From Thermodesulfobacteriota bacterium (lineage in GTDB: Bacteria > Desulfobacterota > Desulfobacteria > Desulfobacterales > JAUWMJ01), in assembly GCA_034189135.1 (NCBI GenBank), contig JAXHVO010000128.1:16251-80250 (forward strand): a stretch of 64,000 nt of DNA, written 5' to 3'. The notes under the pieces are model-generated. The model had not been told where the DNA came from. It was given only the letters and a program-made list of their open reading frames with translations, and ran no database searches. Positions 1-64,000 of the stretch are shown here, one piece after another. The translations under genes and the position numbers were made by a program. Position 1 is the stretch's first letter. The number at the start of each line of letters is the position of its first letter.

Positions 1-1
1 T

Positions 2-1264
2 AACTGGAGGCTTTCTACAGACGAGATCATCTTTAACCTGAATGATTGCGAGCCCGAGGTTATTTTTGTTGACGAAGAGTATCAGGAACTGATCGAAGGA
101 GCGAAAGAAAAACTGACCTCAATAAAGAAATATTACAATCTGCAGATAAAAGGAGGCAGGTTCCTTGATATTGCGCCTTTGCTGGATACTTTGGGTGATG
201 TGGAGCCCGCTGAAGTTTCAACCGATGATGGTTTTGTTATTATCCATACCGCGGCAGTTGCAGGGAGGCCTAGAGGGGCTTTGCTGAGCCATGGAAATGT
301 CTTGTGCGCAAATATGCACCTTAATTACTGTTTCAATATGACGCCAAAGGATGTTCATTTAAACCTTCTGCCCCTTTTTCATGTGGGCGGACTTTTCATG
401 GCCACCAACAGCTTTCATGCAGGGGTTGTCAATATTAACATGCGCAAATTTGATGCGCAAAAGGCGGTGGAGCTCATTGAAGAAGAAAGAGTCTCTCTTT
501 TGTTCGATTTTCCGCCGATTCTGTCATCTATTCTGAAAGCATCCAAAGAAACCAAAAGAGAAATCCACACGCTAAAGTCAGTCATCGGACTCGGTACGCC
601 CGAAGATATTAAAGAATATCAAAAGATGACAGGCGGCACCTTCTATTGCATGTATGGGCAAACCGAGACATCATGTGTTGCTACTTTGGGACGTTATAAT
701 GCAAGACCGGGTTCGGCCGGGAAAACCATTTCACTGGCTGAAATAAGACTGGTGGATGACGATGATCAGCCGGTTCCCACAGGCCAGGTGGGTGAAATTA
801 CCATGAAGGGCCCCATGATTTTTAAGGGCTATTGGAATCTTCCTAAAGAAAATGCTTACACCTTCCGTGATGGGTGGCACCATACCGGAGACCTGGGTCG
901 TTTTGATGAAGAAGGTTTCCTTTTTTACGCCGGGCGTAAGGCGGAGAAGGAGCTTATCAAGCCTGGCGGTGAAAATGTTTACCCTGCCGAAGTTGAAAAA
1001 GTGATATTAAAACATCCCGCCGTTGAAAAGACCGTTGTATTTGGCGTACCGGATTCCAGATGGAAAGAGGGAATCAAGGCAGTCTGCCAGTTGAAAAAAG
1101 GAAAGAATCTTAATGCCAAACAGCTGATCGATTTTGTCGGTGAGCGTATCGCCCGTTACAAAAAACCCCAGTACGTTGAATTTGCAGATCAAATTCCCCT
1201 CCAAAAAGACGGTTCACCGGACAGAGCTAAAGTAAAAGAATTGTACGGTGGAGACCAGCAATAA
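2..1264 (+). CDS. AMP-forming acyl-CoA synthetase / fatty-acid--CoA ligase family protein (5' end outside window)
   Basis: The frame of ORF 179..1264 stays open back to nt 2 (NWRLSTDEIIFNLNDCEPEVIFVDEEY...), so the gene is cut by the window edge. Adenylate-forming superfamily motifs are present: YGQTET, GEITMKGPMIFKGYWN, WHHTGDLGRFDEEGFLFYAGR, PGGENVYPAEVE, ARYKKP. Confidence 0.85.
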   Translation, partial: NWRLSTDEIIFNLNDCEPEVIFVDEEYQELIEGAKEKLTSIKKYYNLQIKGGRFLDIAPLLDTLGDVEPAEVSTDDGFVIIHTAAVAGRPRGALLSHGNVLCANMHLNYCFNMTPKDVHLNLLPLFHVGGLFMATNSFHAGVVNINMRKFDAQKAVELIEEERVSLLFDFPPILSSILKASKETKREIHTLKSVIGLGTPEDIKEYQKMTGGTFYCMYGQTETSCVATLGRYNARPGSAGKTISLAEIRLVDDDDQPVPTGQVGEITMKGPMIFKGYWNLPKENAYTFRDGWHHTGDLGRFDEEGFLFYAGRKAEKELIKPGGENVYPAEVEKVILKHPAVEKTVVFGVPDSRWKEGIKAVCQLKKGKNLNAKQLIDFVGERIARYKKPQYVEFADQIPLQKDGSPDRAKVKELYGGDQQ

Positions 1265-1415
1265 AGATCGCTCTTGCAAGAATGCCCTTTCTTATTTTTC
1301 ACCACGGATTTTCACTGATATTTCACAGATGTTTAATACACATGTTCTTTAATACGATTACATATAATGTTTCATTTTCACCGCAAAGCCGCAAAGCACG
1401 CAAAGAATCTTATTG

Positions 1416-1474
1416 TTATTGCTTTCCGCTGAGCCCCGCTAACTGAAGCGGGATAAAAGGGCGGAAAGCAATAA
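1416..1474. repeat. Hairpin with a 14-bp perfect stem plus an inner 6-bp stem
   Basis: ttattgctttccgc (1416-1429) pairs with gcggaaagcaataa (1461-1474). The inner stem is cccgct/agcggg. Confidence 0.85.
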
Positions 1475-1546
1475 AGAATTCATCCCTACGGGAAAAGGTA
1501 ATTTGATATAAAAACATATAGTTGTAACAATATAAGCGCTAATTGA

Positions 1547-1605
1547 TTTTCCTTTGCCGTCCTTCCTGTCCGCCGGTATTTTTGGTGGATCAACGGCAAA
1601 GGAAA
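1547..1605. repeat. Hairpin with a 14-bp perfect stem and a 31-nt loop
   Basis: ttttcctttgccgt (1547-1560) pairs with acggcaaaggaaaa (1592-1605). Confidence 0.85.
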
Positions 1606-1758
1606 AATTTTGTTCTCTGCGTTCTTTGCGTCTGAGCAAGCGAAGCGGGCGGTGAAATAAATTTAAATAAAACACGTCATCGAATTAACGAATTGAAGCG
1701 CTAAGAAACCATATTTCAGTGGATCTCCGTGCAACTCCGTGGTAAATCTTTACGGCAT

Positions 1759-2430
1759 TTATACTCTTAAAACCACCAGTGCATCCACGGCAACCGGTCT
1801 GCCGCCTGACAGAATTAAAGGATTAATATCAATTTCTTTAATATTTTCATTCTCTAAACCGATTCTGCCAAGTGCAACCAGGATATCGGAAAGTTTGATG
1901 AGATCGGCTGCTTTCATGCCACGAATTGCATGGAGTATTTTGCGCCCTTTGATTTCCTGCATCATTTCCAGGGCATCTCGTTTTTCCAGAGGCGCCACGC
2001 GAAAAGAGATATCTTTTAATATTTCTGTAAATATTCCTCCAAGTCCAAACATCACACAGGGGCCGAACTGAGCGTCTCGGATTAGTCCTGCAACCAGTTC
2101 CCGCTTTCCTTTAATCATTTCCTGAACCAGAACCGCCTTTTCATTTCCATTCATTCCGGCAATAATTTCATGAAAAGCGACTTTTGCCTCATCCTCATTT
2201 CGAATATCCACACGGATCAGGCCCTTTTCCGTCTTATGGGAGATATCCGGTGAACATGCCTTTATTACAACCGGATAACCGGTTTCACCGGCAGCTTTAA
2301 TAAGGTTCTCCTCGTTTTTCACCAGCGCCTCTCTGGTCACCGGAATTCGGTAGGAAGCCAGAAGCTGTTTGGATTCAAATTCAGAGAGTGCTGTTTGTCC
2401 ACTTCTTATCGCATCATCAATTATTTTCAT
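1759..2430 (-). CDS. ADP-forming (NDP-forming) acyl-CoA synthetase, beta subunit (ATP-grasp)
   Basis: The sequence is ATP-grasp-like, and the SPDISHKTEKGLIRV loop is typical of the beta subunit of archaeal-type acetyl/acyl-CoA synthetases. I moved the start to ATG 2430 (MKIIDDAIR), which has AAGGAGA about 7 nt upstream. Confidence 0.8.
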   Translation of the reverse strand: MKIIDDAIRSGQTALSEFESKQLLASYRIPVTREALVKNEENLIKAAGETGYPVVIKACSPDISHKTEKGLIRVDIRNEDEAKVAFHEIIAGMNGNEKAVLVQEMIKGKRELVAGLIRDAQFGPCVMFGLGGIFTEILKDISFRVAPLEKRDALEMMQEIKGRKILHAIRGMKAADLIKLSDILVALGRIGLENENIKEIDINPLILSGGRPVAVDALVVLRV

Positions 2431-2553
2431 CTCATTCTCCTTGCGTATGTCAAAGTTCTGTTTCTTCGTTTTATTCAATTTTTAAAACCACGTCCTTTTG
2501 CCTCTGTGCCTTTCTCTTCCCCTATTCAACATTCGATGTTGGACGTTCGATGT

Positions 2554-4005
2554 TCATTTTCTCTTGTTTTTCATTCTGCCTTTTATCTTTGCATATTCCC
2601 ACAGGGCTGCCATAGCCCTGACCGCTCTTCCCGGTGTGGGATAAACAGGAATACCACCATCTTGTATCAGAGCTACGGCATTATCCTCCCGACCACTAAA
2701 GCACGCACATAATATCGGTTTTTTAAATTTTTCAGGCAATTTTACAAATTCATTGCAGGCTTTTTCCGTCATTTGTTCCATTAAGTCCAAAGGAATATCG
2801 GAAAGATTGTTCGCAAGGGCTATTTTATCCTTGAAATGAATGGTTCCGAAAATACCATAAAAAAGCATTCCGTCTATTTGTCTCAGATTCAAGATTAATT
2901 CAGGCAATTTTTTATATATCAGATCCAGATCGTAATTCATAGTAACATCCACCGGATTTACGTATGCTGCTGTGAAAGGGGTCATGGCTTTTATTTTGTC
3001 CTGGATTTTCGGGTCAAACAGGGGAATCTTCAGACCGCAATTATTGGCTTCATCGGCCATGGAACTGCCAGGTCCTCCGGAATTGGTCAAAACAGCCACA
3101 TTTTTTCCTTTGGGTAACGGTTGCTGGGCCAAAGCCAGGCTCCAGTCGAAAAGGTCAGTGACGTTTCTCGCTCTTAGAATACCTGCTTGATGGAACAACC
3201 CGCTGTAAAGTTCGTCCGGGCCAGCCATGGAACCGGTATGAGAAGCGCAGGCTCTGGCACCGGCTTCGGTTCCGCCGACATACACGGCGACAATAGGTTT
3301 TTGTGGTGTTATTTTTCGGGCTGTTTTCAAAAAGGCCATCGGTCTTTTGATACCCTCGATATACAAAGCAATAGATCTGGTTTGGTCATCTTCTCCAAGA
3401 TAGGCAAGGCAGTCAACCATATCGATATCAGCCTGATTGCCGACGCTGATTGCCTGGCTGATACCCAGACCAAGTTTTTCAAAATAGGTCAGTGTCTGGG
3501 TGACATAGCTGCCGCTTTGGGAAATAATCCCCACATGTCCGGCCCGGTACTTGCTGGGAAACCATGTGGTATTCAGTCCGATTGGACCGTTGACAATTCC
3601 AATACAGTTAGGGCCAAGAAATCGGATGTCATACTTTTGGGCGACAGCTATCAGCTCCTGCTGTAGCAGTTTTCCTTTTTGGCCGATTTCACCATAGCCT
3701 GCTGTTATGATAATAGCATGTCGGATTCCTGCCTTCCCGCATTCCTCGAGGACGCCGGGGATGGCTTTCCCGGGTATTACTATTACCGCAAGGTCAGCTG
3801 GTTTATCCATTGATGTGATATCAGGATAAGCTTTGAGGCCCAGAACTGTTTTTTCTTTTCTGTGAATGGGATAAATATTTCCCTTGTATCCACCTTTTAC
3901 AATATTAATAAGCTGAGCCGTGCCCATTGTTAGGAGGGAGTTGGAGCCTCCGAGATAGACAATGGATTCAGGGTTCATAATGGTTTGTAAAGGGTTCGCC
4001 TGCAT
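2554..4005 (-). CDS. ADP-forming acyl-CoA synthetase, alpha subunit paralogue 1 (CoA-binding + CoA-ligase domains)
   Basis: There is an N-terminal CoA-binding Rossmann segment (IVYLGGS...IYPIHRK...DLAVIVIP), then FLGPNCIGIVN and the phospho-His loop ACASHTGSMAG. Confidence 0.8.
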   Translation of the reverse strand: MQANPLQTIMNPESIVYLGGSNSLLTMGTAQLINIVKGGYKGNIYPIHRKEKTVLGLKAYPDITSMDKPADLAVIVIPGKAIPGVLEECGKAGIRHAIIITAGYGEIGQKGKLLQQELIAVAQKYDIRFLGPNCIGIVNGPIGLNTTWFPSKYRAGHVGIISQSGSYVTQTLTYFEKLGLGISQAISVGNQADIDMVDCLAYLGEDDQTRSIALYIEGIKRPMAFLKTARKITPQKPIVAVYVGGTEAGARACASHTGSMAGPDELYSGLFHQAGILRARNVTDLFDWSLALAQQPLPKGKNVAVLTNSGGPGSSMADEANNCGLKIPLFDPKIQDKIKAMTPFTAAYVNPVDVTMNYDLDLIYKKLPELILNLRQIDGMLFYGIFGTIHFKDKIALANNLSDIPLDLMEQMTEKACNEFVKLPEKFKKPILCACFSGREDNAVALIQDGGIPVYPTPGRAVRAMAALWEYAKIKGRMKNKRK

Positions 4006-4008
4006 ATA

Positions 4009-5424
4009 TTATCCTTTAGTGTCGGGTTTAATGTCAAATTGCATGGATCGATACTTTACAAGGTTTGCCATAGCCCTGGCTGCCTGTTCCGGCGTTGGGT
4101 AATTGACAAGAGCGCCGGATTCTTCAAGGTGGCGAATATTGTCATCCCATACACCTGGCGGGGCAAGGATGCAGCTGATGATCGGTTTGGCCTGTTTAAA
4201 TTCTGTAAGGAATTCGGACATCTCTTCAAGTAAATTTGCATTGGCCGACGCAAACATGATAAGAAGGAGGATGGCGTTCACATTCTTGTCATTTATAACG
4301 GCGCGAATGATACCACTTTGTGCGGAGGCATTATACCAGGCCGGGCCCATGTCGACAGGATTGGTTCTTAAAGCCAAAGGCGGTAGAAATTTATTGATGC
4401 TTTGCTGAGTAAGTTTTTCAAAACGGGCGATTTTAAGGCCGCAAGCCTCGCATGCATCACAGGCTGCCAGGCCCGGCCCGGCCTGACCGGACAGAACTGC
4501 CACCCCGGGCCCTTGAGGGATTCCAGAGGAACCAAAGGCTTTGGCAGTATCCAGAAGAGACTCTGCACTGTCCAATGACAATATGCCTGCCTGGCTGAAT
4601 GCCCCCTGGTAGATTTCATGTTTTCCTGCCATGGAGCCGGTATGGGATTTGACTGCCTGATCGCCTTTTTCCGAGCTTCCGGTTTTGTAGATAATCACCG
4701 GCTTTTTATGGCGATACTTCTTGACCGCTTCAATAAATCTTGTCGGATCATCGATCCCCTCCATGTAGAGCATGATTACATTTGTAGCGGAATCATTCAT
4801 GAGGTAATCAATTATTTCAGCAAAATCGACGTTGAGCCGGTTGCCCAATCCAATAATTTTGCTGAATCTTACATCCACTCTCATGGCCAGAAAGCCAAGC
4901 AGATGGGATATCCCGCCACTCTGGCTGACCAGCGCAATTTTTCCTTTTTTTAACAAAGAAAATTCAGGGGTGAACGAGGCGTTCAGATTGGCATGAAAGT
5001 CAATCATGCCGAAGGTGTTTGGGCCGATCACCGGAATTTTTGCTGGATTTACTATGGCGGCAATTTTTTGGTGGAGCTTGGCACCTTGAGGGTCATCTAT
5101 TTCCTTAAAACCTGCAGTAATCAGTACGATGCCTTTAACGTCTTTTTCCGCACACTGGGCGAAAACGCCGGGAACCAGTTTGGCTGGCACAACCACAATT
5201 GCCAGTTGGATTCTATCGGTATAGTCCTTGATAGAGCGATAGGCTGGTAATCCCCAAATTTTCGGACTGGTGGGGTTCAGCGGAATAATTTTGCCGGCAA
5301 AACCCCCTTTGTTCAGACTTTTCATTACATGAAACCCAAGTTTATCGGGGTTGTCCGACGCACCGATCACCGCAACGGTGTTGGGATTAAACATTGTTTC
5401 CAGATTGGTTTGGATCAAGCTCAT
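4009..5424 (-). CDS. ADP-forming acyl-CoA synthetase, alpha subunit paralogue 2
   Basis: The architecture matches 2554..4005 (VAVIGASDNPDKLGF, IGPNTFGMID, VKSHTGSMAG) but the sequence is clearly divergent. Its stop lies 3 nt before the next gene's ATG. Confidence 0.8.
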   Translation of the reverse strand: MSLIQTNLETMFNPNTVAVIGASDNPDKLGFHVMKSLNKGGFAGKIIPLNPTSPKIWGLPAYRSIKDYTDRIQLAIVVVPAKLVPGVFAQCAEKDVKGIVLITAGFKEIDDPQGAKLHQKIAAIVNPAKIPVIGPNTFGMIDFHANLNASFTPEFSLLKKGKIALVSQSGGISHLLGFLAMRVDVRFSKIIGLGNRLNVDFAEIIDYLMNDSATNVIMLYMEGIDDPTRFIEAVKKYRHKKPVIIYKTGSSEKGDQAVKSHTGSMAGKHEIYQGAFSQAGILSLDSAESLLDTAKAFGSSGIPQGPGVAVLSGQAGPGLAACDACEACGLKIARFEKLTQQSINKFLPPLALRTNPVDMGPAWYNASAQSGIIRAVINDKNVNAILLLIMFASANANLLEEMSEFLTEFKQAKPIISCILAPPGVWDDNIRHLEESGALVNYPTPEQAARAMANLVKYRSMQFDIKPDTKG

Positions 5425-5510
5425 TGTATTTTATTTCCTGTTTATAAAGTGCATACCGATATCCTTTATTTTTAGTCGATAGATTTTTTATTGGTCTTTG
5501 GAGAATCATT

Positions 5511-6755
5511 CTAACCGGTTGGCGGTTTTTTCAGATATAATGAAGAAATCATACCCACAAGTGAGATGCCTCCTGCCGTAAGAAACGGCAGGGTAAATGA
5601 ATGGCTCACATCGGCCATGTATCCCCCCAGTGCAGGACCCAGTGCCTGACCGATGCCGAAAAAAAGCGTGATAAACCCCAGGCCAGCCGGTGCCAGGCGA
5701 GGACCAAAAAAATCACCGGCGGTTGCAGCCATGATTGTTGGTATACTCCAGGCAGTAAAACCGAACATGACTGCTGATAGGTAAAAACCGAATTTTATTT
5801 TGATCAGCGCAAATACAATATAGGAAAGTCCCAGGACCAGATAAGCCAGAGCTGCTCCCTTGCTGCGTCCGATACGGTCGGATATTCCACCCCAGATCAC
5901 GCCGCAGAAGATGCTAAATCCCCCTACCATTGCCCATAGGCCACCGGCCCACGATTGTGTAAATCCCATTTCTTTTACCAGGTAGGCCGCAAAAAAAACC
6001 ATATAAATAATATAGGAAAGACCATAAAAAAAATATACGATTCCCAAATACCAGGCGGCACTATTTCTGTACACGGCAGACCACTGAAGAGAGGATGTCT
6101 TGACATTATCCGATGCAATCGGTTGGGGTTTTTGGATTGGCTCGCTTCCCACCGGTAGCAGCCCCTTTTCTTCCGGTCGGCTGCGGATAAATAAAAACAC
6201 CACACCAGAAATTACCAGCACGGCACCGCCTAATATATACCATGAAAATCGCCAGCCTTCCGGGCCATAAGCGGTTAGAATCGGTGGGACCAGCAGGCCG
6301 GATATTAAAGTACCTGCACCAATTCCGCCGGAAACAATTCCGGTGGCAAATCCTCTGCGGTTGACGGCAAACCAGGCTGAGCCCAGTGCCATAGCCGGGA
6401 CATAGGCCGCTCCGTTGCCAAGACCGGTTAATAGCCTCATGGAAAAGGCAAATCCGAATGAATGGGCTATGCCGGTGAGGATCATGCTGCCACCCATCAG
6501 TAACAACGCAAAGGTGATGACAATGCGGGTTCCAAAGCGTGCGGCAAGGAATCCACCGATAATGGCCATGGAAAGATAGCCGATAAAGTTTCCGGTTCCG
6601 AGCAGACCCAGTTGGGTATAGTCGAAATTCAGGCCGTCTTTCATGGCAGGAAGAATAATGGTATAGGCCATGCGGCCAAAACCGTGTGCAGCAATAGTCG
6701 TGGCAAGACCCATGAAAATAACGATCCATCCGTAATGCAATTTCTTTTGTTCCAT
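5511..6755 (-). CDS. MFS transporter
   Basis: The 414-aa protein is very hydrophobic, with two roughly 6-TM halves separated by a hydrophilic loop (RSRPEEKGLLPVGSEPIQKPQ). It has an MFS-like loop motif (ISDRIGRSKG) and a GGAGGA Shine-Dalgarno sequence. Confidence 0.8.
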   Translation of the reverse strand: MEQKKLHYGWIVIFMGLATTIAAHGFGRMAYTIILPAMKDGLNFDYTQLGLLGTGNFIGYLSMAIIGGFLAARFGTRIVITFALLLMGGSMILTGIAHSFGFAFSMRLLTGLGNGAAYVPAMALGSAWFAVNRRGFATGIVSGGIGAGTLISGLLVPPILTAYGPEGWRFSWYILGGAVLVISGVVFLFIRSRPEEKGLLPVGSEPIQKPQPIASDNVKTSSLQWSAVYRNSAAWYLGIVYFFYGLSYIIYMVFFAAYLVKEMGFTQSWAGGLWAMVGGFSIFCGVIWGGISDRIGRSKGAALAYLVLGLSYIVFALIKIKFGFYLSAVMFGFTAWSIPTIMAATAGDFFGPRLAPAGLGFITLFFGIGQALGPALGGYMADVSHSFTLPFLTAGGISLVGMISSLYLKKPPTG

Positions 6756-6850
6756 TTTGTCCTCCGAGACTTTTTCTGTAAATGAGCTCCTTAATATCTT
6801 ATATGGGTTCAGCCAAACGAATCTTTTTTACATTTTAACATTTTTGCTAT

Positions 6851-7258
6851 TTATTCCAACCTTTTCAGGAATGATTGAAACAATTCCCATTCTTTAAGGG
6901 AATAACGGTTTACAAACTGGCTGTTTATTTCGTCGAATATTGAAAGAATTGAATTGCGGTTTTTCTCAGATTTGGCGGAAAGGTGAATGCGGAAAGCACG
7001 GCGATCATTGGGATCGGGTCGTCGTTCTATCCAGCCATTCCGTTCCAGGCGGTCTAATAACCCTGTGGTAGTAGGTCTGTCTAATGCAGTCTTTTCGGCA
7101 AGTTGGCTCGGGAAAAGCGATTCTTCTTCAAAGATAGCTACCAGCATAAAAAATTGCCCGTGTGTTAGCCCGAAAACAGAGATTTTATCCCTGTAATAAC
7201 GGGTAATTTTTCTTGTTGTGCGACCTAACTGAAAACATATGCAGTCTTGAAAAACCAT
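6851..7258 (-). CDS. MarR family transcriptional regulator
   Basis: It has a winged-HTH region (LTHGQFFMLVAIFEEESLFPSQLAEKTALDRPTTTGLLDRLERNGWIERRPDPNDRRAFRIHLS) and is the first gene of the minus-strand operon. Confidence 0.8.
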   Translation of the reverse strand: MVFQDCICFQLGRTTRKITRYYRDKISVFGLTHGQFFMLVAIFEEESLFPSQLAEKTALDRPTTTGLLDRLERNGWIERRPDPNDRRAFRIHLSAKSEKNRNSILSIFDEINSQFVNRYSLKEWELFQSFLKRLE

Positions 7259-7531
7259 GAATCCACCTTTTATAAACCCGAAAAAATTGAATCCAACCAG
7301 TATGTCATATCGAGCTCGGAAAGAAATCTTATCTTTTAAATTAAAAAATTACATACGGATTTGCTCACATCTTTATGCAACGGACAACTGACAATTATCA
7401 ACGGACGTTATTTAATATAGTTAGCACGCTAATAATCTGAATGCAACTTACTTTTAAATAAAACATATTTTTTCCTTTGAAAAATTATTATTTCTGTATA
7501 AAGTTGAAAAAACAAAGGGAAGGGTTTTGTT

Positions 7532-8314
7532 ATGAAAAAACAGATTGTTGTATTTTTATTTTCTATGTTGATTGTTCTAATGTTTCAGGAAAGTTGGGCG
7601 GGTTTGCAAAAAACAAAAATTGCCGTCCTTGATTTTAAGGTTTTGGGAAAAGGGCATGTGGACACTCAGGTGGGGAATAGCATTGCAGATCAGTTAATAG
7701 AAGCTTTAGACAAGGATTGGCGGTTTGAAGTCGTAGAACCGGGATTAATCAAAAAGGTCATAAGAGAACAGCAGCTTGTTTTAGAGAAAAAAGAGCATCG
7801 GCTCATTATTACAGATTTGGCAAAACTGCTTGGAGCTAAAGTTTTGATTTCGGGTTTTGTAATTAAATATGGAAATATTATTGAGATCGAGGTTAGAGTA
7901 ATCAATGCCGACAATGCTTCTATAATTGCCGCTGAAAGTATGAAGATCCCGGCAGATGCTCCCCTCGAGAGTTTGGCTGATCAAGCGGTTGAGAAAGTAA
8001 TCAATATTTTTCCGTTTAAAGGTATTGTTGTTTTTCGCACGCAAGATCGGATTACTGTCGATTTAGGTCGGTGTGATGGTATTAAATCTGGAATGCACTT
8101 TGCTGTTTTTAAAGGACATAAGGTCATTAGATGTCCTGAAACCAGGCGGGTAATTGATTGTGACAGAATGCAGACGGGTGTATTTGAAATAGAAAATGTC
8201 AAAGATAAGATTTCAACTGCCCGCGTATTGGTCGAAAAATTTTCCGGCGCAATAGACAGCGGTCAAACAGTAGAAAGCGCTGAAGAGCTTTTAATACCTG
8301 AGGATTGCAGATAG
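7532..8314 (+). CDS. Secreted protein with a CsgG/FlgO-like N-terminal domain
   Basis: It has a signal peptide (MKKQIVVFLFSMLIVLMFQESWA). KIAVLDFKVLGKG...VGNSIADQLIEAL resembles the IAVLxF...G motif of CsgG/FlgO/TolB-N-like periplasmic domains. The family assignment is from memory. Confidence 0.45.
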   Translation: MKKQIVVFLFSMLIVLMFQESWAGLQKTKIAVLDFKVLGKGHVDTQVGNSIADQLIEALDKDWRFEVVEPGLIKKVIREQQLVLEKKEHRLIITDLAKLLGAKVLISGFVIKYGNIIEIEVRVINADNASIIAAESMKIPADAPLESLADQAVEKVINIFPFKGIVVFRTQDRITVDLGRCDGIKSGMHFAVFKGHKVIRCPETRRVIDCDRMQTGVFEIENVKDKISTARVLVEKFSGAIDSGQTVESAEELLIPEDCR

Positions 8315-8319
8315 ACATT

Positions 8320-9291
8320 ATGATAAACATTTTTCATAGGAAAAAGAGAATTCCCTCTAAAAAGGTGGGTTTAGCGCTGGGCAGCGGCTCCGCCCGTGGA
8401 TGGTCTCATATTGGAGTAATACGCGCCTTGGCCGAAGCAGGCATTCGTGTGGATTATATTGCCGGAACCAGCATCGGCGCGCTGGTTGGAGCTGTTTACG
8501 CTTCCGGTGAGATTGATGCTTTGGAAGAGGTAGTTTTGCAGCTTGACTGGAAGAAGATTGCTTATTTATTTGATGTTGTCTTTCCGAAATCGGGCCTTAT
8601 CGATGGAAAAAAGGTTTCCGTTTTTATCCAAAAGCATGTGAAGGAAATAAATATTGAAGATCTTTCCCTCCCTTTTTGCGCGGTGTCCACAGATCTTACT
8701 ACCGGAGACGAGATCGCAATAAGAGAGGGAAATATCATTGAGGCAGTCAGGGCCAGTATTTCAGTTCCCGGAATATTTACACCGTTTAAAAAAAACGGCA
8801 CAATTCTTGTTGACGGTGGGTTGGTTAACCCGGTTCCAGTAAGTGTGGTAAGAGAGATGGGCGCTGAATTTGTGATAGCGGTGGACCTTAACCATAATAT
8901 CATTGGAAATAACGGATTTGAAAAGACCCCTGGAAGGGATTCGGGCAAAGGGTTTTCTGAAAAAAAAGGTCGGCAGAATCGGGAAAAAAGAAACAAACTT
9001 CTAGAGGCTTTGAACAAAAGGATCGAGGCAGTCGATTTTCCCGCCTTAACCCAGATAAGGCAGTGGATGAAGAAAGAGCCTCTGCCGAGCATTTTTGAAG
9101 TATTAGCCACATCCGCCAGCATAATGGAAACACAGATTACAACCATAAGACTGAAAACCGATCCTCCTGACATTCTGATTCAGCCCAATCTGGGTCATAT
9201 CAAATTCCTTGAATACAATCGTGCCAAAGAAGCCATTGACGAAGGATATAAAGAAGGCGGCAATGAAATAAGAAAATTCTTAGGGGTATGA
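8320..9291 (+). CDS. Patatin-like phospholipase (RssA-like)
   Basis: GLALGSGSARGWSHIGV is the oxyanion GxGxxG, GTSIGALVG is the GxSxG nucleophile, and there is a DGGLVNPVP Asp motif. The start is ambiguous (TTG 8305 or ATG 8320). Confidence 0.85.
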   Translation: MINIFHRKKRIPSKKVGLALGSGSARGWSHIGVIRALAEAGIRVDYIAGTSIGALVGAVYASGEIDALEEVVLQLDWKKIAYLFDVVFPKSGLIDGKKVSVFIQKHVKEINIEDLSLPFCAVSTDLTTGDEIAIREGNIIEAVRASISVPGIFTPFKKNGTILVDGGLVNPVPVSVVREMGAEFVIAVDLNHNIIGNNGFEKTPGRDSGKGFSEKKGRQNREKRNKLLEALNKRIEAVDFPALTQIRQWMKKEPLPSIFEVLATSASIMETQITTIRLKTDPPDILIQPNLGHIKFLEYNRAKEAIDEGYKEGGNEIRKFLGV

Positions 9292-9309
9292 GCAAGTTAA
9301 ATTCGATTT

Positions 9310-10317
9310 TTAAAACGGATAAGACAGCGCAAAGTGAAGCCCGAAATCGGGACTGTTGTCAAAGGTAATAACGTTTTCAACCAGAGCGAATTCGATGATA
9401 CTGCCTGAAGAAAGTTGCCACTTAAAACCAAGATTGATTTCATGTGAGGGATTGCTTAATGAACCAAAATCCTTTACAACACCTTCGCTGTAAACATACT
9501 GGAACAAAATTGAAGAATTTGGTTTCCATTGCCAGGCTAGGGCCAGCAAAAAAGAGATGGCATCATCTTTAAATTCTAGGCCGGACATTTCAGTTCGGCC
9601 ATAGTTGGTATAGCCCAAATGTGAATACATATACCAGGTATCGGTCCATCGTTTGGAAAGACCGATTCCGATACTCCAGTCCAACGGTTCGTGGTTATCT
9701 TCGCTGGAGGGTGTATTAAGCCCGTAGCGCAGCACACCAGATACACCGATAGCAGGCCACCTATTTGAACCGTGGGAAAGAATATATTGAGAAAATAAAG
9801 TGATACCATTATTTTCCAGGTAGCTTAGGTTGTCTGTTTCAAAAATTATATTACCTTGGTCATCATATCGGACAATTCTACTTAAGTTGCGATCCACCCT
9901 GTCCCTTCCGTTTTGATCAATACCGAAAATGTCATGAAATTCCTGGATGAAATTATCCATAGCACCACCGAAATAGTTCCGTTGATCAAAAGCTATACCA
10001 AGACCGAGTCGTTTGTTAATGCCGTAAGAAACCGCTATATGCGTGTCCAGCATTTCATAATCAAGTGCAACCTCACTGCTGTCTATCCATACATTTGTCC
10101 AGGTTGTACCGGCGTGGATACCTAAGATGCCGGGTTTGAATGCTCCTGGTATTACACTCGGCATTGTTAAGCGGAGGCTTTGGGCCGGGGACTGGGAGCG
10201 AAGTTGCAAGATGCCGAGACCATAGTTATAGTCGAAATTATCATCACTCGAGAAGCTATTTATCGGCATGGTAAGAATAATTAACAATACAGATAGAATG
10301 AGTAGCAACTGGTGCAT
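9310..10317 (-). CDS. Putative outer-membrane beta-barrel protein (possibly DUF3187-like)
   Basis: It has a signal peptide, alternating amphipathic beta-strand-like segments rich in G/Y/W, and a C-terminal ...FALSYPF ending in Phe. The ATG at 10317 is preferred over the TTG at 10320. Confidence 0.5.
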   Translation of the reverse strand: MHQLLLILSVLLIILTMPINSFSSDDNFDYNYGLGILQLRSQSPAQSLRLTMPSVIPGAFKPGILGIHAGTTWTNVWIDSSEVALDYEMLDTHIAVSYGINKRLGLGIAFDQRNYFGGAMDNFIQEFHDIFGIDQNGRDRVDRNLSRIVRYDDQGNIIFETDNLSYLENNGITLFSQYILSHGSNRWPAIGVSGVLRYGLNTPSSEDNHEPLDWSIGIGLSKRWTDTWYMYSHLGYTNYGRTEMSGLEFKDDAISFLLALAWQWKPNSSILFQYVYSEGVVKDFGSLSNPSHEINLGFKWQLSSGSIIEFALVENVITFDNSPDFGLHFALSYPF

Positions 10318-10320
10318 CAA

Positions 10321-10530
10321 TTACCTTTTTCTAAAGATAGCAACTATCAATAGGATGGAACAAAAAAGAACCGGCACGGAAATAACCCAGATAAGCCTTG
10401 CCAGCCAGATGACGTATTCTCCTGTATGCAAGCGGGTCACAAATTCAGGAGCCGGTAATATCAGCGATAGTGCAAAGCTTAAAATCAGTACTCGGGGAAA
10501 CCAGTAGTTTAATATCTTCTGATATTTCAT
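10321..10530 (-). CDS. Small two-TM membrane protein, hypothetical
   Basis: The 69-aa product has two hydrophobic stretches and a C-terminal RKR. Its stop lies 3 nt before the OMP start, which is a translational-coupling geometry. Confidence 0.4.
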   Translation of the reverse strand: MKYQKILNYWFPRVLILSFALSLILPAPEFVTRLHTGEYVIWLARLIWVISVPVLFCSILLIVAIFRKR

Positions 10531-10578
10531 GTGATCGATTGGACGGCATAGTTAATTTCGTTAAAAATATCCCGCTTT

Positions 10579-11358
10579 TCATCTCACCAGACTTTTTTTA
10601 AAATTATTGGACTGAATCATCCTCCGGAGAATACTGTTTTCGTATTCTAAATACTCTTTAAGGTTGTTTATATCATAATTTAAAAGTTTCTTGATGCCTG
10701 ACGAATACTGGACAGGTAATTTTGCAAATATTTTTGCAATACTTAATGCAGTTTCCTTAAGGTCAGTCACAGGAACAACCTTGTTAACAATACCAAGTCT
10801 TAATGCTTCTTTCGCTATGATGTCTTTACCAGATAATAGTATCTCGGACGTCTTTCTGGAACCAAGTATTTTAGAAAGAAAAAAAATTCCGCCTCCCTTT
10901 GGTACCAGTCCCAGTTGGAGGTTTGGATTCTGAAAGACAGTGTTGTCAGCTATTACACTGTAATCAAAGGAAAGGCTGATGTTCATGAAGAGTAAAATAA
11001 TATTTCCGCTGTCGGCATGAATAACCATTTTATTAAAGCCGACTATTTTCAGAATAAACTGATCAATTGCATTATAAAGTCTTTCGATTTGATCTTGATT
11101 CCATTCGAGCTGTATTATTTGATGATAAAACTCAATAAATTCATCATATCCCATTTTCGCAGGTGAGCCGGTCATCAAAACAACTTTGATTTCATCAAAT
11201 GTCGAAACAAAATCCAGGTAATCAAACAAGACTTTTTTGCCATTTAAATCTATTACGCGAGCGAGGGGTTTTTCTTTGAAATTCAGAATCAAAATATCTT
11301 CGGCCTTTTCTGAATAAAAAAAATCATAATTTACTTCAAGGTTGGATATTTTTCTCAT
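10579..11358 (-). CDS. Crotonase (enoyl-CoA hydratase/isomerase) superfamily protein, catalytically degenerate
   Basis: The C-terminal half is crotonase-like (GLVPKGGGIFFLSKILGSRKTSEILLSGKDIIAKEALRLGIVNKVVP). The positions of both hydratase Glu residues and the GGG oxyanion segment are substituted. The start is set at ATG 11358, which has an AAGGAAGG Shine-Dalgarno sequence. Confidence 0.65.
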   Translation of the reverse strand: MRKISNLEVNYDFFYSEKAEDILILNFKEKPLARVIDLNGKKVLFDYLDFVSTFDEIKVVLMTGSPAKMGYDEFIEFYHQIIQLEWNQDQIERLYNAIDQFILKIVGFNKMVIHADSGNIILLFMNISLSFDYSVIADNTVFQNPNLQLGLVPKGGGIFFLSKILGSRKTSEILLSGKDIIAKEALRLGIVNKVVPVTDLKETALSIAKIFAKLPVQYSSGIKKLLNYDINNLKEYLEYENSILRRMIQSNNFKKSLVR

Positions 11359-11445
11359 TATGAGCCTTCCTTTCTTAATAAGGTGAAGCAATAAACGGTC
11401 CGAAGAAGATAAGCTGCCTGTTTCCTCCTCAGGATTGCTGCAGGC

Positions 11446-12078
11446 TTATGTTTTGCGTTTGCCTATCGCCCTGATTCCTGCCAGGGAAAAGCGGGTGACA
11501 TGGTCGGCCAATCGCATGACCAAATCAGGGGAAAGAGGCTGCCCTAACATGTACTCCATGTCGCTGGGTCTGGTAGTCATAAGGGCACGGCACTGGCTGA
11601 TGATGCTCATCTCGCAGAAAAAAACAGTTTCATCAGTAGCTTTAGTTTTCATAATATTGCGGATGACCTCCAACACTATCTGTCGCCGGGGCTCGATTAT
11701 CTCGTGCCAGATGTTGTGTATCAGCCCGGTAGGATTAGTCAGTTCCATCAGATACAGTCGTGTAAACTGTCCCCGGTCGCCCTGGTCTGTGAAGTTTTGA
11801 ATGAGTGATTGGATTTGGATTCGCAACTGTTCTTCCGGCGAAGTGCCGGTGACGTCAGGCAAGGCAAGTTCGGAACATTTTTTAAAGGCGTGTTGCCATG
11901 CCTCGGTGTACAGGGAGGCCTTGTCGTTAAAATAATAGTTGACGGCAGCCGCGTTGGCTCCGGCCAGTTGACAGATCTCAGCCACCTTGGCAGTCTGGTA
12001 GCCTTTTTCAGCGAATACCTCACAGGCAGCATTTATAATCCTGCTGCGCGTTTCCTTGCCGTCTTCTCTTTTGGCCAT
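11446..12078 (-). CDS. TetR/AcrR family transcriptional regulator
   Basis: It has an N-terminal HTH (TRSRIINAACEVFAEKGYQTAKVAEICQLAGANAAAVNYYFNDKASLY) and is divergent from the RND operon. The start is at ATG 12078 (MAKREDGKE). Confidence 0.85.
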   Translation of the reverse strand: MAKREDGKETRSRIINAACEVFAEKGYQTAKVAEICQLAGANAAAVNYYFNDKASLYTEAWQHAFKKCSELALPDVTGTSPEEQLRIQIQSLIQNFTDQGDRGQFTRLYLMELTNPTGLIHNIWHEIIEPRRQIVLEVIRNIMKTKATDETVFFCEMSIISQCRALMTTRPSDMEYMLGQPLSPDLVMRLADHVTRFSLAGIRAIGKRKT

Positions 12079-12271
12079 GATGGATGTCCTTTTTGCTCGG
12101 TTTTGAAGCCACAAGACCTAAAAAGCAATTTAAATTTTTTGCTTGACATAACAGGGGAAAGATTTTAAGTCACTATTTCAAATTGATATTTAAAATACAT
12201 ATTTTGATATGTCAAATTGTTTTACGATGTAACATGAAAATTTTAACTCAACCGACTTGGAGTAATACAAA

Positions 12272-13489
12272 ATGCAACAAAAAGACAGTTCGAATAACAT
12301 CCGAGCGACATTCCTTAAATGGAGTGTAGCCATAGTGTTCCTGTTAGGCGGATTTTTGCAGGCAGGTTGCGACCGTGGACAGCAATCCACACCGCCTCCT
12401 CCTGTTCCGGAAGTGGCCACGGTGACGGTCAAACCGCAGAGGGTTGCCTTGACCACTGAACTGCCGGGCCGCACGTCTGCTTTTCGTATCGCGGAGATCC
12501 GGCCCCAGGTCAACGGTCTTATACAGAAACGTCTATTTACGGAAGGTTCCGATGTAAAGGCAGGGCAGGTGCTCTACCAGATCGATCCTGACCTCTTTCA
12601 GGCGGCGCTCGACAATGCAAAGGCCGCTCTTGGCAGGGCTGAGGCCAGTCTGACTGCGATCAGGCTGCGGGCTGAGCGCTACAGGGAAGCACTTGCGGAT
12701 AAAGCGGTGAGCCAGCAGAATTATGACGACGCGGCTGCCGCTCTGAAACAGGCCGAGGCCGATATTCAGTATTGGAAAGCGACGGTGAAGACGGCTCGTA
12801 TCAGCCTAAGATACACCCGAGTCACCGCTCCCATTTCCGGCCGTATCGGTAAATCCAACGTGACAGGTGGGGCCATCGTGACGGCTTATCAACCCATGGC
12901 CCTGGCAACCATTCAACAACTGGATCCCATTTACGTGGATGTGCCACAATCCACCACCGAATTGCTGAGCTTGAAACGCCGTCTGGAGGACGGCAGTCTC
13001 AATCACGATGGAACGAAACAGGACAAGGTCAAGCTCATCCTGGAAGACGGCACTGCCTATCCCGTGGAAGGAGCACTTCAATTTAGCGATGTTACAGTGG
13101 ACCCGACGACAGGGTCCGTTACCCTGCGAGTTATCTTTCCGAATTCGGAAAACATTCTCCTGCCGGGCATGTTCGTCCGGGCGGTGATTAAAGAAGGCAT
13201 CAATGAAAAGGCCATTCTTATTCCCCAGCAGGGTGTGTCCCGTGATCAAAAGGGGAATCCCGTCGCGTTGATCGTGAATGCTGAAAGCAAGGTCGGCTTG
13301 CGTATGCTCACCCTTGATCGGGCCATCGGCAAGAGATGGCTCGTTTCGGCAGGCCTTGCTCTCGGAGATCGTGTGATCGTTGAGGGAATTAAAATGTTAC
13401 GGCCCGGTACGGTTGTGAAGGCTGTCCCTTTTAAAGAGAGTGGGGTTACACCTGCAAATGCGGACCAGACGACTGCTGAATCGAATTAA
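12272..13489 (+). CDS. RND efflux periplasmic adaptor (membrane fusion protein, AcrA/MexA family)
   Basis: It has a lipobox (LQAGC), and the coiled-coil hairpin and barrel segments are typical of MexA/AcrA (RPQVNGLI, YQIDP, RYTRVTAPISGRIG). Confidence 0.9.
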   Translation: MQQKDSSNNIRATFLKWSVAIVFLLGGFLQAGCDRGQQSTPPPPVPEVATVTVKPQRVALTTELPGRTSAFRIAEIRPQVNGLIQKRLFTEGSDVKAGQVLYQIDPDLFQAALDNAKAALGRAEASLTAIRLRAERYREALADKAVSQQNYDDAAAALKQAEADIQYWKATVKTARISLRYTRVTAPISGRIGKSNVTGGAIVTAYQPMALATIQQLDPIYVDVPQSTTELLSLKRRLEDGSLNHDGTKQDKVKLILEDGTAYPVEGALQFSDVTVDPTTGSVTLRVIFPNSENILLPGMFVRAVIKEGINEKAILIPQQGVSRDQKGNPVALIVNAESKVGLRMLTLDRAIGKRWLVSAGLALGDRVIVEGIKMLRPGTVVKAVPFKESGVTPANADQTTAESN

Positions 13490-13501
13490 CGGAGGCATCT
13501 G

Positions 13502-16500
13502 ATGTTATCAAAATTTTTTCTGGACCGACCGGTTTTTGCCTGGGTTATTGCCATCGTCATGATGACGGCGGGGGGTCTGGCGATCTACAACCTGCCCGTG
13601 GCACAGTATCCTCCCATCGCTCCGCCGTCCATCGCCATTGACGCATTTTTTCCAGGGGCCTCGGGGGAGACCGTTGAAAACACCGTAACCCAGATCATCG
13701 AGCAAAAGATGACCGGCCTGGACGCGATGATCTATCTCACCGGAACCAGTTCTTCATCCGGCGCGTCCCGCATCGAACTGACCTTTGCCCCCGGGACCGA
13801 TCCGGATCTCGCCTGGTCCAAAGTACAGAACAAGCTTCAGCTCGCCATGGCCAGCCTGCCCGATGTGGTGCAGCGCTCCGGCGTCAAGGTCAGCAAATCG
13901 ACCCGAAATTACCTGATTATCGTGGGACTGATCTCTGAAGACGGCAGCATGGACGGAAATGACCTGCGGGATTATGCTAAGTCCAATGTGGAAAAAATTC
14001 TGTCCCGCGTATCGGGAGTAGGTGAAGTCGAAAGTTTCGGGTCTCAGTACGCCATGCGGGTCTGGGTCAACCCCGACAAGCTGACCAATTATCACCTGAC
14101 CATGGAGGATGTCATCATGGCGATGCGGGCTTATAATGTCGAAGTCTCCGCCGGTCAGTTCGGCGGGGCACCGGCCATTGAAGGCCAGCGCCTGAACGCC
14201 GCCATCATCGTTCAGCATCTGCTCCAGACTCCGGAAGAGTTTGCCGCCATCCCCATACGCACCAATCCGGATGGTTCCGTGGTCCGTATCAAGGACATCG
14301 GACGGACGGAACTGGGGACTGAGCGTTACGATATCATCGCCAATTACAATGGCAAAGCCGCCTCAGCTTTAGCTGTCCGGCAGTCCGCCGGTGCCAATGC
14401 CTTGGAAACGGCCAACGCCGTCAAACAGAAAATGGAAGAGCTGAGCCGCTACTTTCCCCCCGGCATGAAGGTAATTTATCCGTATGACACCACCCCTTTT
14501 ACCAGGGTGGCCATTAATGAGGTGGTCAAAACACTGTTCGAGGCGATCCTGCTGGTCTTTGTGATCATGTATCTTTTTATGGGGACCTTCCGGGCTACCC
14601 TCATCCCCACCATCGCCGTGCCGGTGGTGATCCTGGGGACCTTCGCGGTTCTTGGGCTTTTCGGGTTTTCCATCAATATGCTGACTATGTTCGCCATGGT
14701 GCTGGCTATAGGTCTCTTGGTAGACGATGCCATCGTGGTAGTAGAAAACGTGGAGCGGATCATGAGCGAAGAGGGGCTTTCTCCCAGGAGAGCCACGGCC
14801 AAGTCTATGGAACAGATCACCAGCGCCCTGATCGGCATCGGCCTGGTGCTCTCGGCGGTATTCGGACCCATGGCATTCTTTCCCGGTTCGACAGGAGTCA
14901 TCTACCGCCAGTTTTCAGTGACAATCGCTGCTGCCATGCTGCTTTCGGTTCTTGTGGCGCTGATACTAACCCCGGTCCTCTGCGCATCGCTCTTAAAACC
15001 TGTGGCAGCAGGGCATGAACCGGCAGACGGTGCGATCTTTTTCCTGCGCCCTTTTTTCAGGAGGTTCGACCGAATATTTTATGGCGCAAGAGATCTATAC
15101 ATCAGACTGGTAGGCCATGTTCTGGCAAAAAAACTACGCTACCTGCTCCTGTTCCTGCTGATTGTGGGGGCCATGGGGTATTTGTTTCAGCGCATGCCCA
15201 CCGCTTATCTCCCGAATGAAGACCAGGGTATCCTGCTGGTCCAGGCTATGCTTCCGTCGGGTTCGACCCTGGAGCAGACCGAGAAGGTCATGGATAAGGT
15301 CAGGGAACATTTTCAGAAGAATGAGAAAGACGGGGTGGACTCCTTTATGTCGGTCTCAGGTATTAGTTTTGGCGGCCAGGGGCAGAACATGGGCCTTGGG
15401 TTTGCCAGACTCAAGGACTGGAAGCTGCGCGAGCGGCCGGACCTGAAGGTCAGGGCCATCGCAGGCAGGGCTATGGGAGCGTTTTCACAGATAAAAGAAG
15501 CTATGGTCTTCGCCTTTCCACCGCCTGCTGTCATGGAACTGGGCAATGCCACCGGGTTTGATTTTCAATTACAGGACCGTGGCGGTCTGGGCCACGCAAA
15601 ACTAATGGCGGCCCGCAACCAGCTTCTCGGCATGGCCATGCAAGATCCGCGACTGATGAGGGTCAGGCCCAACGGCATGTCAGACGTGCCCGAATACAGG
15701 ATTGACGTGGATTGGGACAAGGCCGGTGCGCTGGGGGTTTCCATTACATCCATTCACAACACCATTACGGCGGCCTTCGGCAGCGCCTATGTCAACGATT
15801 TTATCCAGGCCGGACGGGTAAAACGGGTTTATGTGCAGGCGGATACCCCCTATCGCATGCTGCCGAAAGATTTGAAAAAACTCTATGTTCGTAACCGCAT
15901 GGGCAAGATGGTCCCTTTCTCTTCCTTTGCCTCCGGGCGGTGGACCCTTGGTTCTCCCAAGCTGGAGCGTTATAATGCCTTCCCGTCCATAAACATATGG
16001 GGTGAGCCGTCGCCTGGAAGGAGTTCCGGTGAGGCCATGGCCGCCATGGAAGAGATCGTCTCGAAGCTGCCCAAGGGGATCGGTTTTGACTGGACCGGGC
16101 TTTCCTATCAGGAGCGCATGGCAACGGCCCAGGGGCCTACCCTTTACACATTTTCCATTTTCGTAGTCTTCCTATGTCTGGCGGCCTTGTACGAGAGCTG
16201 GCCCATTCCTATCTCGATTCTGCTAACCCTGCCCCTTGGGATCATTGGCGGGGTTATCGCTTCGTCAATGCGGGGAATGCCCAACGACGTTTATTTCCAA
16301 ATCGGGCTGCTGACCACTATGGGCTTAACCACCAAGAACGCTATCCTGATAGTCCAGTTTGCCAGGGCCAAGGTCGACGAGGGGGCGAGGCTAACCGCGG
16401 CGACGCTTGAAGCGGCAAAATTAAGACTGCGTCCCATCATCATGACCTCACTGGCCTTCGGGTTCGGGGTTCTGCCTCTGGCCCTTGCCAGCGGGGCCGG

Positions 16501-16675
16501 ATCAGGAGCACAAAGAGGCATCGGCACCGGAGTGCTAGGGGGGATGGTGACATCCACCTTTCTGGTGACTTTGTTTGCTCCGCTCTTTTATGTGATGATT
16601 TACAAGGCACTTGGAAAACACAGAAAGAAAGTAACGATGAAACACGTTCATAAAAGTAAGTCAGGGGATCAATGA
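13502..16675 (+). CDS. RND multidrug efflux permease (AcrB/MexB family)
   Basis: The 1057-aa protein has an N-terminus (MLSKFFLDRPVFAWVIAIVMMTAGGLAIYNLPVAQYPPIAPP) that is near-canonical AcrB. It shows a 12-TM pattern with two large periplasmic loops. Confidence 0.95.
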   Translation: MLSKFFLDRPVFAWVIAIVMMTAGGLAIYNLPVAQYPPIAPPSIAIDAFFPGASGETVENTVTQIIEQKMTGLDAMIYLTGTSSSSGASRIELTFAPGTDPDLAWSKVQNKLQLAMASLPDVVQRSGVKVSKSTRNYLIIVGLISEDGSMDGNDLRDYAKSNVEKILSRVSGVGEVESFGSQYAMRVWVNPDKLTNYHLTMEDVIMAMRAYNVEVSAGQFGGAPAIEGQRLNAAIIVQHLLQTPEEFAAIPIRTNPDGSVVRIKDIGRTELGTERYDIIANYNGKAASALAVRQSAGANALETANAVKQKMEELSRYFPPGMKVIYPYDTTPFTRVAINEVVKTLFEAILLVFVIMYLFMGTFRATLIPTIAVPVVILGTFAVLGLFGFSINMLTMFAMVLAIGLLVDDAIVVVENVERIMSEEGLSPRRATAKSMEQITSALIGIGLVLSAVFGPMAFFPGSTGVIYRQFSVTIAAAMLLSVLVALILTPVLCASLLKPVAAGHEPADGAIFFLRPFFRRFDRIFYGARDLYIRLVGHVLAKKLRYLLLFLLIVGAMGYLFQRMPTAYLPNEDQGILLVQAMLPSGSTLEQTEKVMDKVREHFQKNEKDGVDSFMSVSGISFGGQGQNMGLGFARLKDWKLRERPDLKVRAIAGRAMGAFSQIKEAMVFAFPPPAVMELGNATGFDFQLQDRGGLGHAKLMAARNQLLGMAMQDPRLMRVRPNGMSDVPEYRIDVDWDKAGALGVSITSIHNTITAAFGSAYVNDFIQAGRVKRVYVQADTPYRMLPKDLKKLYVRNRMGKMVPFSSFASGRWTLGSPKLERYNAFPSINIWGEPSPGRSSGEAMAAMEEIVSKLPKGIGFDWTGLSYQERMATAQGPTLYTFSIFVVFLCLAALYESWPIPISILLTLPLGIIGGVIASSMRGMPNDVYFQIGLLTTMGLTTKNAILIVQFARAKVDEGARLTAATLEAAKLRLRPIIMTSLAFGFGVLPLALASGAGSGAQRGIGTGVLGGMVTSTFLVTLFAPLFYVMIYKALGKHRKKVTMKHVHKSKSGDQ

Positions 16676-16676
16676 T

Positions 16677-18086
16677 ATGAATAGACAACAGTTGTTTTTA
16701 CTGGTTGGAATAGTCCTTTTCCTGGAAGGTTGCTCCCTGGCTCCACATTATACACAGCCCCAGGCGCCCATCCCTGCTGAGTGGCCGAAAGGTGTGGCAT
16801 ACAAAGACATGCAGGCCGGGTCCGGAGCACCGACAGTCTCGGAGCTCAGCCGACAGGAATTTTTTACCGACGAAAAGCTTCAAAAGATTATTGAAATAGC
16901 CTTGAGCAACAACCGTGATCTGCGACTTGCCGCCTTGAATGTGGAAAGGGCGCGCGCTCTGTACGGCATTCAACGGGCTGAGCTGTTTCCTGCGGTTAAT
17001 GCCGTGGGGGCGTGGGGCAAACAGCGCCGCTCTGCCGATCTTATCAGTCCCGGAGATCCGAGGAAAATAGAACAATACAGTGTTGATCTGGGTATCGCTG
17101 CCTGGGAGATTGATTTTTTCGGCCGCATCCGCAGCCTGAAAGATCGGGCGCTGGAAGAATACCTGTCCACAGAGCAGGCCCGTCGCAGCGCACAGATAGC
17201 GCTGGTGTCCGAGGTTGCCAGGGTGTACATGACCCTTGCCGCAGATCGGGAAAATCTTAAGCTGGCCAGGTCCACCCTTGAAACCCAGAAAGCCGGTTAC
17301 GGTTTAATTCAAAAGCGTTTTGATGTCGGGCTTGCAACCGAATTGGATCTGCGTCGAGCACAAATCCCGGTAGATACAGCCCGGGGAGATATTGCTCGCT
17401 ACAGGCAACTGGTTGCGCAAGATCAAAACGCTCTCAACCTTCTGGCCGGTTCTCCGGTACCTAAAGATCTTATGCCGGTGAATCTAAGCGGTGTTAATCC
17501 TCCCCAAGAAATTTTCCCAGGTTTATCTTCCAACGTGCTTCTGAGTCGGCCTGATATTATTGCGGCGGAACATCGGCTCAAGGGCGCTTACGCCTTTATC
17601 GGCGCGGCACGGGCCGCTTTATTTCCGCGCATTTCTCTGACGACCTCAGTGGGAACCGCAAGTGACGAGCTTTCGGGTCTCTTCAGCTCCGGCTCGGGTA
17701 CCTGGAACTTTGCGCCACAGATAGTTCTACCGATTTTTGACGCCCGTACCTGGGCAGCGCTACGGGTAAGCAAAGCCGATCGGGAAATCATCCTGACCCA
17801 GTATGAGAAAGCCATTCAGACGGCCTTCAGAGATGTAGCCGATGCTCTTGCCATGCAGGGCACCATAAATCAACAGGTATCTGCGCAACAATCTCTGGTC
17901 AATGCGGTTAAAGAAACATACCGCCTCTCCAATAAGCGCTATGCTACGGGGATCGACAGCTACCTGGGCGTCCTTGATGCGCAACGATCCCTCTATGCAG
18001 TGCAACAGGGGCTTATCAGCATTCGCCTGGCCATGCTTGCCAATCAGGTAAGACTTTACGCAGTATTGGGCGGGGGAAGTGAATGA
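16677..18086 (+). CDS. Outer membrane factor lipoprotein (OprM/NodT family)
   Basis: It has a lipobox (LEGC), TolC-like repeats and a typical efflux OMF length. Its start is 1 nt after the RND stop. Confidence 0.9.
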   Translation: MNRQQLFLLVGIVLFLEGCSLAPHYTQPQAPIPAEWPKGVAYKDMQAGSGAPTVSELSRQEFFTDEKLQKIIEIALSNNRDLRLAALNVERARALYGIQRAELFPAVNAVGAWGKQRRSADLISPGDPRKIEQYSVDLGIAAWEIDFFGRIRSLKDRALEEYLSTEQARRSAQIALVSEVARVYMTLAADRENLKLARSTLETQKAGYGLIQKRFDVGLATELDLRRAQIPVDTARGDIARYRQLVAQDQNALNLLAGSPVPKDLMPVNLSGVNPPQEIFPGLSSNVLLSRPDIIAAEHRLKGAYAFIGAARAALFPRISLTTSVGTASDELSGLFSSGSGTWNFAPQIVLPIFDARTWAALRVSKADREIILTQYEKAIQTAFRDVADALAMQGTINQQVSAQQSLVNAVKETYRLSNKRYATGIDSYLGVLDAQRSLYAVQQGLISIRLAMLANQVRLYAVLGGGSE

Positions 18087-18267
18087 GCTATATTTGCAGG
18101 GTGCATCAGGCCGAAAGCAAGGTGAAGCCTGAAATCGATTTCCTCTCTTGTTTAATAAAAGGGTAGAACACCTTATTTCCGTTACAGCAGCCTGTTGACT
18201 TCATGCTTGATTTTGATTATATAAATCAATATGTTTTTTAGCAAAATAGATATTGCAGGGGGAAAAC

Positions 18268-18750
18268 ATGGTAAGAACTGAAATATCGCTTTTTATGAGG
18301 AATGTTCCTGGTGAGCTTGGCAAACTGGCCACACTTTTCGCAGATGAGGGAATTAATATAGATGCGCTGACCATACAGGATGCATCAAGTTATGTGCAGG
18401 AGCTTTTCAAGGCAAGGGGGAAATCGATCAAACGAATCGCTTCCGTTGCCAGCTATAATTCGATGCGAAAGGACTCGGTGGAATTTGCCTTAATACGTCT
18501 TTTGGTGGGTGATACTGACAAGGCTGTGGATTTACTGGCAAAAAATGAATATGTGTTTGACGTTATGCCGGTAATTGCCCTTGAGCTGGAAAATCGGCCC
18601 GGCGAAATGGCTAAGATAACCACCAAGTTCGGGGAAGAAGGTATAAACATCAATTATGTTTATGGCTCGGTTTCTTCACCGGATGAGAAATGTCTTTTTG
18701 TATTCTGTCCTGAAGATATAGATGCGGCGGCAAAGATTTTCCAAGAATAA
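18268..18750 (+). CDS. Tandem ACT-domain protein
   Basis: It carries two copies of the ACT-like motif (NVPGELGKLATLFADEGINIDAL and NRPGEMAKITTKFGEEGININYV). ATG 18268 has an AGGGGG Shine-Dalgarno sequence. Confidence 0.7.
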   Translation: MVRTEISLFMRNVPGELGKLATLFADEGINIDALTIQDASSYVQELFKARGKSIKRIASVASYNSMRKDSVEFALIRLLVGDTDKAVDLLAKNEYVFDVMPVIALELENRPGEMAKITTKFGEEGININYVYGSVSSPDEKCLFVFCPEDIDAAAKIFQE

Positions 18751-18754
18751 AGTG

Positions 18755-18834
18755 TTTCACCACAGAGACAACAGAGTTAGCAGAGATTTTATAGTATTTA
18801 TTTTCTCCGTGTTCTCAGTGATCTCTGTGGTTAA
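18755..18834. repeat. Imperfect hairpin of the CACCAC(A/G)GAGA family between convergent genes
   Basis: The sequence is tttcaccacagagacaacagagttagcagaga...tctccgtgttctcagtgatctctgtggttaa. The basal stem is ccacagaga/tctctgtgg. It is related to 1295-1330/1711-1748 and 54192-54272. Confidence 0.75.
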
Positions 18835-18840
18835 TAAAGT

Positions 18841-19692
18841 TTATCCGTATTCGTAAAACCCTCGTTTTGTCTTTCTGCCAAGCCAGCCTACTTCCACATA
18901 TTTCCTTAAAAGAGGGCAGGGGCGGTATTTTGAATCATTGAACCCATCGTAGAGAGTTTCCATAATAGCCAGGCAGGTATCGAGCCCTATGAGATCGGCA
19001 AGGGCAAGGGGACCCATGGGATGATTCATCCCCAGTTTCATTACCGTGTCAATATCTTCCCGTGTTCCCACATTGTGATACAAACAGAAAACAGCCTCGT
19101 TAATCATGGGCATGAGAATCCGGTTGGCGATAAAACCCGGATAGTCGTTTGCCACTGCCGGTGTTTTGCCGAATTTTGCCGCAAGATCCCAGGTCGTCTT
19201 GAACGTCTCTTCGGAGGTGGCTATTCCCCGTATGACTTCCACCAGTTTCATCACCGGTACGGGATTCATAAAATGCATTCCGATAATTTTTTCCGGACGT
19301 TTGGTCTGGGCAGAAATTCGTCCTATGGGAATGGAAGATGTATTGGTAGAAAGAATTACATCAGGTGCGCATATTTCATCCAGGTCTCTGAAAATCTGAA
19401 ACTTCAACGATTCGTTTTCGGTAGCGGCTTCCACCACAAAATCCGCCGATGACATATCCTTTAAATTCACACTTGTTTTAATCCGTCCTAAAACGGCATC
19501 TTTTTCTTCCTTAGTTATCTTTCCCTTGTCGACACTGCGGGACAGAATTTTTGTAATCGTCCCGATGCCGCGCTCGACAAATTCTTCCTTGATATCGTTC
19601 ATAATCACATCAAGACCACTCATAGCTGCTACCTGAGCGATTCCATTTCCCATCTGACCGGCGCCGATCACACCAAATGTTTTAATTTCCAT
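18841..19692 (-). CDS. hbd: 3-hydroxybutyryl-CoA (3-hydroxyacyl-CoA) dehydrogenase
   Basis: It has a Rossmann motif (VIGAGQMGNGIAQV) and conserved blocks (NTSSIPI, HFMNPVPVMKLVEV, GFIANRIL). Confidence 0.9.
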   Translation of the reverse strand: MEIKTFGVIGAGQMGNGIAQVAAMSGLDVIMNDIKEEFVERGIGTITKILSRSVDKGKITKEEKDAVLGRIKTSVNLKDMSSADFVVEAATENESLKFQIFRDLDEICAPDVILSTNTSSIPIGRISAQTKRPEKIIGMHFMNPVPVMKLVEVIRGIATSEETFKTTWDLAAKFGKTPAVANDYPGFIANRILMPMINEAVFCLYHNVGTREDIDTVMKLGMNHPMGPLALADLIGLDTCLAIMETLYDGFNDSKYRPCPLLRKYVEVGWLGRKTKRGFYEYG

Positions 19693-19707
19693 TTTCTTCT
19701 CCTTTAT

Positions 19708-19794
19708 TCGAGTTTCGTGTTACGAGTTTCGGGTTGCGCGTTACGGATTGGCTTCCAGAAATAAATAACTCGTAACCCGAAACGTACAATCCGC
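19708..19794. repeat. Low-complexity inverted repeats built from ACGAGTT / AACCCGAAAC units
   Basis: ttacgagtt (19720-19728) pairs with aactcgtaa (19768-19776), a perfect 9 bp. gtttcgggtt pairs with aacccgaaac, a perfect 10 bp in an alternative register. Confidence 0.7.
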
Positions 19795-19812
19795 TACATG
19801 TAATTTATAGTT

Positions 19813-20041
19813 GTAACCGTTCACGGTTCAACGTTCAAAGGTTCAGGGTTGCCTTTCCACTCATTCCGGCGCTATACGTCGACTGCCGGTGTGTAAGAAC
19901 CGGAAAAGATGCCCCTCTTTATGATCTCTGATGCGGTATCGGTCTCTCGTCGACGCTTAAGTGCCCGGTGTACGTTCCACAGCGAAGTATGGGAACGAGG
20001 GCAACCTCTGAACCCTGAACCTCTGAACCCGTGAACGGTTA
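19813..20041. repeat. MITE-like or structured element: 41-43-nt imperfect terminal inverted repeats of GGTTCA units around a 145-bp core
   Basis: The left arm is gtaaccgttcacggttcaacgttcaaaggttcagggttgcc (19813-19853). The right arm is ggcaacctctgaaccctgaacctctgaacccgtgaacggttac (19999-20041). The outermost 14 nt are perfectly complementary. The core contains cgtcgac...gtcgacg and ccgg...ccgg stems. Confidence 0.7.
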
Positions 20042-20042
20042 C

Positions 20043-21218
20043 TTATCGTTTAACAACCATTGCCACCGCCTCTCCTCCGCCGAGACACAGAGAGGCGAGA
20101 CCTGTTTTTTTATTCTGCTTTATCATTTCATAGAGCAGGGTGACAAGTACGCGGCAACCGCTTGCCCCGATTGGATGACCCAAAGCCACACTTCCGCCGT
20201 TGACATTTACAATGGCAGGATTGAGTCCAAGTTCCTTCAATACCGCTACGGTTGATCCACTGAATGCTTCGTTAACCTCGTAAAGATCAACATCGTCAAT
20301 TTTAAGCCCCTCTTTATTCAGGCATTTGGGTATCGCCCAGATAGGAGCCACCAACACGTATTTCATATCAAGGCCGAAGGACGCCTGGGCGCCAATGGTT
20401 GCCATGATCTCACAGCCCAGTTCTTCAGCCTTTTGTTTTGACATGACGACGACTGCTGCCGCACCGTCACTGATGATGGAGGCATTTCCTGCAGTACCGA
20501 GCCCATCTTTTTTAAATGCACCCTTCATTTTGGATAAAATTTCATAACTGGTCTCCTGGGGGCATTCATCCTGGCTAAAAACAACCGGATCACCTTTTCT
20601 TTGAGGAATTTCAACAGGGACAATTTCATCTTTAAATCGGCCTGAACTTATTGATTCCATGGCACGTTTATACGACTGGGCCGCATATCGATCCTGATCT
20701 TCACGGCTGACATTATATTTTTCCGAACAAAGCTCATTGGAAATACCCATATGAAAATCGTTGACAATATCCCAGAGCCCATCGTGGATCATGCTGTCTA
20801 CAAACTGGCCGTGGCCCATACGATACCCGAAACGACCCTTTTCCAGATAGTATGGCGCCATGCTCATGTTTTCCATGCCCCCGGCGACCACAACATCCGC
20901 GTCGCCAAGCTGAATAGCCTGGGCGGCAAGCATGACGGTTTTCAGGGAAGACCCGCACACTTTGTTAACGGTAATGCATTCTGCCTCCCATGGCATACCG
21001 GCTTTTACAGCCGCCTGCTTTGCAGGATTTTGACCGTAACTCAGGGGCAGCACCTGTCCCATCATGACTTCATCCACAATTTCCTTTTTTATCTTTGCAC
21101 GCCGGATGGCCTCTTTTATCACCAGAGCACCCAAGTCGGTCGCACCGATTTTGCCCAATGACCCGTTAAAACTGCCCAAAGGCGTTCTGACCGCACTGAC
21201 GATTACTGCGTCTTTCAT
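20043..21218 (-). CDS. Acetyl-CoA acetyltransferase (thiolase II)
   Basis: It has VNKVCGSSLK (acyl-Cys), NVNGGSVALGHPIGASGCR and CLGGGEAVAM, and a typical thiolase length. Confidence 0.9.
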   Translation of the reverse strand: MKDAVIVSAVRTPLGSFNGSLGKIGATDLGALVIKEAIRRAKIKKEIVDEVMMGQVLPLSYGQNPAKQAAVKAGMPWEAECITVNKVCGSSLKTVMLAAQAIQLGDADVVVAGGMENMSMAPYYLEKGRFGYRMGHGQFVDSMIHDGLWDIVNDFHMGISNELCSEKYNVSREDQDRYAAQSYKRAMESISSGRFKDEIVPVEIPQRKGDPVVFSQDECPQETSYEILSKMKGAFKKDGLGTAGNASIISDGAAAVVVMSKQKAEELGCEIMATIGAQASFGLDMKYVLVAPIWAIPKCLNKEGLKIDDVDLYEVNEAFSGSTVAVLKELGLNPAIVNVNGGSVALGHPIGASGCRVLVTLLYEMIKQNKKTGLASLCLGGGEAVAMVVKR

Positions 21219-21374
21219 AAATTACTCCTTATTATATAGTTTGTTTGTCGTTACCCCTCGTTAATACTTATAAACCACATTCAGATATCGATACTGTTCA
21301 GCCAGTTGTTTGTTGTCCGTAGTCCGTTGCAAAAACATATAACCCTAACAAAAGCCACAGACGACTGAAAAGTT

Positions 21375-24300
21375 TTACATATTTCTTCTATACTGCCCAC
21401 CGACATCATACAGTGCATTGGTAATTTGGCCCATACTGCAGCAGCGAACGGTATCCATTAGTTCAGCGAATATATTCTCACCTCTGAGCGCCACCTGTTG
21501 AAGTCGCTTCAGTGCTTCCGGTGCTTGTTTTTCATGGCGTTTTTGAAATTGTGCCAGGCGTTTTAACTGGGACTCCTTTTCCTCTTCCGTTGCCCGGGCC
21601 AGTTCGAGACAGGAGGGTCCTTCAACCAGGTCACCGGCCTCATCGGCATCCGGATCCCGGAATGTATTGACACCGATAATGGGGTATTTCCCTTCATGTT
21701 TCAGCATTTCGTAATAAATCGATTCCTCCTGAATCTTGCTGCGCTGATACCCGGTTTCCATGGCTCCGAGAACACCACCGCGTTCGGTGATCTTGTCAAA
21801 TTCCATCAGTACGGCTTCTTCAACCAGATCGGTCAGCTCTTCAACAATAAAACTTCCCTGCAGCGTATTCTCATTTTTAGCCAGGCCCCACTCTCTGTTG
21901 ATAATCATTTGTATCGCCAGAGCGCGTCTCACTGATTCGCTGCTGGGTGTGGTAATGGCTTCGTCAAAGGCATTGGTGTGCAGGCTCTGGCAGTTGTCAT
22001 ATATGGCACACAGCGCCTGCAGAGTGGTGCGTATATCGTTGAATTGAATATCCTGGCTATGCAGGGAGCGGCCTGAGGTCTGAATATGATACTTGAGCAT
22101 CTGGCTGCGGGTGGAGGCTCCATATTTATCCCGCATGGCAACGGCCCAGATACGTCGGGCGACTCGCCCGATGACGGTATATTCCGGGTCCATGCCGTTG
22201 GAAAAGAAAAAAGAAAGATTGGGACAGAAACTGTCAAGGGGCATACCACGAGACAGGTAGTATTCCACATAGGTAAAACCGTTGGCCAGTGTAAAGGCAA
22301 GCTGGGAGATGGGGTTGGCACCGGCTTCTGCAATATGATAGCCTGATATGGAAACGGAGTAGAAGTTGCGGACTTTTTTATCTATAAAAAAGTCCTGAAT
22401 ATCTCCCATCATTTTAAGCGCAAAGTCAATGGAGAAAATGCAGGTGTTTTGGCCCTGATCCTCCTTTAGAATATCTGCCTGGATGGTACCGCGAACATTG
22501 GACAAGACCTCGTCACGAATCTTATCGTAAGTTTTTTTAGACGGCTTTTTCCCTTTCTCTTCGATATACTGGTCTACCTGCTGATCAATGGCTGTGTTTA
22601 GAAACATGGCCAGCATAATAGGGGCGGGTCCATTAATTGTCATGGAAACTGATGTATTGGGGGCGCACAGATCAAATCCGCTGTAAAGCACTTTAACATC
22701 ATCCAGTGTGCAAATGCTTACCCCGGAGTTGCCTATTTTACCATAGATATCCGGGCGTCTTTCAGGATCATATCCATAGAGGGTTACCGAATCAAAAGCG
22801 GTAGACAATCTTTTGGCTTCATAATCGGCAGATAACATTTTGAAACGACGGTTTGTTTTGATCGGATCGCCTTCTCCGGCAAACATGCGGGTGGGATCCT
22901 CCCCCACCCGTTTCAAAGGAAACACACCGGATGTGTAAGGAAAGTATCCGGGTAGATTCTCTCTTCTCATCCACCGGTAGATTTCTCCCGGATCTTTAAA
23001 CGAAGGAAGGGAAACCTTACGAATCTTTTGATGGGACAGTGACTCCGAGTATAGAGGAAGCCGGATTTCCCGTCCACGAACTTCATATACCAGTTCATCT
23101 TCATTGTACTTTTGTTTCAGGTCTTTCCATTGTTCAATCAAAAATGTGGTTTCTATATCCAGATTTTTTTCCGCTTGGTTTATTTCTTCTTTAAGTCGTA
23201 AAATAAGTGCTTTATCATCACCCTCAAGGGTTTCAACAGTCTCTTTTAAATGCCAGACCTGTCGAAGCGCATCGGCCTGTCTTTCCGTTTGTTTATGGTA
23301 GGATCTTACCGTATCGGATATTTCGGCAAGATAACGGGTACGTTCCGGAGGAATAATGATGGTTTTTGAACCGGATACTTTTTTTTCCGGTCTGGGCAGG
23401 GTAGACTCGAATCGGATCCCGGTTTTTTCCGCAATGGTATCCAAAACGGCATGATAAAAAGCGGTTACTCCGTCATCGTTAAATTTGGAGGCGATGGTTC
23501 CGAATACCGACATTTCCTCCGGTTGTTTGGCAAAATCGTTTAAGTTACGCTGCACCTGTTTACGCACATCCCGTACCGCATCCTCACCGCCCCTTTTTTC
23601 ATACTTATTGACCGCGATAATATCGGCAAAATCGAGCATGTCAATTTTTTCCAATTGTGAAGCGGCTCCAAACTCACTGGTCATCACATAAATAGAGAGA
23701 TCCACCAGGTCGATAATGTGAGAATCTCCCTGCCCGATTCCAGCTGTTTCAGCAATAACCAGGTCGTAGCCTGCCGCCTGGACGACTTTAATTGCATCAG
23801 GAAGGGCGTCGGGGATTTCGATATGAGAACGCCGGGTGGCAAGGCTTCGCATGTAAACTCTTGGGTTTCCAATGGCATTCATCCTGATTCTGTCACCCAG
23901 TAATGCTCCGCCTGTCTTACGCCTGGAAGGGTCGCTGCTTATTATCGCCAGATGAAGGTCTTTTTGATCATGAAGAATTCGCTGAATAAACTCGTCGGTT
24001 AAAGAAGATTTGCCGGAGCCGCCGGTACCGGTGATACCAATGACAGGGACTTTTCGATTGGCGATCATTTTTTCCAGTTCTGCCCGAAGATTTTTCAGCT
24101 GGTCGTTGTTTTTTATTTTTGTATTTTCCAACGAGGTGATTATATTGGCCATTAACAGTTTATTGTCCGGTGTCAGTTTGTCCAGATCAAAGCCATCCTC
24201 TTTGGCCCTGGGGAAATCCATCCACTCTACCATGTGGTTAATGATTCCCTGAAGTCCCCATTTAGCTCCATCTTCCGGGGAATAAATCTTGGAAACACCA

Positions 24301-24650
24301 TAGTCTTCGAGCTCCTTTATTTCCTCGGGAACAATCACCCCACCTCCACCACCGAACACCTTGATATGAGGAGCTTTTCTTTCTTTGAGAAGATCGACGA
24401 TATATTTAAAAAATTCCATATGGCCGCCCTGATAACTGGATACGGCTAAACCCTGGGCATCTTCCTCAACCGCGGCATCCACAATCTCCTGGACGGATCG
24501 GTTATGCCCCAGATGGATGACCTCTGTTCCGGTTGACTGCAAAATCCTGCGAAAAATATTGATGGATGCATCATGACCATCAAAAAGTGACGTTGCCGTG
24601 ATCACCCTTACATGATGTCTGGGTTTGTATATTTCAGTTTCAGGACTCAT
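21375..24650 (-). CDS. icmF: Fused isobutyryl-CoA mutase (B12-binding domain + MeaB-like GTPase + mutase catalytic domain)
   Basis: The 1091-aa protein has an N-terminal B12-binding region ([17 protein letters not shown]...), a central P-loop GTPase ([35 protein letters not shown]) and a C-terminal methylmalonyl-CoA-mutase-like barrel. The domain order and length match IcmF. Confidence 0.9.
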
Positions 24651-24712
24651 GACCTCTCCTTATGGTTAAATGCAATATTTATTGTTTCTTGGGCCAAAAG
24701 CTTTATTTTGAT

Positions 24713-25348
24713 TTAGGTTAAAGCGCCAATGACAAAATCAGTCTGATATTTGATATAATCTTCAATACTGTAATGGCGGGAAAGGAACCAGCGTCGGAAT
24801 GTCCACATATGGCCTAAAACAGTAATATTATGCGCTGCCAGCTCAATGGAGCGTTCATTCAGATGGGGAAAATCTCCGGATGATACAATGTCGGCCAGGA
24901 CTTTAACTATAAGTCCGGTAATTCGAAGTTCGTTTTCCAGGACCCTTTTCTTCCATTGCGCAGGTAAAGACTGTGTTTCCTGATACACAAGGAGAATAAA
25001 ATCACTCATACGATGACATACCAGAAAATATTCCCGTATCACTTCCGCCACAAGTGCTTTTCCGCCGGATACTCGGTTTAATGCCTGGGAAACCCCCTGT
25101 TCCACTTCAGCATGAATGGACTCGCAAACCAGGTATAGGACATCCTCTTTTGAGGCCACATACTCATACAGTGACCCTATTGAAAAACCGGCGGCTTGGG
25201 CAATCTGGCGGGTGGTTGTTTTATGAAAGCCTTTTTCAATAAAAAGTCTTGCGGCGGCACCAACGATTTGTTGTCGTCTCCGTTCAACAAGGTCAGGGTT
25301 TTTTATTTGAGTGGCAACGTCTTTTGTTCCGGCAGATTGCTGAATCAT
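24713..25348 (-). CDS. TetR family transcriptional regulator
   Basis: It has an HTH (RRRQQIVGAAARLFIEKGFHKTTTRQIAQAAGFSIGSLYEYVASKEDVL) and lies directly upstream of icmF on the same strand. Confidence 0.8.
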   Translation of the reverse strand: MIQQSAGTKDVATQIKNPDLVERRRQQIVGAAARLFIEKGFHKTTTRQIAQAAGFSIGSLYEYVASKEDVLYLVCESIHAEVEQGVSQALNRVSGGKALVAEVIREYFLVCHRMSDFILLVYQETQSLPAQWKKRVLENELRITGLIVKVLADIVSSGDFPHLNERSIELAAHNITVLGHMWTFRRWFLSRHYSIEDYIKYQTDFVIGALT

Positions 25349-25395
25349 AAGCTATTACTCTATCATGCGGGTAAGAAAACAAACCAATTTTTGAG

Positions 25396-25435
25396 CGAGC
25401 GCTCGGTCGGTTACGTAACACAAAATTGATTTTGT
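25396..25435. promoter_or_regulatory. Candidate TetR operator palindromes upstream of the TetR-icmF operon
   Basis: There is a perfect 10-bp palindrome cgagcgctcg (25396-25405) and a 7-bp inverted repeat with a 2-bp spacer, acaaaat-tg-attttgt (25420-25435). They sit 50-90 bp upstream of the TetR start. Confidence 0.25.
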
Positions 25436-25521
25436 TGTCAAGTTTTTCTATGAATTTTCTAACGGAAACGTATTTGTCACCATAAGATAAGCACTAAGAT
25501 AAATCAGGTTAAAAAGAGGGG

Positions 25522-26988
25522 TTACCCGTTCAGGGCTTTTTTAGCAATCTGTGCCTCAGGAGTGTCGGGATATTTAGAGCCGATTAACACAAGCACCTTT
25601 CTCCAGTGATCGTGCATTCCTTTTTGCCGATAACCGTTGGCAAGTTTTAAAAGTGCCATAGATATACCCGGCAAGATAGATTTTTTTTTCAAAAGGATGG
25701 CGAGTATTCTTTTTGCATTTTCAAAGTGCCCGGTATCAATACAGATTATGCTTATGCTCAGATAAAGCTGAGGAGACAGTTTGGGTCGGTTGGAGAGGCT
25801 GATATATTCTTGGAAAATATTGTATGCTGTTTTGGGTGACTCGTTGTTTTGAATGAGAAGGGAAAGCAGCTTCTTTGCCGTTTCATGGAACCTGAGGCTT
25901 TCAGGGGTATGTTTTTCCACGTTATACAGATGGGTCAGCGCGGTTAAGTTGCCCGGTTCTTTTTCAAGAACTTGATTCAGCAACTTGCGACCCTGTTTCA
26001 TGTCCAGCTCACTGATGCTTTGCAGCGCTTTTTCTATCAGAGGAGTAATTTCATCTTTGGGGTCTTCCCTAAAGATATTTTCATCCAGAATTAAAGGAAA
26101 TTTCAGGCTGATGAATCCCAGGATGGCTCCTCCCATAAGTCCGCCGATATGTGCCACATAAGCCACCTGGCTGATTCCACCGAAGAAGAGTTGATATAGC
26201 TCGTTGCCTATCCAGATGGGCAACAAAATGATCGCAGGTACTTTCACATAGTTAAAATAAAATCCCAGCGAATAAAAAATGTTTACCTTTTTTTTGCCGA
26301 ACAGCACGGTAAAAGTTCCCATAAGGCCTGCTATAGCACCGGAGGCGCCAACCAGAGGGACGGTACTTTGCATATAAACCAGCCAGAACACTCCCACCGA
26401 AAGAAGACCTCCCAAAAGGTATATGCCGGTATATAAAATCCTTCCGCATCCCAGTTCAAGAACACAACCGACAATCCACAAAAATATCATGTTGCCGAGA
26501 AGATGACCAAAACCTCCGTGGAGAAACATGTAAGTAAAAGAGGTGGTTAATGATTTATAAGCCGGCCTGAAACCATAGCCAATAAATACAACCTTGGAAA
26601 GTTTTTCTTCATAGATGCTTCTTAACCTCTTCCATTTTGCATACACGGGATCTTCGCCGGTAATGATTTTATCGTTGCGGAGTCTTTTTAGAAAGTCGAA
26701 ATCTTTGTCCATTTCAATATGATAGCGGACAAGGGTTTCTTCATCCAGCTCCTGGTGCTGATGAAGATCGGGATTATTTTTTACTTTTTGTTTGGCGTAC
26801 TCAATATATCGTTGTACTTCAATTTTAGCCAATTCAGATTCGAAGTAATACTCATTGGCCTCATGAAATATTTCTTTATCGGAGGATTGAAAATAAAAGA
26901 AAACCAGGCAATTTAATAATATAATACAAATAGTGACAGCGGGAGGATTCCGCCAGCTTATTTTTCCTGTCAAAGGTATGATTAACAT
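25522..26988 (-). CDS. Rhomboid family intramembrane serine protease with C-terminal TPR-like region
   Basis: It has HGGFGHLLGNMIFLW, GASGAIAGLMG (catalytic Ser) and AHIGGLMGG (His). The C-terminal roughly 170 aa are helical-repeat-like. Confidence 0.8.
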   Translation of the reverse strand: MLIIPLTGKISWRNPPAVTICIILLNCLVFFYFQSSDKEIFHEANEYYFESELAKIEVQRYIEYAKQKVKNNPDLHQHQELDEETLVRYHIEMDKDFDFLKRLRNDKIITGEDPVYAKWKRLRSIYEEKLSKVVFIGYGFRPAYKSLTTSFTYMFLHGGFGHLLGNMIFLWIVGCVLELGCGRILYTGIYLLGGLLSVGVFWLVYMQSTVPLVGASGAIAGLMGTFTVLFGKKKVNIFYSLGFYFNYVKVPAIILLPIWIGNELYQLFFGGISQVAYVAHIGGLMGGAILGFISLKFPLILDENIFREDPKDEITPLIEKALQSISELDMKQGRKLLNQVLEKEPGNLTALTHLYNVEKHTPESLRFHETAKKLLSLLIQNNESPKTAYNIFQEYISLSNRPKLSPQLYLSISIICIDTGHFENAKRILAILLKKKSILPGISMALLKLANGYRQKGMHDHWRKVLVLIGSKYPDTPEAQIAKKALNG

Positions 26989-27143
26989 GCAAAGTCTCTT
27001 TTTTACATTTTATAGCATTTAAATGCGACATCTGTAACCAGTGTATCCAAATCTGGCAACCGGTCGGCGATTGAGTGAACCCTGAAGAAAAAAAGTAAAA
27101 AGAAGGATTTAATTGAAAAAGATGAATTAATTGGATATAATCA

Positions 27144-27605
27144 CTAACTGATATTCGGCATAATGGTCCATTTGATCACCCATGAACGGGTGTCGGGATC
27201 TTTGTCCAGACATACAACCCCACTGTTTTGGAACTTAAATACAGTCTTTTCCATAGAACCGGTTATCAGGTAGGCGGTCAGTCTTTCCATAAACGGAAGA
27301 TGGCCGATAAGCATGACGTTATCTTTGCTTTCTATGTTGTCGGCGATAACGACCACATCGTCAAGGGGCTTTAACCCGATTTTTTCATGAATACCGCCAG
27401 GAGGTTGAAGGGCTGAAGCAAAAATTTCAGCGGTCTGCCGGGCTCTTGTTTTGGTGCTGTAATTTATTTGCGTCACATGAATGGAGTAATCTTTTGAAAC
27501 AGCTGCAATCCGTTTGGATTCACTTATTCCTTGTTTTGAAAGACCTTGACCAGGATCCACATCCTTAGAAAGGCTCTTTCCGTGTTGTACCAGAAAAAGT
27601 GCCAT
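27144..27605 (-). CDS. SixA-like histidine phosphatase family protein (QHG variant)
   Basis: MALFLVQHGKS corresponds to the RHG motif position, STKTRARQTAE to the SPxxRAxQT block, and LIGHLPFM to the second His. Its length of 153 aa is SixA-like. Confidence 0.6.
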   Translation of the reverse strand: MALFLVQHGKSLSKDVDPGQGLSKQGISESKRIAAVSKDYSIHVTQINYSTKTRARQTAEIFASALQPPGGIHEKIGLKPLDDVVVIADNIESKDNVMLIGHLPFMERLTAYLITGSMEKTVFKFQNSGVVCLDKDPDTRSWVIKWTIMPNIS

Positions 27606-27759
27606 TATCTTTATACTCCTTGAATATTGAACGTGTTCAGTGTATAAAATCGATAACGAATTGGATTAGAATTATACGATAATAATGTAAAAATATCAAC
27701 ATTTATCTTGCCTGTTGGGCACTGGAAATTTCTTAAGAATTGATTCGGAGTTAAACCAT

Positions 27760-28656
27760 ATGAGAATTGTAACGCGACCTGATTTTGACGGCGTTGTCTG
27801 TGCGGCACTTCTGTATGAGGCAGAAAAAATTAATGAACCGGTGAAGTGGGTTGAACCCGGTGATATGCAGAAAGGTATGATTGAAATCAGACCGGGTGAT
27901 ATTATTGCAAACCTGCCTTATCACGAAAAATGCTCATTATGGTTTGATCATCATTATACCAATACAATCAGTAAATTATTTAACGGAGCATTTAAGATAG
28001 CCCCGTCAGCAGCAGGTATCATCTATGAATATTACCGAGATAAATTTACCCAGGATTATAGCGAACTTATTAAACAGACTGATAAAATCGATTCGGCGGA
28101 CTTATCTTTAGATGAGGTTCGGCATCCTGAAAATTACCCCTATTTACTGTTATCCATGACGATTTCAGGGCGAATTGAAACCGAGGAGGCTTACTGGAAC
28201 AGAGTGGTTCATTTGCTAAGAAGGTTTGAAATTGGGGCGATTATTAACGATCAAGAAGTCAGTGAGCGTTTCAATTTAGTTAAAAGTAATAACAAAAAAT
28301 ATAAAGCGCTGTTGAAAAAACACACCAAGATAAAGAACCATGTGTCGATTACTGATTTTCGTTCCTTAGACGAAACACCGGAGGGAAATCGTTTCCTGGC
28401 TTATTCGCTATTTCCCCAATCATCGGTAAATGTTAAAATTCGCTATGATGATAAAGAGAGGCAGATGATTGCGATAAGTGTCGGACACAGCATTTTCAAT
28501 AAAAACTGCCATGTAAATGTCGGTCTTTTACTTTCCAGTTTTGAAGGCGGCGGGCATCAAGGCGCTGCTGCCTGCCGTTTTCATGTCAGCAAGGCGGATG
28601 ATTATGTTGGGAAAATAATAGAAGTATTAGTAAAAAATGAGCCGATTGAAGATTGA
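27760..28656 (+). CDS. DHH family phosphoesterase
   Basis: It has RPDFDGVVCA (DxD), LWFDHHYTN (DHH) and EGGGHQGAAA (GGGH). The start is set at ATG 27760 (MRIVTRPDFDG). Confidence 0.65.
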   Translation: MRIVTRPDFDGVVCAALLYEAEKINEPVKWVEPGDMQKGMIEIRPGDIIANLPYHEKCSLWFDHHYTNTISKLFNGAFKIAPSAAGIIYEYYRDKFTQDYSELIKQTDKIDSADLSLDEVRHPENYPYLLLSMTISGRIETEEAYWNRVVHLLRRFEIGAIINDQEVSERFNLVKSNNKKYKALLKKHTKIKNHVSITDFRSLDETPEGNRFLAYSLFPQSSVNVKIRYDDKERQMIAISVGHSIFNKNCHVNVGLLLSSFEGGGHQGAAACRFHVSKADDYVGKIIEVLVKNEPIED

Positions 28657-28661
28657 TGGCG

Positions 28662-29648
28662 TCATTCCATGGCCCATCTAATCAGACAACTTCCCCAGGT
28701 ATAGCCTGCCCCAAATGCGGAAACGACAATCCAATCTCCTTTTGTTATCAGCCTTTCCTGGTAAGCTTCAGACATGGCAAGTGGTATGGTGGCGGCGGTG
28801 GTGTTCCCGTATTTATTTATATTAACCACCACGTGGTCCTCATCCAGCTCCATTTTTTTTGCCACTGCATCAATGATGCGAAAATTTGCCTGATGGGGAA
28901 TCAGAAACCGGATATCCTTTCCGGTTAGGTTATTTTTTTTCATAATCTGTATTGAGACGTCAGCCATATCCTTTACCGCACGTTTGAAGACCGCTTTTCC
29001 ATCCTGATAAACAAAATGTTTTCTCTTGCCGACGGTTTCCGGTGAAGCCGGTTCCAGGCTGCCCCCGGCACTTACATATAAAGATTTAAAACCGCTTCCG
29101 TCCATGTGAAGAATAGAGTCCTTTATGCCAAGATTGTCATTTGACGGCTCAATCAAGACGGCACCTGCGGCATCCCCAAATAAAACACAGGTGTTACGGT
29201 CCTCATAATCAATGATGGCACTCATCTTATCGGCGCCAATCACCATAACTTTTTGATGCTTTCCGTTTACGACAAATTGAGATGCGACGGATAAAGCGTA
29301 AACGAACCCGGTGCAACCCCCATTTAAATCGAACCCCCAGCAATTTGAGGCTTTCAGTTCTTTTTGGACTAGGGCAGCGGTTGCCGGAACCGGCATATCA
29401 GGTGATACAGTGGCCACGATGATTAAATCCAGCTCGTCCGCTGAAATATTTCTCTGTGAAAGGGCCATTTCAGCTGCTTTAACCGCCATGAAAGATGTCC
29501 CTTTACCTTTTCCCAGAATTCTTCTTTCTTTAATTCCGGTACGGGTGGTTATCCATTCATCATTGGTATCTACCATTTGTTCAAGGTCTTTATTGGTAAG
29601 TTTATTATCAGGAGCGAAATGCCCCACTGCGCTAATGATAGCTCGCAT
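28662..29648 (-). CDS. fabH: 3-oxoacyl-ACP synthase III (KAS III)
   Basis: It has GGCTGFVYAL (Cys), IPHQANFRI (His), KYGNTTAATIP (Asn) and a C-terminal GAGYTWGS. Confidence 0.85.
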   Translation of the reverse strand: MRAIISAVGHFAPDNKLTNKDLEQMVDTNDEWITTRTGIKERRILGKGKGTSFMAVKAAEMALSQRNISADELDLIIVATVSPDMPVPATAALVQKELKASNCWGFDLNGGCTGFVYALSVASQFVVNGKHQKVMVIGADKMSAIIDYEDRNTCVLFGDAAGAVLIEPSNDNLGIKDSILHMDGSGFKSLYVSAGGSLEPASPETVGKRKHFVYQDGKAVFKRAVKDMADVSIQIMKKNNLTGKDIRFLIPHQANFRIIDAVAKKMELDEDHVVVNINKYGNTTAATIPLAMSEAYQERLITKGDWIVVSAFGAGYTWGSCLIRWAME

Positions 29649-29763
29649 AAATATCCTCCCAAAAGATATTTTATTCTGGGTTATTAAAAGCGGTCCGGCA
29701 TCCGGACGTATGGGTGCCGACTCATTCAGTTGTATTCTTCAATGGACTCAAATTTAAGATAGT

Positions 29764-29804
29764 ATTAAATCAGGATGGTATCATATGAAATTGCCTGATT
29801 TAAT
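29764..29804. repeat. Hairpin with an 11-bp perfect stem in a divergent promoter region
   Basis: attaaatcagg (29764-29774) pairs with cctgatttaat (29794-29804) across a 19-nt loop. Confidence 0.7.
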
Positions 29805-29945
29805 ATCTTTAGCAGAACGATTTGTAAAGAGATATATTCACTTCAAGGTTCACTTTAAGATAAGTTGATACATAAATTCCTTTATGCTAAATCACCTAGA
29901 TGGATATTTAGATAACTATAAAATATTTGGTATAAGGGAGATAAG

Positions 29946-31643
29946 GTGGGAAAATATCAAAATATAAAGCAGTTATTGGAAAAAATATATGGTGAAGAAA
30001 AGGGTAGGCGGGCGTTTACTAAAATTTATTCACTAATGAAAAAATATCCCATAAGCCCAAAAAGGAATAACGGATATTTTTCCCAGGATGATGTTATACT
30101 GATTACCTATGGTGATACTTTATATAAAAACGGGGAAAAGCCTCTGTTTACGATTCATGAATTTACCAGTAGATTCTTAGCGGGCACATTTTCACATATA
30201 CACGTTTTACCCTTTTACCCTTTTTCATCGGATGACGGTTTTTCAGTGATGGATTTTTTTTCGGTAAACCCTACACTGGGTTCCTGGCAGGATATAGACT
30301 CAGCCGGGACCGATTTTAAGCTGATGTTTGATCTGGTGCTGAATCATATTTCGGCAAAAAGCAAATGGTTTGAATATTATTTGGAAAAAAAAGAAGGATT
30401 TAAAGATTTTGCCATAGAAGTCGATCCGTCCATTGACCTTTCGGCGGTTACCCGGCCCCGCTCTCTTCCCCTTTTAACTGAAGTCAAAAAACAATCGGGC
30501 GAAATTGTCCACGTCTGGACCACATTCAGTGCGGACCAGATCGACCTGAACTTTAAAAGTATTGATGTGCTTGAAAAAATGGTTGAGGTGCTTTTATTCT
30601 ACGTGCATAAAGGAGCAGCCATTATACGGCTGGATGCGATTGCATATTTGTGGAAAGAAACAGGAACAAGCTGTATTCATCTTAAGCAGACCCATGAGGT
30701 GGTGAAACTGTTTCGCCTCATACTGGATGAAGTTGCCCCACATGTGATGATACTTACAGAGACCAATGTGCCGCACCATGAAAATATAAGCTATTTTGGC
30801 GACGGCGATAATGAGGCGCAAATGGTCTATAACTTTACCCTTCCGCCACTTTTATTGTATTCATTTTTAAAAGAAGATACATCCGTTTTATCTAACTGGG
30901 CCAAGGGGTTGGATTTAAAATCCGACAGCAATACTTTTTTTAATTTTACCGCTTCCCATGACGGCATAGGGGTCAGGCCCCTTGAAGGGATATTGCCGGT
31001 GGAAGAGATTCACTTTCTTGTTGAAACCATCAAGAACAACGGGGGGAGAGTTTCCTGTAAAAAGAATTCAGATGGTTCCGAAAGCCCTTATGAGTTGAAT
31101 ATCACCTATGTGGATGCACTCTTAAATAGGAAGTTTGATCCAGACAGGTATCACGCCCAAAGGTTTCTGGCATCTCAGGCGATCCAGTATGTTCTTCCCG
31201 GGGTGCCTGCCACCTATATTCACAGCCTGATAGGCTCAAGAAATTGGGAAGAGGGAGTCAGGGAAACCGGGGTGGCGAGAGCCATAAACAGGAAAAAATT
31301 ACGATCGGATGATGTGATATCACAACTGGAAAATTATGACACTTTTCGTTTCAGCATTTTTTATGCTTATATCCATATGATAAAGGTTAGAAAAAAGCAA
31401 TCCGCCTTTCATCCAAATGCCGGGTTTGACATACTGCATATTGATCCGAGAATCTTTACCATTGCCAGGTATGGCGAAGATCAAACCATATATGCGCTGA
31501 CCAATATATCATCATTGCAGGTTTCTTGTACATTGAAAAGAGGCGGTGTGCCTCCCTTGATGAAGGATCTTCTAACAGGAGAGATGTTCTCAATAAATTC
31601 AATACGACTAAATCCGTATCAGTTTATATGGCTTACCGTTTAA
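29946..31643 (+). CDS. GH13 sucrose-phosphorylase-like sugar phosphorylase
   Basis: It has FDLVLNHIS, IIRLDAIAYLWKE (nucleophile Asp), ILTETNVPHHEN (acid/base Glu) and FTASHDGIG. It uses a GTG start with a GGGAG Shine-Dalgarno sequence. Confidence 0.8.
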   Translation: MGKYQNIKQLLEKIYGEEKGRRAFTKIYSLMKKYPISPKRNNGYFSQDDVILITYGDTLYKNGEKPLFTIHEFTSRFLAGTFSHIHVLPFYPFSSDDGFSVMDFFSVNPTLGSWQDIDSAGTDFKLMFDLVLNHISAKSKWFEYYLEKKEGFKDFAIEVDPSIDLSAVTRPRSLPLLTEVKKQSGEIVHVWTTFSADQIDLNFKSIDVLEKMVEVLLFYVHKGAAIIRLDAIAYLWKETGTSCIHLKQTHEVVKLFRLILDEVAPHVMILTETNVPHHENISYFGDGDNEAQMVYNFTLPPLLLYSFLKEDTSVLSNWAKGLDLKSDSNTFFNFTASHDGIGVRPLEGILPVEEIHFLVETIKNNGGRVSCKKNSDGSESPYELNITYVDALLNRKFDPDRYHAQRFLASQAIQYVLPGVPATYIHSLIGSRNWEEGVRETGVARAINRKKLRSDDVISQLENYDTFRFSIFYAYIHMIKVRKKQSAFHPNAGFDILHIDPRIFTIARYGEDQTIYALTNISSLQVSCTLKRGGVPPLMKDLLTGEMFSINSIRLNPYQFIWLTV

Positions 31644-31696
31644 GGTAACTGCAACTAAATGGTATCTATCGGAAAATTGGCTCAAAAATTGGTCTT

Positions 31697-31978
31697 TTAA
31701 TTGCCGTTAATTTTATCTCTGAGTTTTCCGGAGCATTTAAATGTGACGACTTTTCTTTCTCTAAGGATTAAGTCTGAACCTGTAGCCGGGTTTCGACCTC
31801 GACGCTGGTTCTTGTGCTTTACGCAAAATTTTCCAAATCCGGAAATCAGCACATCCTCCCCTTTTTCCAGAGTACCTTTAATAATTTCCAACAGGGATTC
31901 GACGATATCAACCGAGTGTTTTTTGGTAAAGCCGAGATCGTGTATTTTAACAACAATATCATTCTTGGTTAATGCCAT
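31697..31978 (-). CDS. ihfA: Integration host factor alpha-like (HU/IHF family) DNA-binding protein
   Basis: MALTKNDIV..., GFGKFCVKHKNQRRGRNPATG and VVTFKCSGKLRDKI closely parallel the E. coli IHF-alpha blocks as I remember them. Confidence 0.85.
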   Translation of the reverse strand: MALTKNDIVVKIHDLGFTKKHSVDIVESLLEIIKGTLEKGEDVLISGFGKFCVKHKNQRRGRNPATGSDLILRERKVVTFKCSGKLRDKINGN

Positions 31979-32053
31979 GTTTCCTCCTAAAAGAACGTGT
32001 TCAGTTTTAATCCATAATGAGTTGATGTTAATTAATTAATTTGACAATTAACG

Positions 32054-32230
32054 TCAACGGTTATTTTTTGGTTGTGTATTAGGTGGTTTTTCACCGGTAT
32101 GACTTGTGGCCTGATCCGGCACATCCTGTTTGACAGGAATAATATTTTCTATTTTTTTCATTGTGTTATCTATATTTTTTATTATTCCGTTAATTTCAGC
32201 CTTTAATTTTTCATGGTCACTGTCAGTCAT
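32054..32230 (-). CDS. Hypothetical 58-aa protein (below the ORF-track cutoff)
   Basis: I translated it by hand: MTDSDHEKLKAEINGIIKNIDNTMKKIENIIPVKQDVPDQATSHTGEKPPNTQPKNNR. No Shine-Dalgarno sequence is visible, so it may not be real. Confidence 0.2.
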   Translation of the reverse strand: MTDSDHEKLKAEINGIIKNIDNTMKKIENIIPVKQDVPDQATSHTGEKPPNTQPKNNR

Positions 32231-32584
32231 AAAAGTTTTTTACTATCCTGGGTGTTGGGAAATTTGATTTACCGAAGGTCGGTTAATTTTTATGAGTTCA
32301 TAAATTTTTCTATCAAGTATATAAATATACGAAAATAATGGATATGTCAAGTTTCAAACAGTAATTTTCTAAAATTATTGGCAATAAACAATATTTAAGG
32401 CTTGATGAAACGGTTAAGGGGTTATGTTGTTAACCCATTGTTATAATATGCCATATCGATTATATATCTGCAAATTGGGCGTTTGATGCTGGAAAATTTA
32501 TAAAATACGGGAATAATTATTTTTTCTCTCAACAATCCAATGGGGTCTATGTTTTTAGCGGCAAGTTATCTTATCTGCCCTGGG

Positions 32585-32809
32585 TTACCTATTATCTCTA
32601 AACACTTTTTTTATTCCGGATTTTACCAGAGAAGGGTTTAATAAAAGCGTGAATTTTTTCGCTCCTCTGGCATCAACAAAGGTATTGCTAAAAGTGAATT
32701 CCGCCTTCTTTAAAATTTTAACATTTTTATCCATTAATATAAAATGGTAATTTAAAGCCGTAAAAATCAAAGCGCCGGTAATGACAAGGATTAACAAAGG
32801 CTTTTTCAT
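32585..32809 (-). CDS. Hypothetical small membrane-anchored protein
   Basis: The 74-aa product has an N-terminal TM/signal anchor (MKKPLLILVITGALIFTAL). No family was recognised. Confidence 0.35.
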   Translation of the reverse strand: MKKPLLILVITGALIFTALNYHFILMDKNVKILKKAEFTFSNTFVDARGAKKFTLLLNPSLVKSGIKKVFRDNR

Positions 32810-32910
32810 TTAAATTCTCCCAAATACAGACGATTTCATACCTTTTTGACAGAGATACGCTTTAAACACGGATCACCTGAATGCTCAAGGGTGCATATTT
32901 TTTTTACAGG

Positions 32911-33405
32911 CTAAATCAGGCTTTCCAGGCTAAGATCCGGGTCTTTTTTATCAAATCCTTCATCGGATATCAGCGATTCAAAAAAGATTTCTATTATATC
33001 TTTATGATGAACAAATTTATCTTTTAGTAATTGCATAAATTTCTCATAACCCGGTTGGTTGAAAAGTCGGTCGATTTCAGATGCTTTTTTGTTCAGTTGA
33101 CCGCAGTATTTTTCCCTAACCGTTTTGGGTGTGGTTCCTTTTGCCTTGGCAACCTTGTTGGTTGCCTGTACTCTTGAAAGCCCGTTTATTTCTATTTCAT
33201 AAATAACTTCAAAAATTTGGGCCAATGCATCTGGTATTCCCTTGATATCAATGCTGGTATCCTTTCCGGCTTTCGGGTTTTTCGTGGTTTTTTGACCGAA
33301 AAGGAGCCGGTTTAAAACGGAGTTTGGGGTATCGGTAAATGGTTCGGCAAAGTTTTTTAAATGATTCCAGATCTTATCATCTATTTCAATCTGATGCATT
33401 TTCAT
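32911..33405 (-). CDS. Hypothetical DNA-binding-like protein with a SeqA-N/ribbon-helix-helix-like N-terminus
   Basis: The start is set at ATG 33405 (AGGAGG 6 nt upstream). MKMHQIEIDDKIWNHLKNFAEPFTDTPNSVLNRLL parallels the E. coli SeqA N-terminus [33 protein letters not shown] (from memory). The central region (GLSRVQATNKVAKAKGTTPKTVREKY) looks HTH-like. Confidence 0.5.
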   Translation of the reverse strand: MKMHQIEIDDKIWNHLKNFAEPFTDTPNSVLNRLLFGQKTTKNPKAGKDTSIDIKGIPDALAQIFEVIYEIEINGLSRVQATNKVAKAKGTTPKTVREKYCGQLNKKASEIDRLFNQPGYEKFMQLLKDKFVHHKDIIEIFFESLISDEGFDKKDPDLSLESLI

Positions 33406-33547
33406 TTTTTTCCTCCTGCCAGCCATAGTATCTTTATTACACGAAAGTTTTTCGAATATGTCAAGTGCGTTATCGTCTTTGTTGACTTTTGTTACTGCTG
33501 AATTTTGCCTGAGTTGGCGACGTTAATATGCATTTTAATCATTGGGT

Positions 33548-33634
33548 CTAAAAAGAACGGTAAATGATAATTCCCAGTATAATTACTCCCAGCAACAGGG
33601 AAAATATCAACTGATCGGTATTAAACCTAGGCAA
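33548..33634 (-). CDS. Possible 28-aa single-TM micropeptide (TTG start)
   Basis: I translated it by hand: (M)PRFNTDQLIFSLLLGVIILGIIIYRSF. GAGGAG lies 9 nt upstream of the TTG. The only possible start is non-ATG. Confidence 0.2.
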   Translation of the reverse strand: MPRFNTDQLIFSLLLGVIILGIIIYRSF

Positions 33635-33756
33635 AATTCAGCACTCCTCAGCGGTGGATGTACCTTGGGATGTGATAAAAACTCGGTTAAATTTTATACG
33701 TTGCATTCAGATTTCCCCCGGGTCAGGAGCCTTGAAATGATAAGCGGATTGCCGGT

Positions 33757-34974
33757 TTACTCCTTATCCAGTCCGAATGCGGTATGGAGAACTCGAACGG
33801 CAAGTTCGGTGTATTTTTCTTCAATAATGCAGGAAATTCTGATTTCAGAGGTACTGATCATGATGATATTGATATTTTCTTTGGCCAGTGTGTGAAACAT
33901 AATGGATGCGACACCTGAATGGTTTTTCATTCCCACACCGATTACGGAAACCTTTGCAATATTTTTATCCCCGAAAACATCCTGAGCACCAATTTTTTCA
34001 GCCACTTTTTTTTCTATTTCCAGAGCTTTGGTAAAATCTGCCTTGGGAACGGTAAATGTCAAATCTGTCTGCCCGCCGGCTCGAGTGTTTTGGATAATCA
34101 TATCGACAAGAATGCCGGATTCTGAAATCGGGGTGAAAATTTTGGCCGCCACTCCCGGTTGATCCGGGACTTTTTTTAAAGTGATGCGGGCTTCATCTTT
34201 GTTGTGTGTTACCCCCGATACAACAAGTTGTTCCATACCGGAGTCTTCATCAACAACCATGGTTCCCTCCTCTTCGTTAAATGATGATCTTACATGTAAG
34301 GGGATATTGTATTTTTTTGCAAAACCGACTGAACGGATTTGAAGGACTTTGGCACCAAGGCTTGCCATGTTAAGCATTTCATCATAGGAAATTTCTTTTA
34401 TTTTCCTTGCCTTTTTGCAGATATTGGGATCAGCGGTAAAGATTCCATCCACATCCGTATAAATTTCGCAGATATCAGCCTTTATTGCTGCTGCAATGGC
34501 CACGGCAGATGTATCTGAACCGCCCCGACCGAGGGTGGTGATATTCCCTTGCGTATCACATCCCTGGAAACCGGCGACCACCACAATGTTTCTTTTGGCT
34601 AGCATTTTTTTAATACGGTTTGCCCCAATTTCAAGAATACGGGCATTACCAAAGGTATGGTCGGTTACGACTTCCGCCTGATATCCGAGTAGAGATTGAG
34701 CAGGATAGTTCATCGATTGCAGGGTGATCGATAGAAGTGCAGCAGTGGTTTGTTCCCCCGTAGCGATCAGCACGTCAAGCTCTCGTTTATCGGGTGAATG
34801 GGTGACTTTATTCGCCATTTCTATAAGATCGTCGGTAACCCCTGCCATGGCTGAAAGAATGACGACCACATCATTTTGCTGATCATAGGTTTTTGCCACC
34901 CGTTTGGCAACACTGTGAATGCGGTTAATGTCAGCCACGGATGTGCCACCGAATTTTTGAACAATTAAACCCAT
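33757..34974 (-). CDS. lysC: Aspartate kinase
   Basis: It has MGLIVQKFGGTSVAD and VVVLSAMAGVTD, with two C-terminal ACT domains. Confidence 0.9.
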   Translation of the reverse strand: MGLIVQKFGGTSVADINRIHSVAKRVAKTYDQQNDVVVILSAMAGVTDDLIEMANKVTHSPDKRELDVLIATGEQTTAALLSITLQSMNYPAQSLLGYQAEVVTDHTFGNARILEIGANRIKKMLAKRNIVVVAGFQGCDTQGNITTLGRGGSDTSAVAIAAAIKADICEIYTDVDGIFTADPNICKKARKIKEISYDEMLNMASLGAKVLQIRSVGFAKKYNIPLHVRSSFNEEEGTMVVDEDSGMEQLVVSGVTHNKDEARITLKKVPDQPGVAAKIFTPISESGILVDMIIQNTRAGGQTDLTFTVPKADFTKALEIEKKVAEKIGAQDVFGDKNIAKVSVIGVGMKNHSGVASIMFHTLAKENINIIMISTSEIRISCIIEEKYTELAVRVLHTAFGLDKE

Positions 34975-35456
34975 TTAATCCTCTTGTTATATCTTTTGCT
35001 GTGTTCCAAATTTTTTATCAGATAATTGTGTTTCCCGCCGTATGCAGCTATATTGATCATCCTTGATTCGTCAGCTAAAATTTCAAATCTCATATCTATA
35101 TAATCGGAGGTGAAATCATCCAACAGCCTGTCCGCCCATTCAATTGCGATTACATTATCGCTGGCAAGTATGTCGTAAAAACCTAACTCGTCTAAATCAG
35201 AAAAATGTTCTATACGATAAAGATCGACATGAAACAATCGATATCGGCCCGGATATTCGTTTATTAAGGTAAATGTTGGACTGGTTATATAATATTTTTC
35301 AGAAACATCAAGGCCTTTTGCAAGCCCTTGGACGAAAGAAGTCTTCCCGCTGCCCAGATCGCCGGTTAGAGCAAAAATAGCTCCTGAATTGAGCATTTTC
35401 CCCATATTTTTTCCTAAAGACTGTGTTTCGTCAAGGGAATGTGTGGTTAGTTCCAT
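34965..35456 (-). CDS. tsaE: tRNA t6A37 biosynthesis ATPase TsaE (YjeE)
   Basis: It has a P-loop (LTGDLGSGKTSFVQGLAKGL) and the SPTFTLINEY and HVDLYR blocks. Confidence 0.85.
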   Translation of the reverse strand: MELTTHSLDETQSLGKNMGKMLNSGAIFALTGDLGSGKTSFVQGLAKGLDVSEKYYITSPTFTLINEYPGRYRLFHVDLYRIEHFSDLDELGFYDILASDNVIAIEWADRLLDDFTSDYIDMRFEILADESRMINIAAYGGKHNYLIKNLEHSKRYNKRIKWV

Positions 35457-37003
35457 TAAACAATCAATTTGATTTGACCGGGTATGGCGTTCATGACTTC
35501 AGTTGCCAGATAACCGAAAGGCCCGACTTTTTCCGCAAGCGTGTCAGCGGCTGCACCATGGAGGTATACCCCTGTGTGAGTGGCAGATTCGGCTGAATAT
35601 CCCTGGGCAACCAGGCCAGTAATAATTCCGGTAAGAACATCCCCCATTCCGCCGGATGCCATTCCGGGATTTCCGGTGGGGTTAATAAATACATGGCCCT
35701 CAGGGTGGGCAATGATGGTTTTTGCGCCTTTTAGTACAACATGGGCATTATATTTTTCGGCGAATCTTCGAGCACAGGTGATGCGGTCTTTCTGGACCAA
35801 ATCGGCAGTTGAATCTATCAGCCTGGCCATTTCTCCGGGATGAGGGGTTAAAATTACCGGGGCCGTTGTTTTTTTTAATATTTCAGTGCTGCCGGCTATA
35901 TGATTCAGTCCGTCCGCATCAATGACCATCGTTACCGGGCTTTCCTGTATGATTCGATGAACCAACTTTTTCGTTTCAGCAGCATCTCCAAGACCCGGTC
36001 CTATGGCAAGGCATTTTTTTCCGGATAGCAGATCCATAATTGTATTAAATGATGATTCACCGATCCTTCCGTTTTGAGTATGCGGAAGGGGACAGGTCAT
36101 TGCTTCAACAACCTGTGTTTCTAAAACAGGATTTAAGCTTTGCGGTAGGGCAAGGGTGACCAGACCGGCACCTGCACGCATGGCAGACATGGCTGTCATG
36201 GCAGCGGCTCCGGTTTTTCCAACGGAACCCGAAATAACCAGAGCATGACCCGCAGTGCCCTTGTGATAATCAGGGGCTCTGGGTTTTAAAGCATTGCGAA
36301 TTGTTTCCAATGTCAGGAGGTGTTGTTTGGGTCTGATATTTTTTGCAATAAGGTCAGGTATTCCGATATCAATGATCTCAAGGTATCCGGTGAACTCTGC
36401 TCCCGGTAAGAGTATATGGCCTAGTTTGGCAAATGCAAAAGTTGCAGTGGCTTGAGCACGGATGCACGTCCCACAAACCTGGCCTGTATCAGAATTTAAG
36501 CCGGACGGAATATCTACCGAAAAAACAGGTTTGCCAAGGGTGTTTATAAATTCGATGATCTGCTTAAAATATCCTGTTACATCTGATTTCAAACCGGTAC
36601 CGAGTAAAGCATCCACCCAGATTTTTTGATGGCGCATACCTGTTTTATGTGCCAAAAAAGCCTGTTCATCGGGTATTTCGATGACCGGAACATTAAGTGG
36701 GGCTAACAGCTTAAGGTTTGCGGCAGCATCGCCTTGAACCCTGGTTTTTTGCGCCAGAAGATATACCGTCACATCCGACCCTTTTTGAGCAAGATAACGG
36801 GCAATGACAAAGCCATCTCCGCCATTGTTTCCACGTCCTGCAAGCACGCCGACCGTTTTATGAACAATATCATCAAATTGATCAAAAATGACGCGCGTTG
36901 CACCCCTTCCGGCATTTTCCATCAGAACCCTTCCGGGGATGCCGAACGATTCAATGGTTTGCCGGTCCATTTGCTGGATTTCACCGGCGGTAACTAGGTA
37001 CAT
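35456..37003 (-). CDS. nnr: Bifunctional NAD(P)H-hydrate repair enzyme (epimerase/dehydratase, YjeF)
   Basis: The N-terminal YjeF_N domain has GRGNNGGDGFV. The C-terminal carbohydrate-kinase-like domain has HKGTAGHALVISGS and NPGMASGGMGDVLTG. The start is set at ATG 37003. Confidence 0.85.
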   Translation of the reverse strand: MYLVTAGEIQQMDRQTIESFGIPGRVLMENAGRGATRVIFDQFDDIVHKTVGVLAGRGNNGGDGFVIARYLAQKGSDVTVYLLAQKTRVQGDAAANLKLLAPLNVPVIEIPDEQAFLAHKTGMRHQKIWVDALLGTGLKSDVTGYFKQIIEFINTLGKPVFSVDIPSGLNSDTGQVCGTCIRAQATATFAFAKLGHILLPGAEFTGYLEIIDIGIPDLIAKNIRPKQHLLTLETIRNALKPRAPDYHKGTAGHALVISGSVGKTGAAAMTAMSAMRAGAGLVTLALPQSLNPVLETQVVEAMTCPLPHTQNGRIGESSFNTIMDLLSGKKCLAIGPGLGDAAETKKLVHRIIQESPVTMVIDADGLNHIAGSTEILKKTTAPVILTPHPGEMARLIDSTADLVQKDRITCARRFAEKYNAHVVLKGAKTIIAHPEGHVFINPTGNPGMASGGMGDVLTGIITGLVAQGYSAESATHTGVYLHGAAADTLAEKVGPFGYLATEVMNAIPGQIKLIV

Positions 37004-37070
37004 TCTTTTCTCCAATATTAAAGATGAGCGCTTCGCACCAGACTCCGCCTTCGGCTAGGCCTCGGTAAGC

Positions 37071-37200
37071 CGGGTTCAAGGTTCAAGTTAATTTGTTTGC
37101 ATATCAAGTAAGTGTTTCGAGTTACGAGTTACGAGTTGCGAGTTGTCAATCGGAAACGATCCTTTTTTATACCCCTTAACCCGAAACGCGCAACCCGCAA
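37071..37200. repeat. Low-complexity repeat element: GGTTCAA units, four (A)CGAGTT(A/G) heptamers and a complementary AACCCG(A/C) arm
   Basis: It contains gggttcaaggttcaag (37071-37086). The left arm is gtttcgagttacgagttacgagttgcgagttg (37113-37144) and the right arm is cttaacccgaaacgcgcaacccgcaac (37174-37200). The unit types match those at 19708-20041. Confidence 0.75.
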
Positions 37201-37273
37201 CAATATCGCATGACAGAAAAAGAAACTGTTGCCAAATAAAACTGGTAAGTTGCGTTGTAGGTTTGTTAAGCGT

Positions 37274-37993
37274 CTATAGCTCTTTTATCAGCGCCAGCAT
37301 CTCCCTGACCGCCCTTTCCATCCCAACCAGCGCAGCTCTTGAGACGATGCTGTGGCCGATGCTGAATTCGTCAATTTCTTTAAGGCCCTTAAAGGCCTTT
37401 ATGGTATTATAGCATATTCCATGACCGACATTAACGCCAAGCCTCAACTTGTATGCAAGCTTTACCGCGTCTACAATCTTGCTGAAAGCTTGCTTTTTTT
37501 TCTTAGACGTGGTGGCATCGCAGAATGTTCCGGTATGGATTTCAACCATATTGGCATTTGCCTGATGGGCCAGCTTTAACTGTTCCGGTTTAGGATCTAT
37601 GAAAACGCTGACCGGAATACCGCTGTTTTGAAGCATTCCAATGGTTTCAGTAACCGCGGTTTTGTGAACAACAAGATCCAGGCCACCCTCGGTGGTAATT
37701 TCTTCACGTCTTTCCGGGACCAGAGTCACCAGATCAGGCTTGATATCCAGTGCAATCCCGAGCATCTCGGTGGTTGAAGCCATTTCGAGAATAAGTTTGG
37801 TTTGAACCACTTTACGTAATATTCTGACATCACGATCCTGAATGTGTCGTCTGTCACCGCGGAGGTGGACAACGATGCCGTCGGCGCCGGCAAGTTCGGC
37901 CAATACGGCTGCCGCCACAGGATCGGGATAAGAAACACCACGGGACTGTCTTAAAGTTGCAATATGATCGACGTTTACTGCTAAACCAGCCAT
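37274..37993 (-). CDS. pdxJ: Pyridoxine 5'-phosphate synthase
   Basis: MAGLAVNVDHIATLRQSRGVSYPDPVAAAVLAELAGADGIVVHLRGDRRHIQDRDV is near-canonical PdxJ. The start is moved to ATG 37993. Confidence 0.9.
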   Translation of the reverse strand: MAGLAVNVDHIATLRQSRGVSYPDPVAAAVLAELAGADGIVVHLRGDRRHIQDRDVRILRKVVQTKLILEMASTTEMLGIALDIKPDLVTLVPERREEITTEGGLDLVVHKTAVTETIGMLQNSGIPVSVFIDPKPEQLKLAHQANANMVEIHTGTFCDATTSKKKKQAFSKIVDAVKLAYKLRLGVNVGHGICYNTIKAFKGLKEIDEFSIGHSIVSRAALVGMERAVREMLALIKEL

Positions 37994-38115
37994 TGATAGC
38001 CTCCTATAAATTAAATCCAAACATATTTGTTTAGCCAAGCGAAAAACATGCCCGGATGAACCCGGCACCCAGACGTCTACGTGCCGACGGATTTTTAACG
38101 TTCCGATTTATTTCG

Positions 38116-38556
38116 CTAAAGTGATGCAACAAGTCTTAACAGTTCATCACTCTTTTTTTCCATTTGGTGAGCCCCTTGATCATTTTTAACATGATCAAAA
38201 CCAAAAAGATGGAGAATGCCGTGTATCAGAAGTTGCACCAAGCGTTCTTCGGTGGTGATTCCCGCGTGTAATGCTTCCCGCATGGCAGTTTCGCTGGAGA
38301 TGACCACATCTCCAAGAATTTGAGGGTTTAGATCTGAAAAATCTCCTTCTTGCATGGGAAAAGCAATCACATTTGTAGGCCCGGATCGATTTAGATAATT
38401 CTTATTAAGGGTTTTAATTTCCGAATCATCGACAACAAGTATGGAAAGTTCTCCTTCAGGACTGCCCAAGGCGTTTAAGATGGCTTGAGCTTTCTTTTTC
38501 AATGTTGCTTTCAATATTTTGTGTTTTTTTTGCCTGTCGTCTATTAGAATTCCCAT
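38116..38556 (-). CDS. ybeY: Endoribonuclease YbeY (rRNA maturation factor)
   Basis: It has the zinc motif HGILHLFGFDH and the TNVIAFPM block. The start is set at ATG 38556 (AGAGGA upstream). Confidence 0.85.
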   Translation of the reverse strand: MGILIDDRQKKHKILKATLKKKAQAILNALGSPEGELSILVVDDSEIKTLNKNYLNRSGPTNVIAFPMQEGDFSDLNPQILGDVVISSETAMREALHAGITTEERLVQLLIHGILHLFGFDHVKNDQGAHQMEKKSDELLRLVASL

Positions 38557-40852
38557 TTTTCCTCTTTCCATTATTTGCAACACGATCTTCGGGGTATTCT
38601 ATTCTATGGTGGTGGATTCCATGCAATATTTTGTTAAATCTTTTGGCAATACTGTGAAGATCTTTTAAGGTGAGTTCACAGTTGTCCAGCTGACCATCAG
38701 AAAATATTTTATTGATAAGGTTTTGCACCAGGCCCTGAATTCTGGATGTGGTTGGATTTGCCATGGTTCTGGATGCGGCTTCAACAACATCTGCCAGCAT
38801 CACAAGTCCGATTTCCTTGGTCTGTGGCAACGGACCCGGATACCTGAAATCATCAATATTTACAGCATTTTCTCTTTTTTGCTGTATGGCTTTGTCATAA
38901 AAGTACTTGATCAGGCTTGTGCCGTGGTGCTGCTGGATTGCATCAACGATCACCTGACCCAGTTTATTCTTTTTTGCAATTTCAACACCATTTTTAATGT
39001 GTGCAATTAAAATAAGGCTCGACATGGAAGGCGCCAGCTTATCATGCCTGTTTTTACCCGCTACCTGATTTTCAATAAAATACAGCGGCTTGTTAATTTT
39101 CCCAATGTCGTGATAGTATCCGCAGACTTTCGCAAGAAGCGGGTTGGCTCCGATTTCAGCCGCGGCCGCTTCAACCATGGAACCGACAATAACAGAATGG
39201 TGATATGTCCCGGGGGCTTCCATCATCAGTCTGCGGAGAATCGGTTGATCAAGGTTTGCCAGTTCGAGGAGTTTTATGTCTGTGGTGTAATCAAAGGCGA
39301 TTTCTATTAGAGGAGCTAAGCCGGAGGTAATGATGCCGGCACCGATTCCGCCCAGAAAAGCAAAGCCCGAACCCCATAAAAGTTTGGACGTTGAAAAGTC
39401 CGCCATATAAAGGTCAGTGGCAACCACCAGTACCACATTCAGCAATCCAAGTTTTGCCCCGGCTTTTATAAATACTTTGCGTTCTCTGCAATCACGTATC
39501 CAGTATGCAGCCATCGAGCCGTTTATGAGGAAAAACAGGAAAGATTCAAAACTGTTTTGAAATATGACGGCAACACATATGGCGATTATCATGGCAAAGG
39601 GTATGGCGATTTCAAGCCCCAGAAACAGACATATGATCATGGCGCTTGCAGCAAGAGGAAAACCGTAGGGTATGGAAGAGGCAGGTATGGAGTATGATAC
39701 ATTTGCAATCAGCGATTCAGACAAAGAAGCCGAAATATCGGCTAGCAAAAAGAATGTGATCAGTACGCTGGAAATAAAAAGAAGATTTTTATTGTGTTTG
39801 CTCGCCATACTTTTTTGCCGGGGTATATGCAGGATATAGGTTGCAGCCAGGAGACAAAGCATAATCATTGCCGCGCCGATGCTTTTGGAGACGATATGTT
39901 CTTGTCTGGTTTGGGCTTGAAGCGTTTTAAGTTTTAAAAGTTGAACCATGGTTACCAGTTCACCTTCGCGCAGGAGCATTTCCCCTGTTTTAATCTGGTG
40001 GAGTATCGGCTTGATTTCCGATGCGGCTTTTTTTCTTCGCTCCTCTGTTTCGCTTTTGTTCAGGGTGATGTTTGGTGCAATGAGGTTTTGAACAAAATCG
40101 ACGATCAGGTTTTTAATCGTATAGCGGCGATTTTTTAAAAGTGGTTTGCCGACAATTCTGACCATCGCATTGGCCTGATCCAGCCCGTAAAAAACCTTTA
40201 GTTTTTTTACCACCGTTTCGTTTGACGTTTCGATACTGCGTAAAACGATCCCTTTATCGACTTCTTTAAGAAGGAGGGCTTTATTGGACACCACGCCGTT
40301 TTGTAAAATTTTTGACAGTATTTTGGCGATTAATTCTGCGATGTCCTGTGAAAATTTTTCTTTTTCCAGGATTTTATAAGCACCGTTGCTGACATTAAAG
40401 CCGATTTTTCTTTCAAATTCTTCCTTCATTTGCCAGACTTGGTCATGCAAGGAAGGCTTTTTTTCCACGGCCGCGGAAGAGCCGGTTTTTGTTTTTTGGG
40501 TTGAATCCTGTTTAGCGTTGAAAACAGCCTGAAGATCGGCAAAGGCCTGGTGTATGCGCTGGGTTAATGCAAAAGACAAGGCGGTATCGAAATCATAGAC
40601 CGTCAACACCTTTTCGGCAGCGTTTTTTCTATTTATCTTGGTGGCTTCAATATCTTCTATTAAAAAATCTTTTGGCGCTTTAATATCTCTTCCGGCCACG
40701 TCTCCAAGTTGATAGGAATGTTTCAGGGGGATAAGGTTCGGATAAAGTATAAGGGTGAATATTATGGTAACCCCAAGCATAACAGCCCAACGGAAACGAT
40801 AGCTATTTTCAAAAAACTTACTGACGGAATCTGTATTTATTTTACCAGTCAT
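38456..40852 (-). CDS. pgpH: 7TM-HD membrane phosphohydrolase (PgpH/YqfF-like, putative c-di-AMP phosphodiesterase)
   Basis: It has a large extracytoplasmic N-terminal domain, a 7-TM block and an HD domain (HHSVIVGSMVEAAAAEIGANPLLAKVCGYYHDIGK, QQHHGTS). It sits in the conserved phoH-pgpH-ybeY context. Confidence 0.8.
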   Translation of the reverse strand: MTGKINTDSVSKFFENSYRFRWAVMLGVTIIFTLILYPNLIPLKHSYQLGDVAGRDIKAPKDFLIEDIEATKINRKNAAEKVLTVYDFDTALSFALTQRIHQAFADLQAVFNAKQDSTQKTKTGSSAAVEKKPSLHDQVWQMKEEFERKIGFNVSNGAYKILEKEKFSQDIAELIAKILSKILQNGVVSNKALLLKEVDKGIVLRSIETSNETVVKKLKVFYGLDQANAMVRIVGKPLLKNRRYTIKNLIVDFVQNLIAPNITLNKSETEERRKKAASEIKPILHQIKTGEMLLREGELVTMVQLLKLKTLQAQTRQEHIVSKSIGAAMIMLCLLAATYILHIPRQKSMASKHNKNLLFISSVLITFFLLADISASLSESLIANVSYSIPASSIPYGFPLAASAMIICLFLGLEIAIPFAMIIAICVAVIFQNSFESFLFFLINGSMAAYWIRDCRERKVFIKAGAKLGLLNVVLVVATDLYMADFSTSKLLWGSGFAFLGGIGAGIITSGLAPLIEIAFDYTTDIKLLELANLDQPILRRLMMEAPGTYHHSVIVGSMVEAAAAEIGANPLLAKVCGYYHDIGKINKPLYFIENQVAGKNRHDKLAPSMSSLILIAHIKNGVEIAKKNKLGQVIVDAIQQHHGTSLIKYFYDKAIQQKRENAVNIDDFRYPGPLPQTKEIGLVMLADVVEAASRTMANPTTSRIQGLVQNLINKIFSDGQLDNCELTLKDLHSIAKRFNKILHGIHHHRIEYPEDRVANNGKRKNGNSNRRQAKKTQNIESNIEKESSSHLKRLGQS

Positions 40853-40912
40853 TGTCTATGGTTAAATTCGTAAAAAGTCCCAATTTCGTTGTTTCGGCTT
40901 TCTGCGTCGTCA

Positions 40913-41914
40913 TCATTTCCGGCTCGCTTCAAGATCTTCGTATGCTTTGATTATCTCCTGAACCAGACGGTGCCTTACCACATCTTTTTTGGAAAAAAAA
41001 ACGAATTTTATTCCTTCGATGTTTTGTAAAATATTTTTGGTTTCTACCAGGCCTGAAGGCCGGTCTGAGGGAAGGTCGATCTGGGTTATATCTCCGGTAA
41101 TGACAGCCTTGGAACTGAAACCTATACGGGTTAAAAACATCTTCATCTGCTCAGTGGTGGTGTTTTGCGCCTCGTCCAATATGATGAAGGAATCGTTTAA
41201 TGTCCTGCCGCGCATGAATGCAATCGGTGCGACTTCTATTACCCCTTTTTGCATAAGATTGGAAACCTTTTCGAATCGCATCATATCATGAAGTGCATCA
41301 TAAAGGGGCCTTAAATAAGGGTCAACCTTTTCTGCCAGATCTCCTGGCAGAAAACCGAGTGCTTCGCCGGCCTCAACTGCGGGCCGGGTGAGGATAATAC
41401 GGCTGACCAGGCCCTTGGAAAGAGCCGATACAGCCATAGCCATAGCCAGATAAGTTTTTCCTGTTCCGGCAGGGCCAATAGCAAAAACGATATCAAAACT
41501 GCGTATGGCATCGATGTAATCCTTTTGGGCCTGGTTTTTGGGCGATATTGGACTTTTTTTAGATGTAATGCAAACCGTATCAAGGAAAATATCTTTCAGA
41601 TTAATTCGGTCATCTTCACTTAACACTCGGATTGCGTGGTCAATATCGTTAGGATAAACAGTGTGCCCGTTTTTGGAAAGGTCATAGAGCTGTTGAAGAA
41701 TATTTTGTGCCAGACTTACTGAAATCCCGTCACCCTGAATAAAAACAGTATTTCCTCTGGCATTAATTGAGAGATCAAGCGCATCAGCAATTTTTTTAAG
41801 ATTGCTGTTATGTTCTCCAAACAGCTGCCTTGACAGGTTAATATCAGCAAAATCCAACTTGGTCTGATTATCGCCCGGAGTTACTTTGTTATGATAAGGT
41901 TGACTCGATTCCAT
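40913..41914 (-). CDS. phoH: PhoH-like ATPase (YbeZ)
   Basis: It has a P-loop (GPAGTGKTYLAMA) plus the FIILDEAQN and ITGDITQIDLP blocks. Confidence 0.9.
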   Translation of the reverse strand: MESSQPYHNKVTPGDNQTKLDFADINLSRQLFGEHNSNLKKIADALDLSINARGNTVFIQGDGISVSLAQNILQQLYDLSKNGHTVYPNDIDHAIRVLSEDDRINLKDIFLDTVCITSKKSPISPKNQAQKDYIDAIRSFDIVFAIGPAGTGKTYLAMAMAVSALSKGLVSRIILTRPAVEAGEALGFLPGDLAEKVDPYLRPLYDALHDMMRFEKVSNLMQKGVIEVAPIAFMRGRTLNDSFIILDEAQNTTTEQMKMFLTRIGFSSKAVITGDITQIDLPSDRPSGLVETKNILQNIEGIKFVFFSKKDVVRHRLVQEIIKAYEDLEASRK

Positions 41915-42186
41915 GTTTTTTCAACACCATCAGAATAAACAAACTCTTATATCATACCTTTCTAAGGGATTGCAAACTACAATTTTGCAAAACAGGGTGA
42001 AAATAAAAACACCTTGACTCAAAATTATCGCTTTGTTAGTTTACAAATTTGAATAAATGACTGTTTTACATGCAAAATATACTATTTTATTGTCACTAAA
42101 GCACCCCGACCCCAAAAAAAGATTCACAACCAAACCCTGTGTGTGGTGGTGGCAAAATAAATTCTGTTTTCATTTATAAGGATATT

Positions 42187-42714
42187 ATGAATAAATTTGA
42201 TATGTTAATAATCGTCATTGTGGCGTTTTGCGTGCTGAGGGGAGTTTTTAGAGGCCTGATCAAGGAGATGTCTTCAATTTTAGGGGTACTGGCAGGTTTT
42301 TATGCCGCATATTCATATTATACGGTTATTGCGGGGCTTTTATCGCGCTGGATATCAAGTGCAGCCTATCTGAATATAGTAAGCTTTTTAATTTTATTTT
42401 GCGGTGTGTTTTTTATCATCAGTATTTTAGGAGTGATTATCAAATATGTGCTCGATATTGCCTTTATGGGTTGGGTGGATCGTGTCTGTGGTGCCGGTTT
42501 TGGTATAATAAAAGGGATATTGATTGTTTCTGTTCTTTTAATTATTTTTACTGCTTTCCTTCCGAAGAATGCCTCATTTGTAAAAGACTCCGTGCTGTCC
42601 TCCCACGTGGCGTTTGTCTCAGAAAAAATGGCAAGAATTGTTTCTAAAGATTTAAAAAGTGAGTTTTTATCCAAAATCAGTGAGCTGAAGAAATCTTGGA
42701 ACATATCAAGATAA
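42187..42714 (+). CDS. cvpA: CvpA family membrane protein
   Basis: The N-terminus MNKFDMLIIVIVAFCVLRGVFRGLIKE is typical of CvpA, and there are 4 TM segments. The start is set at ATG 42187. Confidence 0.75.
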   Translation: MNKFDMLIIVIVAFCVLRGVFRGLIKEMSSILGVLAGFYAAYSYYTVIAGLLSRWISSAAYLNIVSFLILFCGVFFIISILGVIIKYVLDIAFMGWVDRVCGAGFGIIKGILIVSVLLIIFTAFLPKNASFVKDSVLSSHVAFVSEKMARIVSKDLKSEFLSKISELKKSWNISR

Positions 42715-43517
42715 TGAGAGACTCATCCGCTGATAAAACACCTCTTGAAGACTTGATTCAGTTGATAGAGACGTTAAGAGGAAAAAACGGATGTCCCTGG
42801 GATAAGGAGCAGACTCCTGAAACCCTGGTGGTTTATCTGGTGGAAGAGGTATATGAACTCCTTGATGCCATTGAATCAGGCACTCCTCAGGAGGTTTGTG
42901 AGGAGCTTGGTGATGTTTTGTTTCAAATATTTTTCATGGCTGAATTATATCACGCCATGAAGCATTTTGATATTTATGATGTGGCCCGTGCAAACACCCA
43001 AAAAATGATCAGGCGCCATCCCCATGTTTTTGGCAGTGTCGAGACAGGAAACACCGATGAAATAAGACAGCGCTGGCACAAAATCAAGATGCAGGAAAAA
43101 AATAATAGCGGTGCAGCTTCAGTTCTTGACAGTGTTCCGGTAAAACTACCTGCCCTGATGCGGGCATACAGGATTTCCGAGCGTGCAGCGGCAACCGGTT
43201 TTGACTGGGATACTATTTCATCGGTGATGGAAAAGGTAAAAGAGGAGTTGTTGGAATTTAAGTCTGCCTTGTCACTTAAAAAAGATGAAGCCTCGATGGA
43301 GTTCGGTGATATACTGTTTACCCTTGTCAATGTCGCCCGGTTTGCCGGAATTCATCCGGAAACATCACTTAGTGCTGCAATAAAAAAATTTGAAAAACGA
43401 TTTAGGTATATGGAAGAAACGCTTTTTAAAAAGGGAAAAAAATTAGAAGATCTTACACGAAATGAAATAGAATTGATGTGGGAGGAGGCGAAGCGATTTT
43501 ATGATCGCAATTATTGA
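42714..43517 (+). CDS. mazG: Nucleoside triphosphate pyrophosphohydrolase MazG
   Basis: It has tandem MazG domains (GCPWDKEQTPETLVVYLVEEVYELLDAIE and MEFGDILFTLVNVARFAGIHPE). The ATG overlaps the cvpA stop (TAATG). Confidence 0.85.
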   Translation: MRDSSADKTPLEDLIQLIETLRGKNGCPWDKEQTPETLVVYLVEEVYELLDAIESGTPQEVCEELGDVLFQIFFMAELYHAMKHFDIYDVARANTQKMIRRHPHVFGSVETGNTDEIRQRWHKIKMQEKNNSGAASVLDSVPVKLPALMRAYRISERAAATGFDWDTISSVMEKVKEELLEFKSALSLKKDEASMEFGDILFTLVNVARFAGIHPETSLSAAIKKFEKRFRYMEETLFKKGKKLEDLTRNEIELMWEEAKRFYDRNY

Positions 43518-44127
43518 TTATGATGCGGGAAATCTGACCAGTGTCGCACGGGCTGTATCACATATCGGTTTTCAATGCCGGGTGACCAGCGACGCCGGAG
43601 AAATATTAAAAGCGGAGCATATCATATTTCCGGGTGTCGGTGCTGCCGGCAGTGCCATGGCGAGTTTGAAACGTACCGGTCTTGACAGCGCGATAAATGA
43701 CGCATTTCACATGGGCATACCGATTCTTGGAATCTGTCTGGGAACTCAAGTGATTATGGGGCACAGTGAGGAAAATGATACCCCGTGTCTTGGCATAATA
43801 AACGGTCTGGTCCGGGCTTTTCAGCCGGGTAAAGCCACGAAAAATGGAAACCGTCTGAAAATTCCTCATATGGGCTGGAACCGTGTGGCGATTAATAAAG
43901 AACATCCGGTGCTTTCCGGTATTGACAGGGATGATGAATTTTATTTTGTGCATGGTTTTTATCCGGAGCCGCAGAATACAGCGCATGTGCTGGGGACCAC
44001 TAATTATGGAGTTTTATTTGCATCTGTGGTTGGTTTTGAAAATTTATTTGCCACCCAATTTCACCTTGAGAAAAGTGGACGACCGGGGCTGAGAATGCTG
44101 GAGAATTTTTGCAAATGGAAGCCGTAA
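43501..44127 (+). CDS. hisH: Imidazole glycerol phosphate synthase, glutamine amidotransferase subunit
   Basis: It has [22 protein letters not shown] (Cys nucleophile), HMGWN and QFHLEKSG. Confidence 0.9.
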
Positions 44128-44140
44128 AAGGAAATTACAC

Positions 44141-44920
44141 ATGCTGAGCAAACGTATCATACCCTGCCTCGATGTCCGGGAAGGGAAAACCACCAAAGGG
44201 ATTCGGTTTAAAGATAATATCGATATTGGCGACCCTGTTGAAATGGCTCGCTTTTATTATCAAACAGGGGCGGATGAAATTGTATTTTATGATATCACGG
44301 CATCCAGCGAAAAGAGGGATATCATGATTGACGTGGTGAGGCGTGTGGCTGATTCCATATTCATACCTTTTTCAGTGGGTGGAGGTATTCGCAGTGTGGA
44401 TGACATGCGAAAAGTACTTTTGGCCGGTGCTGAAAAGGTAAGCGTCAATTCTGCTGCTGTAAAGAACCCTGATGTTATTGCAAAGGGCGCCGAAGCGTTT
44501 GGCAGCCAATGTATCGTTCTGGGTATGGATGTAAAGCATGTGGGTGTAAAAGACAATATTCCGTCCGGGTATGAAATTGTGATCAATGGTGGAAGAACGT
44601 ATATGGGCATTGATGCCTTAAAATGGGCAATCAAAGCCCAGGAACTCGGGGCAGGGGAGATATGCCTGAATTCGATTGATGCTGACGGAACAACTACGGG
44701 ATATGAACTTGACCTGACCTCTCTTATTTCAGGCAGTGTTGAAATCCCTGTCATTGCGTCGGGCGGGGCAGGTAAGCCTGAACACCTTAAGGATGTACTG
44801 ACAAAGGGAAAGGCAGATGCTGCGCTTATTGCATCAATGATTCACTATGGTAATTATACCGTTGGGCAGATTAAATCATATCTTGCGGAAAACGGAGTAA
44901 AAGTCCGCCAATCTTGGTAG
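44141..44920 (+). CDS. hisF: Imidazole glycerol phosphate synthase, cyclase subunit
   Basis: It has [27 protein letters not shown] and IASGGAG. Confidence 0.95.
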
Positions 44921-44990
44921 ACACTTTTTAGGATTTACTCTGTTTGTTCAAATGTAAAACCACATCTCTTGGGTGCGGATTTTTACTCCT

Positions 44991-45284
44991 TTACACCGTT
45001 TTACCAAAAGGTACATATCCGGGTGGAATTCTTTGGATTAGATTTCCGTCTTCATCATATTTTTCTAGTATCACTTTACCGTTTTCGATGGTGTTCCTGG
45101 TGTCGGTCTTATCCTCTGTTTGGGTATCCATTTTAGAACCGGGACTGTCATCTGTTTTTCCCACGGGTCTTTCCTGTATCGCCTGTGTGACCTTTTGTTG
45201 CGCTATTTCCTTGTCATATACAACATTATTATGATTTGTTCGCATGGTTTGTTGTATTGACGCTTCTCCTATCGCATTGATCAT
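44991..45284 (-). CDS. Small hydrophilic protein, possibly FlaG-like
   Basis: The C-terminus VILEKYDEDGNLIQRIPPG resembles the FlaG signature (v.vvD..TgEvIRqIP) as I remember it. ATG 45284 has a GGGGGG Shine-Dalgarno sequence 7 nt upstream. Confidence 0.45.
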   Translation of the reverse strand: MINAIGEASIQQTMRTNHNNVVYDKEIAQQKVTQAIQERPVGKTDDSPGSKMDTQTEDKTDTRNTIENGKVILEKYDEDGNLIQRIPPGYVPFGKTV

Positions 45285-45430
45285 GGTCAAGCCCCCCTTT
45301 CATGTTTTGTTGATATCGCTCTGAAACCTTATCTCCCTTGAGAAATTAGCATTTTTAAAGGTCTCATCCTATTAACTCGACAGACAGTAATTTTTATCCC
45401 TTCATCGGTAAGATTTCTCAAGTCACCTGG

Positions 45431-45787
45431 TTAAAACCTTTTGATGGAAAGCGAATTGGTCTTTTTTTTGCTGTTATCTATGGTGTGGTAAATAAATTCG
45501 GCTTTCTCGTTACTATTTTCTCTTTCGATGGTATGCTGAAATTGTTTAGTAATTTCATGGTCTGCTTTTTCCGGTTTATCTTCCTGATCGCCACGGGTAA
45601 TGCGGTTAACAATGTCAGCAGTTACGTTATTATAAATGGCTTTTAGTTTTCCCTCTATGGAAATACTGATTTTGTCGGCCGATGACTTTTTAGCAGGAGC
45701 GCTGTTTTTTTTAGTATGGGTATTTTTGCTTAGCTGCCTGCTGTAAACCTTAAGAACATTTTGCATTTGATAATTTGTGATTTGCAT
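45431..45787 (-). CDS. Hypothetical 118-aa protein, predicted member of the sigma-28 (flagellar) regulon
   Basis: It is a good ORF with an AGGAG Shine-Dalgarno sequence and lies immediately downstream of a near-consensus sigma-28 promoter. The N-terminus MQITNYQMQNVLKVYSRQL is followed by a low-complexity K/S-rich region. It is not recognisably FlgM. Confidence 0.55.
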   Translation of the reverse strand: MQITNYQMQNVLKVYSRQLSKNTHTKKNSAPAKKSSADKISISIEGKLKAIYNNVTADIVNRITRGDQEDKPEKADHEITKQFQHTIERENSNEKAEFIYHTIDNSKKKTNSLSIKRF

Positions 45788-45806
45788 AATTTTTCTCCTG
45801 ACTTAC

Positions 45807-45834
45807 ATATCGGCACAATGGTTTAATAACTTTA
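45807..45834 (-). promoter_or_regulatory. Sigma-28 (FliA/SigD-type) promoter
   Basis: The minus strand reads TAAA-gttattaaaccattgt-GCCGATAT (TAAA-N16-GCCGATAT). The consensus as I remember it is TAAA-N15-GCCGATAT or TAAAGTTT-N11-GCCGATAA. The -10 element ends 19 nt before the ATG of 45431..45787. Confidence 0.6.
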
Positions 45835-46158
45835 GCAAAAAATGAAAAAAAATGGATATAAATATGCAGAAAAATGATTAACCTATTGATATAATGGAAT
45901 ATAAAAACTTTTGGGGCGATGGCAAAATTAAGAAAAAAATGTATGATCAGGGGAAATAAACGGTAGCGTTGATCGTCTCTGCCTGTTTCGATTCACATCT
46001 GATTTTATATGTGACGTGCCGTCAGGGCATTACTTTTCGCCAAACTGGGGTGCGAAACTTGAGTTATTAGTTAAGGCTGATACGGGCAAATGGGCGCCTA
46101 TCCGGACAAACTGAGTAGAGATTGAAAAACTTCCCGAATCCTCAATTAAATAGCGTTA

Positions 46159-46662
46159 CTATAGAGCATAAGCAGACAAATAAATCCTAATGAAATGTCT
46201 GTGACTTTCAAAAGCCACTTCAGGCAGGTTAGCGAAGTCAAAGCATGCGATATCCGATGCGTCATCTCCTGCTCTGGGTGTTCCGCTATAATTTTCAACA
46301 AGATAGCCAATCATGAGGACTGTATTGTATTTGTCGCTATGGTTTGAAGTGACCCCAAGGAGCATACCGATATGTCCGGTTAGAGCTGTTTCTTCTTTTA
46401 ACTCTCTTAAGGCCGCTCGTTCAGGTGTTTCTCCAAGCTCCATGAAACCTCCGGGAAGACACCAGAAACCTTTTTTAGGCTCTACGCTCCTTTTGACCAG
46501 AAATAATTTTTTGCTCTCATCTACAACAACCAGACAGGTGGCAGGTACCGGGTTTTCATAAACAGGTTCCCTGCAGGCTTCACAAAAAGGGCGTACAGTC
46601 CCCTCGATTAATTTTGTTGAAAGCGGTGCGCCGCAGTATGAACAATTGGTTTTTTTCCGCAT
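46159..46662 (-). CDS. NUDIX hydrolase with N-terminal zinc ribbon
   Basis: It has CSYCGAPL...CEAC (CxxC...CxxC) and a Nudix box (GGFMELGETPERAALRELKEETAL). ATG 46662 lies 1 nt after the fba stop. Confidence 0.8.
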   Translation of the reverse strand: MRKKTNCSYCGAPLSTKLIEGTVRPFCEACREPVYENPVPATCLVVVDESKKLFLVKRSVEPKKGFWCLPGGFMELGETPERAALRELKEETALTGHIGMLLGVTSNHSDKYNTVLMIGYLVENYSGTPRAGDDASDIACFDFANLPEVAFESHRHFIRIYLSAYAL

Positions 46663-46663
46663 C

Positions 46664-47956
46664 TCAATCGTCAAAATCACCTTCAGGCCCTTTGTTGGAA
46701 GAGATCCGGCCGGCGCGCTCTATAATTTTATCTTCAGTCCATTGCATCGGATCTTCTATTTTTTTCGCTTTTGAGCCCGGATCGTATGAGTTGGCCTTGA
46801 GTATGGTTTCAATAGCAAGCGGTGCGGTATCTTTTGTATTTAATACATTTACCAGCATGTTGTAAACAAAGTTTTCAACCCGACGGATCATTCTTTCCCT
46901 GATTTCTTTCGGTTGCCCCAAAAGTTTGTTTTCAAAGGGCAGGTTGAGCTTTTTGTAGTTTCCTCCCTTGAGTTCGTTGGCAATGGCATAGGCCGTCATT
47001 TCGTGCCAAATCCTTTCTGAAGCGCCTTCTCCTTTCACCTTGATGAAGTCTCCATTATCGTCAAGAATGGCGTTTCCATAATCATTCACTTCAAGGCCCC
47101 ATGAAATCATTTGCAGGGCCGTAGCCACATTTGCCTTGGTGGTTCTTGTTTTTGCTGCGATCTCTCTCAGTCGGTCAGAACTGTTTCCGGAAGTCCCATG
47201 CTGGGCCCCGGATACCTTATAGTCGGCAAGTGCATCATGTATTTCTTTGGTTAAATCGACCTGTATCCCCTGGGCACTTTCCTCAATTCCATGGGTGGTT
47301 CCGTTATTTAGTGCAATCCAGTCCGGAAAAATATCACGCGCGTTTAACCCCTGAATTAAAAAGAGAGCCTCTTCCACAGTTGAAAGACCGCTTTTTCCTT
47401 TAATTTCACCGACTTCTGTTTCGAGCCCGGCCCATTTGGGTATCAAGGCGTTTAACTCAATATTGGCAAGGAGATTCTTGTCATCCGGCATATGCGAAGC
47501 ATCTATGGCAATTGAAGTTAATCCTGCATCAAACAGAGTCGGGATCTCTATCCTGGCCGCTGCTAAATCGCCTTCCTTTTTGATACCGTAGTGATCGGCA
47601 TGTATGGCGACCGGAATGGTAATATTAAGCTCGTTGCACATCGCATCCACATGCCTGGTTATATTCCAGTAATTCACCGCACAGTAGGGATTGGCTCCAC
47701 CCTCAGATCTGGCGATTTCAATGATAATAGCAGCATTGGCTCTTTGCGCAGCTTTTAAGGCGCCCCGTATCACAAAGTTACTCCTTCCGTTGGCGGCCAT
47801 GGTGGTGGCTTTCCCTTTGACGAGCATTGCCCTGTCGATAAATTTTCCGCTCACGATGAGCGCTTTTGAATTCGGGAAAAGCTTTACAACATTGGGTGGA
47901 CGGCCTTTTTTAAGTGCCTTTTCAAAATCGGTAGAAGAGATACGGGTTGCAGCCAT
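46664..47956 (-). CDS. fba: Class II fructose-bisphosphate aldolase (long form)
   Basis: It has IIIEIARSE, VAIHADHYG, SGAQHGTSGN and an AGGAGG Shine-Dalgarno sequence. Confidence 0.85.
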   Translation of the reverse strand: MAATRISSTDFEKALKKGRPPNVVKLFPNSKALIVSGKFIDRAMLVKGKATTMAANGRSNFVIRGALKAAQRANAAIIIEIARSEGGANPYCAVNYWNITRHVDAMCNELNITIPVAIHADHYGIKKEGDLAAARIEIPTLFDAGLTSIAIDASHMPDDKNLLANIELNALIPKWAGLETEVGEIKGKSGLSTVEEALFLIQGLNARDIFPDWIALNNGTTHGIEESAQGIQVDLTKEIHDALADYKVSGAQHGTSGNSSDRLREIAAKTRTTKANVATALQMISWGLEVNDYGNAILDDNGDFIKVKGEGASERIWHEMTAYAIANELKGGNYKKLNLPFENKLLGQPKEIRERMIRRVENFVYNMLVNVLNTKDTAPLAIETILKANSYDPGSKAKKIEDPMQWTEDKIIERAGRISSNKGPEGDFDD

Positions 47957-48136
47957 GGCTTATCCTCCTTTAAGAAAAAATTGGTACGATTTTGCAGCGT
48001 GCTCTTTTGGTGTCACGCGATAGTATTGACGATTAACCACCCGTAAATGCCATTTGTACTCCGGAACATTTAAGCAACCACCAAACAAATAAGTTTAAAA
48101 CACCTATTATGGTTAGAGACAAATGTGCTTAAAGGG

Positions 48137-49351
48137 TTATTCATCGATAAGCGAATACTCAGGCATTTGATAGAGTTTTCGAATCTGATAGCTTAATGTA
48201 TCCGGTAGATACCTGCCCCAGATTTTTATCGGTATTTCATCCATATGAACGGTTGGGCTCAAACCGACTGCCAGAAGATATTCAATGATATATTCTATAT
48301 TTAAAGAAATGTTTCCATAAAGATCCTGTCCCTGCCTCTGACGGAAAATTCGGCTTTCATGCATGCTTCGCCCTATTTCAGACTCCACCAGCTCTTCAAA
48401 AGTGGTAAATATCAGATCCATTTGGATGGTATCGGCTCCGGTGATAATGAACCCGGCAAAGTCCTCATATGATTGAACGTTCGGCAGTCTGCTTTTAATT
48501 GAATTTTGATATTTGTTATTTTTTTTAAATTTGTCGGTAATATAATCGAAATCGACCTTTAGTTCAACAATATAATGGACAGCGTTATAATTTCCTGAAT
48601 GTTTTTCCTTCTCAACTACGGAAACTCCGGGCAGGGCGGTGAGCACAGATTCAAGTTTATTTTCTCCATACCTGTTGTCGATAATTTTCGTTCCCACAAT
48701 GTCGTTGATTGTCATAGAATCAACGGGAAATTTGATACCGTTCTTCCTGATTCGAGACATGATTTGCTTTTCTGCTTCCATATAATCGTTATGCAGAAAA
48801 AGCGCATTATTATTTTTTCTTTTGGTTTTTACTTTTGAAATATCCTTTGCCAGTGATCTGATTTCATTATAAACGTGCATTGACGCATATCGGCTTGCCT
48901 TTTCAGCAATCCTCCTCGTGCGTTTGAATCGGCATATACTCAGCAAATGAGTAAGATGATCGTGATAGAGATAACCGGTTATGGGAGATCCAACGTAATA
49001 GTATTCGGGAGTTTTCATATATTTTGTTATTAAAGACTTTATTCTATCAGATTTTGCATGACTGTTGTGGCATAAAAAATCCTTTAATACTTTTTTATGT
49101 GAAATGGGCGATTTCTTAAAAGGTAAGTCTGTAAGGGAGTTGAGAAGTTTATTTATGAATAGGAGCATGGTTTCCCATGCGGCAAAGCTGTCGTAAGTGA
49201 TTATCCTGGTGGTTTTAAGGGGGTCTTCAGGTTCGAATCTGTCGGAGAGCCACCTGTTGGTAATTTCAAAGAATTCAGCTCTGTGTAAAAAGGCGGATAG
49301 ATACATGTAATGATAAGGAAAGAAATTGTTGAATGCCGAAGAACTCAGCAA
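48137..49351 (-). CDS. Hypothetical protein with a divergent RelA/SpoT-(alarmone synthetase)-like nucleotidyltransferase core
   Basis: The blocks QIMSRIRKNGIKFPVDSMTINDIVGTKII, HSGNYNAVHYIVEL and TIQMDLIFTTFEEL line up in order and spacing with the ...KxxRKG...DIxGxRhh / GYRSxH / EhQhRT blocks of small alarmone synthetases, but the key residues are substituted. The gene is very AT-rich. The start is uncertain (TTG 49351 or ATG 49306), and no Shine-Dalgarno sequence is visible. Confidence 0.5.
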   Translation of the reverse strand: MLSSSAFNNFFPYHYMYLSAFLHRAEFFEITNRWLSDRFEPEDPLKTTRIITYDSFAAWETMLLFINKLLNSLTDLPFKKSPISHKKVLKDFLCHNSHAKSDRIKSLITKYMKTPEYYYVGSPITGYLYHDHLTHLLSICRFKRTRRIAEKASRYASMHVYNEIRSLAKDISKVKTKRKNNNALFLHNDYMEAEKQIMSRIRKNGIKFPVDSMTINDIVGTKIIDNRYGENKLESVLTALPGVSVVEKEKHSGNYNAVHYIVELKVDFDYITDKFKKNNKYQNSIKSRLPNVQSYEDFAGFIITGADTIQMDLIFTTFEELVESEIGRSMHESRIFRQRQGQDLYGNISLNIEYIIEYLLAVGLSPTVHMDEIPIKIWGRYLPDTLSYQIRKLYQMPEYSLIDE

Positions 49352-49569
49352 TAAATATCAATCAGCAAACCGATATGATTTGTTTTTAAAGGCTCAATCA
49401 TGCTTGCCTGGTTGTAAGTATTTATATGATGATCCATATCGGTATCGGCAAACTTAAAAACATTTTTGCAGTAATCCCTGTACAGGTTTAAATTTGCCGA
49501 AAGCTTCGGTTTGAGCTGGTGATCGTTATATACAGTGGGCACCAGGCTATAATTGGAAGATATTACCAT
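49345..49569 (-). CDS. Hypothetical 74-aa ORF overlapping the start of the 404-aa gene
   Basis: The ORF stop (TGA 49347-49345) overlaps the TTG 49351 start of the downstream ORF in the -1 frame. It has no Shine-Dalgarno sequence and no recognised family. It could be a separate small protein or the displaced N-terminus of a frameshifted gene. Confidence 0.25.
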   Translation of the reverse strand: MVISSNYSLVPTVYNDHQLKPKLSANLNLYRDYCKNVFKFADTDMDHHINTYNQASMIEPLKTNHIGLLIDIYC

Positions 49570-49617
49570 CGGATTTCAGGTATTAATTTGCTGTATCTTT
49601 TGAGTTCATCAACGATA

Positions 49618-49905
49618 TTATCCGTAATGATATATTTGGTATTCTGTCTTTTCCCCTAGAAGAAGATCAATTTTTTCTTGAATTTCAGCTCGTTCCTTAG
49701 AATTTAGCCAATTTTTCCAGTCATCGATTGATTGCCAGGAACTTATCACCAGATTTTCCTGCGGATTTTCAAAGTTTCTTAAAGTTTCGCCGGAAATATA
49801 ACCCGGTTGGTTATTGGCAAGGGCTCTGAGTTGTTTGAGAAGCGCAGTCAAATATTTTATATTATTTTCCGGCACCATCCGCTTAATGATTATTTTAACA
49901 GTCAT
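49618..49905 (-). CDS. Antibiotic-biosynthesis-monooxygenase (ABM/Dabb) fold protein
   Basis: The 95-aa product has the GYISGETL...VISSWQSIDDWKNW pattern typical of ABM domains and an AAGGAG Shine-Dalgarno sequence. Confidence 0.7.
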   Translation of the reverse strand: MTVKIIIKRMVPENNIKYLTALLKQLRALANNQPGYISGETLRNFENPQENLVISSWQSIDDWKNWLNSKERAEIQEKIDLLLGEKTEYQIYHYG

Positions 49906-49947
49906 TTAGTCTCCTTTCTCAGATGAAAAATCTGGTTGGTAATTGGC

Positions 49948-50457
49948 CTATTTTTTTTTGGCTTCCGCTTCTTCCAGTCTTTGGTTATATTCTTTTTTTT
50001 CAGTTTCGAAGGCCTCAAATTTTTTCTTTAACTCTTCCTGTTGCTGATTTAATTTTTTTATTTTTTCGTTAATTTTCCAGACATCTCTTCGGTTGTTTGC
50101 ATTTTTTCTATCTTCTGCGATCTGTTCTCTTTCCTTTTTTATTTCCTCATGTTCTTTTACCAGCTGCAATCTTGTATTATTGAGACGGTCATGAAATTTT
50201 TCAAGGTCCTCCTGATTTTTATTCTCATCCTGCCCTGCATTTTGTTTTATGGCGTTTTTTACAACGTTATCTGTATCATTATCGCTTCCGGGTTCTTCAT
50301 ATCCCTTCAAGCCTGCGCGCTGATCTTGGGGAACTTTGTTAAAATCATCCGTAAAATGGGTGTTGCCATTTTCATCCACATATTTATAAAATTCAGCCGA
50401 TACTGCGGTGGAAAAAAAGATAATAATCAGACATATAAACAGTTTTATCAAATTCAT
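49948..50457 (-). CDS. Secreted DUF4124-like protein with K/E-rich coiled-coil tail
   Basis: A signal peptide is followed by FYKYVDENGNTHFTDDFNKVP, which fits the YKWxDxxGxxHYSD pattern of DUF4124 (from memory). The C-terminal half is K/E-rich, and there is an AAGGAG Shine-Dalgarno sequence. Confidence 0.65.
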   Translation of the reverse strand: MNLIKLFICLIIIFFSTAVSAEFYKYVDENGNTHFTDDFNKVPQDQRAGLKGYEEPGSDNDTDNVVKNAIKQNAGQDENKNQEDLEKFHDRLNNTRLQLVKEHEEIKKEREQIAEDRKNANNRRDVWKINEKIKKLNQQQEELKKKFEAFETEKKEYNQRLEEAEAKKK

Positions 50458-50766
50458 ATGGCAGCGCTCCTTTAAAGCTTTTTATAATTAATAAATAAAT
50501 ACCACATACAGACCTATTTTGCAAACACCATGTGGGTAAATGGAATATAAAGGTTATTTTCTCATCCATTTTCATACAAGGCTTGAGTGTAAAACATCGA
50601 GTATAAAAGGTCTTGCTTAAAAGCTTTAATCAGTATATATGTCACAACCTGATATGAAGGGTCAAAATAAATACTTTTTTATCATTGGTCTCCCCCCTTC
50701 TCCAGCTTCCACCCATATCCCAACCATGATTTGCAGCAGGGCAGGGGGAATTTTAAAGGAATTGCC

Positions 50767-52002
50767 ATGTTAAGTGAAAAAGAAAAGCTGGACACTTTGG
50801 CTAATTTAATGGTCGAACTCAACCAGGTCAGCGACCTGGATATTTTGATGGAACATATTTTAACACAGGCACGTCGATTTGTGAATGCGGATGCCGGTTC
50901 AATCTACATAGCCTATGATGACTCACTTCAGTTTACTTATACCCAGAACGATACACTGCAAAAACGTCTGGCTAAAGGTGAAAAACTGATTTATTCCACT
51001 TTTACTTTGCCGATAAATGAGCAAAGCATTGCCGGTTATGTGGCCGCCACAGGCAGGCCTCTGAATATAAAAGACGTTTACAGTCTGGAATCGGACTTGC
51101 CATATAATTTCAGCAGGGAGTTTGATGTTGCATCAAAATACAAGACACACTCGGTCCTTACCATTCCGCTAAAAGCGGCAAATGGAGACGTTCTGGGTGC
51201 GGCGCAGATTATTAATGCCATGGATGCGGATAACAAAGTGATATCATTTTCTGAAAAAGACGAAAAGATGATGATGCATTTTGCCGGTATTGCTTCGGTG
51301 GCATTGGAACGTGCCAAGATGACACGGGCAAATATACTTCGCATGATCAAGATGGCCGAGATGCGTGATCCCAAGGAGACGGGAGCCCATGTTAACCGTG
51401 TGGGCGCATTTGCAGTTGAAATATACGAACAGTGGGCTTTAAAGCGCAATCTTTCCAGGAAAGAAATAGATAAAAACCGTGATGTGCTTCGCATGGCTGC
51501 GATGCTCCATGATGTGGGTAAGGTGGCCATTTCAGACGTGATCCTGAAAAAACCGGGCAGGTTCAGCAAAGACGAATTCGAAATTATGAAGCAGCATACC
51601 GTTCTAGGGGCCAGGCTATTTTTAGACCGTCAGTCCGACTTTGATAAGGCGGCACTAATCGTTGCGCTGACTCACCATGAGCGCTGGGATGGAAAAGGTT
51701 ATCCCGGACCGGTTAATCTTTTGGACGGAAGAGCAATCACCGATTACACAAATTCAGAAGAGATGCCCGGCGGGATTAAAGAGGGGGAAATACCTCTTTT
51801 TGGCAGGATAGTGGCCATTGCCGATGTTTATGACGCTCTATCAACGGTGAGGACTTATAAAGAGGCATGGAATGAATCTGAAGTATTGTCGGTGATTGAA
51901 AAAGAGGCAGGATTCCATTTTGACCCTGAAATTGTTGAAGTTTTCTTTTCCAGTCTTGATATGATACGGGCGATTCAGGAAAGATATAAAGACAATCACT
52001 GA
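50767..52002 (+). CDS. GAF domain + HD-GYP domain protein (putative c-di-GMP phosphodiesterase)
   Basis: It has an N-terminal GAF-like region (ADAGSIYIAY...IAGYVAATGRPLNI) and an HD-GYP domain (MLHDVGKVAI, HHERWDGKGYPG). The start is set at ATG 50767. Confidence 0.85.
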   Translation: MLSEKEKLDTLANLMVELNQVSDLDILMEHILTQARRFVNADAGSIYIAYDDSLQFTYTQNDTLQKRLAKGEKLIYSTFTLPINEQSIAGYVAATGRPLNIKDVYSLESDLPYNFSREFDVASKYKTHSVLTIPLKAANGDVLGAAQIINAMDADNKVISFSEKDEKMMMHFAGIASVALERAKMTRANILRMIKMAEMRDPKETGAHVNRVGAFAVEIYEQWALKRNLSRKEIDKNRDVLRMAAMLHDVGKVAISDVILKKPGRFSKDEFEIMKQHTVLGARLFLDRQSDFDKAALIVALTHHERWDGKGYPGPVNLLDGRAITDYTNSEEMPGGIKEGEIPLFGRIVAIADVYDALSTVRTYKEAWNESEVLSVIEKEAGFHFDPEIVEVFFSSLDMIRAIQERYKDNH

Positions 52003-52128
52003 CGGTATCGTAAAAAGCCCAACTTCTGCGTTGTGCTGCATTTCGCAATCATTCAACCTACGATTAGTACGCCTCATGATTACAAAATTTGCACGCCTTG
52101 AATTTGAACTTTTTACGATACCGTCAGT
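51998..52128. repeat. 131-nt long hairpin with 20-bp perfect terminal arms, overlapping the HD-GYP stop codon
   Basis: actgacggtatcgtaaaaag (51998-52017) is the exact reverse complement of ctttttacgataccgtcagt (52109-52128). The interior continues as an imperfect stem (tgcatttcgcaatcat / atgattacaaaatttgca). Confidence 0.85.
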
Positions 52129-52221
52129 AACTAGTGTATCTATTTTCTTAATATGATTACGCGTAACAATTAGTTTTCATTGCGGAAGACGCAAAGCATT
52201 CTTCCCCTAAAGGTTAAAATT

Positions 52222-54165
52222 ATGAAGATTCGTGAGTTATTAACCGTTTTCGTTGTCTTGCTATTTTTATTGTCGTGCGTACCCAAAGCAGTGATTCAAC
52301 CCGTCCCTGAGAAAGCGGGTACACCCGAAGCACTTTTTTTAAAAGCTGAAAAACTTTTTCAGGCAAAATCATACTTTAAGGCTCTCAATGAATATGAAAG
52401 ATACCTTTCATTTTTTCCTCAAGGGACCTTTGCTGACGATGCTTTGATGAAAATGGGTATGATTTATGTGGCGGTGAAAAAAAATAAAAAAGCACGAAAG
52501 ATTTTCAATCGTTTGCTTTCCCAATACCCGGACAGTCCTCTTGCCATTGATACCCGGATTGAAATACTTATTACCTATTATAATGAAGCACAATTTGCAG
52601 AAGTAATACAGCTATCCTCAAGCCTGTTGGAAGGGAAGATATCCAAGGTCAATACCGGAAGGATATACACCATTCTTGGCGATACCTATGTGGCCATGGA
52701 CTCTCCGGAAGATTCGATACATTTTTTTACTATGGCTCATAAAATGTCTGAAGTCGCTCAACAACAGTCGATCATGGTAAAAATGAAACAAGCGGTGGGC
52801 AAACTTGATTCCGAGAGTATTTTATCACTTCTCAACTACATTGAAGACAAGCTTCCCAAAGGCTATCTCATGTACCATCTTGGTGTGAGCTATTCGAAAG
52901 AGGAAAAACCCGATGAAGCGATCAGGGCTTTAACGGAATTCGTGAAAAGCTTTCCTGAGCACGAAAACGTGCAGCAGGCTAAACTTTTGATAGAAGAGAT
53001 TGCCGGAAAAGCAGTTTACCGCCGCTATACCATCGGATGTTTACTTCCGCTGAGCGGCCCTTATAGCATTTACGGGAACAGGGCCATGAAGGGGATTGAA
53101 CTTGCTTTGTCTCAATTCAACTCTATAGCCGCCAACCCATCTATAAATGTATTAATTAAGGATACCGGAGGCAATCCCGACCGAGCGATTGTGGCGATGC
53201 AGGATCTGCAAAATGATCAGGTTGCCGCAATCATCGGGCCGATTATTACCGCGGAAGCGGTGGCAACCGAAGCACAGCATAGCGGGATTCCCATGATTAC
53301 CATCACCCAGAAAGAAAATATTACCGAGATAAGCGACAATATTTTCCGAAATTTCATTACACCTGAAATGCAGGTAAAGGCGGTTGTTTCTTATGCGGTT
53401 GATGTGCTCGAGGTAAAAAATTTTGCTGTTTTATATCCCGAAGAGAAATATGGGACCCATTTCATGAATCTGTTTTGGGATGAGGTATTGAAATACGGGG
53501 GCAGAATAGTCGGCGCCGAAGCGTATAATCCCTCACATACCGATTTCAAAGATCCGATCAAAAAGCTGGTGGGGCTTTACTATGAGGTCCCTGAAGACCT
53601 TAAAGAAAAAATGGATGCCGAACAGGTTGATATGGAAAAGCCGGATGCCGAAAATCCGGATGATGAAGACGAGGAACCCGAACCGGTGGTTGATTTTGAG
53701 GCCATTTTTATTCCGGATGGCCCTAAAAAAGCTGGCCTGATCATCCCCCAGCTGGCATTTCATGATATTGAGGATGTGTATCTTCTGGGAACCAAACTCT
53801 GGCATTCGAAAAAACTGGTCGATATGACCAAGGAGTACATCCAAAGGGCCATCATCCCTGAAGGTTTTTTCCACCAGAGCACTTCCGTAAAGATCAGAAA
53901 TTTTGTGGAGAAATTTGAAAAAACATATTCAGAAAAGCCCGGGTTTATCGAGGCGATCGCCTATGACACTTCCATGATATTATTTCAAATATTGAGCCGG
54001 CCGGATGTCAGATCCAGGAGTGCCATCAAAGATGCGCTCATGCAAGTTAAGAATTTTCAGGGGGTTACCGGGCTGACGTCATTTAATGATACGGGAGATG
54101 TTAAAAAAAAGCTCAGCCTGCTTCGTATCAAGGATGATCAATTTGTCGAGCTGGAATTTAATTAA
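52222..54165 (+). CDS. Lipoprotein with N-terminal TPR domain and C-terminal type-1 periplasmic-binding fold (LpoA-like architecture)
   Basis: It has a lipobox (LLSC) at ATG 52222 and TPR-like repeats in the first roughly 270 aa. The C-terminal LivK/LppC-like domain (IGCLLPLSGPYSIYGNRAMKGIELAL...) carries an acidic insert (DAENPDDEDEEPEP). Confidence 0.6.
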   Translation: MKIRELLTVFVVLLFLLSCVPKAVIQPVPEKAGTPEALFLKAEKLFQAKSYFKALNEYERYLSFFPQGTFADDALMKMGMIYVAVKKNKKARKIFNRLLSQYPDSPLAIDTRIEILITYYNEAQFAEVIQLSSSLLEGKISKVNTGRIYTILGDTYVAMDSPEDSIHFFTMAHKMSEVAQQQSIMVKMKQAVGKLDSESILSLLNYIEDKLPKGYLMYHLGVSYSKEEKPDEAIRALTEFVKSFPEHENVQQAKLLIEEIAGKAVYRRYTIGCLLPLSGPYSIYGNRAMKGIELALSQFNSIAANPSINVLIKDTGGNPDRAIVAMQDLQNDQVAAIIGPIITAEAVATEAQHSGIPMITITQKENITEISDNIFRNFITPEMQVKAVVSYAVDVLEVKNFAVLYPEEKYGTHFMNLFWDEVLKYGGRIVGAEAYNPSHTDFKDPIKKLVGLYYEVPEDLKEKMDAEQVDMEKPDAENPDDEDEEPEPVVDFEAIFIPDGPKKAGLIIPQLAFHDIEDVYLLGTKLWHSKKLVDMTKEYIQRAIIPEGFFHQSTSVKIRNFVEKFEKTYSEKPGFIEAIAYDTSMILFQILSRPDVRSRSAIKDALMQVKNFQGVTGLTSFNDTGDVKKKLSLLRIKDDQFVELEFN

Positions 54166-54191
54166 TAGGAATTGGAAATTTGGCCTCCATA

Positions 54192-54272
54192 TTTTTACCA
54201 CGGATTTACACAGAAATTTCACAGCTAGTAAAAATTAAAATTCAGTGTCTCTCGGTAAAACTCCGTGGTAAA
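54192..54272. repeat. Imperfect hairpin of the (C/T)ACCACGGA family between convergent genes
   Basis: tttttaccacggatttacacagaaatttcacag pairs with ttcagtgtctctcggtaaaactccgtggtaaa. The basal stem tttaccacgga/tccgtggtaaa is 11 bp and perfect. Confidence 0.8.
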
Positions 54273-54273
54273 T

Positions 54274-55599
54274 TCAATCATTTTTCAATGAATCCTGGCC
54301 GGTGGCTTCGAGAACGGTTCGCCACAGCTTTCCGTTGGGCAATACATGCTTGCGTTTTCCGGCTGATAAGGCCATGGGCACATACACAAAACTGTTATTC
54401 CAATGACTGACAATAAGCTTTGTCTTGCCCGCCATAGCCGCATGAACCGCATCACGCCCTAAAAATCCGCAAAACACACTGTCGTTGGCATTTGCCGGCA
54501 GGCTCCGGATGATATAACTGGGATCAATATATTTGAGTGAAATATCAATGTGTTTATCTTTAAAATAGGAGGTGATTTTAGTTTTTAAAAAGAGTCCGAT
54601 ATCTTTTAATTTGATGTTTCCCGAAGCGTCACGCTCATCATCACTCTCCTCGATAAAATTCTGACCGGCCCCTTCCGCCACAACAATGACGGCATGTTTT
54701 CTAAGAGCCAGGCGTTTTTCAATGGCTTGCAGCAAACCGTTTTTCCCTTCGAGATCGATATCGATTTCCGGGATGAGCACAAAATTAACGTCCTGTTGCG
54801 CCAGAGTGGCGGTAGCCGCAATAAAGCCGGAATGCCTGCCCATGAGTTTGATCAGCCCGATTCCATTGGGATATCCCTGGGCCTCATTATGGGCGACCTT
54901 GATGGCATCAGTGGCCACATCCACTGCCGTATCAAAACCGAAAGATCTCGATACCATGTGTATATCATTGTCAATGGTTTTGGGTATGCCGACCACACTG
55001 ATTTTGAGGTTTCTGCTGGTAATCGCATCGGCAATTTTAGATGCGGCCATCAGGGTTCCGTCACCGCCGATCAAAAAAAGAATGCCGATGTTCATCCTCT
55101 CCAGGCTGTCGACAATCTCGTCTATGGGCTGGGGGCCCCTGGAAGAGCCCAGGACCGATCCGCCCATGTCGAGAATATTGCACACAAAGTCAGGGGTCAG
55201 ATCAATGACGTCGTGACCAAATTCCGCAATAAATCCCTGCAGACCGTAGCGGATGCCAAAAATATTGCGAACACCGTAACCGTAGTAAAGTTCGAGTACG
55301 ATGGAACGGATGATGTCGTTCAGGCCGGGGCACAGGCCGCCGCAGGTCACCAGTGCACACTTGAGTTTGCTGGGGTCAAAATAAATCTTTTCCCGCGGGC
55401 CTGCCATTTCAAAGCATGGTATATCCTTTCCTTTTTTGATCATGCCCGTTATGTCGGACAGTTTTAAATTTACGATGATCCGGTCATCGTCCGAAACAAA
55501 ATTTTTAGACTGTTTGCCCCGGTGACGTTTTTTTATCGGAGACGGTATTTTGGCCTCTCCGACTGTCGGTATCTTTGTGTCAATTGAGTAAAAATCCAT
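54274..55599 (-). CDS. pfk: 6-phosphofructokinase (phosphoryl donor, ATP or PPi, not assignable from sequence)
   Basis: It has CGGLCPGLNDIIRSIV, IGGDGTL, IPKTIDNDI and MGRHSGFIA. Confidence 0.9.
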   Translation of the reverse strand: MDFYSIDTKIPTVGEAKIPSPIKKRHRGKQSKNFVSDDDRIIVNLKLSDITGMIKKGKDIPCFEMAGPREKIYFDPSKLKCALVTCGGLCPGLNDIIRSIVLELYYGYGVRNIFGIRYGLQGFIAEFGHDVIDLTPDFVCNILDMGGSVLGSSRGPQPIDEIVDSLERMNIGILFLIGGDGTLMAASKIADAITSRNLKISVVGIPKTIDNDIHMVSRSFGFDTAVDVATDAIKVAHNEAQGYPNGIGLIKLMGRHSGFIAATATLAQQDVNFVLIPEIDIDLEGKNGLLQAIEKRLALRKHAVIVVAEGAGQNFIEESDDERDASGNIKLKDIGLFLKTKITSYFKDKHIDISLKYIDPSYIIRSLPANANDSVFCGFLGRDAVHAAMAGKTKLIVSHWNNSFVYVPMALSAGKRKHVLPNGKLWRTVLEATGQDSLKND

Positions 55600-55679
55600 A
55601 GCAGCCTCAAACGGTTACAATGTATCTAATGTTTAAAACCTGTAATTTATTTTGGTTTTCCTGCAGATTTGTCGATGAA

Positions 55680-55770
55680 AAGGGTCCGGGGAATCAAGGG
55701 GTCGAGAGTTTTTCTTCCTTATCCTTATATATTTCACTTGAACCCATGGCCCTTGAAACCCTGAATCCTT
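55680..55770. repeat. Low-complexity inverted repeat containing CTTGAACC units (reverse complement of GGTTCAAG)
   Basis: aagggtccggggaatcaaggggtcgagag (55680-55707) pairs with cttgaacccatggcccttgaaaccctgaatcctt (55737-55770). About 16 Watson-Crick pairs plus 3 G-T pairs occur in the first 23 positions. Confidence 0.6.
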
Positions 55771-55785
55771 ATGATCCCTTATGTT

Positions 55786-56760
55786 TTATTTTCCGTTGAA
55801 TTTGAATTCGCCTTTGCCTAAAATGTCGTGCAGATGTATAATTCCGCAAATTTTACCGCTGTCATCCGTTACCGGAAGTACGGTAATCTGATAATTTTCC
55901 ATTATGTTCAGTGCATCGTATGCAGGTGTGCTCGGGTGAGTGGTTTGCGGATTAATGGTCATGACATCTTCCACTGTTGAACCGGCAATGGTTGTATGAC
56001 CTACGATGAAACGGCGAATGTCTCCATCAGTAATGATGCCGGCAAGGGTTTTATCCGTGCTTAAAACAAGTGCGGTTCCCAGTCTGAAGCGATCGACTAT
56101 TTTTATCGCGTCTTCCATGGAAGCCCCTTTCCCCACCAGGGGAATCAAGTCTCCTGCTAACATGATGTCTCCTACCTTACTGGAAAGACGCTGACCGATG
56201 GCTCCGCCCGGGTGAATTTTTTTAAAATCACTGGTTTGAAAGTGTTTTTTATTAATCAGGACCACGGCAAGCGCATCCCCCATGGCAAGAAGAGCAGTGG
56301 TGCTAGACGTTGGCGCCAGGCCAAGAGGGCATGCTTCTTTATCTACTCCGACATCAATGATAATATCACTATTTTTTGCCAGGGTGGAATCCGTATTTCC
56401 GGTAAAAGCGATGACTTTGCATCCCACATTTTTGATGCTGGGGACAAGGATATTGAGTTCGTCGGTTTCACCGCTGTTTGACAGGGCAACAAACACATCC
56501 TCATGGCTGACCATTCCCAGGTCTCCATGCATGGCTTCCACAGGATGCAAAAAGATCGATCGTGTTCCGGTGGAGTTCAAGGTGGCCACAATCTTTCTCC
56601 CCACTATTCCGGATTTGCCTATTCCACCGACGATGAGACGTCCCTTGGACCGGCAAATCAGCTCGACCATTTCGCTAAAGTTTTCATCGATCCGATCGAT
56701 CAGTTTTAATATCCCTTGTGCTTCTAGCTTAAGGACTTCGACTGCCTGTTCGATAATCAT
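55786..56760 (-). CDS. kpsF: Arabinose-5-phosphate isomerase (KpsF/GutQ family; SIS + tandem CBS)
   Basis: It has a SIS domain (GRLIVGGIGKSGIVGRKIVATLNSTGTRSIFLHPVEAMHGDLG) and a C-terminal CBS pair. Confidence 0.85.
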   Translation of the reverse strand: MIIEQAVEVLKLEAQGILKLIDRIDENFSEMVELICRSKGRLIVGGIGKSGIVGRKIVATLNSTGTRSIFLHPVEAMHGDLGMVSHEDVFVALSNSGETDELNILVPSIKNVGCKVIAFTGNTDSTLAKNSDIIIDVGVDKEACPLGLAPTSSTTALLAMGDALAVVLINKKHFQTSDFKKIHPGGAIGQRLSSKVGDIMLAGDLIPLVGKGASMEDAIKIVDRFRLGTALVLSTDKTLAGIITDGDIRRFIVGHTTIAGSTVEDVMTINPQTTHPSTPAYDALNIMENYQITVLPVTDDSGKICGIIHLHDILGKGEFKFNGK

Positions 56761-56814
56761 ATATTTTCCTGTTTATTAAGAAAATTTGCTCGGGAAAAGG
56801 TAATTTCCAATTAA

Positions 56815-57627
56815 TCAAAAATCGATTATGCCGGCGTCTATACGGTTGGGTATGGCTGCCAATAACCGGGTGCTATTGTCATCTGCTGGAAAATTGTCAC
56901 AGCTGTTATCATCCGTTACTTTGACAATATTTTGATTAAAAAGCAAGTGCTGTTTTGCCGGCCAGGCAGGTTTATCGGATGAGCCAACCATATAAGGATC
57001 GGGTTGTATCTTACTGGAAAAAAAGTTTTCCGGCCATGTGTTGGATTTGGTTGCAAACGAAAAATAGGGGGTTGGTGACGGCATGTCCATTTTTAATAAA
57101 TTATAGGAGCTGATTAAATAAAATGCCCCCAGCTCGAGGTCTCCATTGCCGCCGCCTTTTTCAATCAGTTCAAAATCGCTGCCCATGTCATGGTTTCTTC
57201 CGTTATAAGAGCAGACTTGAAAGGCATTCATCCCCACCCAGCCTTTGGTGAAATCAGAGCGCCTGGTTTGGTCAAAAGTGGTAAGAACGGCACCAATGAA
57301 TGTTTGCAGCGCAAAACCGGCCCTGCCGAAATTCCGGTACTGGCTGTCTGACAAAGTATCGGAAGTGTGTATGGCAAGTCCGGAAGATGCTGAAGATTGC
57401 AAGTCCCAGTCCTTTCCCTGAGACTGAAGGTACAGGGCATGACCCAGCTCATGGACCAGGACCGAAGCCACGGCACCGGCGGTGACTTGCAGCCAGTTGC
57501 TTTGCTGAAAAGATTTGAGATTGATGCCAAAAAAATAAAACTCATAATCACTTTGGGCGGTGGCATTAACGGTAACTGTAAATATTATCCCTGCTATGAG
57601 GAATAGGGCGATCATGTTTTTTTTCAT
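56815..57627 (-). CDS. Secreted hypothetical protein with HExxH zinc-metalloprotease motif
   Basis: It has a signal peptide and VLVHELGHAL. No further family was recognised. It ends in Phe. Confidence 0.45.
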   Translation of the reverse strand: MKKNMIALFLIAGIIFTVTVNATAQSDYEFYFFGINLKSFQQSNWLQVTAGAVASVLVHELGHALYLQSQGKDWDLQSSASSGLAIHTSDTLSDSQYRNFGRAGFALQTFIGAVLTTFDQTRRSDFTKGWVGMNAFQVCSYNGRNHDMGSDFELIEKGGGNGDLELGAFYLISSYNLLKMDMPSPTPYFSFATKSNTWPENFFSSKIQPDPYMVGSSDKPAWPAKQHLLFNQNIVKVTDDNSCDNFPADDNSTRLLAAIPNRIDAGIIDF

Positions 57628-57904
57628 TATCTTTACCTATGCGTTTAAACCGGTTGACATGAAACAGGAGCCAGACGGCTTTCATATCTCGACAGCGAGA
57701 CATCAAGTTTTGATTGCTGCTTTCATATTCAACTATCGGCATTTCATGAAAAAACTTTACCGATTTCTGGATGAACTAAAGCCGGGTATTTTTGAGTTTC
57801 CATAGACAGGTTGGCTTAGGTAGGTGGGAAAACCGGAATGCCGGAAGAATTTGGAGACAGGTTCAACCGTTATTTTAAACAAGCTAAAAAAAGCGAAATG
57901 ATCA

Positions 57905-59584
57905 TTATTTTTGAAGGGAAGATATCATTTTTCTTTGGGGCAATGTCTTTCGAGCCATCTCCACAGCGCGGTTTTCATTAACAATTCCGCCATATTTTAG
58001 TTTCGATTTCAGATGCTCATTTTTATCCACTGAAATTGCTATAATATCAATTATATCAACGGGATTTAGCCAAGGGTTTATAAAGCTGATTTTGGCTGCA
58101 ATACGGGTGACCACCGGGGTTGCCTGTGATGCTCCCGTTTTTGCGCCCAGCCCGGCTTCCGGTTCCAGGGAGATGATATTTTCTCCTTTGGCTGCCACGT
58201 CCACAGAAGTTTTCCCATAGCCGGAAAAAGCGGAAAGTTTGCCGTTGTCGTCCACCGAGGCGACCACCAGCATGTTGGGATGGTTTAGTGCGGCCAGGGA
58301 AGTGGTTTGATCGATATCCAAAGGTTGATTTCCCGCTGCAACCACAAAAAGCATATCCGGATGGTTTTGGATGGCCTTATCCAGGTATTTGTATTCTTCT
58401 TTATCGTCAAAGGTGACACTTATATTGACAATGCGCGATCCTTTTTGATGGGCAAACTCGATGGCATCATAATCCTTTTTTGCGTTTTTCACCGGACGAC
58501 GGACCGGAAGAATGGCGATGTCATCCGAGCCCTGGGTGACAATGCCCGCCACATGGGTTCCGTGATTCACCGACCCTAAAATACCCTGCTCAACATTATC
58601 ATAATCATACGGCTGGTTGTCGTCTTCCTCAAAATCCCAGCCGATTGAAATATCCTGTAACATAGTTATGTGCTCAGCTATTTTTTTATTCAAAAGTGAA
58701 ATTTTTTCAGTATGTTCTGAAATAGCTGACTTTTTTTTGAGCGCCTCTCTTTCCGCGGTGAGTCTGGCAATAAGGTCTTTTGCTTTTTGCATGGCAGGCC
58801 CCAATACATACATGTCAATTCTTGAAGGGCGGGGGATTTTATAAGCGATTTGAGGATGATTATAATCGACCCCGGAGTCTAAAATCGTCACCAGGGTTCT
58901 TTCTGAACGTCTGGCAACTTTAAGGATTTCGTTAACCGGGATTTGATTGCATTTGCATGAGGTATATATTTCTTCTAAAGGCATAACCCGGCGGTTGGCA
59001 TAAACGGTCTTTATAAGATGACCCTTTTGATCGAAGGATTTTTGCCTCCACAGCAAATTCTGCTGGTTATATTCCCAGGTTTTTGCCCTGATCAAGTGGT
59101 GATGATCATCCAGCCATGCCTGGAAGAATATTATTTCTTCATTATTATAAGCCTGGATATATGTCCCGCCAGGGGTATTATGCTCAGTGTAGAAGGTTTC
59201 TATCTTCATCATTGATGGAAAAGATTCTGTAAATCCAATGGTTAATCTTTCCCAGTAACTGCCGTCAATTTCGGTATCATGTTTATAAAAGTCGATGTGT
59301 TTGACTTTTTTCCCGGTAATTTTTTCTATCCATGCTTTGGTTTTTTGTTTGTTTTTATGTGCCTTGGTTTGATGATGCAAAATCTTTTGACTCAGGTTGT
59401 AGTATTTGAACCACCCGGCGGAATTTTTCTTAAGGTTTTCTTCAGGACTGCCTTTCCAATGCATGACATCCGGCAAATAGGGGTGCGGTTTGCATGTATA
59501 ACAAAAAGAAGAGTTCAACAAAAAGAAGGAAAAAAGTACCATTAATGGTAATGCTGTATTTAAACGGATTGCTGTATTTTCCAT
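57905..59584 (-). CDS. Subtilisin-like serine protease (peptidase S8) with an unusually long Asp-His spacing
   Basis: The catalytic residues are in ILDSGVDYNHP (Asp), NHGTHVAGIV (His), VVAAGNQ (Asn) and GASQATPVV (Ser). It has a signal peptide, and the start is set at ATG 59584. Confidence 0.8.
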   Translation of the reverse strand: MENTAIRLNTALPLMVLFSFFLLNSSFCYTCKPHPYLPDVMHWKGSPEENLKKNSAGWFKYYNLSQKILHHQTKAHKNKQKTKAWIEKITGKKVKHIDFYKHDTEIDGSYWERLTIGFTESFPSMMKIETFYTEHNTPGGTYIQAYNNEEIIFFQAWLDDHHHLIRAKTWEYNQQNLLWRQKSFDQKGHLIKTVYANRRVMPLEEIYTSCKCNQIPVNEILKVARRSERTLVTILDSGVDYNHPQIAYKIPRPSRIDMYVLGPAMQKAKDLIARLTAEREALKKKSAISEHTEKISLLNKKIAEHITMLQDISIGWDFEEDDNQPYDYDNVEQGILGSVNHGTHVAGIVTQGSDDIAILPVRRPVKNAKKDYDAIEFAHQKGSRIVNISVTFDDKEEYKYLDKAIQNHPDMLFVVAAGNQPLDIDQTTSLAALNHPNMLVVASVDDNGKLSAFSGYGKTSVDVAAKGENIISLEPEAGLGAKTGASQATPVVTRIAAKISFINPWLNPVDIIDIIAISVDKNEHLKSKLKYGGIVNENRAVEMARKTLPQRKMISSLQK

Positions 59585-59918
59585 GGGCAAATATCAAATT
59601 TTTACCGCTTTTCATAAATAAGTTCTGAAATATGAAATGGCGGTAAATGGGGCGGCAAAAAATCGTTCACCTAACGGAACGGTTTTTGGAAAACCACCAT
59701 AGAGACGTTATGGTCCTTTGCGCCCGGTTTTTTTATAAGGCATCCCTGTTTGTGACGGTTTTAAATTTATATTTCTTTTTGGTTAATATCGGCCAGTTTA
59801 ATAAAAACATGAGGGATAATTGATGGGTCGGGGATTTTTTAATTGTCGCTTTGACCGTATCGCTTTAACGGGTTGAGAAATATAGGGTGTGAAACGCGGG
59901 TTGTCAGAGGGGTGGTCT

Positions 59919-59956
59919 AAAAAATAAGAGCGGGAAACCAGTCCCGCTCTTTTTTA
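59919..59956 (-). terminator. Rho-independent terminator downstream of the giant protease gene
   Basis: The stem is agagcggga (59927-59935) / tcccgctct (59942-59950) with a 6-nt loop. On the minus strand it is followed by tattttttag, and an A-run on the other side makes it potentially bidirectional. Confidence 0.7.
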
Positions 59957-59994
59957 AAGTTGTGAGCTTACGTGTTTTGCAAACAAAGTCTCAC

Positions 59995-62900
59995 TTACAA
60001 ACCAAAAGTTGATGTGGAAATAAAGCAGCCGCCACCACTACTTCCTCCACCGCCGCCACCGCCTCCTGAGGGTGGGCTTGAACTTGCAAATCCGGCTTGG
60101 GCGCCGGAAAAATGGTAGACCTGTATTTCGATAGCTGATGGACTTCCATTATTATGATCGACCCGGGAACCCGGGACCATCCAGCCTTCACCACCGGGTA
60201 GAACATCGCCGTTGGCATTGCAGGCCATTACCCAGTCTTCACCGTTGTAGTAGTAAACACTGAGACTGCTCACATCAGTATAGCCGGGGCAGGGGATAAA
60301 CAGTCTCACAGGGGTATCGAACACGGTGGGCGGCTGGAGGTTCATGGGTACGGCCACAGAATTTGTGCCTGACAAATTAATGGCCGGGATCTCATCTAAA
60401 GGCCCGAAATAGGGGTCTACCGGCTCGCCGCTATCATAAAGGATCGTTGCACCTTCAAGATCTCCGCTGTCCACTTGGGTGCCTGCATCACGATCCGGAT
60501 CCATTGGGTCAGAAGTAGCACTAGTGACCGGCAGGTTGGCCGGATCATGGGCTTCATTATGCTCAGTTAAAGTTTCGATATTAAAATTATAGTTGGCCGT
60601 GGTCATCGAAATCGCGTTTATGTCAGTGGCGTCAACTGTAATATTGACATCTGTATTCCAAGCGTAATCGCCAAAACCATCCAGAGACCTGTCATAAACC
60701 GCCCAGAGTGATGTGGCTTGGGTTGGGTCTCCTGAAAGAATAATCGTTCTGACAAAAGCGGAGCCAAGGTTTCTTGGATATTGAGGATTAATACCATCAG
60801 TAATATTAAAAATAATACTTGCCGTATCAGTCAGGTCGATTCCCTGAGCAGAACGGATCATAACGGCAAATGAACAATTATTCGGTACCCGTGTGGTGCT
60901 GGGGGCTATTCCGGCATTGTTCTGAGGCGTAGAGTCTGTTATGGCAACAGGAATTGAATTGGCATTACTGGGGTCTGTGCGACTTACATATTCCTCGTAG
61001 TTGGTGTAGCCGTCGCTGTCTAAATCACCTGTACGGTCATCAACCGTGGTGTTTAATCCGTATTCGGTTTCCCAGTCATCAGCCATACTGTCGTTCTCAT
61101 TATCATTGATCCGTATAGGAGAATTGTCAACAGGGTTTCCTGCAAGGTCGGTGATACTGGCAGTTACGGTCAATGTATAGATCTCATATTCCGGAATCGG
61201 CGCCATGGATAAACGATAGGTACTTCCGCCTAGATGGGTTATATCATCATCCGTCGGACTGGAAGTGGCAAAATCAACGGAAGGACTGAAAGAATAATTG
61301 GTTTCTGCGGTGGCATTTTGCATGCCGGGTTCGTCATAGGCAACATCTATGGTGTTATTATTAAAATCAATACTGGGATATTCCACTATCGAGGGATTGT
61401 CGGTATCGGGGGCCTGTCCGCTAATTACCAAGGCGTAAGGTTGAGGGCCGTTGGGGACGTTATACCCGCTAACCCTTATGGTATATGTTCCGGCAGTCGC
61501 ACTGCCTATGGTTAATCCTAAAACATTATTGACCCGGTCAAAGGAGGTTGAATGATCCGTTCCCCTGATATTGGCTCTTATGTATGTCATGTATCCGGTA
61601 TCTACAGCCCAACCTGACCCGGGATCATGATAACTCCTTCCTGTGGAATCAGGGTAATCTTGCAAAAGCATTTGGCTCAAGTCATTTTTCTCTATGGCGA
61701 TATAGAACTCTCCGCTGGTTACCATAACCCCTGTAATTCCAACTGTGATCCAGCCGGTCGGAACATAGGTTAAAGTTTTTCTAAAAAGTTCTGTTCCCGG
61801 CAGTCCGCCTGTTCCATTATCATCATAGACAACAACATCTACATCTGTAGACGTAGACGATGGGTTTAAAAAATAGAATGATGTTGATTCTATATTGGCT
61901 GGATATGCTGAGGGCAGGAATTTCACAGCAAGCCTATTATTATTGTAAGTATATTCATGATTACCGTCATCATAAGCAATTTGGCTAACCGTCGATTTCT
62001 GAGAGGCATTATCCGGGTAATGCACAGACATGGATGGATCTGTTACCTGTAAATCCAGATCGTTTACCAGCCCTCCTTGGGCAGTTGGTGAGCCCGGATA
62101 GTCTGTCCACACCAGATTGACTTTTATCGGAGACCCGGCGGCTGAAACGTCAACTGTATAATCATTATATCCACCTGTACTTAAACCGGTTGTTTCGTCA
62201 TAATACAGGATATTAAAAGGAGACGAAGGATAGACTCCGTTTTCAATATTCAATCTTCCCCATCCTTCAACATTATTGGGCACCGGCGCAGCCGGGATTT
62301 CCCGGTAAATACCCGTTCCGTATTGTCCGGGAGAGATGTCTTCCGCACTGTTTAACAGGGCGGCTTTTATCAAGGCGGCAGAAGGGGTTGTATAACCCTG
62401 CACTTTGATTAGATACTCTCTCATCAGGGCTGATGCCCCTGCTGTAAGTGGGGTGGACATAGATGTTCCGCCCATCCATGTATAATAAGTATTATAAGCT
62501 CCCCATCCTGTTTGTGAAGTCGCTGATGACTTTGTAGATAATATGTTGGTGCCGGGCGCCACTAAATCCGGTTTATATCTTCCATCGATAACCGGTCCCC
62601 TTGAGCTGAAGGCCGCCATTCCAAGTGGGTCATCTGAGACATGATCGGAATTAATAGGATCAGCTGAATACTTGACAGCCCAAGAACCGGTTCCCCATGG
62701 AGTGTCGTAACCGGCACCGCTGGGTCTGTTTCCTTCCGATGCGCCGACAGTCAGGCAGTTTTTAGCTGTTGCCGGAGCACCGAGGGTGTTCAGATCAATC
62801 ACTCCGTCTCCGTCCATATCAATTCCCTCGTTGCCTGCTGCAAAGAGGATGAGAAAGTCTTTATGGTCCCATGTATATTCGTCTACATCCTGTGAGTACG

Positions 62901-64000
62901 ATGTATACATCCCAGCGGCACCTGAGCCCCAGCTGTTGGTATGCAGGTCCGCACCTGCGCTGTCGGACTGACTGAAAAGAGTATTCAGGTCGGATGGCAA
63001 ACCCACCAGCGATCCTGAATCATTTCCTGTGGCCTGAAAAACAAGATTGGCCTTAGGCGCAATGCCTGCAAAGCAAGTTGGTGGAAAGGAATTTGAGGAC
63101 GGATTGCTTCCGGAGTGTATCCCATTTCCCAGCACGGATCCCGCCACATGGGTTCCGTGCCCGGTATACGAATCCTGTGCGCCGTCTCCTGAAAGGTCAA
63201 TGAGTTGAGTCACCCTTGTGCCACCAGCCCCATCTTCAAAATCGTCATGGAGGTTGGCAGGATTTGCCGATCCTTGATCCAGACCGCTGTCGCATACACC
63301 CACTGTCTGTCCTTCACCGTATAACCCATAGCTATCACGGGGGGTTCTGACGGTCATGATATCGGTCGATACATTGTTGAACAGCTTCCATTCAGGTACA
63401 GGCTCAACCCATTTAATACCTTGAATGAAAGGCAGATCTGAAATCCTGTTAACCGGCGCTTTGATTTTTAGGGTGGTTTTCCATTTGGTGGTAACGGTAT
63501 CCAAAATCGTGCCCCCGAGAGCGGCGACCTGAGAATTGATTTTGCTTAGATCTTCACCGGGAAATACGGTAATGCGAAGTATCTCGTAGGAAATTTCACC
63601 CGCTTCCTGCTCTTGTTGCACCGTGAATGTTTTATTAAGGGCACCCTGACTGATTCTGTAAGAGGGTTGATATATTCCGAGCCAGCGGACGTGTGGAAGA
63701 GCTCGAACCGTTTGTTCCAGCTGTGAGTCCATCCTTATGATAAATGCGAATTCGGGTATATAATCGAAGAGTTCCGCACCGGTATCTTTTAGCGCTTCTT
63801 TCCATGAGTTATGGATGGGTCCGTCAAATTGTACGATATAATATCCGGTTTTACCCTCTTCATAAGCTTGGATGTGATTGATTCCTGCTTTCTGTTCGGG
63901 AAGCCTTGTTAAAGGATCAAAATGCGTGCGCCCCAGTCTTATTAAGATGGATTTGCTTTGAACAGATTCATTCTGACAGGATGTTTCATCTCCACCTGAG
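59995..64000 (-). CDS. Giant secreted subtilisin-like protease (S8), 5' end outside window
   Basis: The frame stays open from 63733 to the window end and encodes a propeptide-like segment (...YYIVQFDGPIHNSWKEALKDTGAELFDYIPEFAFIIRMDSQ...). The catalytic triad is VGVCDSGLD, GHGTHVAGSV and GGTSMSTPLTAG. The C-terminal roughly 800 aa are beta-rich, with a TSP3-like Ca-binding motif (DLDSDGYTNYEEY) and a tail ...GGGGGGGGSSGGGCFISTSTFGL. Confidence 0.85.
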   Translation of the reverse strand, partial: SGGDETSCQNESVQSKSILIRLGRTHFDPLTRLPEQKAGINHIQAYEEGKTGYYIVQFDGPIHNSWKEALKDTGAELFDYIPEFAFIIRMDSQLEQTVRALPHVRWLGIYQPSYRISQGALNKTFTVQQEQEAGEISYEILRITVFPGEDLSKINSQVAALGGTILDTVTTKWKTTLKIKAPVNRISDLPFIQGIKWVEPVPEWKLFNNVSTDIMTVRTPRDSYGLYGEGQTVGVCDSGLDQGSANPANLHDDFEDGAGGTRVTQLIDLSGDGAQDSYTGHGTHVAGSVLGNGIHSGSNPSSNSFPPTCFAGIAPKANLVFQATGNDSGSLVGLPSDLNTLFSQSDSAGADLHTNSWGSGAAGMYTSYSQDVDEYTWDHKDFLILFAAGNEGIDMDGDGVIDLNTLGAPATAKNCLTVGASEGNRPSGAGYDTPWGTGSWAVKYSADPINSDHVSDDPLGMAAFSSRGPVIDGRYKPDLVAPGTNILSTKSSATSQTGWGAYNTYYTWMGGTSMSTPLTAGASALMREYLIKVQGYTTPSAALIKAALLNSAEDISPGQYGTGIYREIPAAPVPNNVEGWGRLNIENGVYPSSPFNILYYDETTGLSTGGYNDYTVDVSAAGSPIKVNLVWTDYPGSPTAQGGLVNDLDLQVTDPSMSVHYPDNASQKSTVSQIAYDDGNHEYTYNNNRLAVKFLPSAYPANIESTSFYFLNPSSTSTDVDVVVYDDNGTGGLPGTELFRKTLTYVPTGWITVGITGVMVTSGEFYIAIEKNDLSQMLLQDYPDSTGRSYHDPGSGWAVDTGYMTYIRANIRGTDHSTSFDRVNNVLGLTIGSATAGTYTIRVSGYNVPNGPQPYALVISGQAPDTDNPSIVEYPSIDFNNNTIDVAYDEPGMQNATAETNYSFSPSVDFATSSPTDDDITHLGGSTYRLSMAPIPEYEIYTLTVTASITDLAGNPVDNSPIRINDNENDSMADDWETEYGLNTTVDDRTGDLDSDGYTNYEEYVSRTDPSNANSIPVAITDSTPQNNAGIAPSTTRVPNNCSFAVMIRSAQGIDLTDTASIIFNITDGINPQYPRNLGSAFVRTIILSGDPTQATSLWAVYDRSLDGFGDYAWNTDVNITVDATDINAISMTTANYNFNIETLTEHNEAHDPANLPVTSATSDPMDPDRDAGTQVDSGDLEGATILYDSGEPVDPYFGPLDEIPAINLSGTNSVAVPMNLQPPTVFDTPVRLFIPCPGYTDVSSLSVYYYNGEDWVMACNANGDVLPGGEGWMVPGSRVDHNNGSPSAIEIQVYHFSGAQAGFASSSPPSGGGGGGGGSSGGGCFISTSTFGL

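Follow-up and report, generated by a model that had tools for sequence, protein, structure and literature searches.

A probable non-autonomous transposon (MITE) at the stop codon of a thiolase gene in a Desulfobacterales genome

What is the long inverted repeat that lies between a thiolase gene and an hbd gene in a 64,000-nucleotide stretch of DNA (hereafter the window, meaning the whole stretch that was analysed) from a Thermodesulfobacteriota bacterium, and how did it come to be there? An earlier note on this DNA, made from its letters, had offered three answers: a processing or stability element of the operon mRNA, an RNA with a regulatory role, or a mobile element of the non-autonomous kind, inserted between the genes. 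We argue here that the last of these is very probably correct, and that the element is a non-autonomous transposon (MITE) which landed on the stop codon of the thiolase gene.

Anatomy of the element and its insertion site

The thiolase and hbd genes are indeed co-directional and separated by a spacer of 350 nt, as the earlier note had described, and the spacer is occupied by an inverted-repeat element of 230 bp (window 19813-20042). The gene order thiolase-hbd is common to all relatives examined, and the thiolase protein matches one from a Thermodesulfobacteriota MAG at 100% identity and its Desulfonema magnum counterpart at 85%. The features of the locus are the following.

18841..19692, minus strand: hbd, 3-hydroxyacyl-CoA dehydrogenase (Pfam 3HCDH_N and 3HCDH), the downstream host gene
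19805..19812, no strand assigned: target-site duplication, hbd-side copy, TTATAGTT on the plus strand and AACTATAA in mRNA sense
19813..19853, no strand assigned: hbd-side terminal inverted repeat, with the tip GTAACCGTTCACGG and then GTTCA units spaced by 7/7/8 nt
19854..19999, no strand assigned: core of 146 nt, non-repetitive, non-coding and of unique sequence
20000..20042, no strand assigned: thiolase-side terminal inverted repeat, with the tip CCGTGAACGGTTAC and GTTCA-type units (read on the minus strand) at 8/8/7/8-nt spacing
20043..20050, no strand assigned: target-site duplication, thiolase-side copy, TTATCGTT on the plus strand and AACGATAA in mRNA sense
20043..21218, minus strand: thiolase, acetyl-CoA C-acetyltransferase (Pfam Thiolase_N and Thiolase_C), the upstream host gene

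Immediately upstream of the thiolase gene is a gene for a fused protein of 1091 aa (window 21375-24650) with B12-binding, MeaB GTPase and mutase domains, resembling the acyl-CoA mutase IcmF, and beyond it a gene for a TetR regulator; the order of this neighbourhood is kept in the closer relatives examined (L001, L124, L127 and L256) and is not kept in Desulfonema magnum.

The two arms, of 41 and 43 nt, flank the core and face each other, and their outer 14 nt are 100% complementary (GTAACCGTTCACGG / CCGTGAACGGTTAC), so that the earlier description of facing GGTTCA-type arms with perfectly complementary ends agrees with the sequence. Complementarity is 84-94% in the inner parts of the arms, for which several registers of pairing are open, since they consist of tandem GTTCA units spaced 7-8 nt apart (as reported by TRF); over their whole length the arms are 81% complementary. 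The tip of the hbd-side arm equals the consensus tip of the family described below, GTAACCGTTCACGGGTTCARRG, and the thiolase-side arm shares 25 identical nt with an arm that belongs to a different element, found in a relative (L127:2826-2850). The same arm had been placed one nucleotide from the thiolase stop codon; the closeness is real, the gap is not, as 20042 is the last position of the arm and 20043 the first of the stop codon (TTA on the plus strand). Coding capacity is next to nil: the longest ORF that touches the element has 41 aa, and six-frame translation gives short frames only. The element is thus small, lacks the capacity to encode a transposase and ends in terminal inverted repeats, which are among the features by which MITEs are recognised.

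As RNA, the element by itself folds at -101.3 kcal/mol (z = -8.0), and none of 200 shuffled sequences folds as well; the whole spacer on the mRNA strand has z = -7.5, and both strands fold far better than shuffles. The core alone (19851-20002) has z = -0.92, with 36 of 200 shuffles equally stable, and the excess fold stability of the element stems entirely from its arms. All nested core stems named in the earlier note are present in the minimum-free-energy fold.

The 8-bp sequences that flank the element, TTATAGTT and TTATCGTT, are identical at seven of eight positions, and the thiolase ORF ends in the octamer on its side, so that its stop codon TAA is part of that octamer. The element inserted into the octamer AACGATAA, which holds this stop codon; the thiolase ORF has retained its stop codon because the target octamer was duplicated, and the second copy of the octamer, now mutated to AACTATAA, is found at the far end of the element. 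Since the duplication matches at 7/8 positions only and the arms are just 81% complementary, the copy in the window may be old and immobile.

A set of contigs encoding close homologues of the thiolase was used for comparison, and their thiolase-hbd spacers were aligned with that of the window. Their contents are listed here.

L124, thiolase identity 94%: spacer of 112 nt, containing only a small GTTNCGN-armed hairpin (orthologous to window 19707-19790)
L127-L130, thiolase identity 91%: spacer of 112 nt, with the same content as in L124
L125, L254 and L256, thiolase identity 96%, 94% and 93%: spacer with a different inverted-repeat element, TTACCACAGAG...CTCTGTGGTTAA
L131 (D. magnum), thiolase identity 85%: spacer of 574 nt, made up of other repeats

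Alignment of the window with L124 and L127 reveals that exactly 238 nt are absent from these relatives and that both flanks are collinear. The relatives read ...GTGAAAAGATAA|ATTCCATG... at the empty site, where the window reads ...GTTAAACGATAA[GTAACC...GGTTAC AACTATAA]ATTACATG... at the filled one, and a single copy of the octamer, AAAGATAA, is found at the empty site in both L124 and L127. The indel of 238 nt therefore corresponds to the 230-bp element together with one copy of the octamer. A search for empty sites had been suggested in the earlier note as a check on a mobile origin, and the two relatives lacking exactly this stretch answer it in favour of mobility.

The same stop codon carries a different insertion in another relative. 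In L255 (GCA_030667855.1; thiolase identity 94%), a 96-bp member of the family lies at L255:3719-3814, flanked by the duplication GATAAAAT/GGTAAAAT and offset by 3 nt from the site used in the window. This insertion is independent of the one in the window, which means that the A+T-rich sequence round the thiolase stop codon was struck twice. One end of the 96-bp copy carries the 15-nt tip and the other end 12 nt of it, and GTTCA arrays are absent; the periodic units thus appear to be unnecessary for insertion. A further, degenerate member of the family is found at L127:2590-2850, between convergent genes for a FabH-like protein and a 298-aa protein, where the counterpart in the window (28656-28662) is a 5-nt spacer only; its arms are nearly identical to those of the element in the window, one of its tips has decayed and it has no clear flanking duplication.

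A dispersed family and its target sites

Metagenome contigs from JGI were scanned with the arm-end pattern GAACN{2,4}TGAACN{0,1}CGTGAACGGTT, which has 20 specified bases and for which few chance matches were estimated. The pattern occurs in at least 120 metagenome contigs, and an inverted partner lies within 700 nt in 49 of the 127 cases among the matches listed. The family so defined is dispersed over sediment-metagenome contigs in unrelated genomic contexts and has the shared ends GTAACCGTTCAC...GTGAACGGTTAC, with tips of the form GTAA(C/G)CGTTCAC(A/G)GGTTCA... and the consensus given above for the hbd-side arm. The earlier note had also proposed that copies be counted, and at the level of the family the count favours mobility: at least 120 contigs share the arm end, and their flanks are unrelated.

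For the study of flanking sequences, elements were defined from tip to tip by GTANNSGTT...AACSNNTAC, and the next octamers outward served as a control. Among the matches listed, 47 tip-to-tip elements had both flanks available, and the flanking octamers were identical at 8/8 positions in 19 of them and at 7/8 positions in 7. Mean octamer identity over the 47 elements was 5.55 positions, compared with 2.17 for the control, which never exceeded 5/8.

Family members measure 60 to 480 bp, most commonly 230-260 bp, and their GTTCA units are spaced by 7 nt in 85 instances and by 8 nt in 128. One core family (L152, L166, L167, L176, L156 and others) consists of copies that are 78-92% identical across arms and core; their similarity ends exactly at the GTAAC...GTTAC tips, and their flanks are unrelated. 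Altogether, the cores enclosed by the same tips belong to at least four unrelated families, and several cores are mosaics with nested small palindromes. Captured host DNA was considered as a source of the cores and rejected, as the cores match other MITE copies or nested small palindromes only and no genomic sequence outside MITEs.

Together these features mark a MITE family, to which the element in the window belongs as a typical-sized member, and it is the one copy of the family within the 64-kb window. A profile of the commonest core family gave no match to it and its core matches no other family member, so that the element taken as a whole is an orphan; what ties the window copy to the family is consequently limited to the arms of ~40 nt, the duplication and the empty site. 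In our reading of the sequence, these three are sufficient for the MITE call despite the orphan core.

At the insertion sites of the family, the duplicated octamers are 77% A+T against a background of 53%, and a long reading frame spans the element in 2 of 48 cases, so that nearly all elements are intergenic. A position within 20 nt of the stop codon of an ORF of at least 120 aa was found for 19 of 49 elements (39%), compared with 4% of random positions, and in six cases an ORF ends in a TAA that lies within the tip GTAAC.

Contigs of the same strain in Logan (L001, L002 and L003; SRR24907504 and SRR24907505) end inside the MITE arm, 30 nt past the thiolase stop codon, as expected for repeated DNA. 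Such repeats fragment the short-read assemblies of this lineage. The thiolase contigs of many relatives are just 1-5 kb long.

The locus and its surroundings contain other repeats. Two hairpins with arms of tandem GTTNCGN heptamers lie at window 19707-19783 and 37113-37201 (10 pattern matches, with 0.06 expected), and no target duplication was seen for either of them. The first of them is situated directly upstream of the hbd ribosome-binding site, in the same spacer as the MITE and separate from it, and is kept in the orthologous spacers of L124, L127 and L255. The second adjoins a solitary GGTTCAAGGTTCAAG at window 37073-37087, which consists of two GGTTCAA units, the motif of the MITE arms, and has no inverted partner. 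Another type of inverted repeat, with the ends TTACCACAGAG...CTCTGTGGTTAA, occurs at window 18756-18834 and 54194-54272, at L125:2030-2177 and in the thiolase-hbd spacers of L254 and L256; the copy at 18756-18834, between an ACT-domain gene and hbd, has the 8-bp flanks TAAAGTGT/TAAAGTTT, identical at 7/8 positions, and this type is probably another MITE family. In L125, L254 and L256 this type of element, instead of the GTTNCGN hairpin, takes up the thiolase-hbd spacer.

Just past the stop codon of a GAF-HD gene, at window 51998-52128, there is a 131-bp element with 29-nt arms that are 90% complementary (ACTGACGGTATCGTAAAAAG...), for which no duplication was seen; a similar motif, CGTAAAAAG, is nested within a MITE core in L187. 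An intergenic 20-nt inverted repeat, 90% complementary, encloses 108 nt at window 33496-33643. The 574-nt spacer of Desulfonema magnum (CP061800; L131:11177-11750) contains three palindromes of the CTACAAAATTTGTAG type (a possible operator), a REP-like GC hairpin and runs of TCAGNTT heptamers. Arrays of at least four GTTCANN heptamers are found in the genomes of at least 120 GTDB species (L004-L123), including Acidobacteriota, Planctomycetota, NC10, Bacteroidota and Cyanobacteria, where they frequently form inverted pairs, whose loops are short or long, and frequently adjoin arrays of other heptamers; they do not have the MITE tip.

RNA readings and the means of mobilisation

Among the three readings offered in the earlier note, the non-autonomous mobile element is the one that the comparisons uphold, by way of the 8-bp duplication, the empty sites, the large dispersed family and the independent insertion at the same stop codon. 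The RNA readings are not supported: there is no Rfam match, the core folds like its shuffles and has no homologue in 1.7 Mb of related sequence or in other family members, and orthologous spacers do without the element. One such reading is that a cis-acting regulator or a small structured RNA (riboswitch-like, an sRNA gene or an attenuator) evolved in place, whose functional part would be the core and whose closing stem would be the arms. It would accommodate the nested stems of the core and the fact that, on either strand, the spacer as a whole is far more stable than its shuffles. However, the core taken alone is no more stable than its z of -0.92 implies, and searches with blastn and nhmmer gave no homologue of it in 1.7 Mb of related loci, in addition to which it is single-copy in the window, so that in the data searched it is without conservation or covariation. 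With Rfam, there were no matches in the whole window at the gathering threshold and none inside the element at E <= 10, the sole match for the spacer at this level being a chance one to bxd_5 (E = 7.7) that lies beyond the element; Rfam likewise found nothing, one tRNA apart, in 20 loci with members of the family. No sigma-70-like promoter or intrinsic-terminator-like site was found on either strand of the spacer, orthologous spacers lack the element, and the target duplication and the dispersed family speak of arrival by transposition. With a core that is unique, not unusually structured (z = -0.9) and unmatched in Rfam, the element gives no support to a dedicated RNA function, and an RNA evolved in place is effectively refuted on present data.

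Co-transcription of thiolase and hbd is presumed, and neither promoter-like nor terminator-like sites occur in the spacer, so that the thiolase-hbd mRNA probably includes the element. There it would, with lower confidence, form a hairpin of about -100 kcal/mol that is tolerated by the operon; at most it would behave like other 3'-proximal stem-loops, which slow exonucleases or offer a site for a double-strand RNase, without having been built for that role. Once transcribed, the hairpin may have a secondary influence on how the mRNA decays or is processed, of the kind described for transcribed Correia elements and REP sequences. One may go further and suppose that the MITE was co-opted as a module of mRNA stability or processing, either by blocking 3'-5' exonucleases and so protecting the thiolase segment, or by offering a site of RNase III-type cleavage that uncouples the cistrons; this would be an addition to the MITE origin and not a replacement for it. 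Its probable place inside the transcript and its fold of -101 kcal/mol are in keeping with such a role, as is the enrichment of the family just after stop codons (39% vs 4%), and every orthologous thiolase-hbd spacer examined consists almost wholly of hairpin or inverted-repeat elements, of differing families. Yet close relatives manage without the element, which is thus unnecessary for the function of the operon; the enrichment after stop codons is equally well explained by a preference for A+T-rich targets combined with selection against intragenic insertion; and the core is neither conserved nor specially structured. We therefore regard co-option as unlikely. Also unlikely is the broader speculation that the spacer needs some long hairpin, for which mobile inverted-repeat elements are recruited interchangeably (those seen there are the MITE with GTAACCG tips, the hairpin with GTTNCGN arms and the TTACCACAGAG element), so that the MITE would have been domesticated as a module of RNA stability or processing, and, in its wider form, that the periodic arms are protein-binding arrays. 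If the wider form were true, the arms would bind a host or transposase protein, which would link the family to the heptamer-repeat hairpins of many phyla.

If the element is a transposon, what moved it? An intergenic inverted pair of repeats of ~40 nt is also what one would expect of a REP/REPIN pair mobilised by RAYT, an IS200/IS605-like tyrosine transposase, or of two facing STRR-type heptamer arrays that expanded independently; GTTCA heptamer arrays occur widely across many phyla and frequently form inverted pairs, and the window has further heptamer-armed hairpins. However, RAYT-type transposition is not known to duplicate its target, and the family has a clear duplication of 8 bp. Independent growth of two arrays inside an existing spacer is contradicted by the gain or loss of arms and core together as one unit of 238 nt. 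The heptamer arrays of other phyla, moreover, are without the tip GTAASCGTTCAC, and 0.96 Mb of such loci contained no tip-to-tip element; a generic heptamer-repeat phenomenon was rejected on the same grounds. Both versions are accordingly very improbable.

The ends of the MITE family point instead towards IS66. We know of no other IS family in the ISfinder family table that combines GTAA ends with a duplication of 8-9 bp. Members of the IS66 family have a terminal inverted repeat of 20-30 bp starting with GTAAGCG and generate 8-bp direct repeats (PMC11946415), and the inverted repeat of ISPsk01, an IS66 example, begins with GTAAGCGTCCGG... (PMC12888890). The tip in the window, GTAACCG, agrees with GTAAGCG at six of seven positions; the exact GTAAGCG occurs, at the end left unconstrained by the scan pattern, in 9 of the 47 elements, and the tip variants within the family are GTAACCG, GTAAGCG, GTAGGCG and GTAAGGG. 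The family also generates the 8-bp direct repeats that are characteristic of IS66. As tips of the form GTAA(G/C)CG together with an 8-bp duplication make up the published IS66 signature, mobilisation in trans by an IS66-family DDE transposase suggests itself, and we consider its chances evenly balanced. An IS66-family transposase encoded elsewhere in the genome would recognise the tips of ~15 nt and make an 8-bp staggered cut. With lower confidence, the 7/8-nt GTTCA units in the arms would be dispensable extensions; a copy may have from 0 to ~9 of them, a variation that points to growth through replication slippage.

The search for an autonomous partner covered several sources. In 1.7 Mb of loci there was no pair of GTAASCG tips 0.9-4 kb apart that enclosed a transposase, all pairs being combinations of MITE ends, and the same loci gave no IS66-type transposase with a motif regular expression or with a TnpB-like query, the latter being a weak test. 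The ORFs that adjoin unpaired arms are housekeeping genes by inspection of their sequences, with no transposase among them; the ten ORFs of the window that were scanned with Pfam include no transposase; and clustering of ORFs for multi-copy genes returned paralogous housekeeping families only. A scan of viral contigs gave no match, blastn against plasmids gave one chance match, and the first 50 kb of the E. coli plasmid pO157 contained no IS66 reference protein. No cognate full-length IS is thus at hand, and it is the end signature that carries the link to IS66.

Comparison with known systems

The MITE call has consequences for annotation: a candidate regulatory RNA is replaced by a mobile element with exact boundaries. 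It also defines a MITE family for uncultured relatives of the sulfate reducers (Desulfobacterales), which is abundant in sediment metagenomes and favours A+T-rich octamers at stop codons, and which accounts for intergenic breaks in the assemblies of these organisms. The odd features of the family, namely arms made of tandem units, identical tips round unrelated cores and one stop codon struck twice, leave the classification unaffected. Neither the family nor its tips and distribution were found in the searchable literature, where a search with the tip sequence returned unrelated primers only. The kind, a bacterial MITE, is well known and an ordinary form of selfish DNA.

One likeness is to insertion sequences of the IS66 family and their non-autonomous derivatives, with which the family shares terminal inverted repeats starting with GTAAGCG or GTAACCG and an 8-bp duplication (PMC11946415, PMC12888890). 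In contrast to these, the element in the window has no tnpA, tnpB or tnpC and measures 230 bp instead of 2-3 kb, and its arms are stretched to ~40 nt by tandem 7/8-nt GTTCA units. To our knowledge, no such units have been described for IS66.

Classical MITEs, such as the Correia/NEMIS elements of Neisseria, MITEPsy1 of Pseudomonas syringae (PMC3189936) and MITEAba12 (PMC6382973), are likewise small and non-coding, with terminal inverted repeats and target duplications, and they too occur as dispersed, intergenic copies with presence/absence polymorphism that are often co-transcribed and form a hairpin in the RNA. In a classical MITE family, however, the whole element is conserved, whereas in the present family tips and arms are common and the cores are unrelated. 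The length of the duplication and the tips differ as well; Correia elements, for example, duplicate TA.

REP and REPIN sequences (PMC3116915) are similar in being short and abundant extragenic palindromes that are often found just downstream of genes and are transcribed into stem-loops. The present family differs from them in its 8-bp duplications and in tips of the DDE type. RAYT tyrosine transposases, by which REPINs are moved, are not known to duplicate the target.

The 7-nt periodicity of the arms, their intergenic location, their variable number of units and their tendency to break assemblies recall the heptamer direct repeats known as STRR in cyanobacteria and the TAACTGA repeats of Beggiatoaceae (PMC4679880). 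Those are direct arrays without defined tips or duplications, whereas the present units sit in the inverted arms of a transposon, and the two may be unrelated.

More distant parallels come from eukaryotes. Foldback elements have long inverted arms made of short tandem repeats round heterogeneous middles, and the Ac/Ds elements generate 8-bp duplications and carry subterminal short repeats that bind the transposase. With both the likeness is an analogy only, as they belong to another domain of life and to other transposase families, and no homology is implied.
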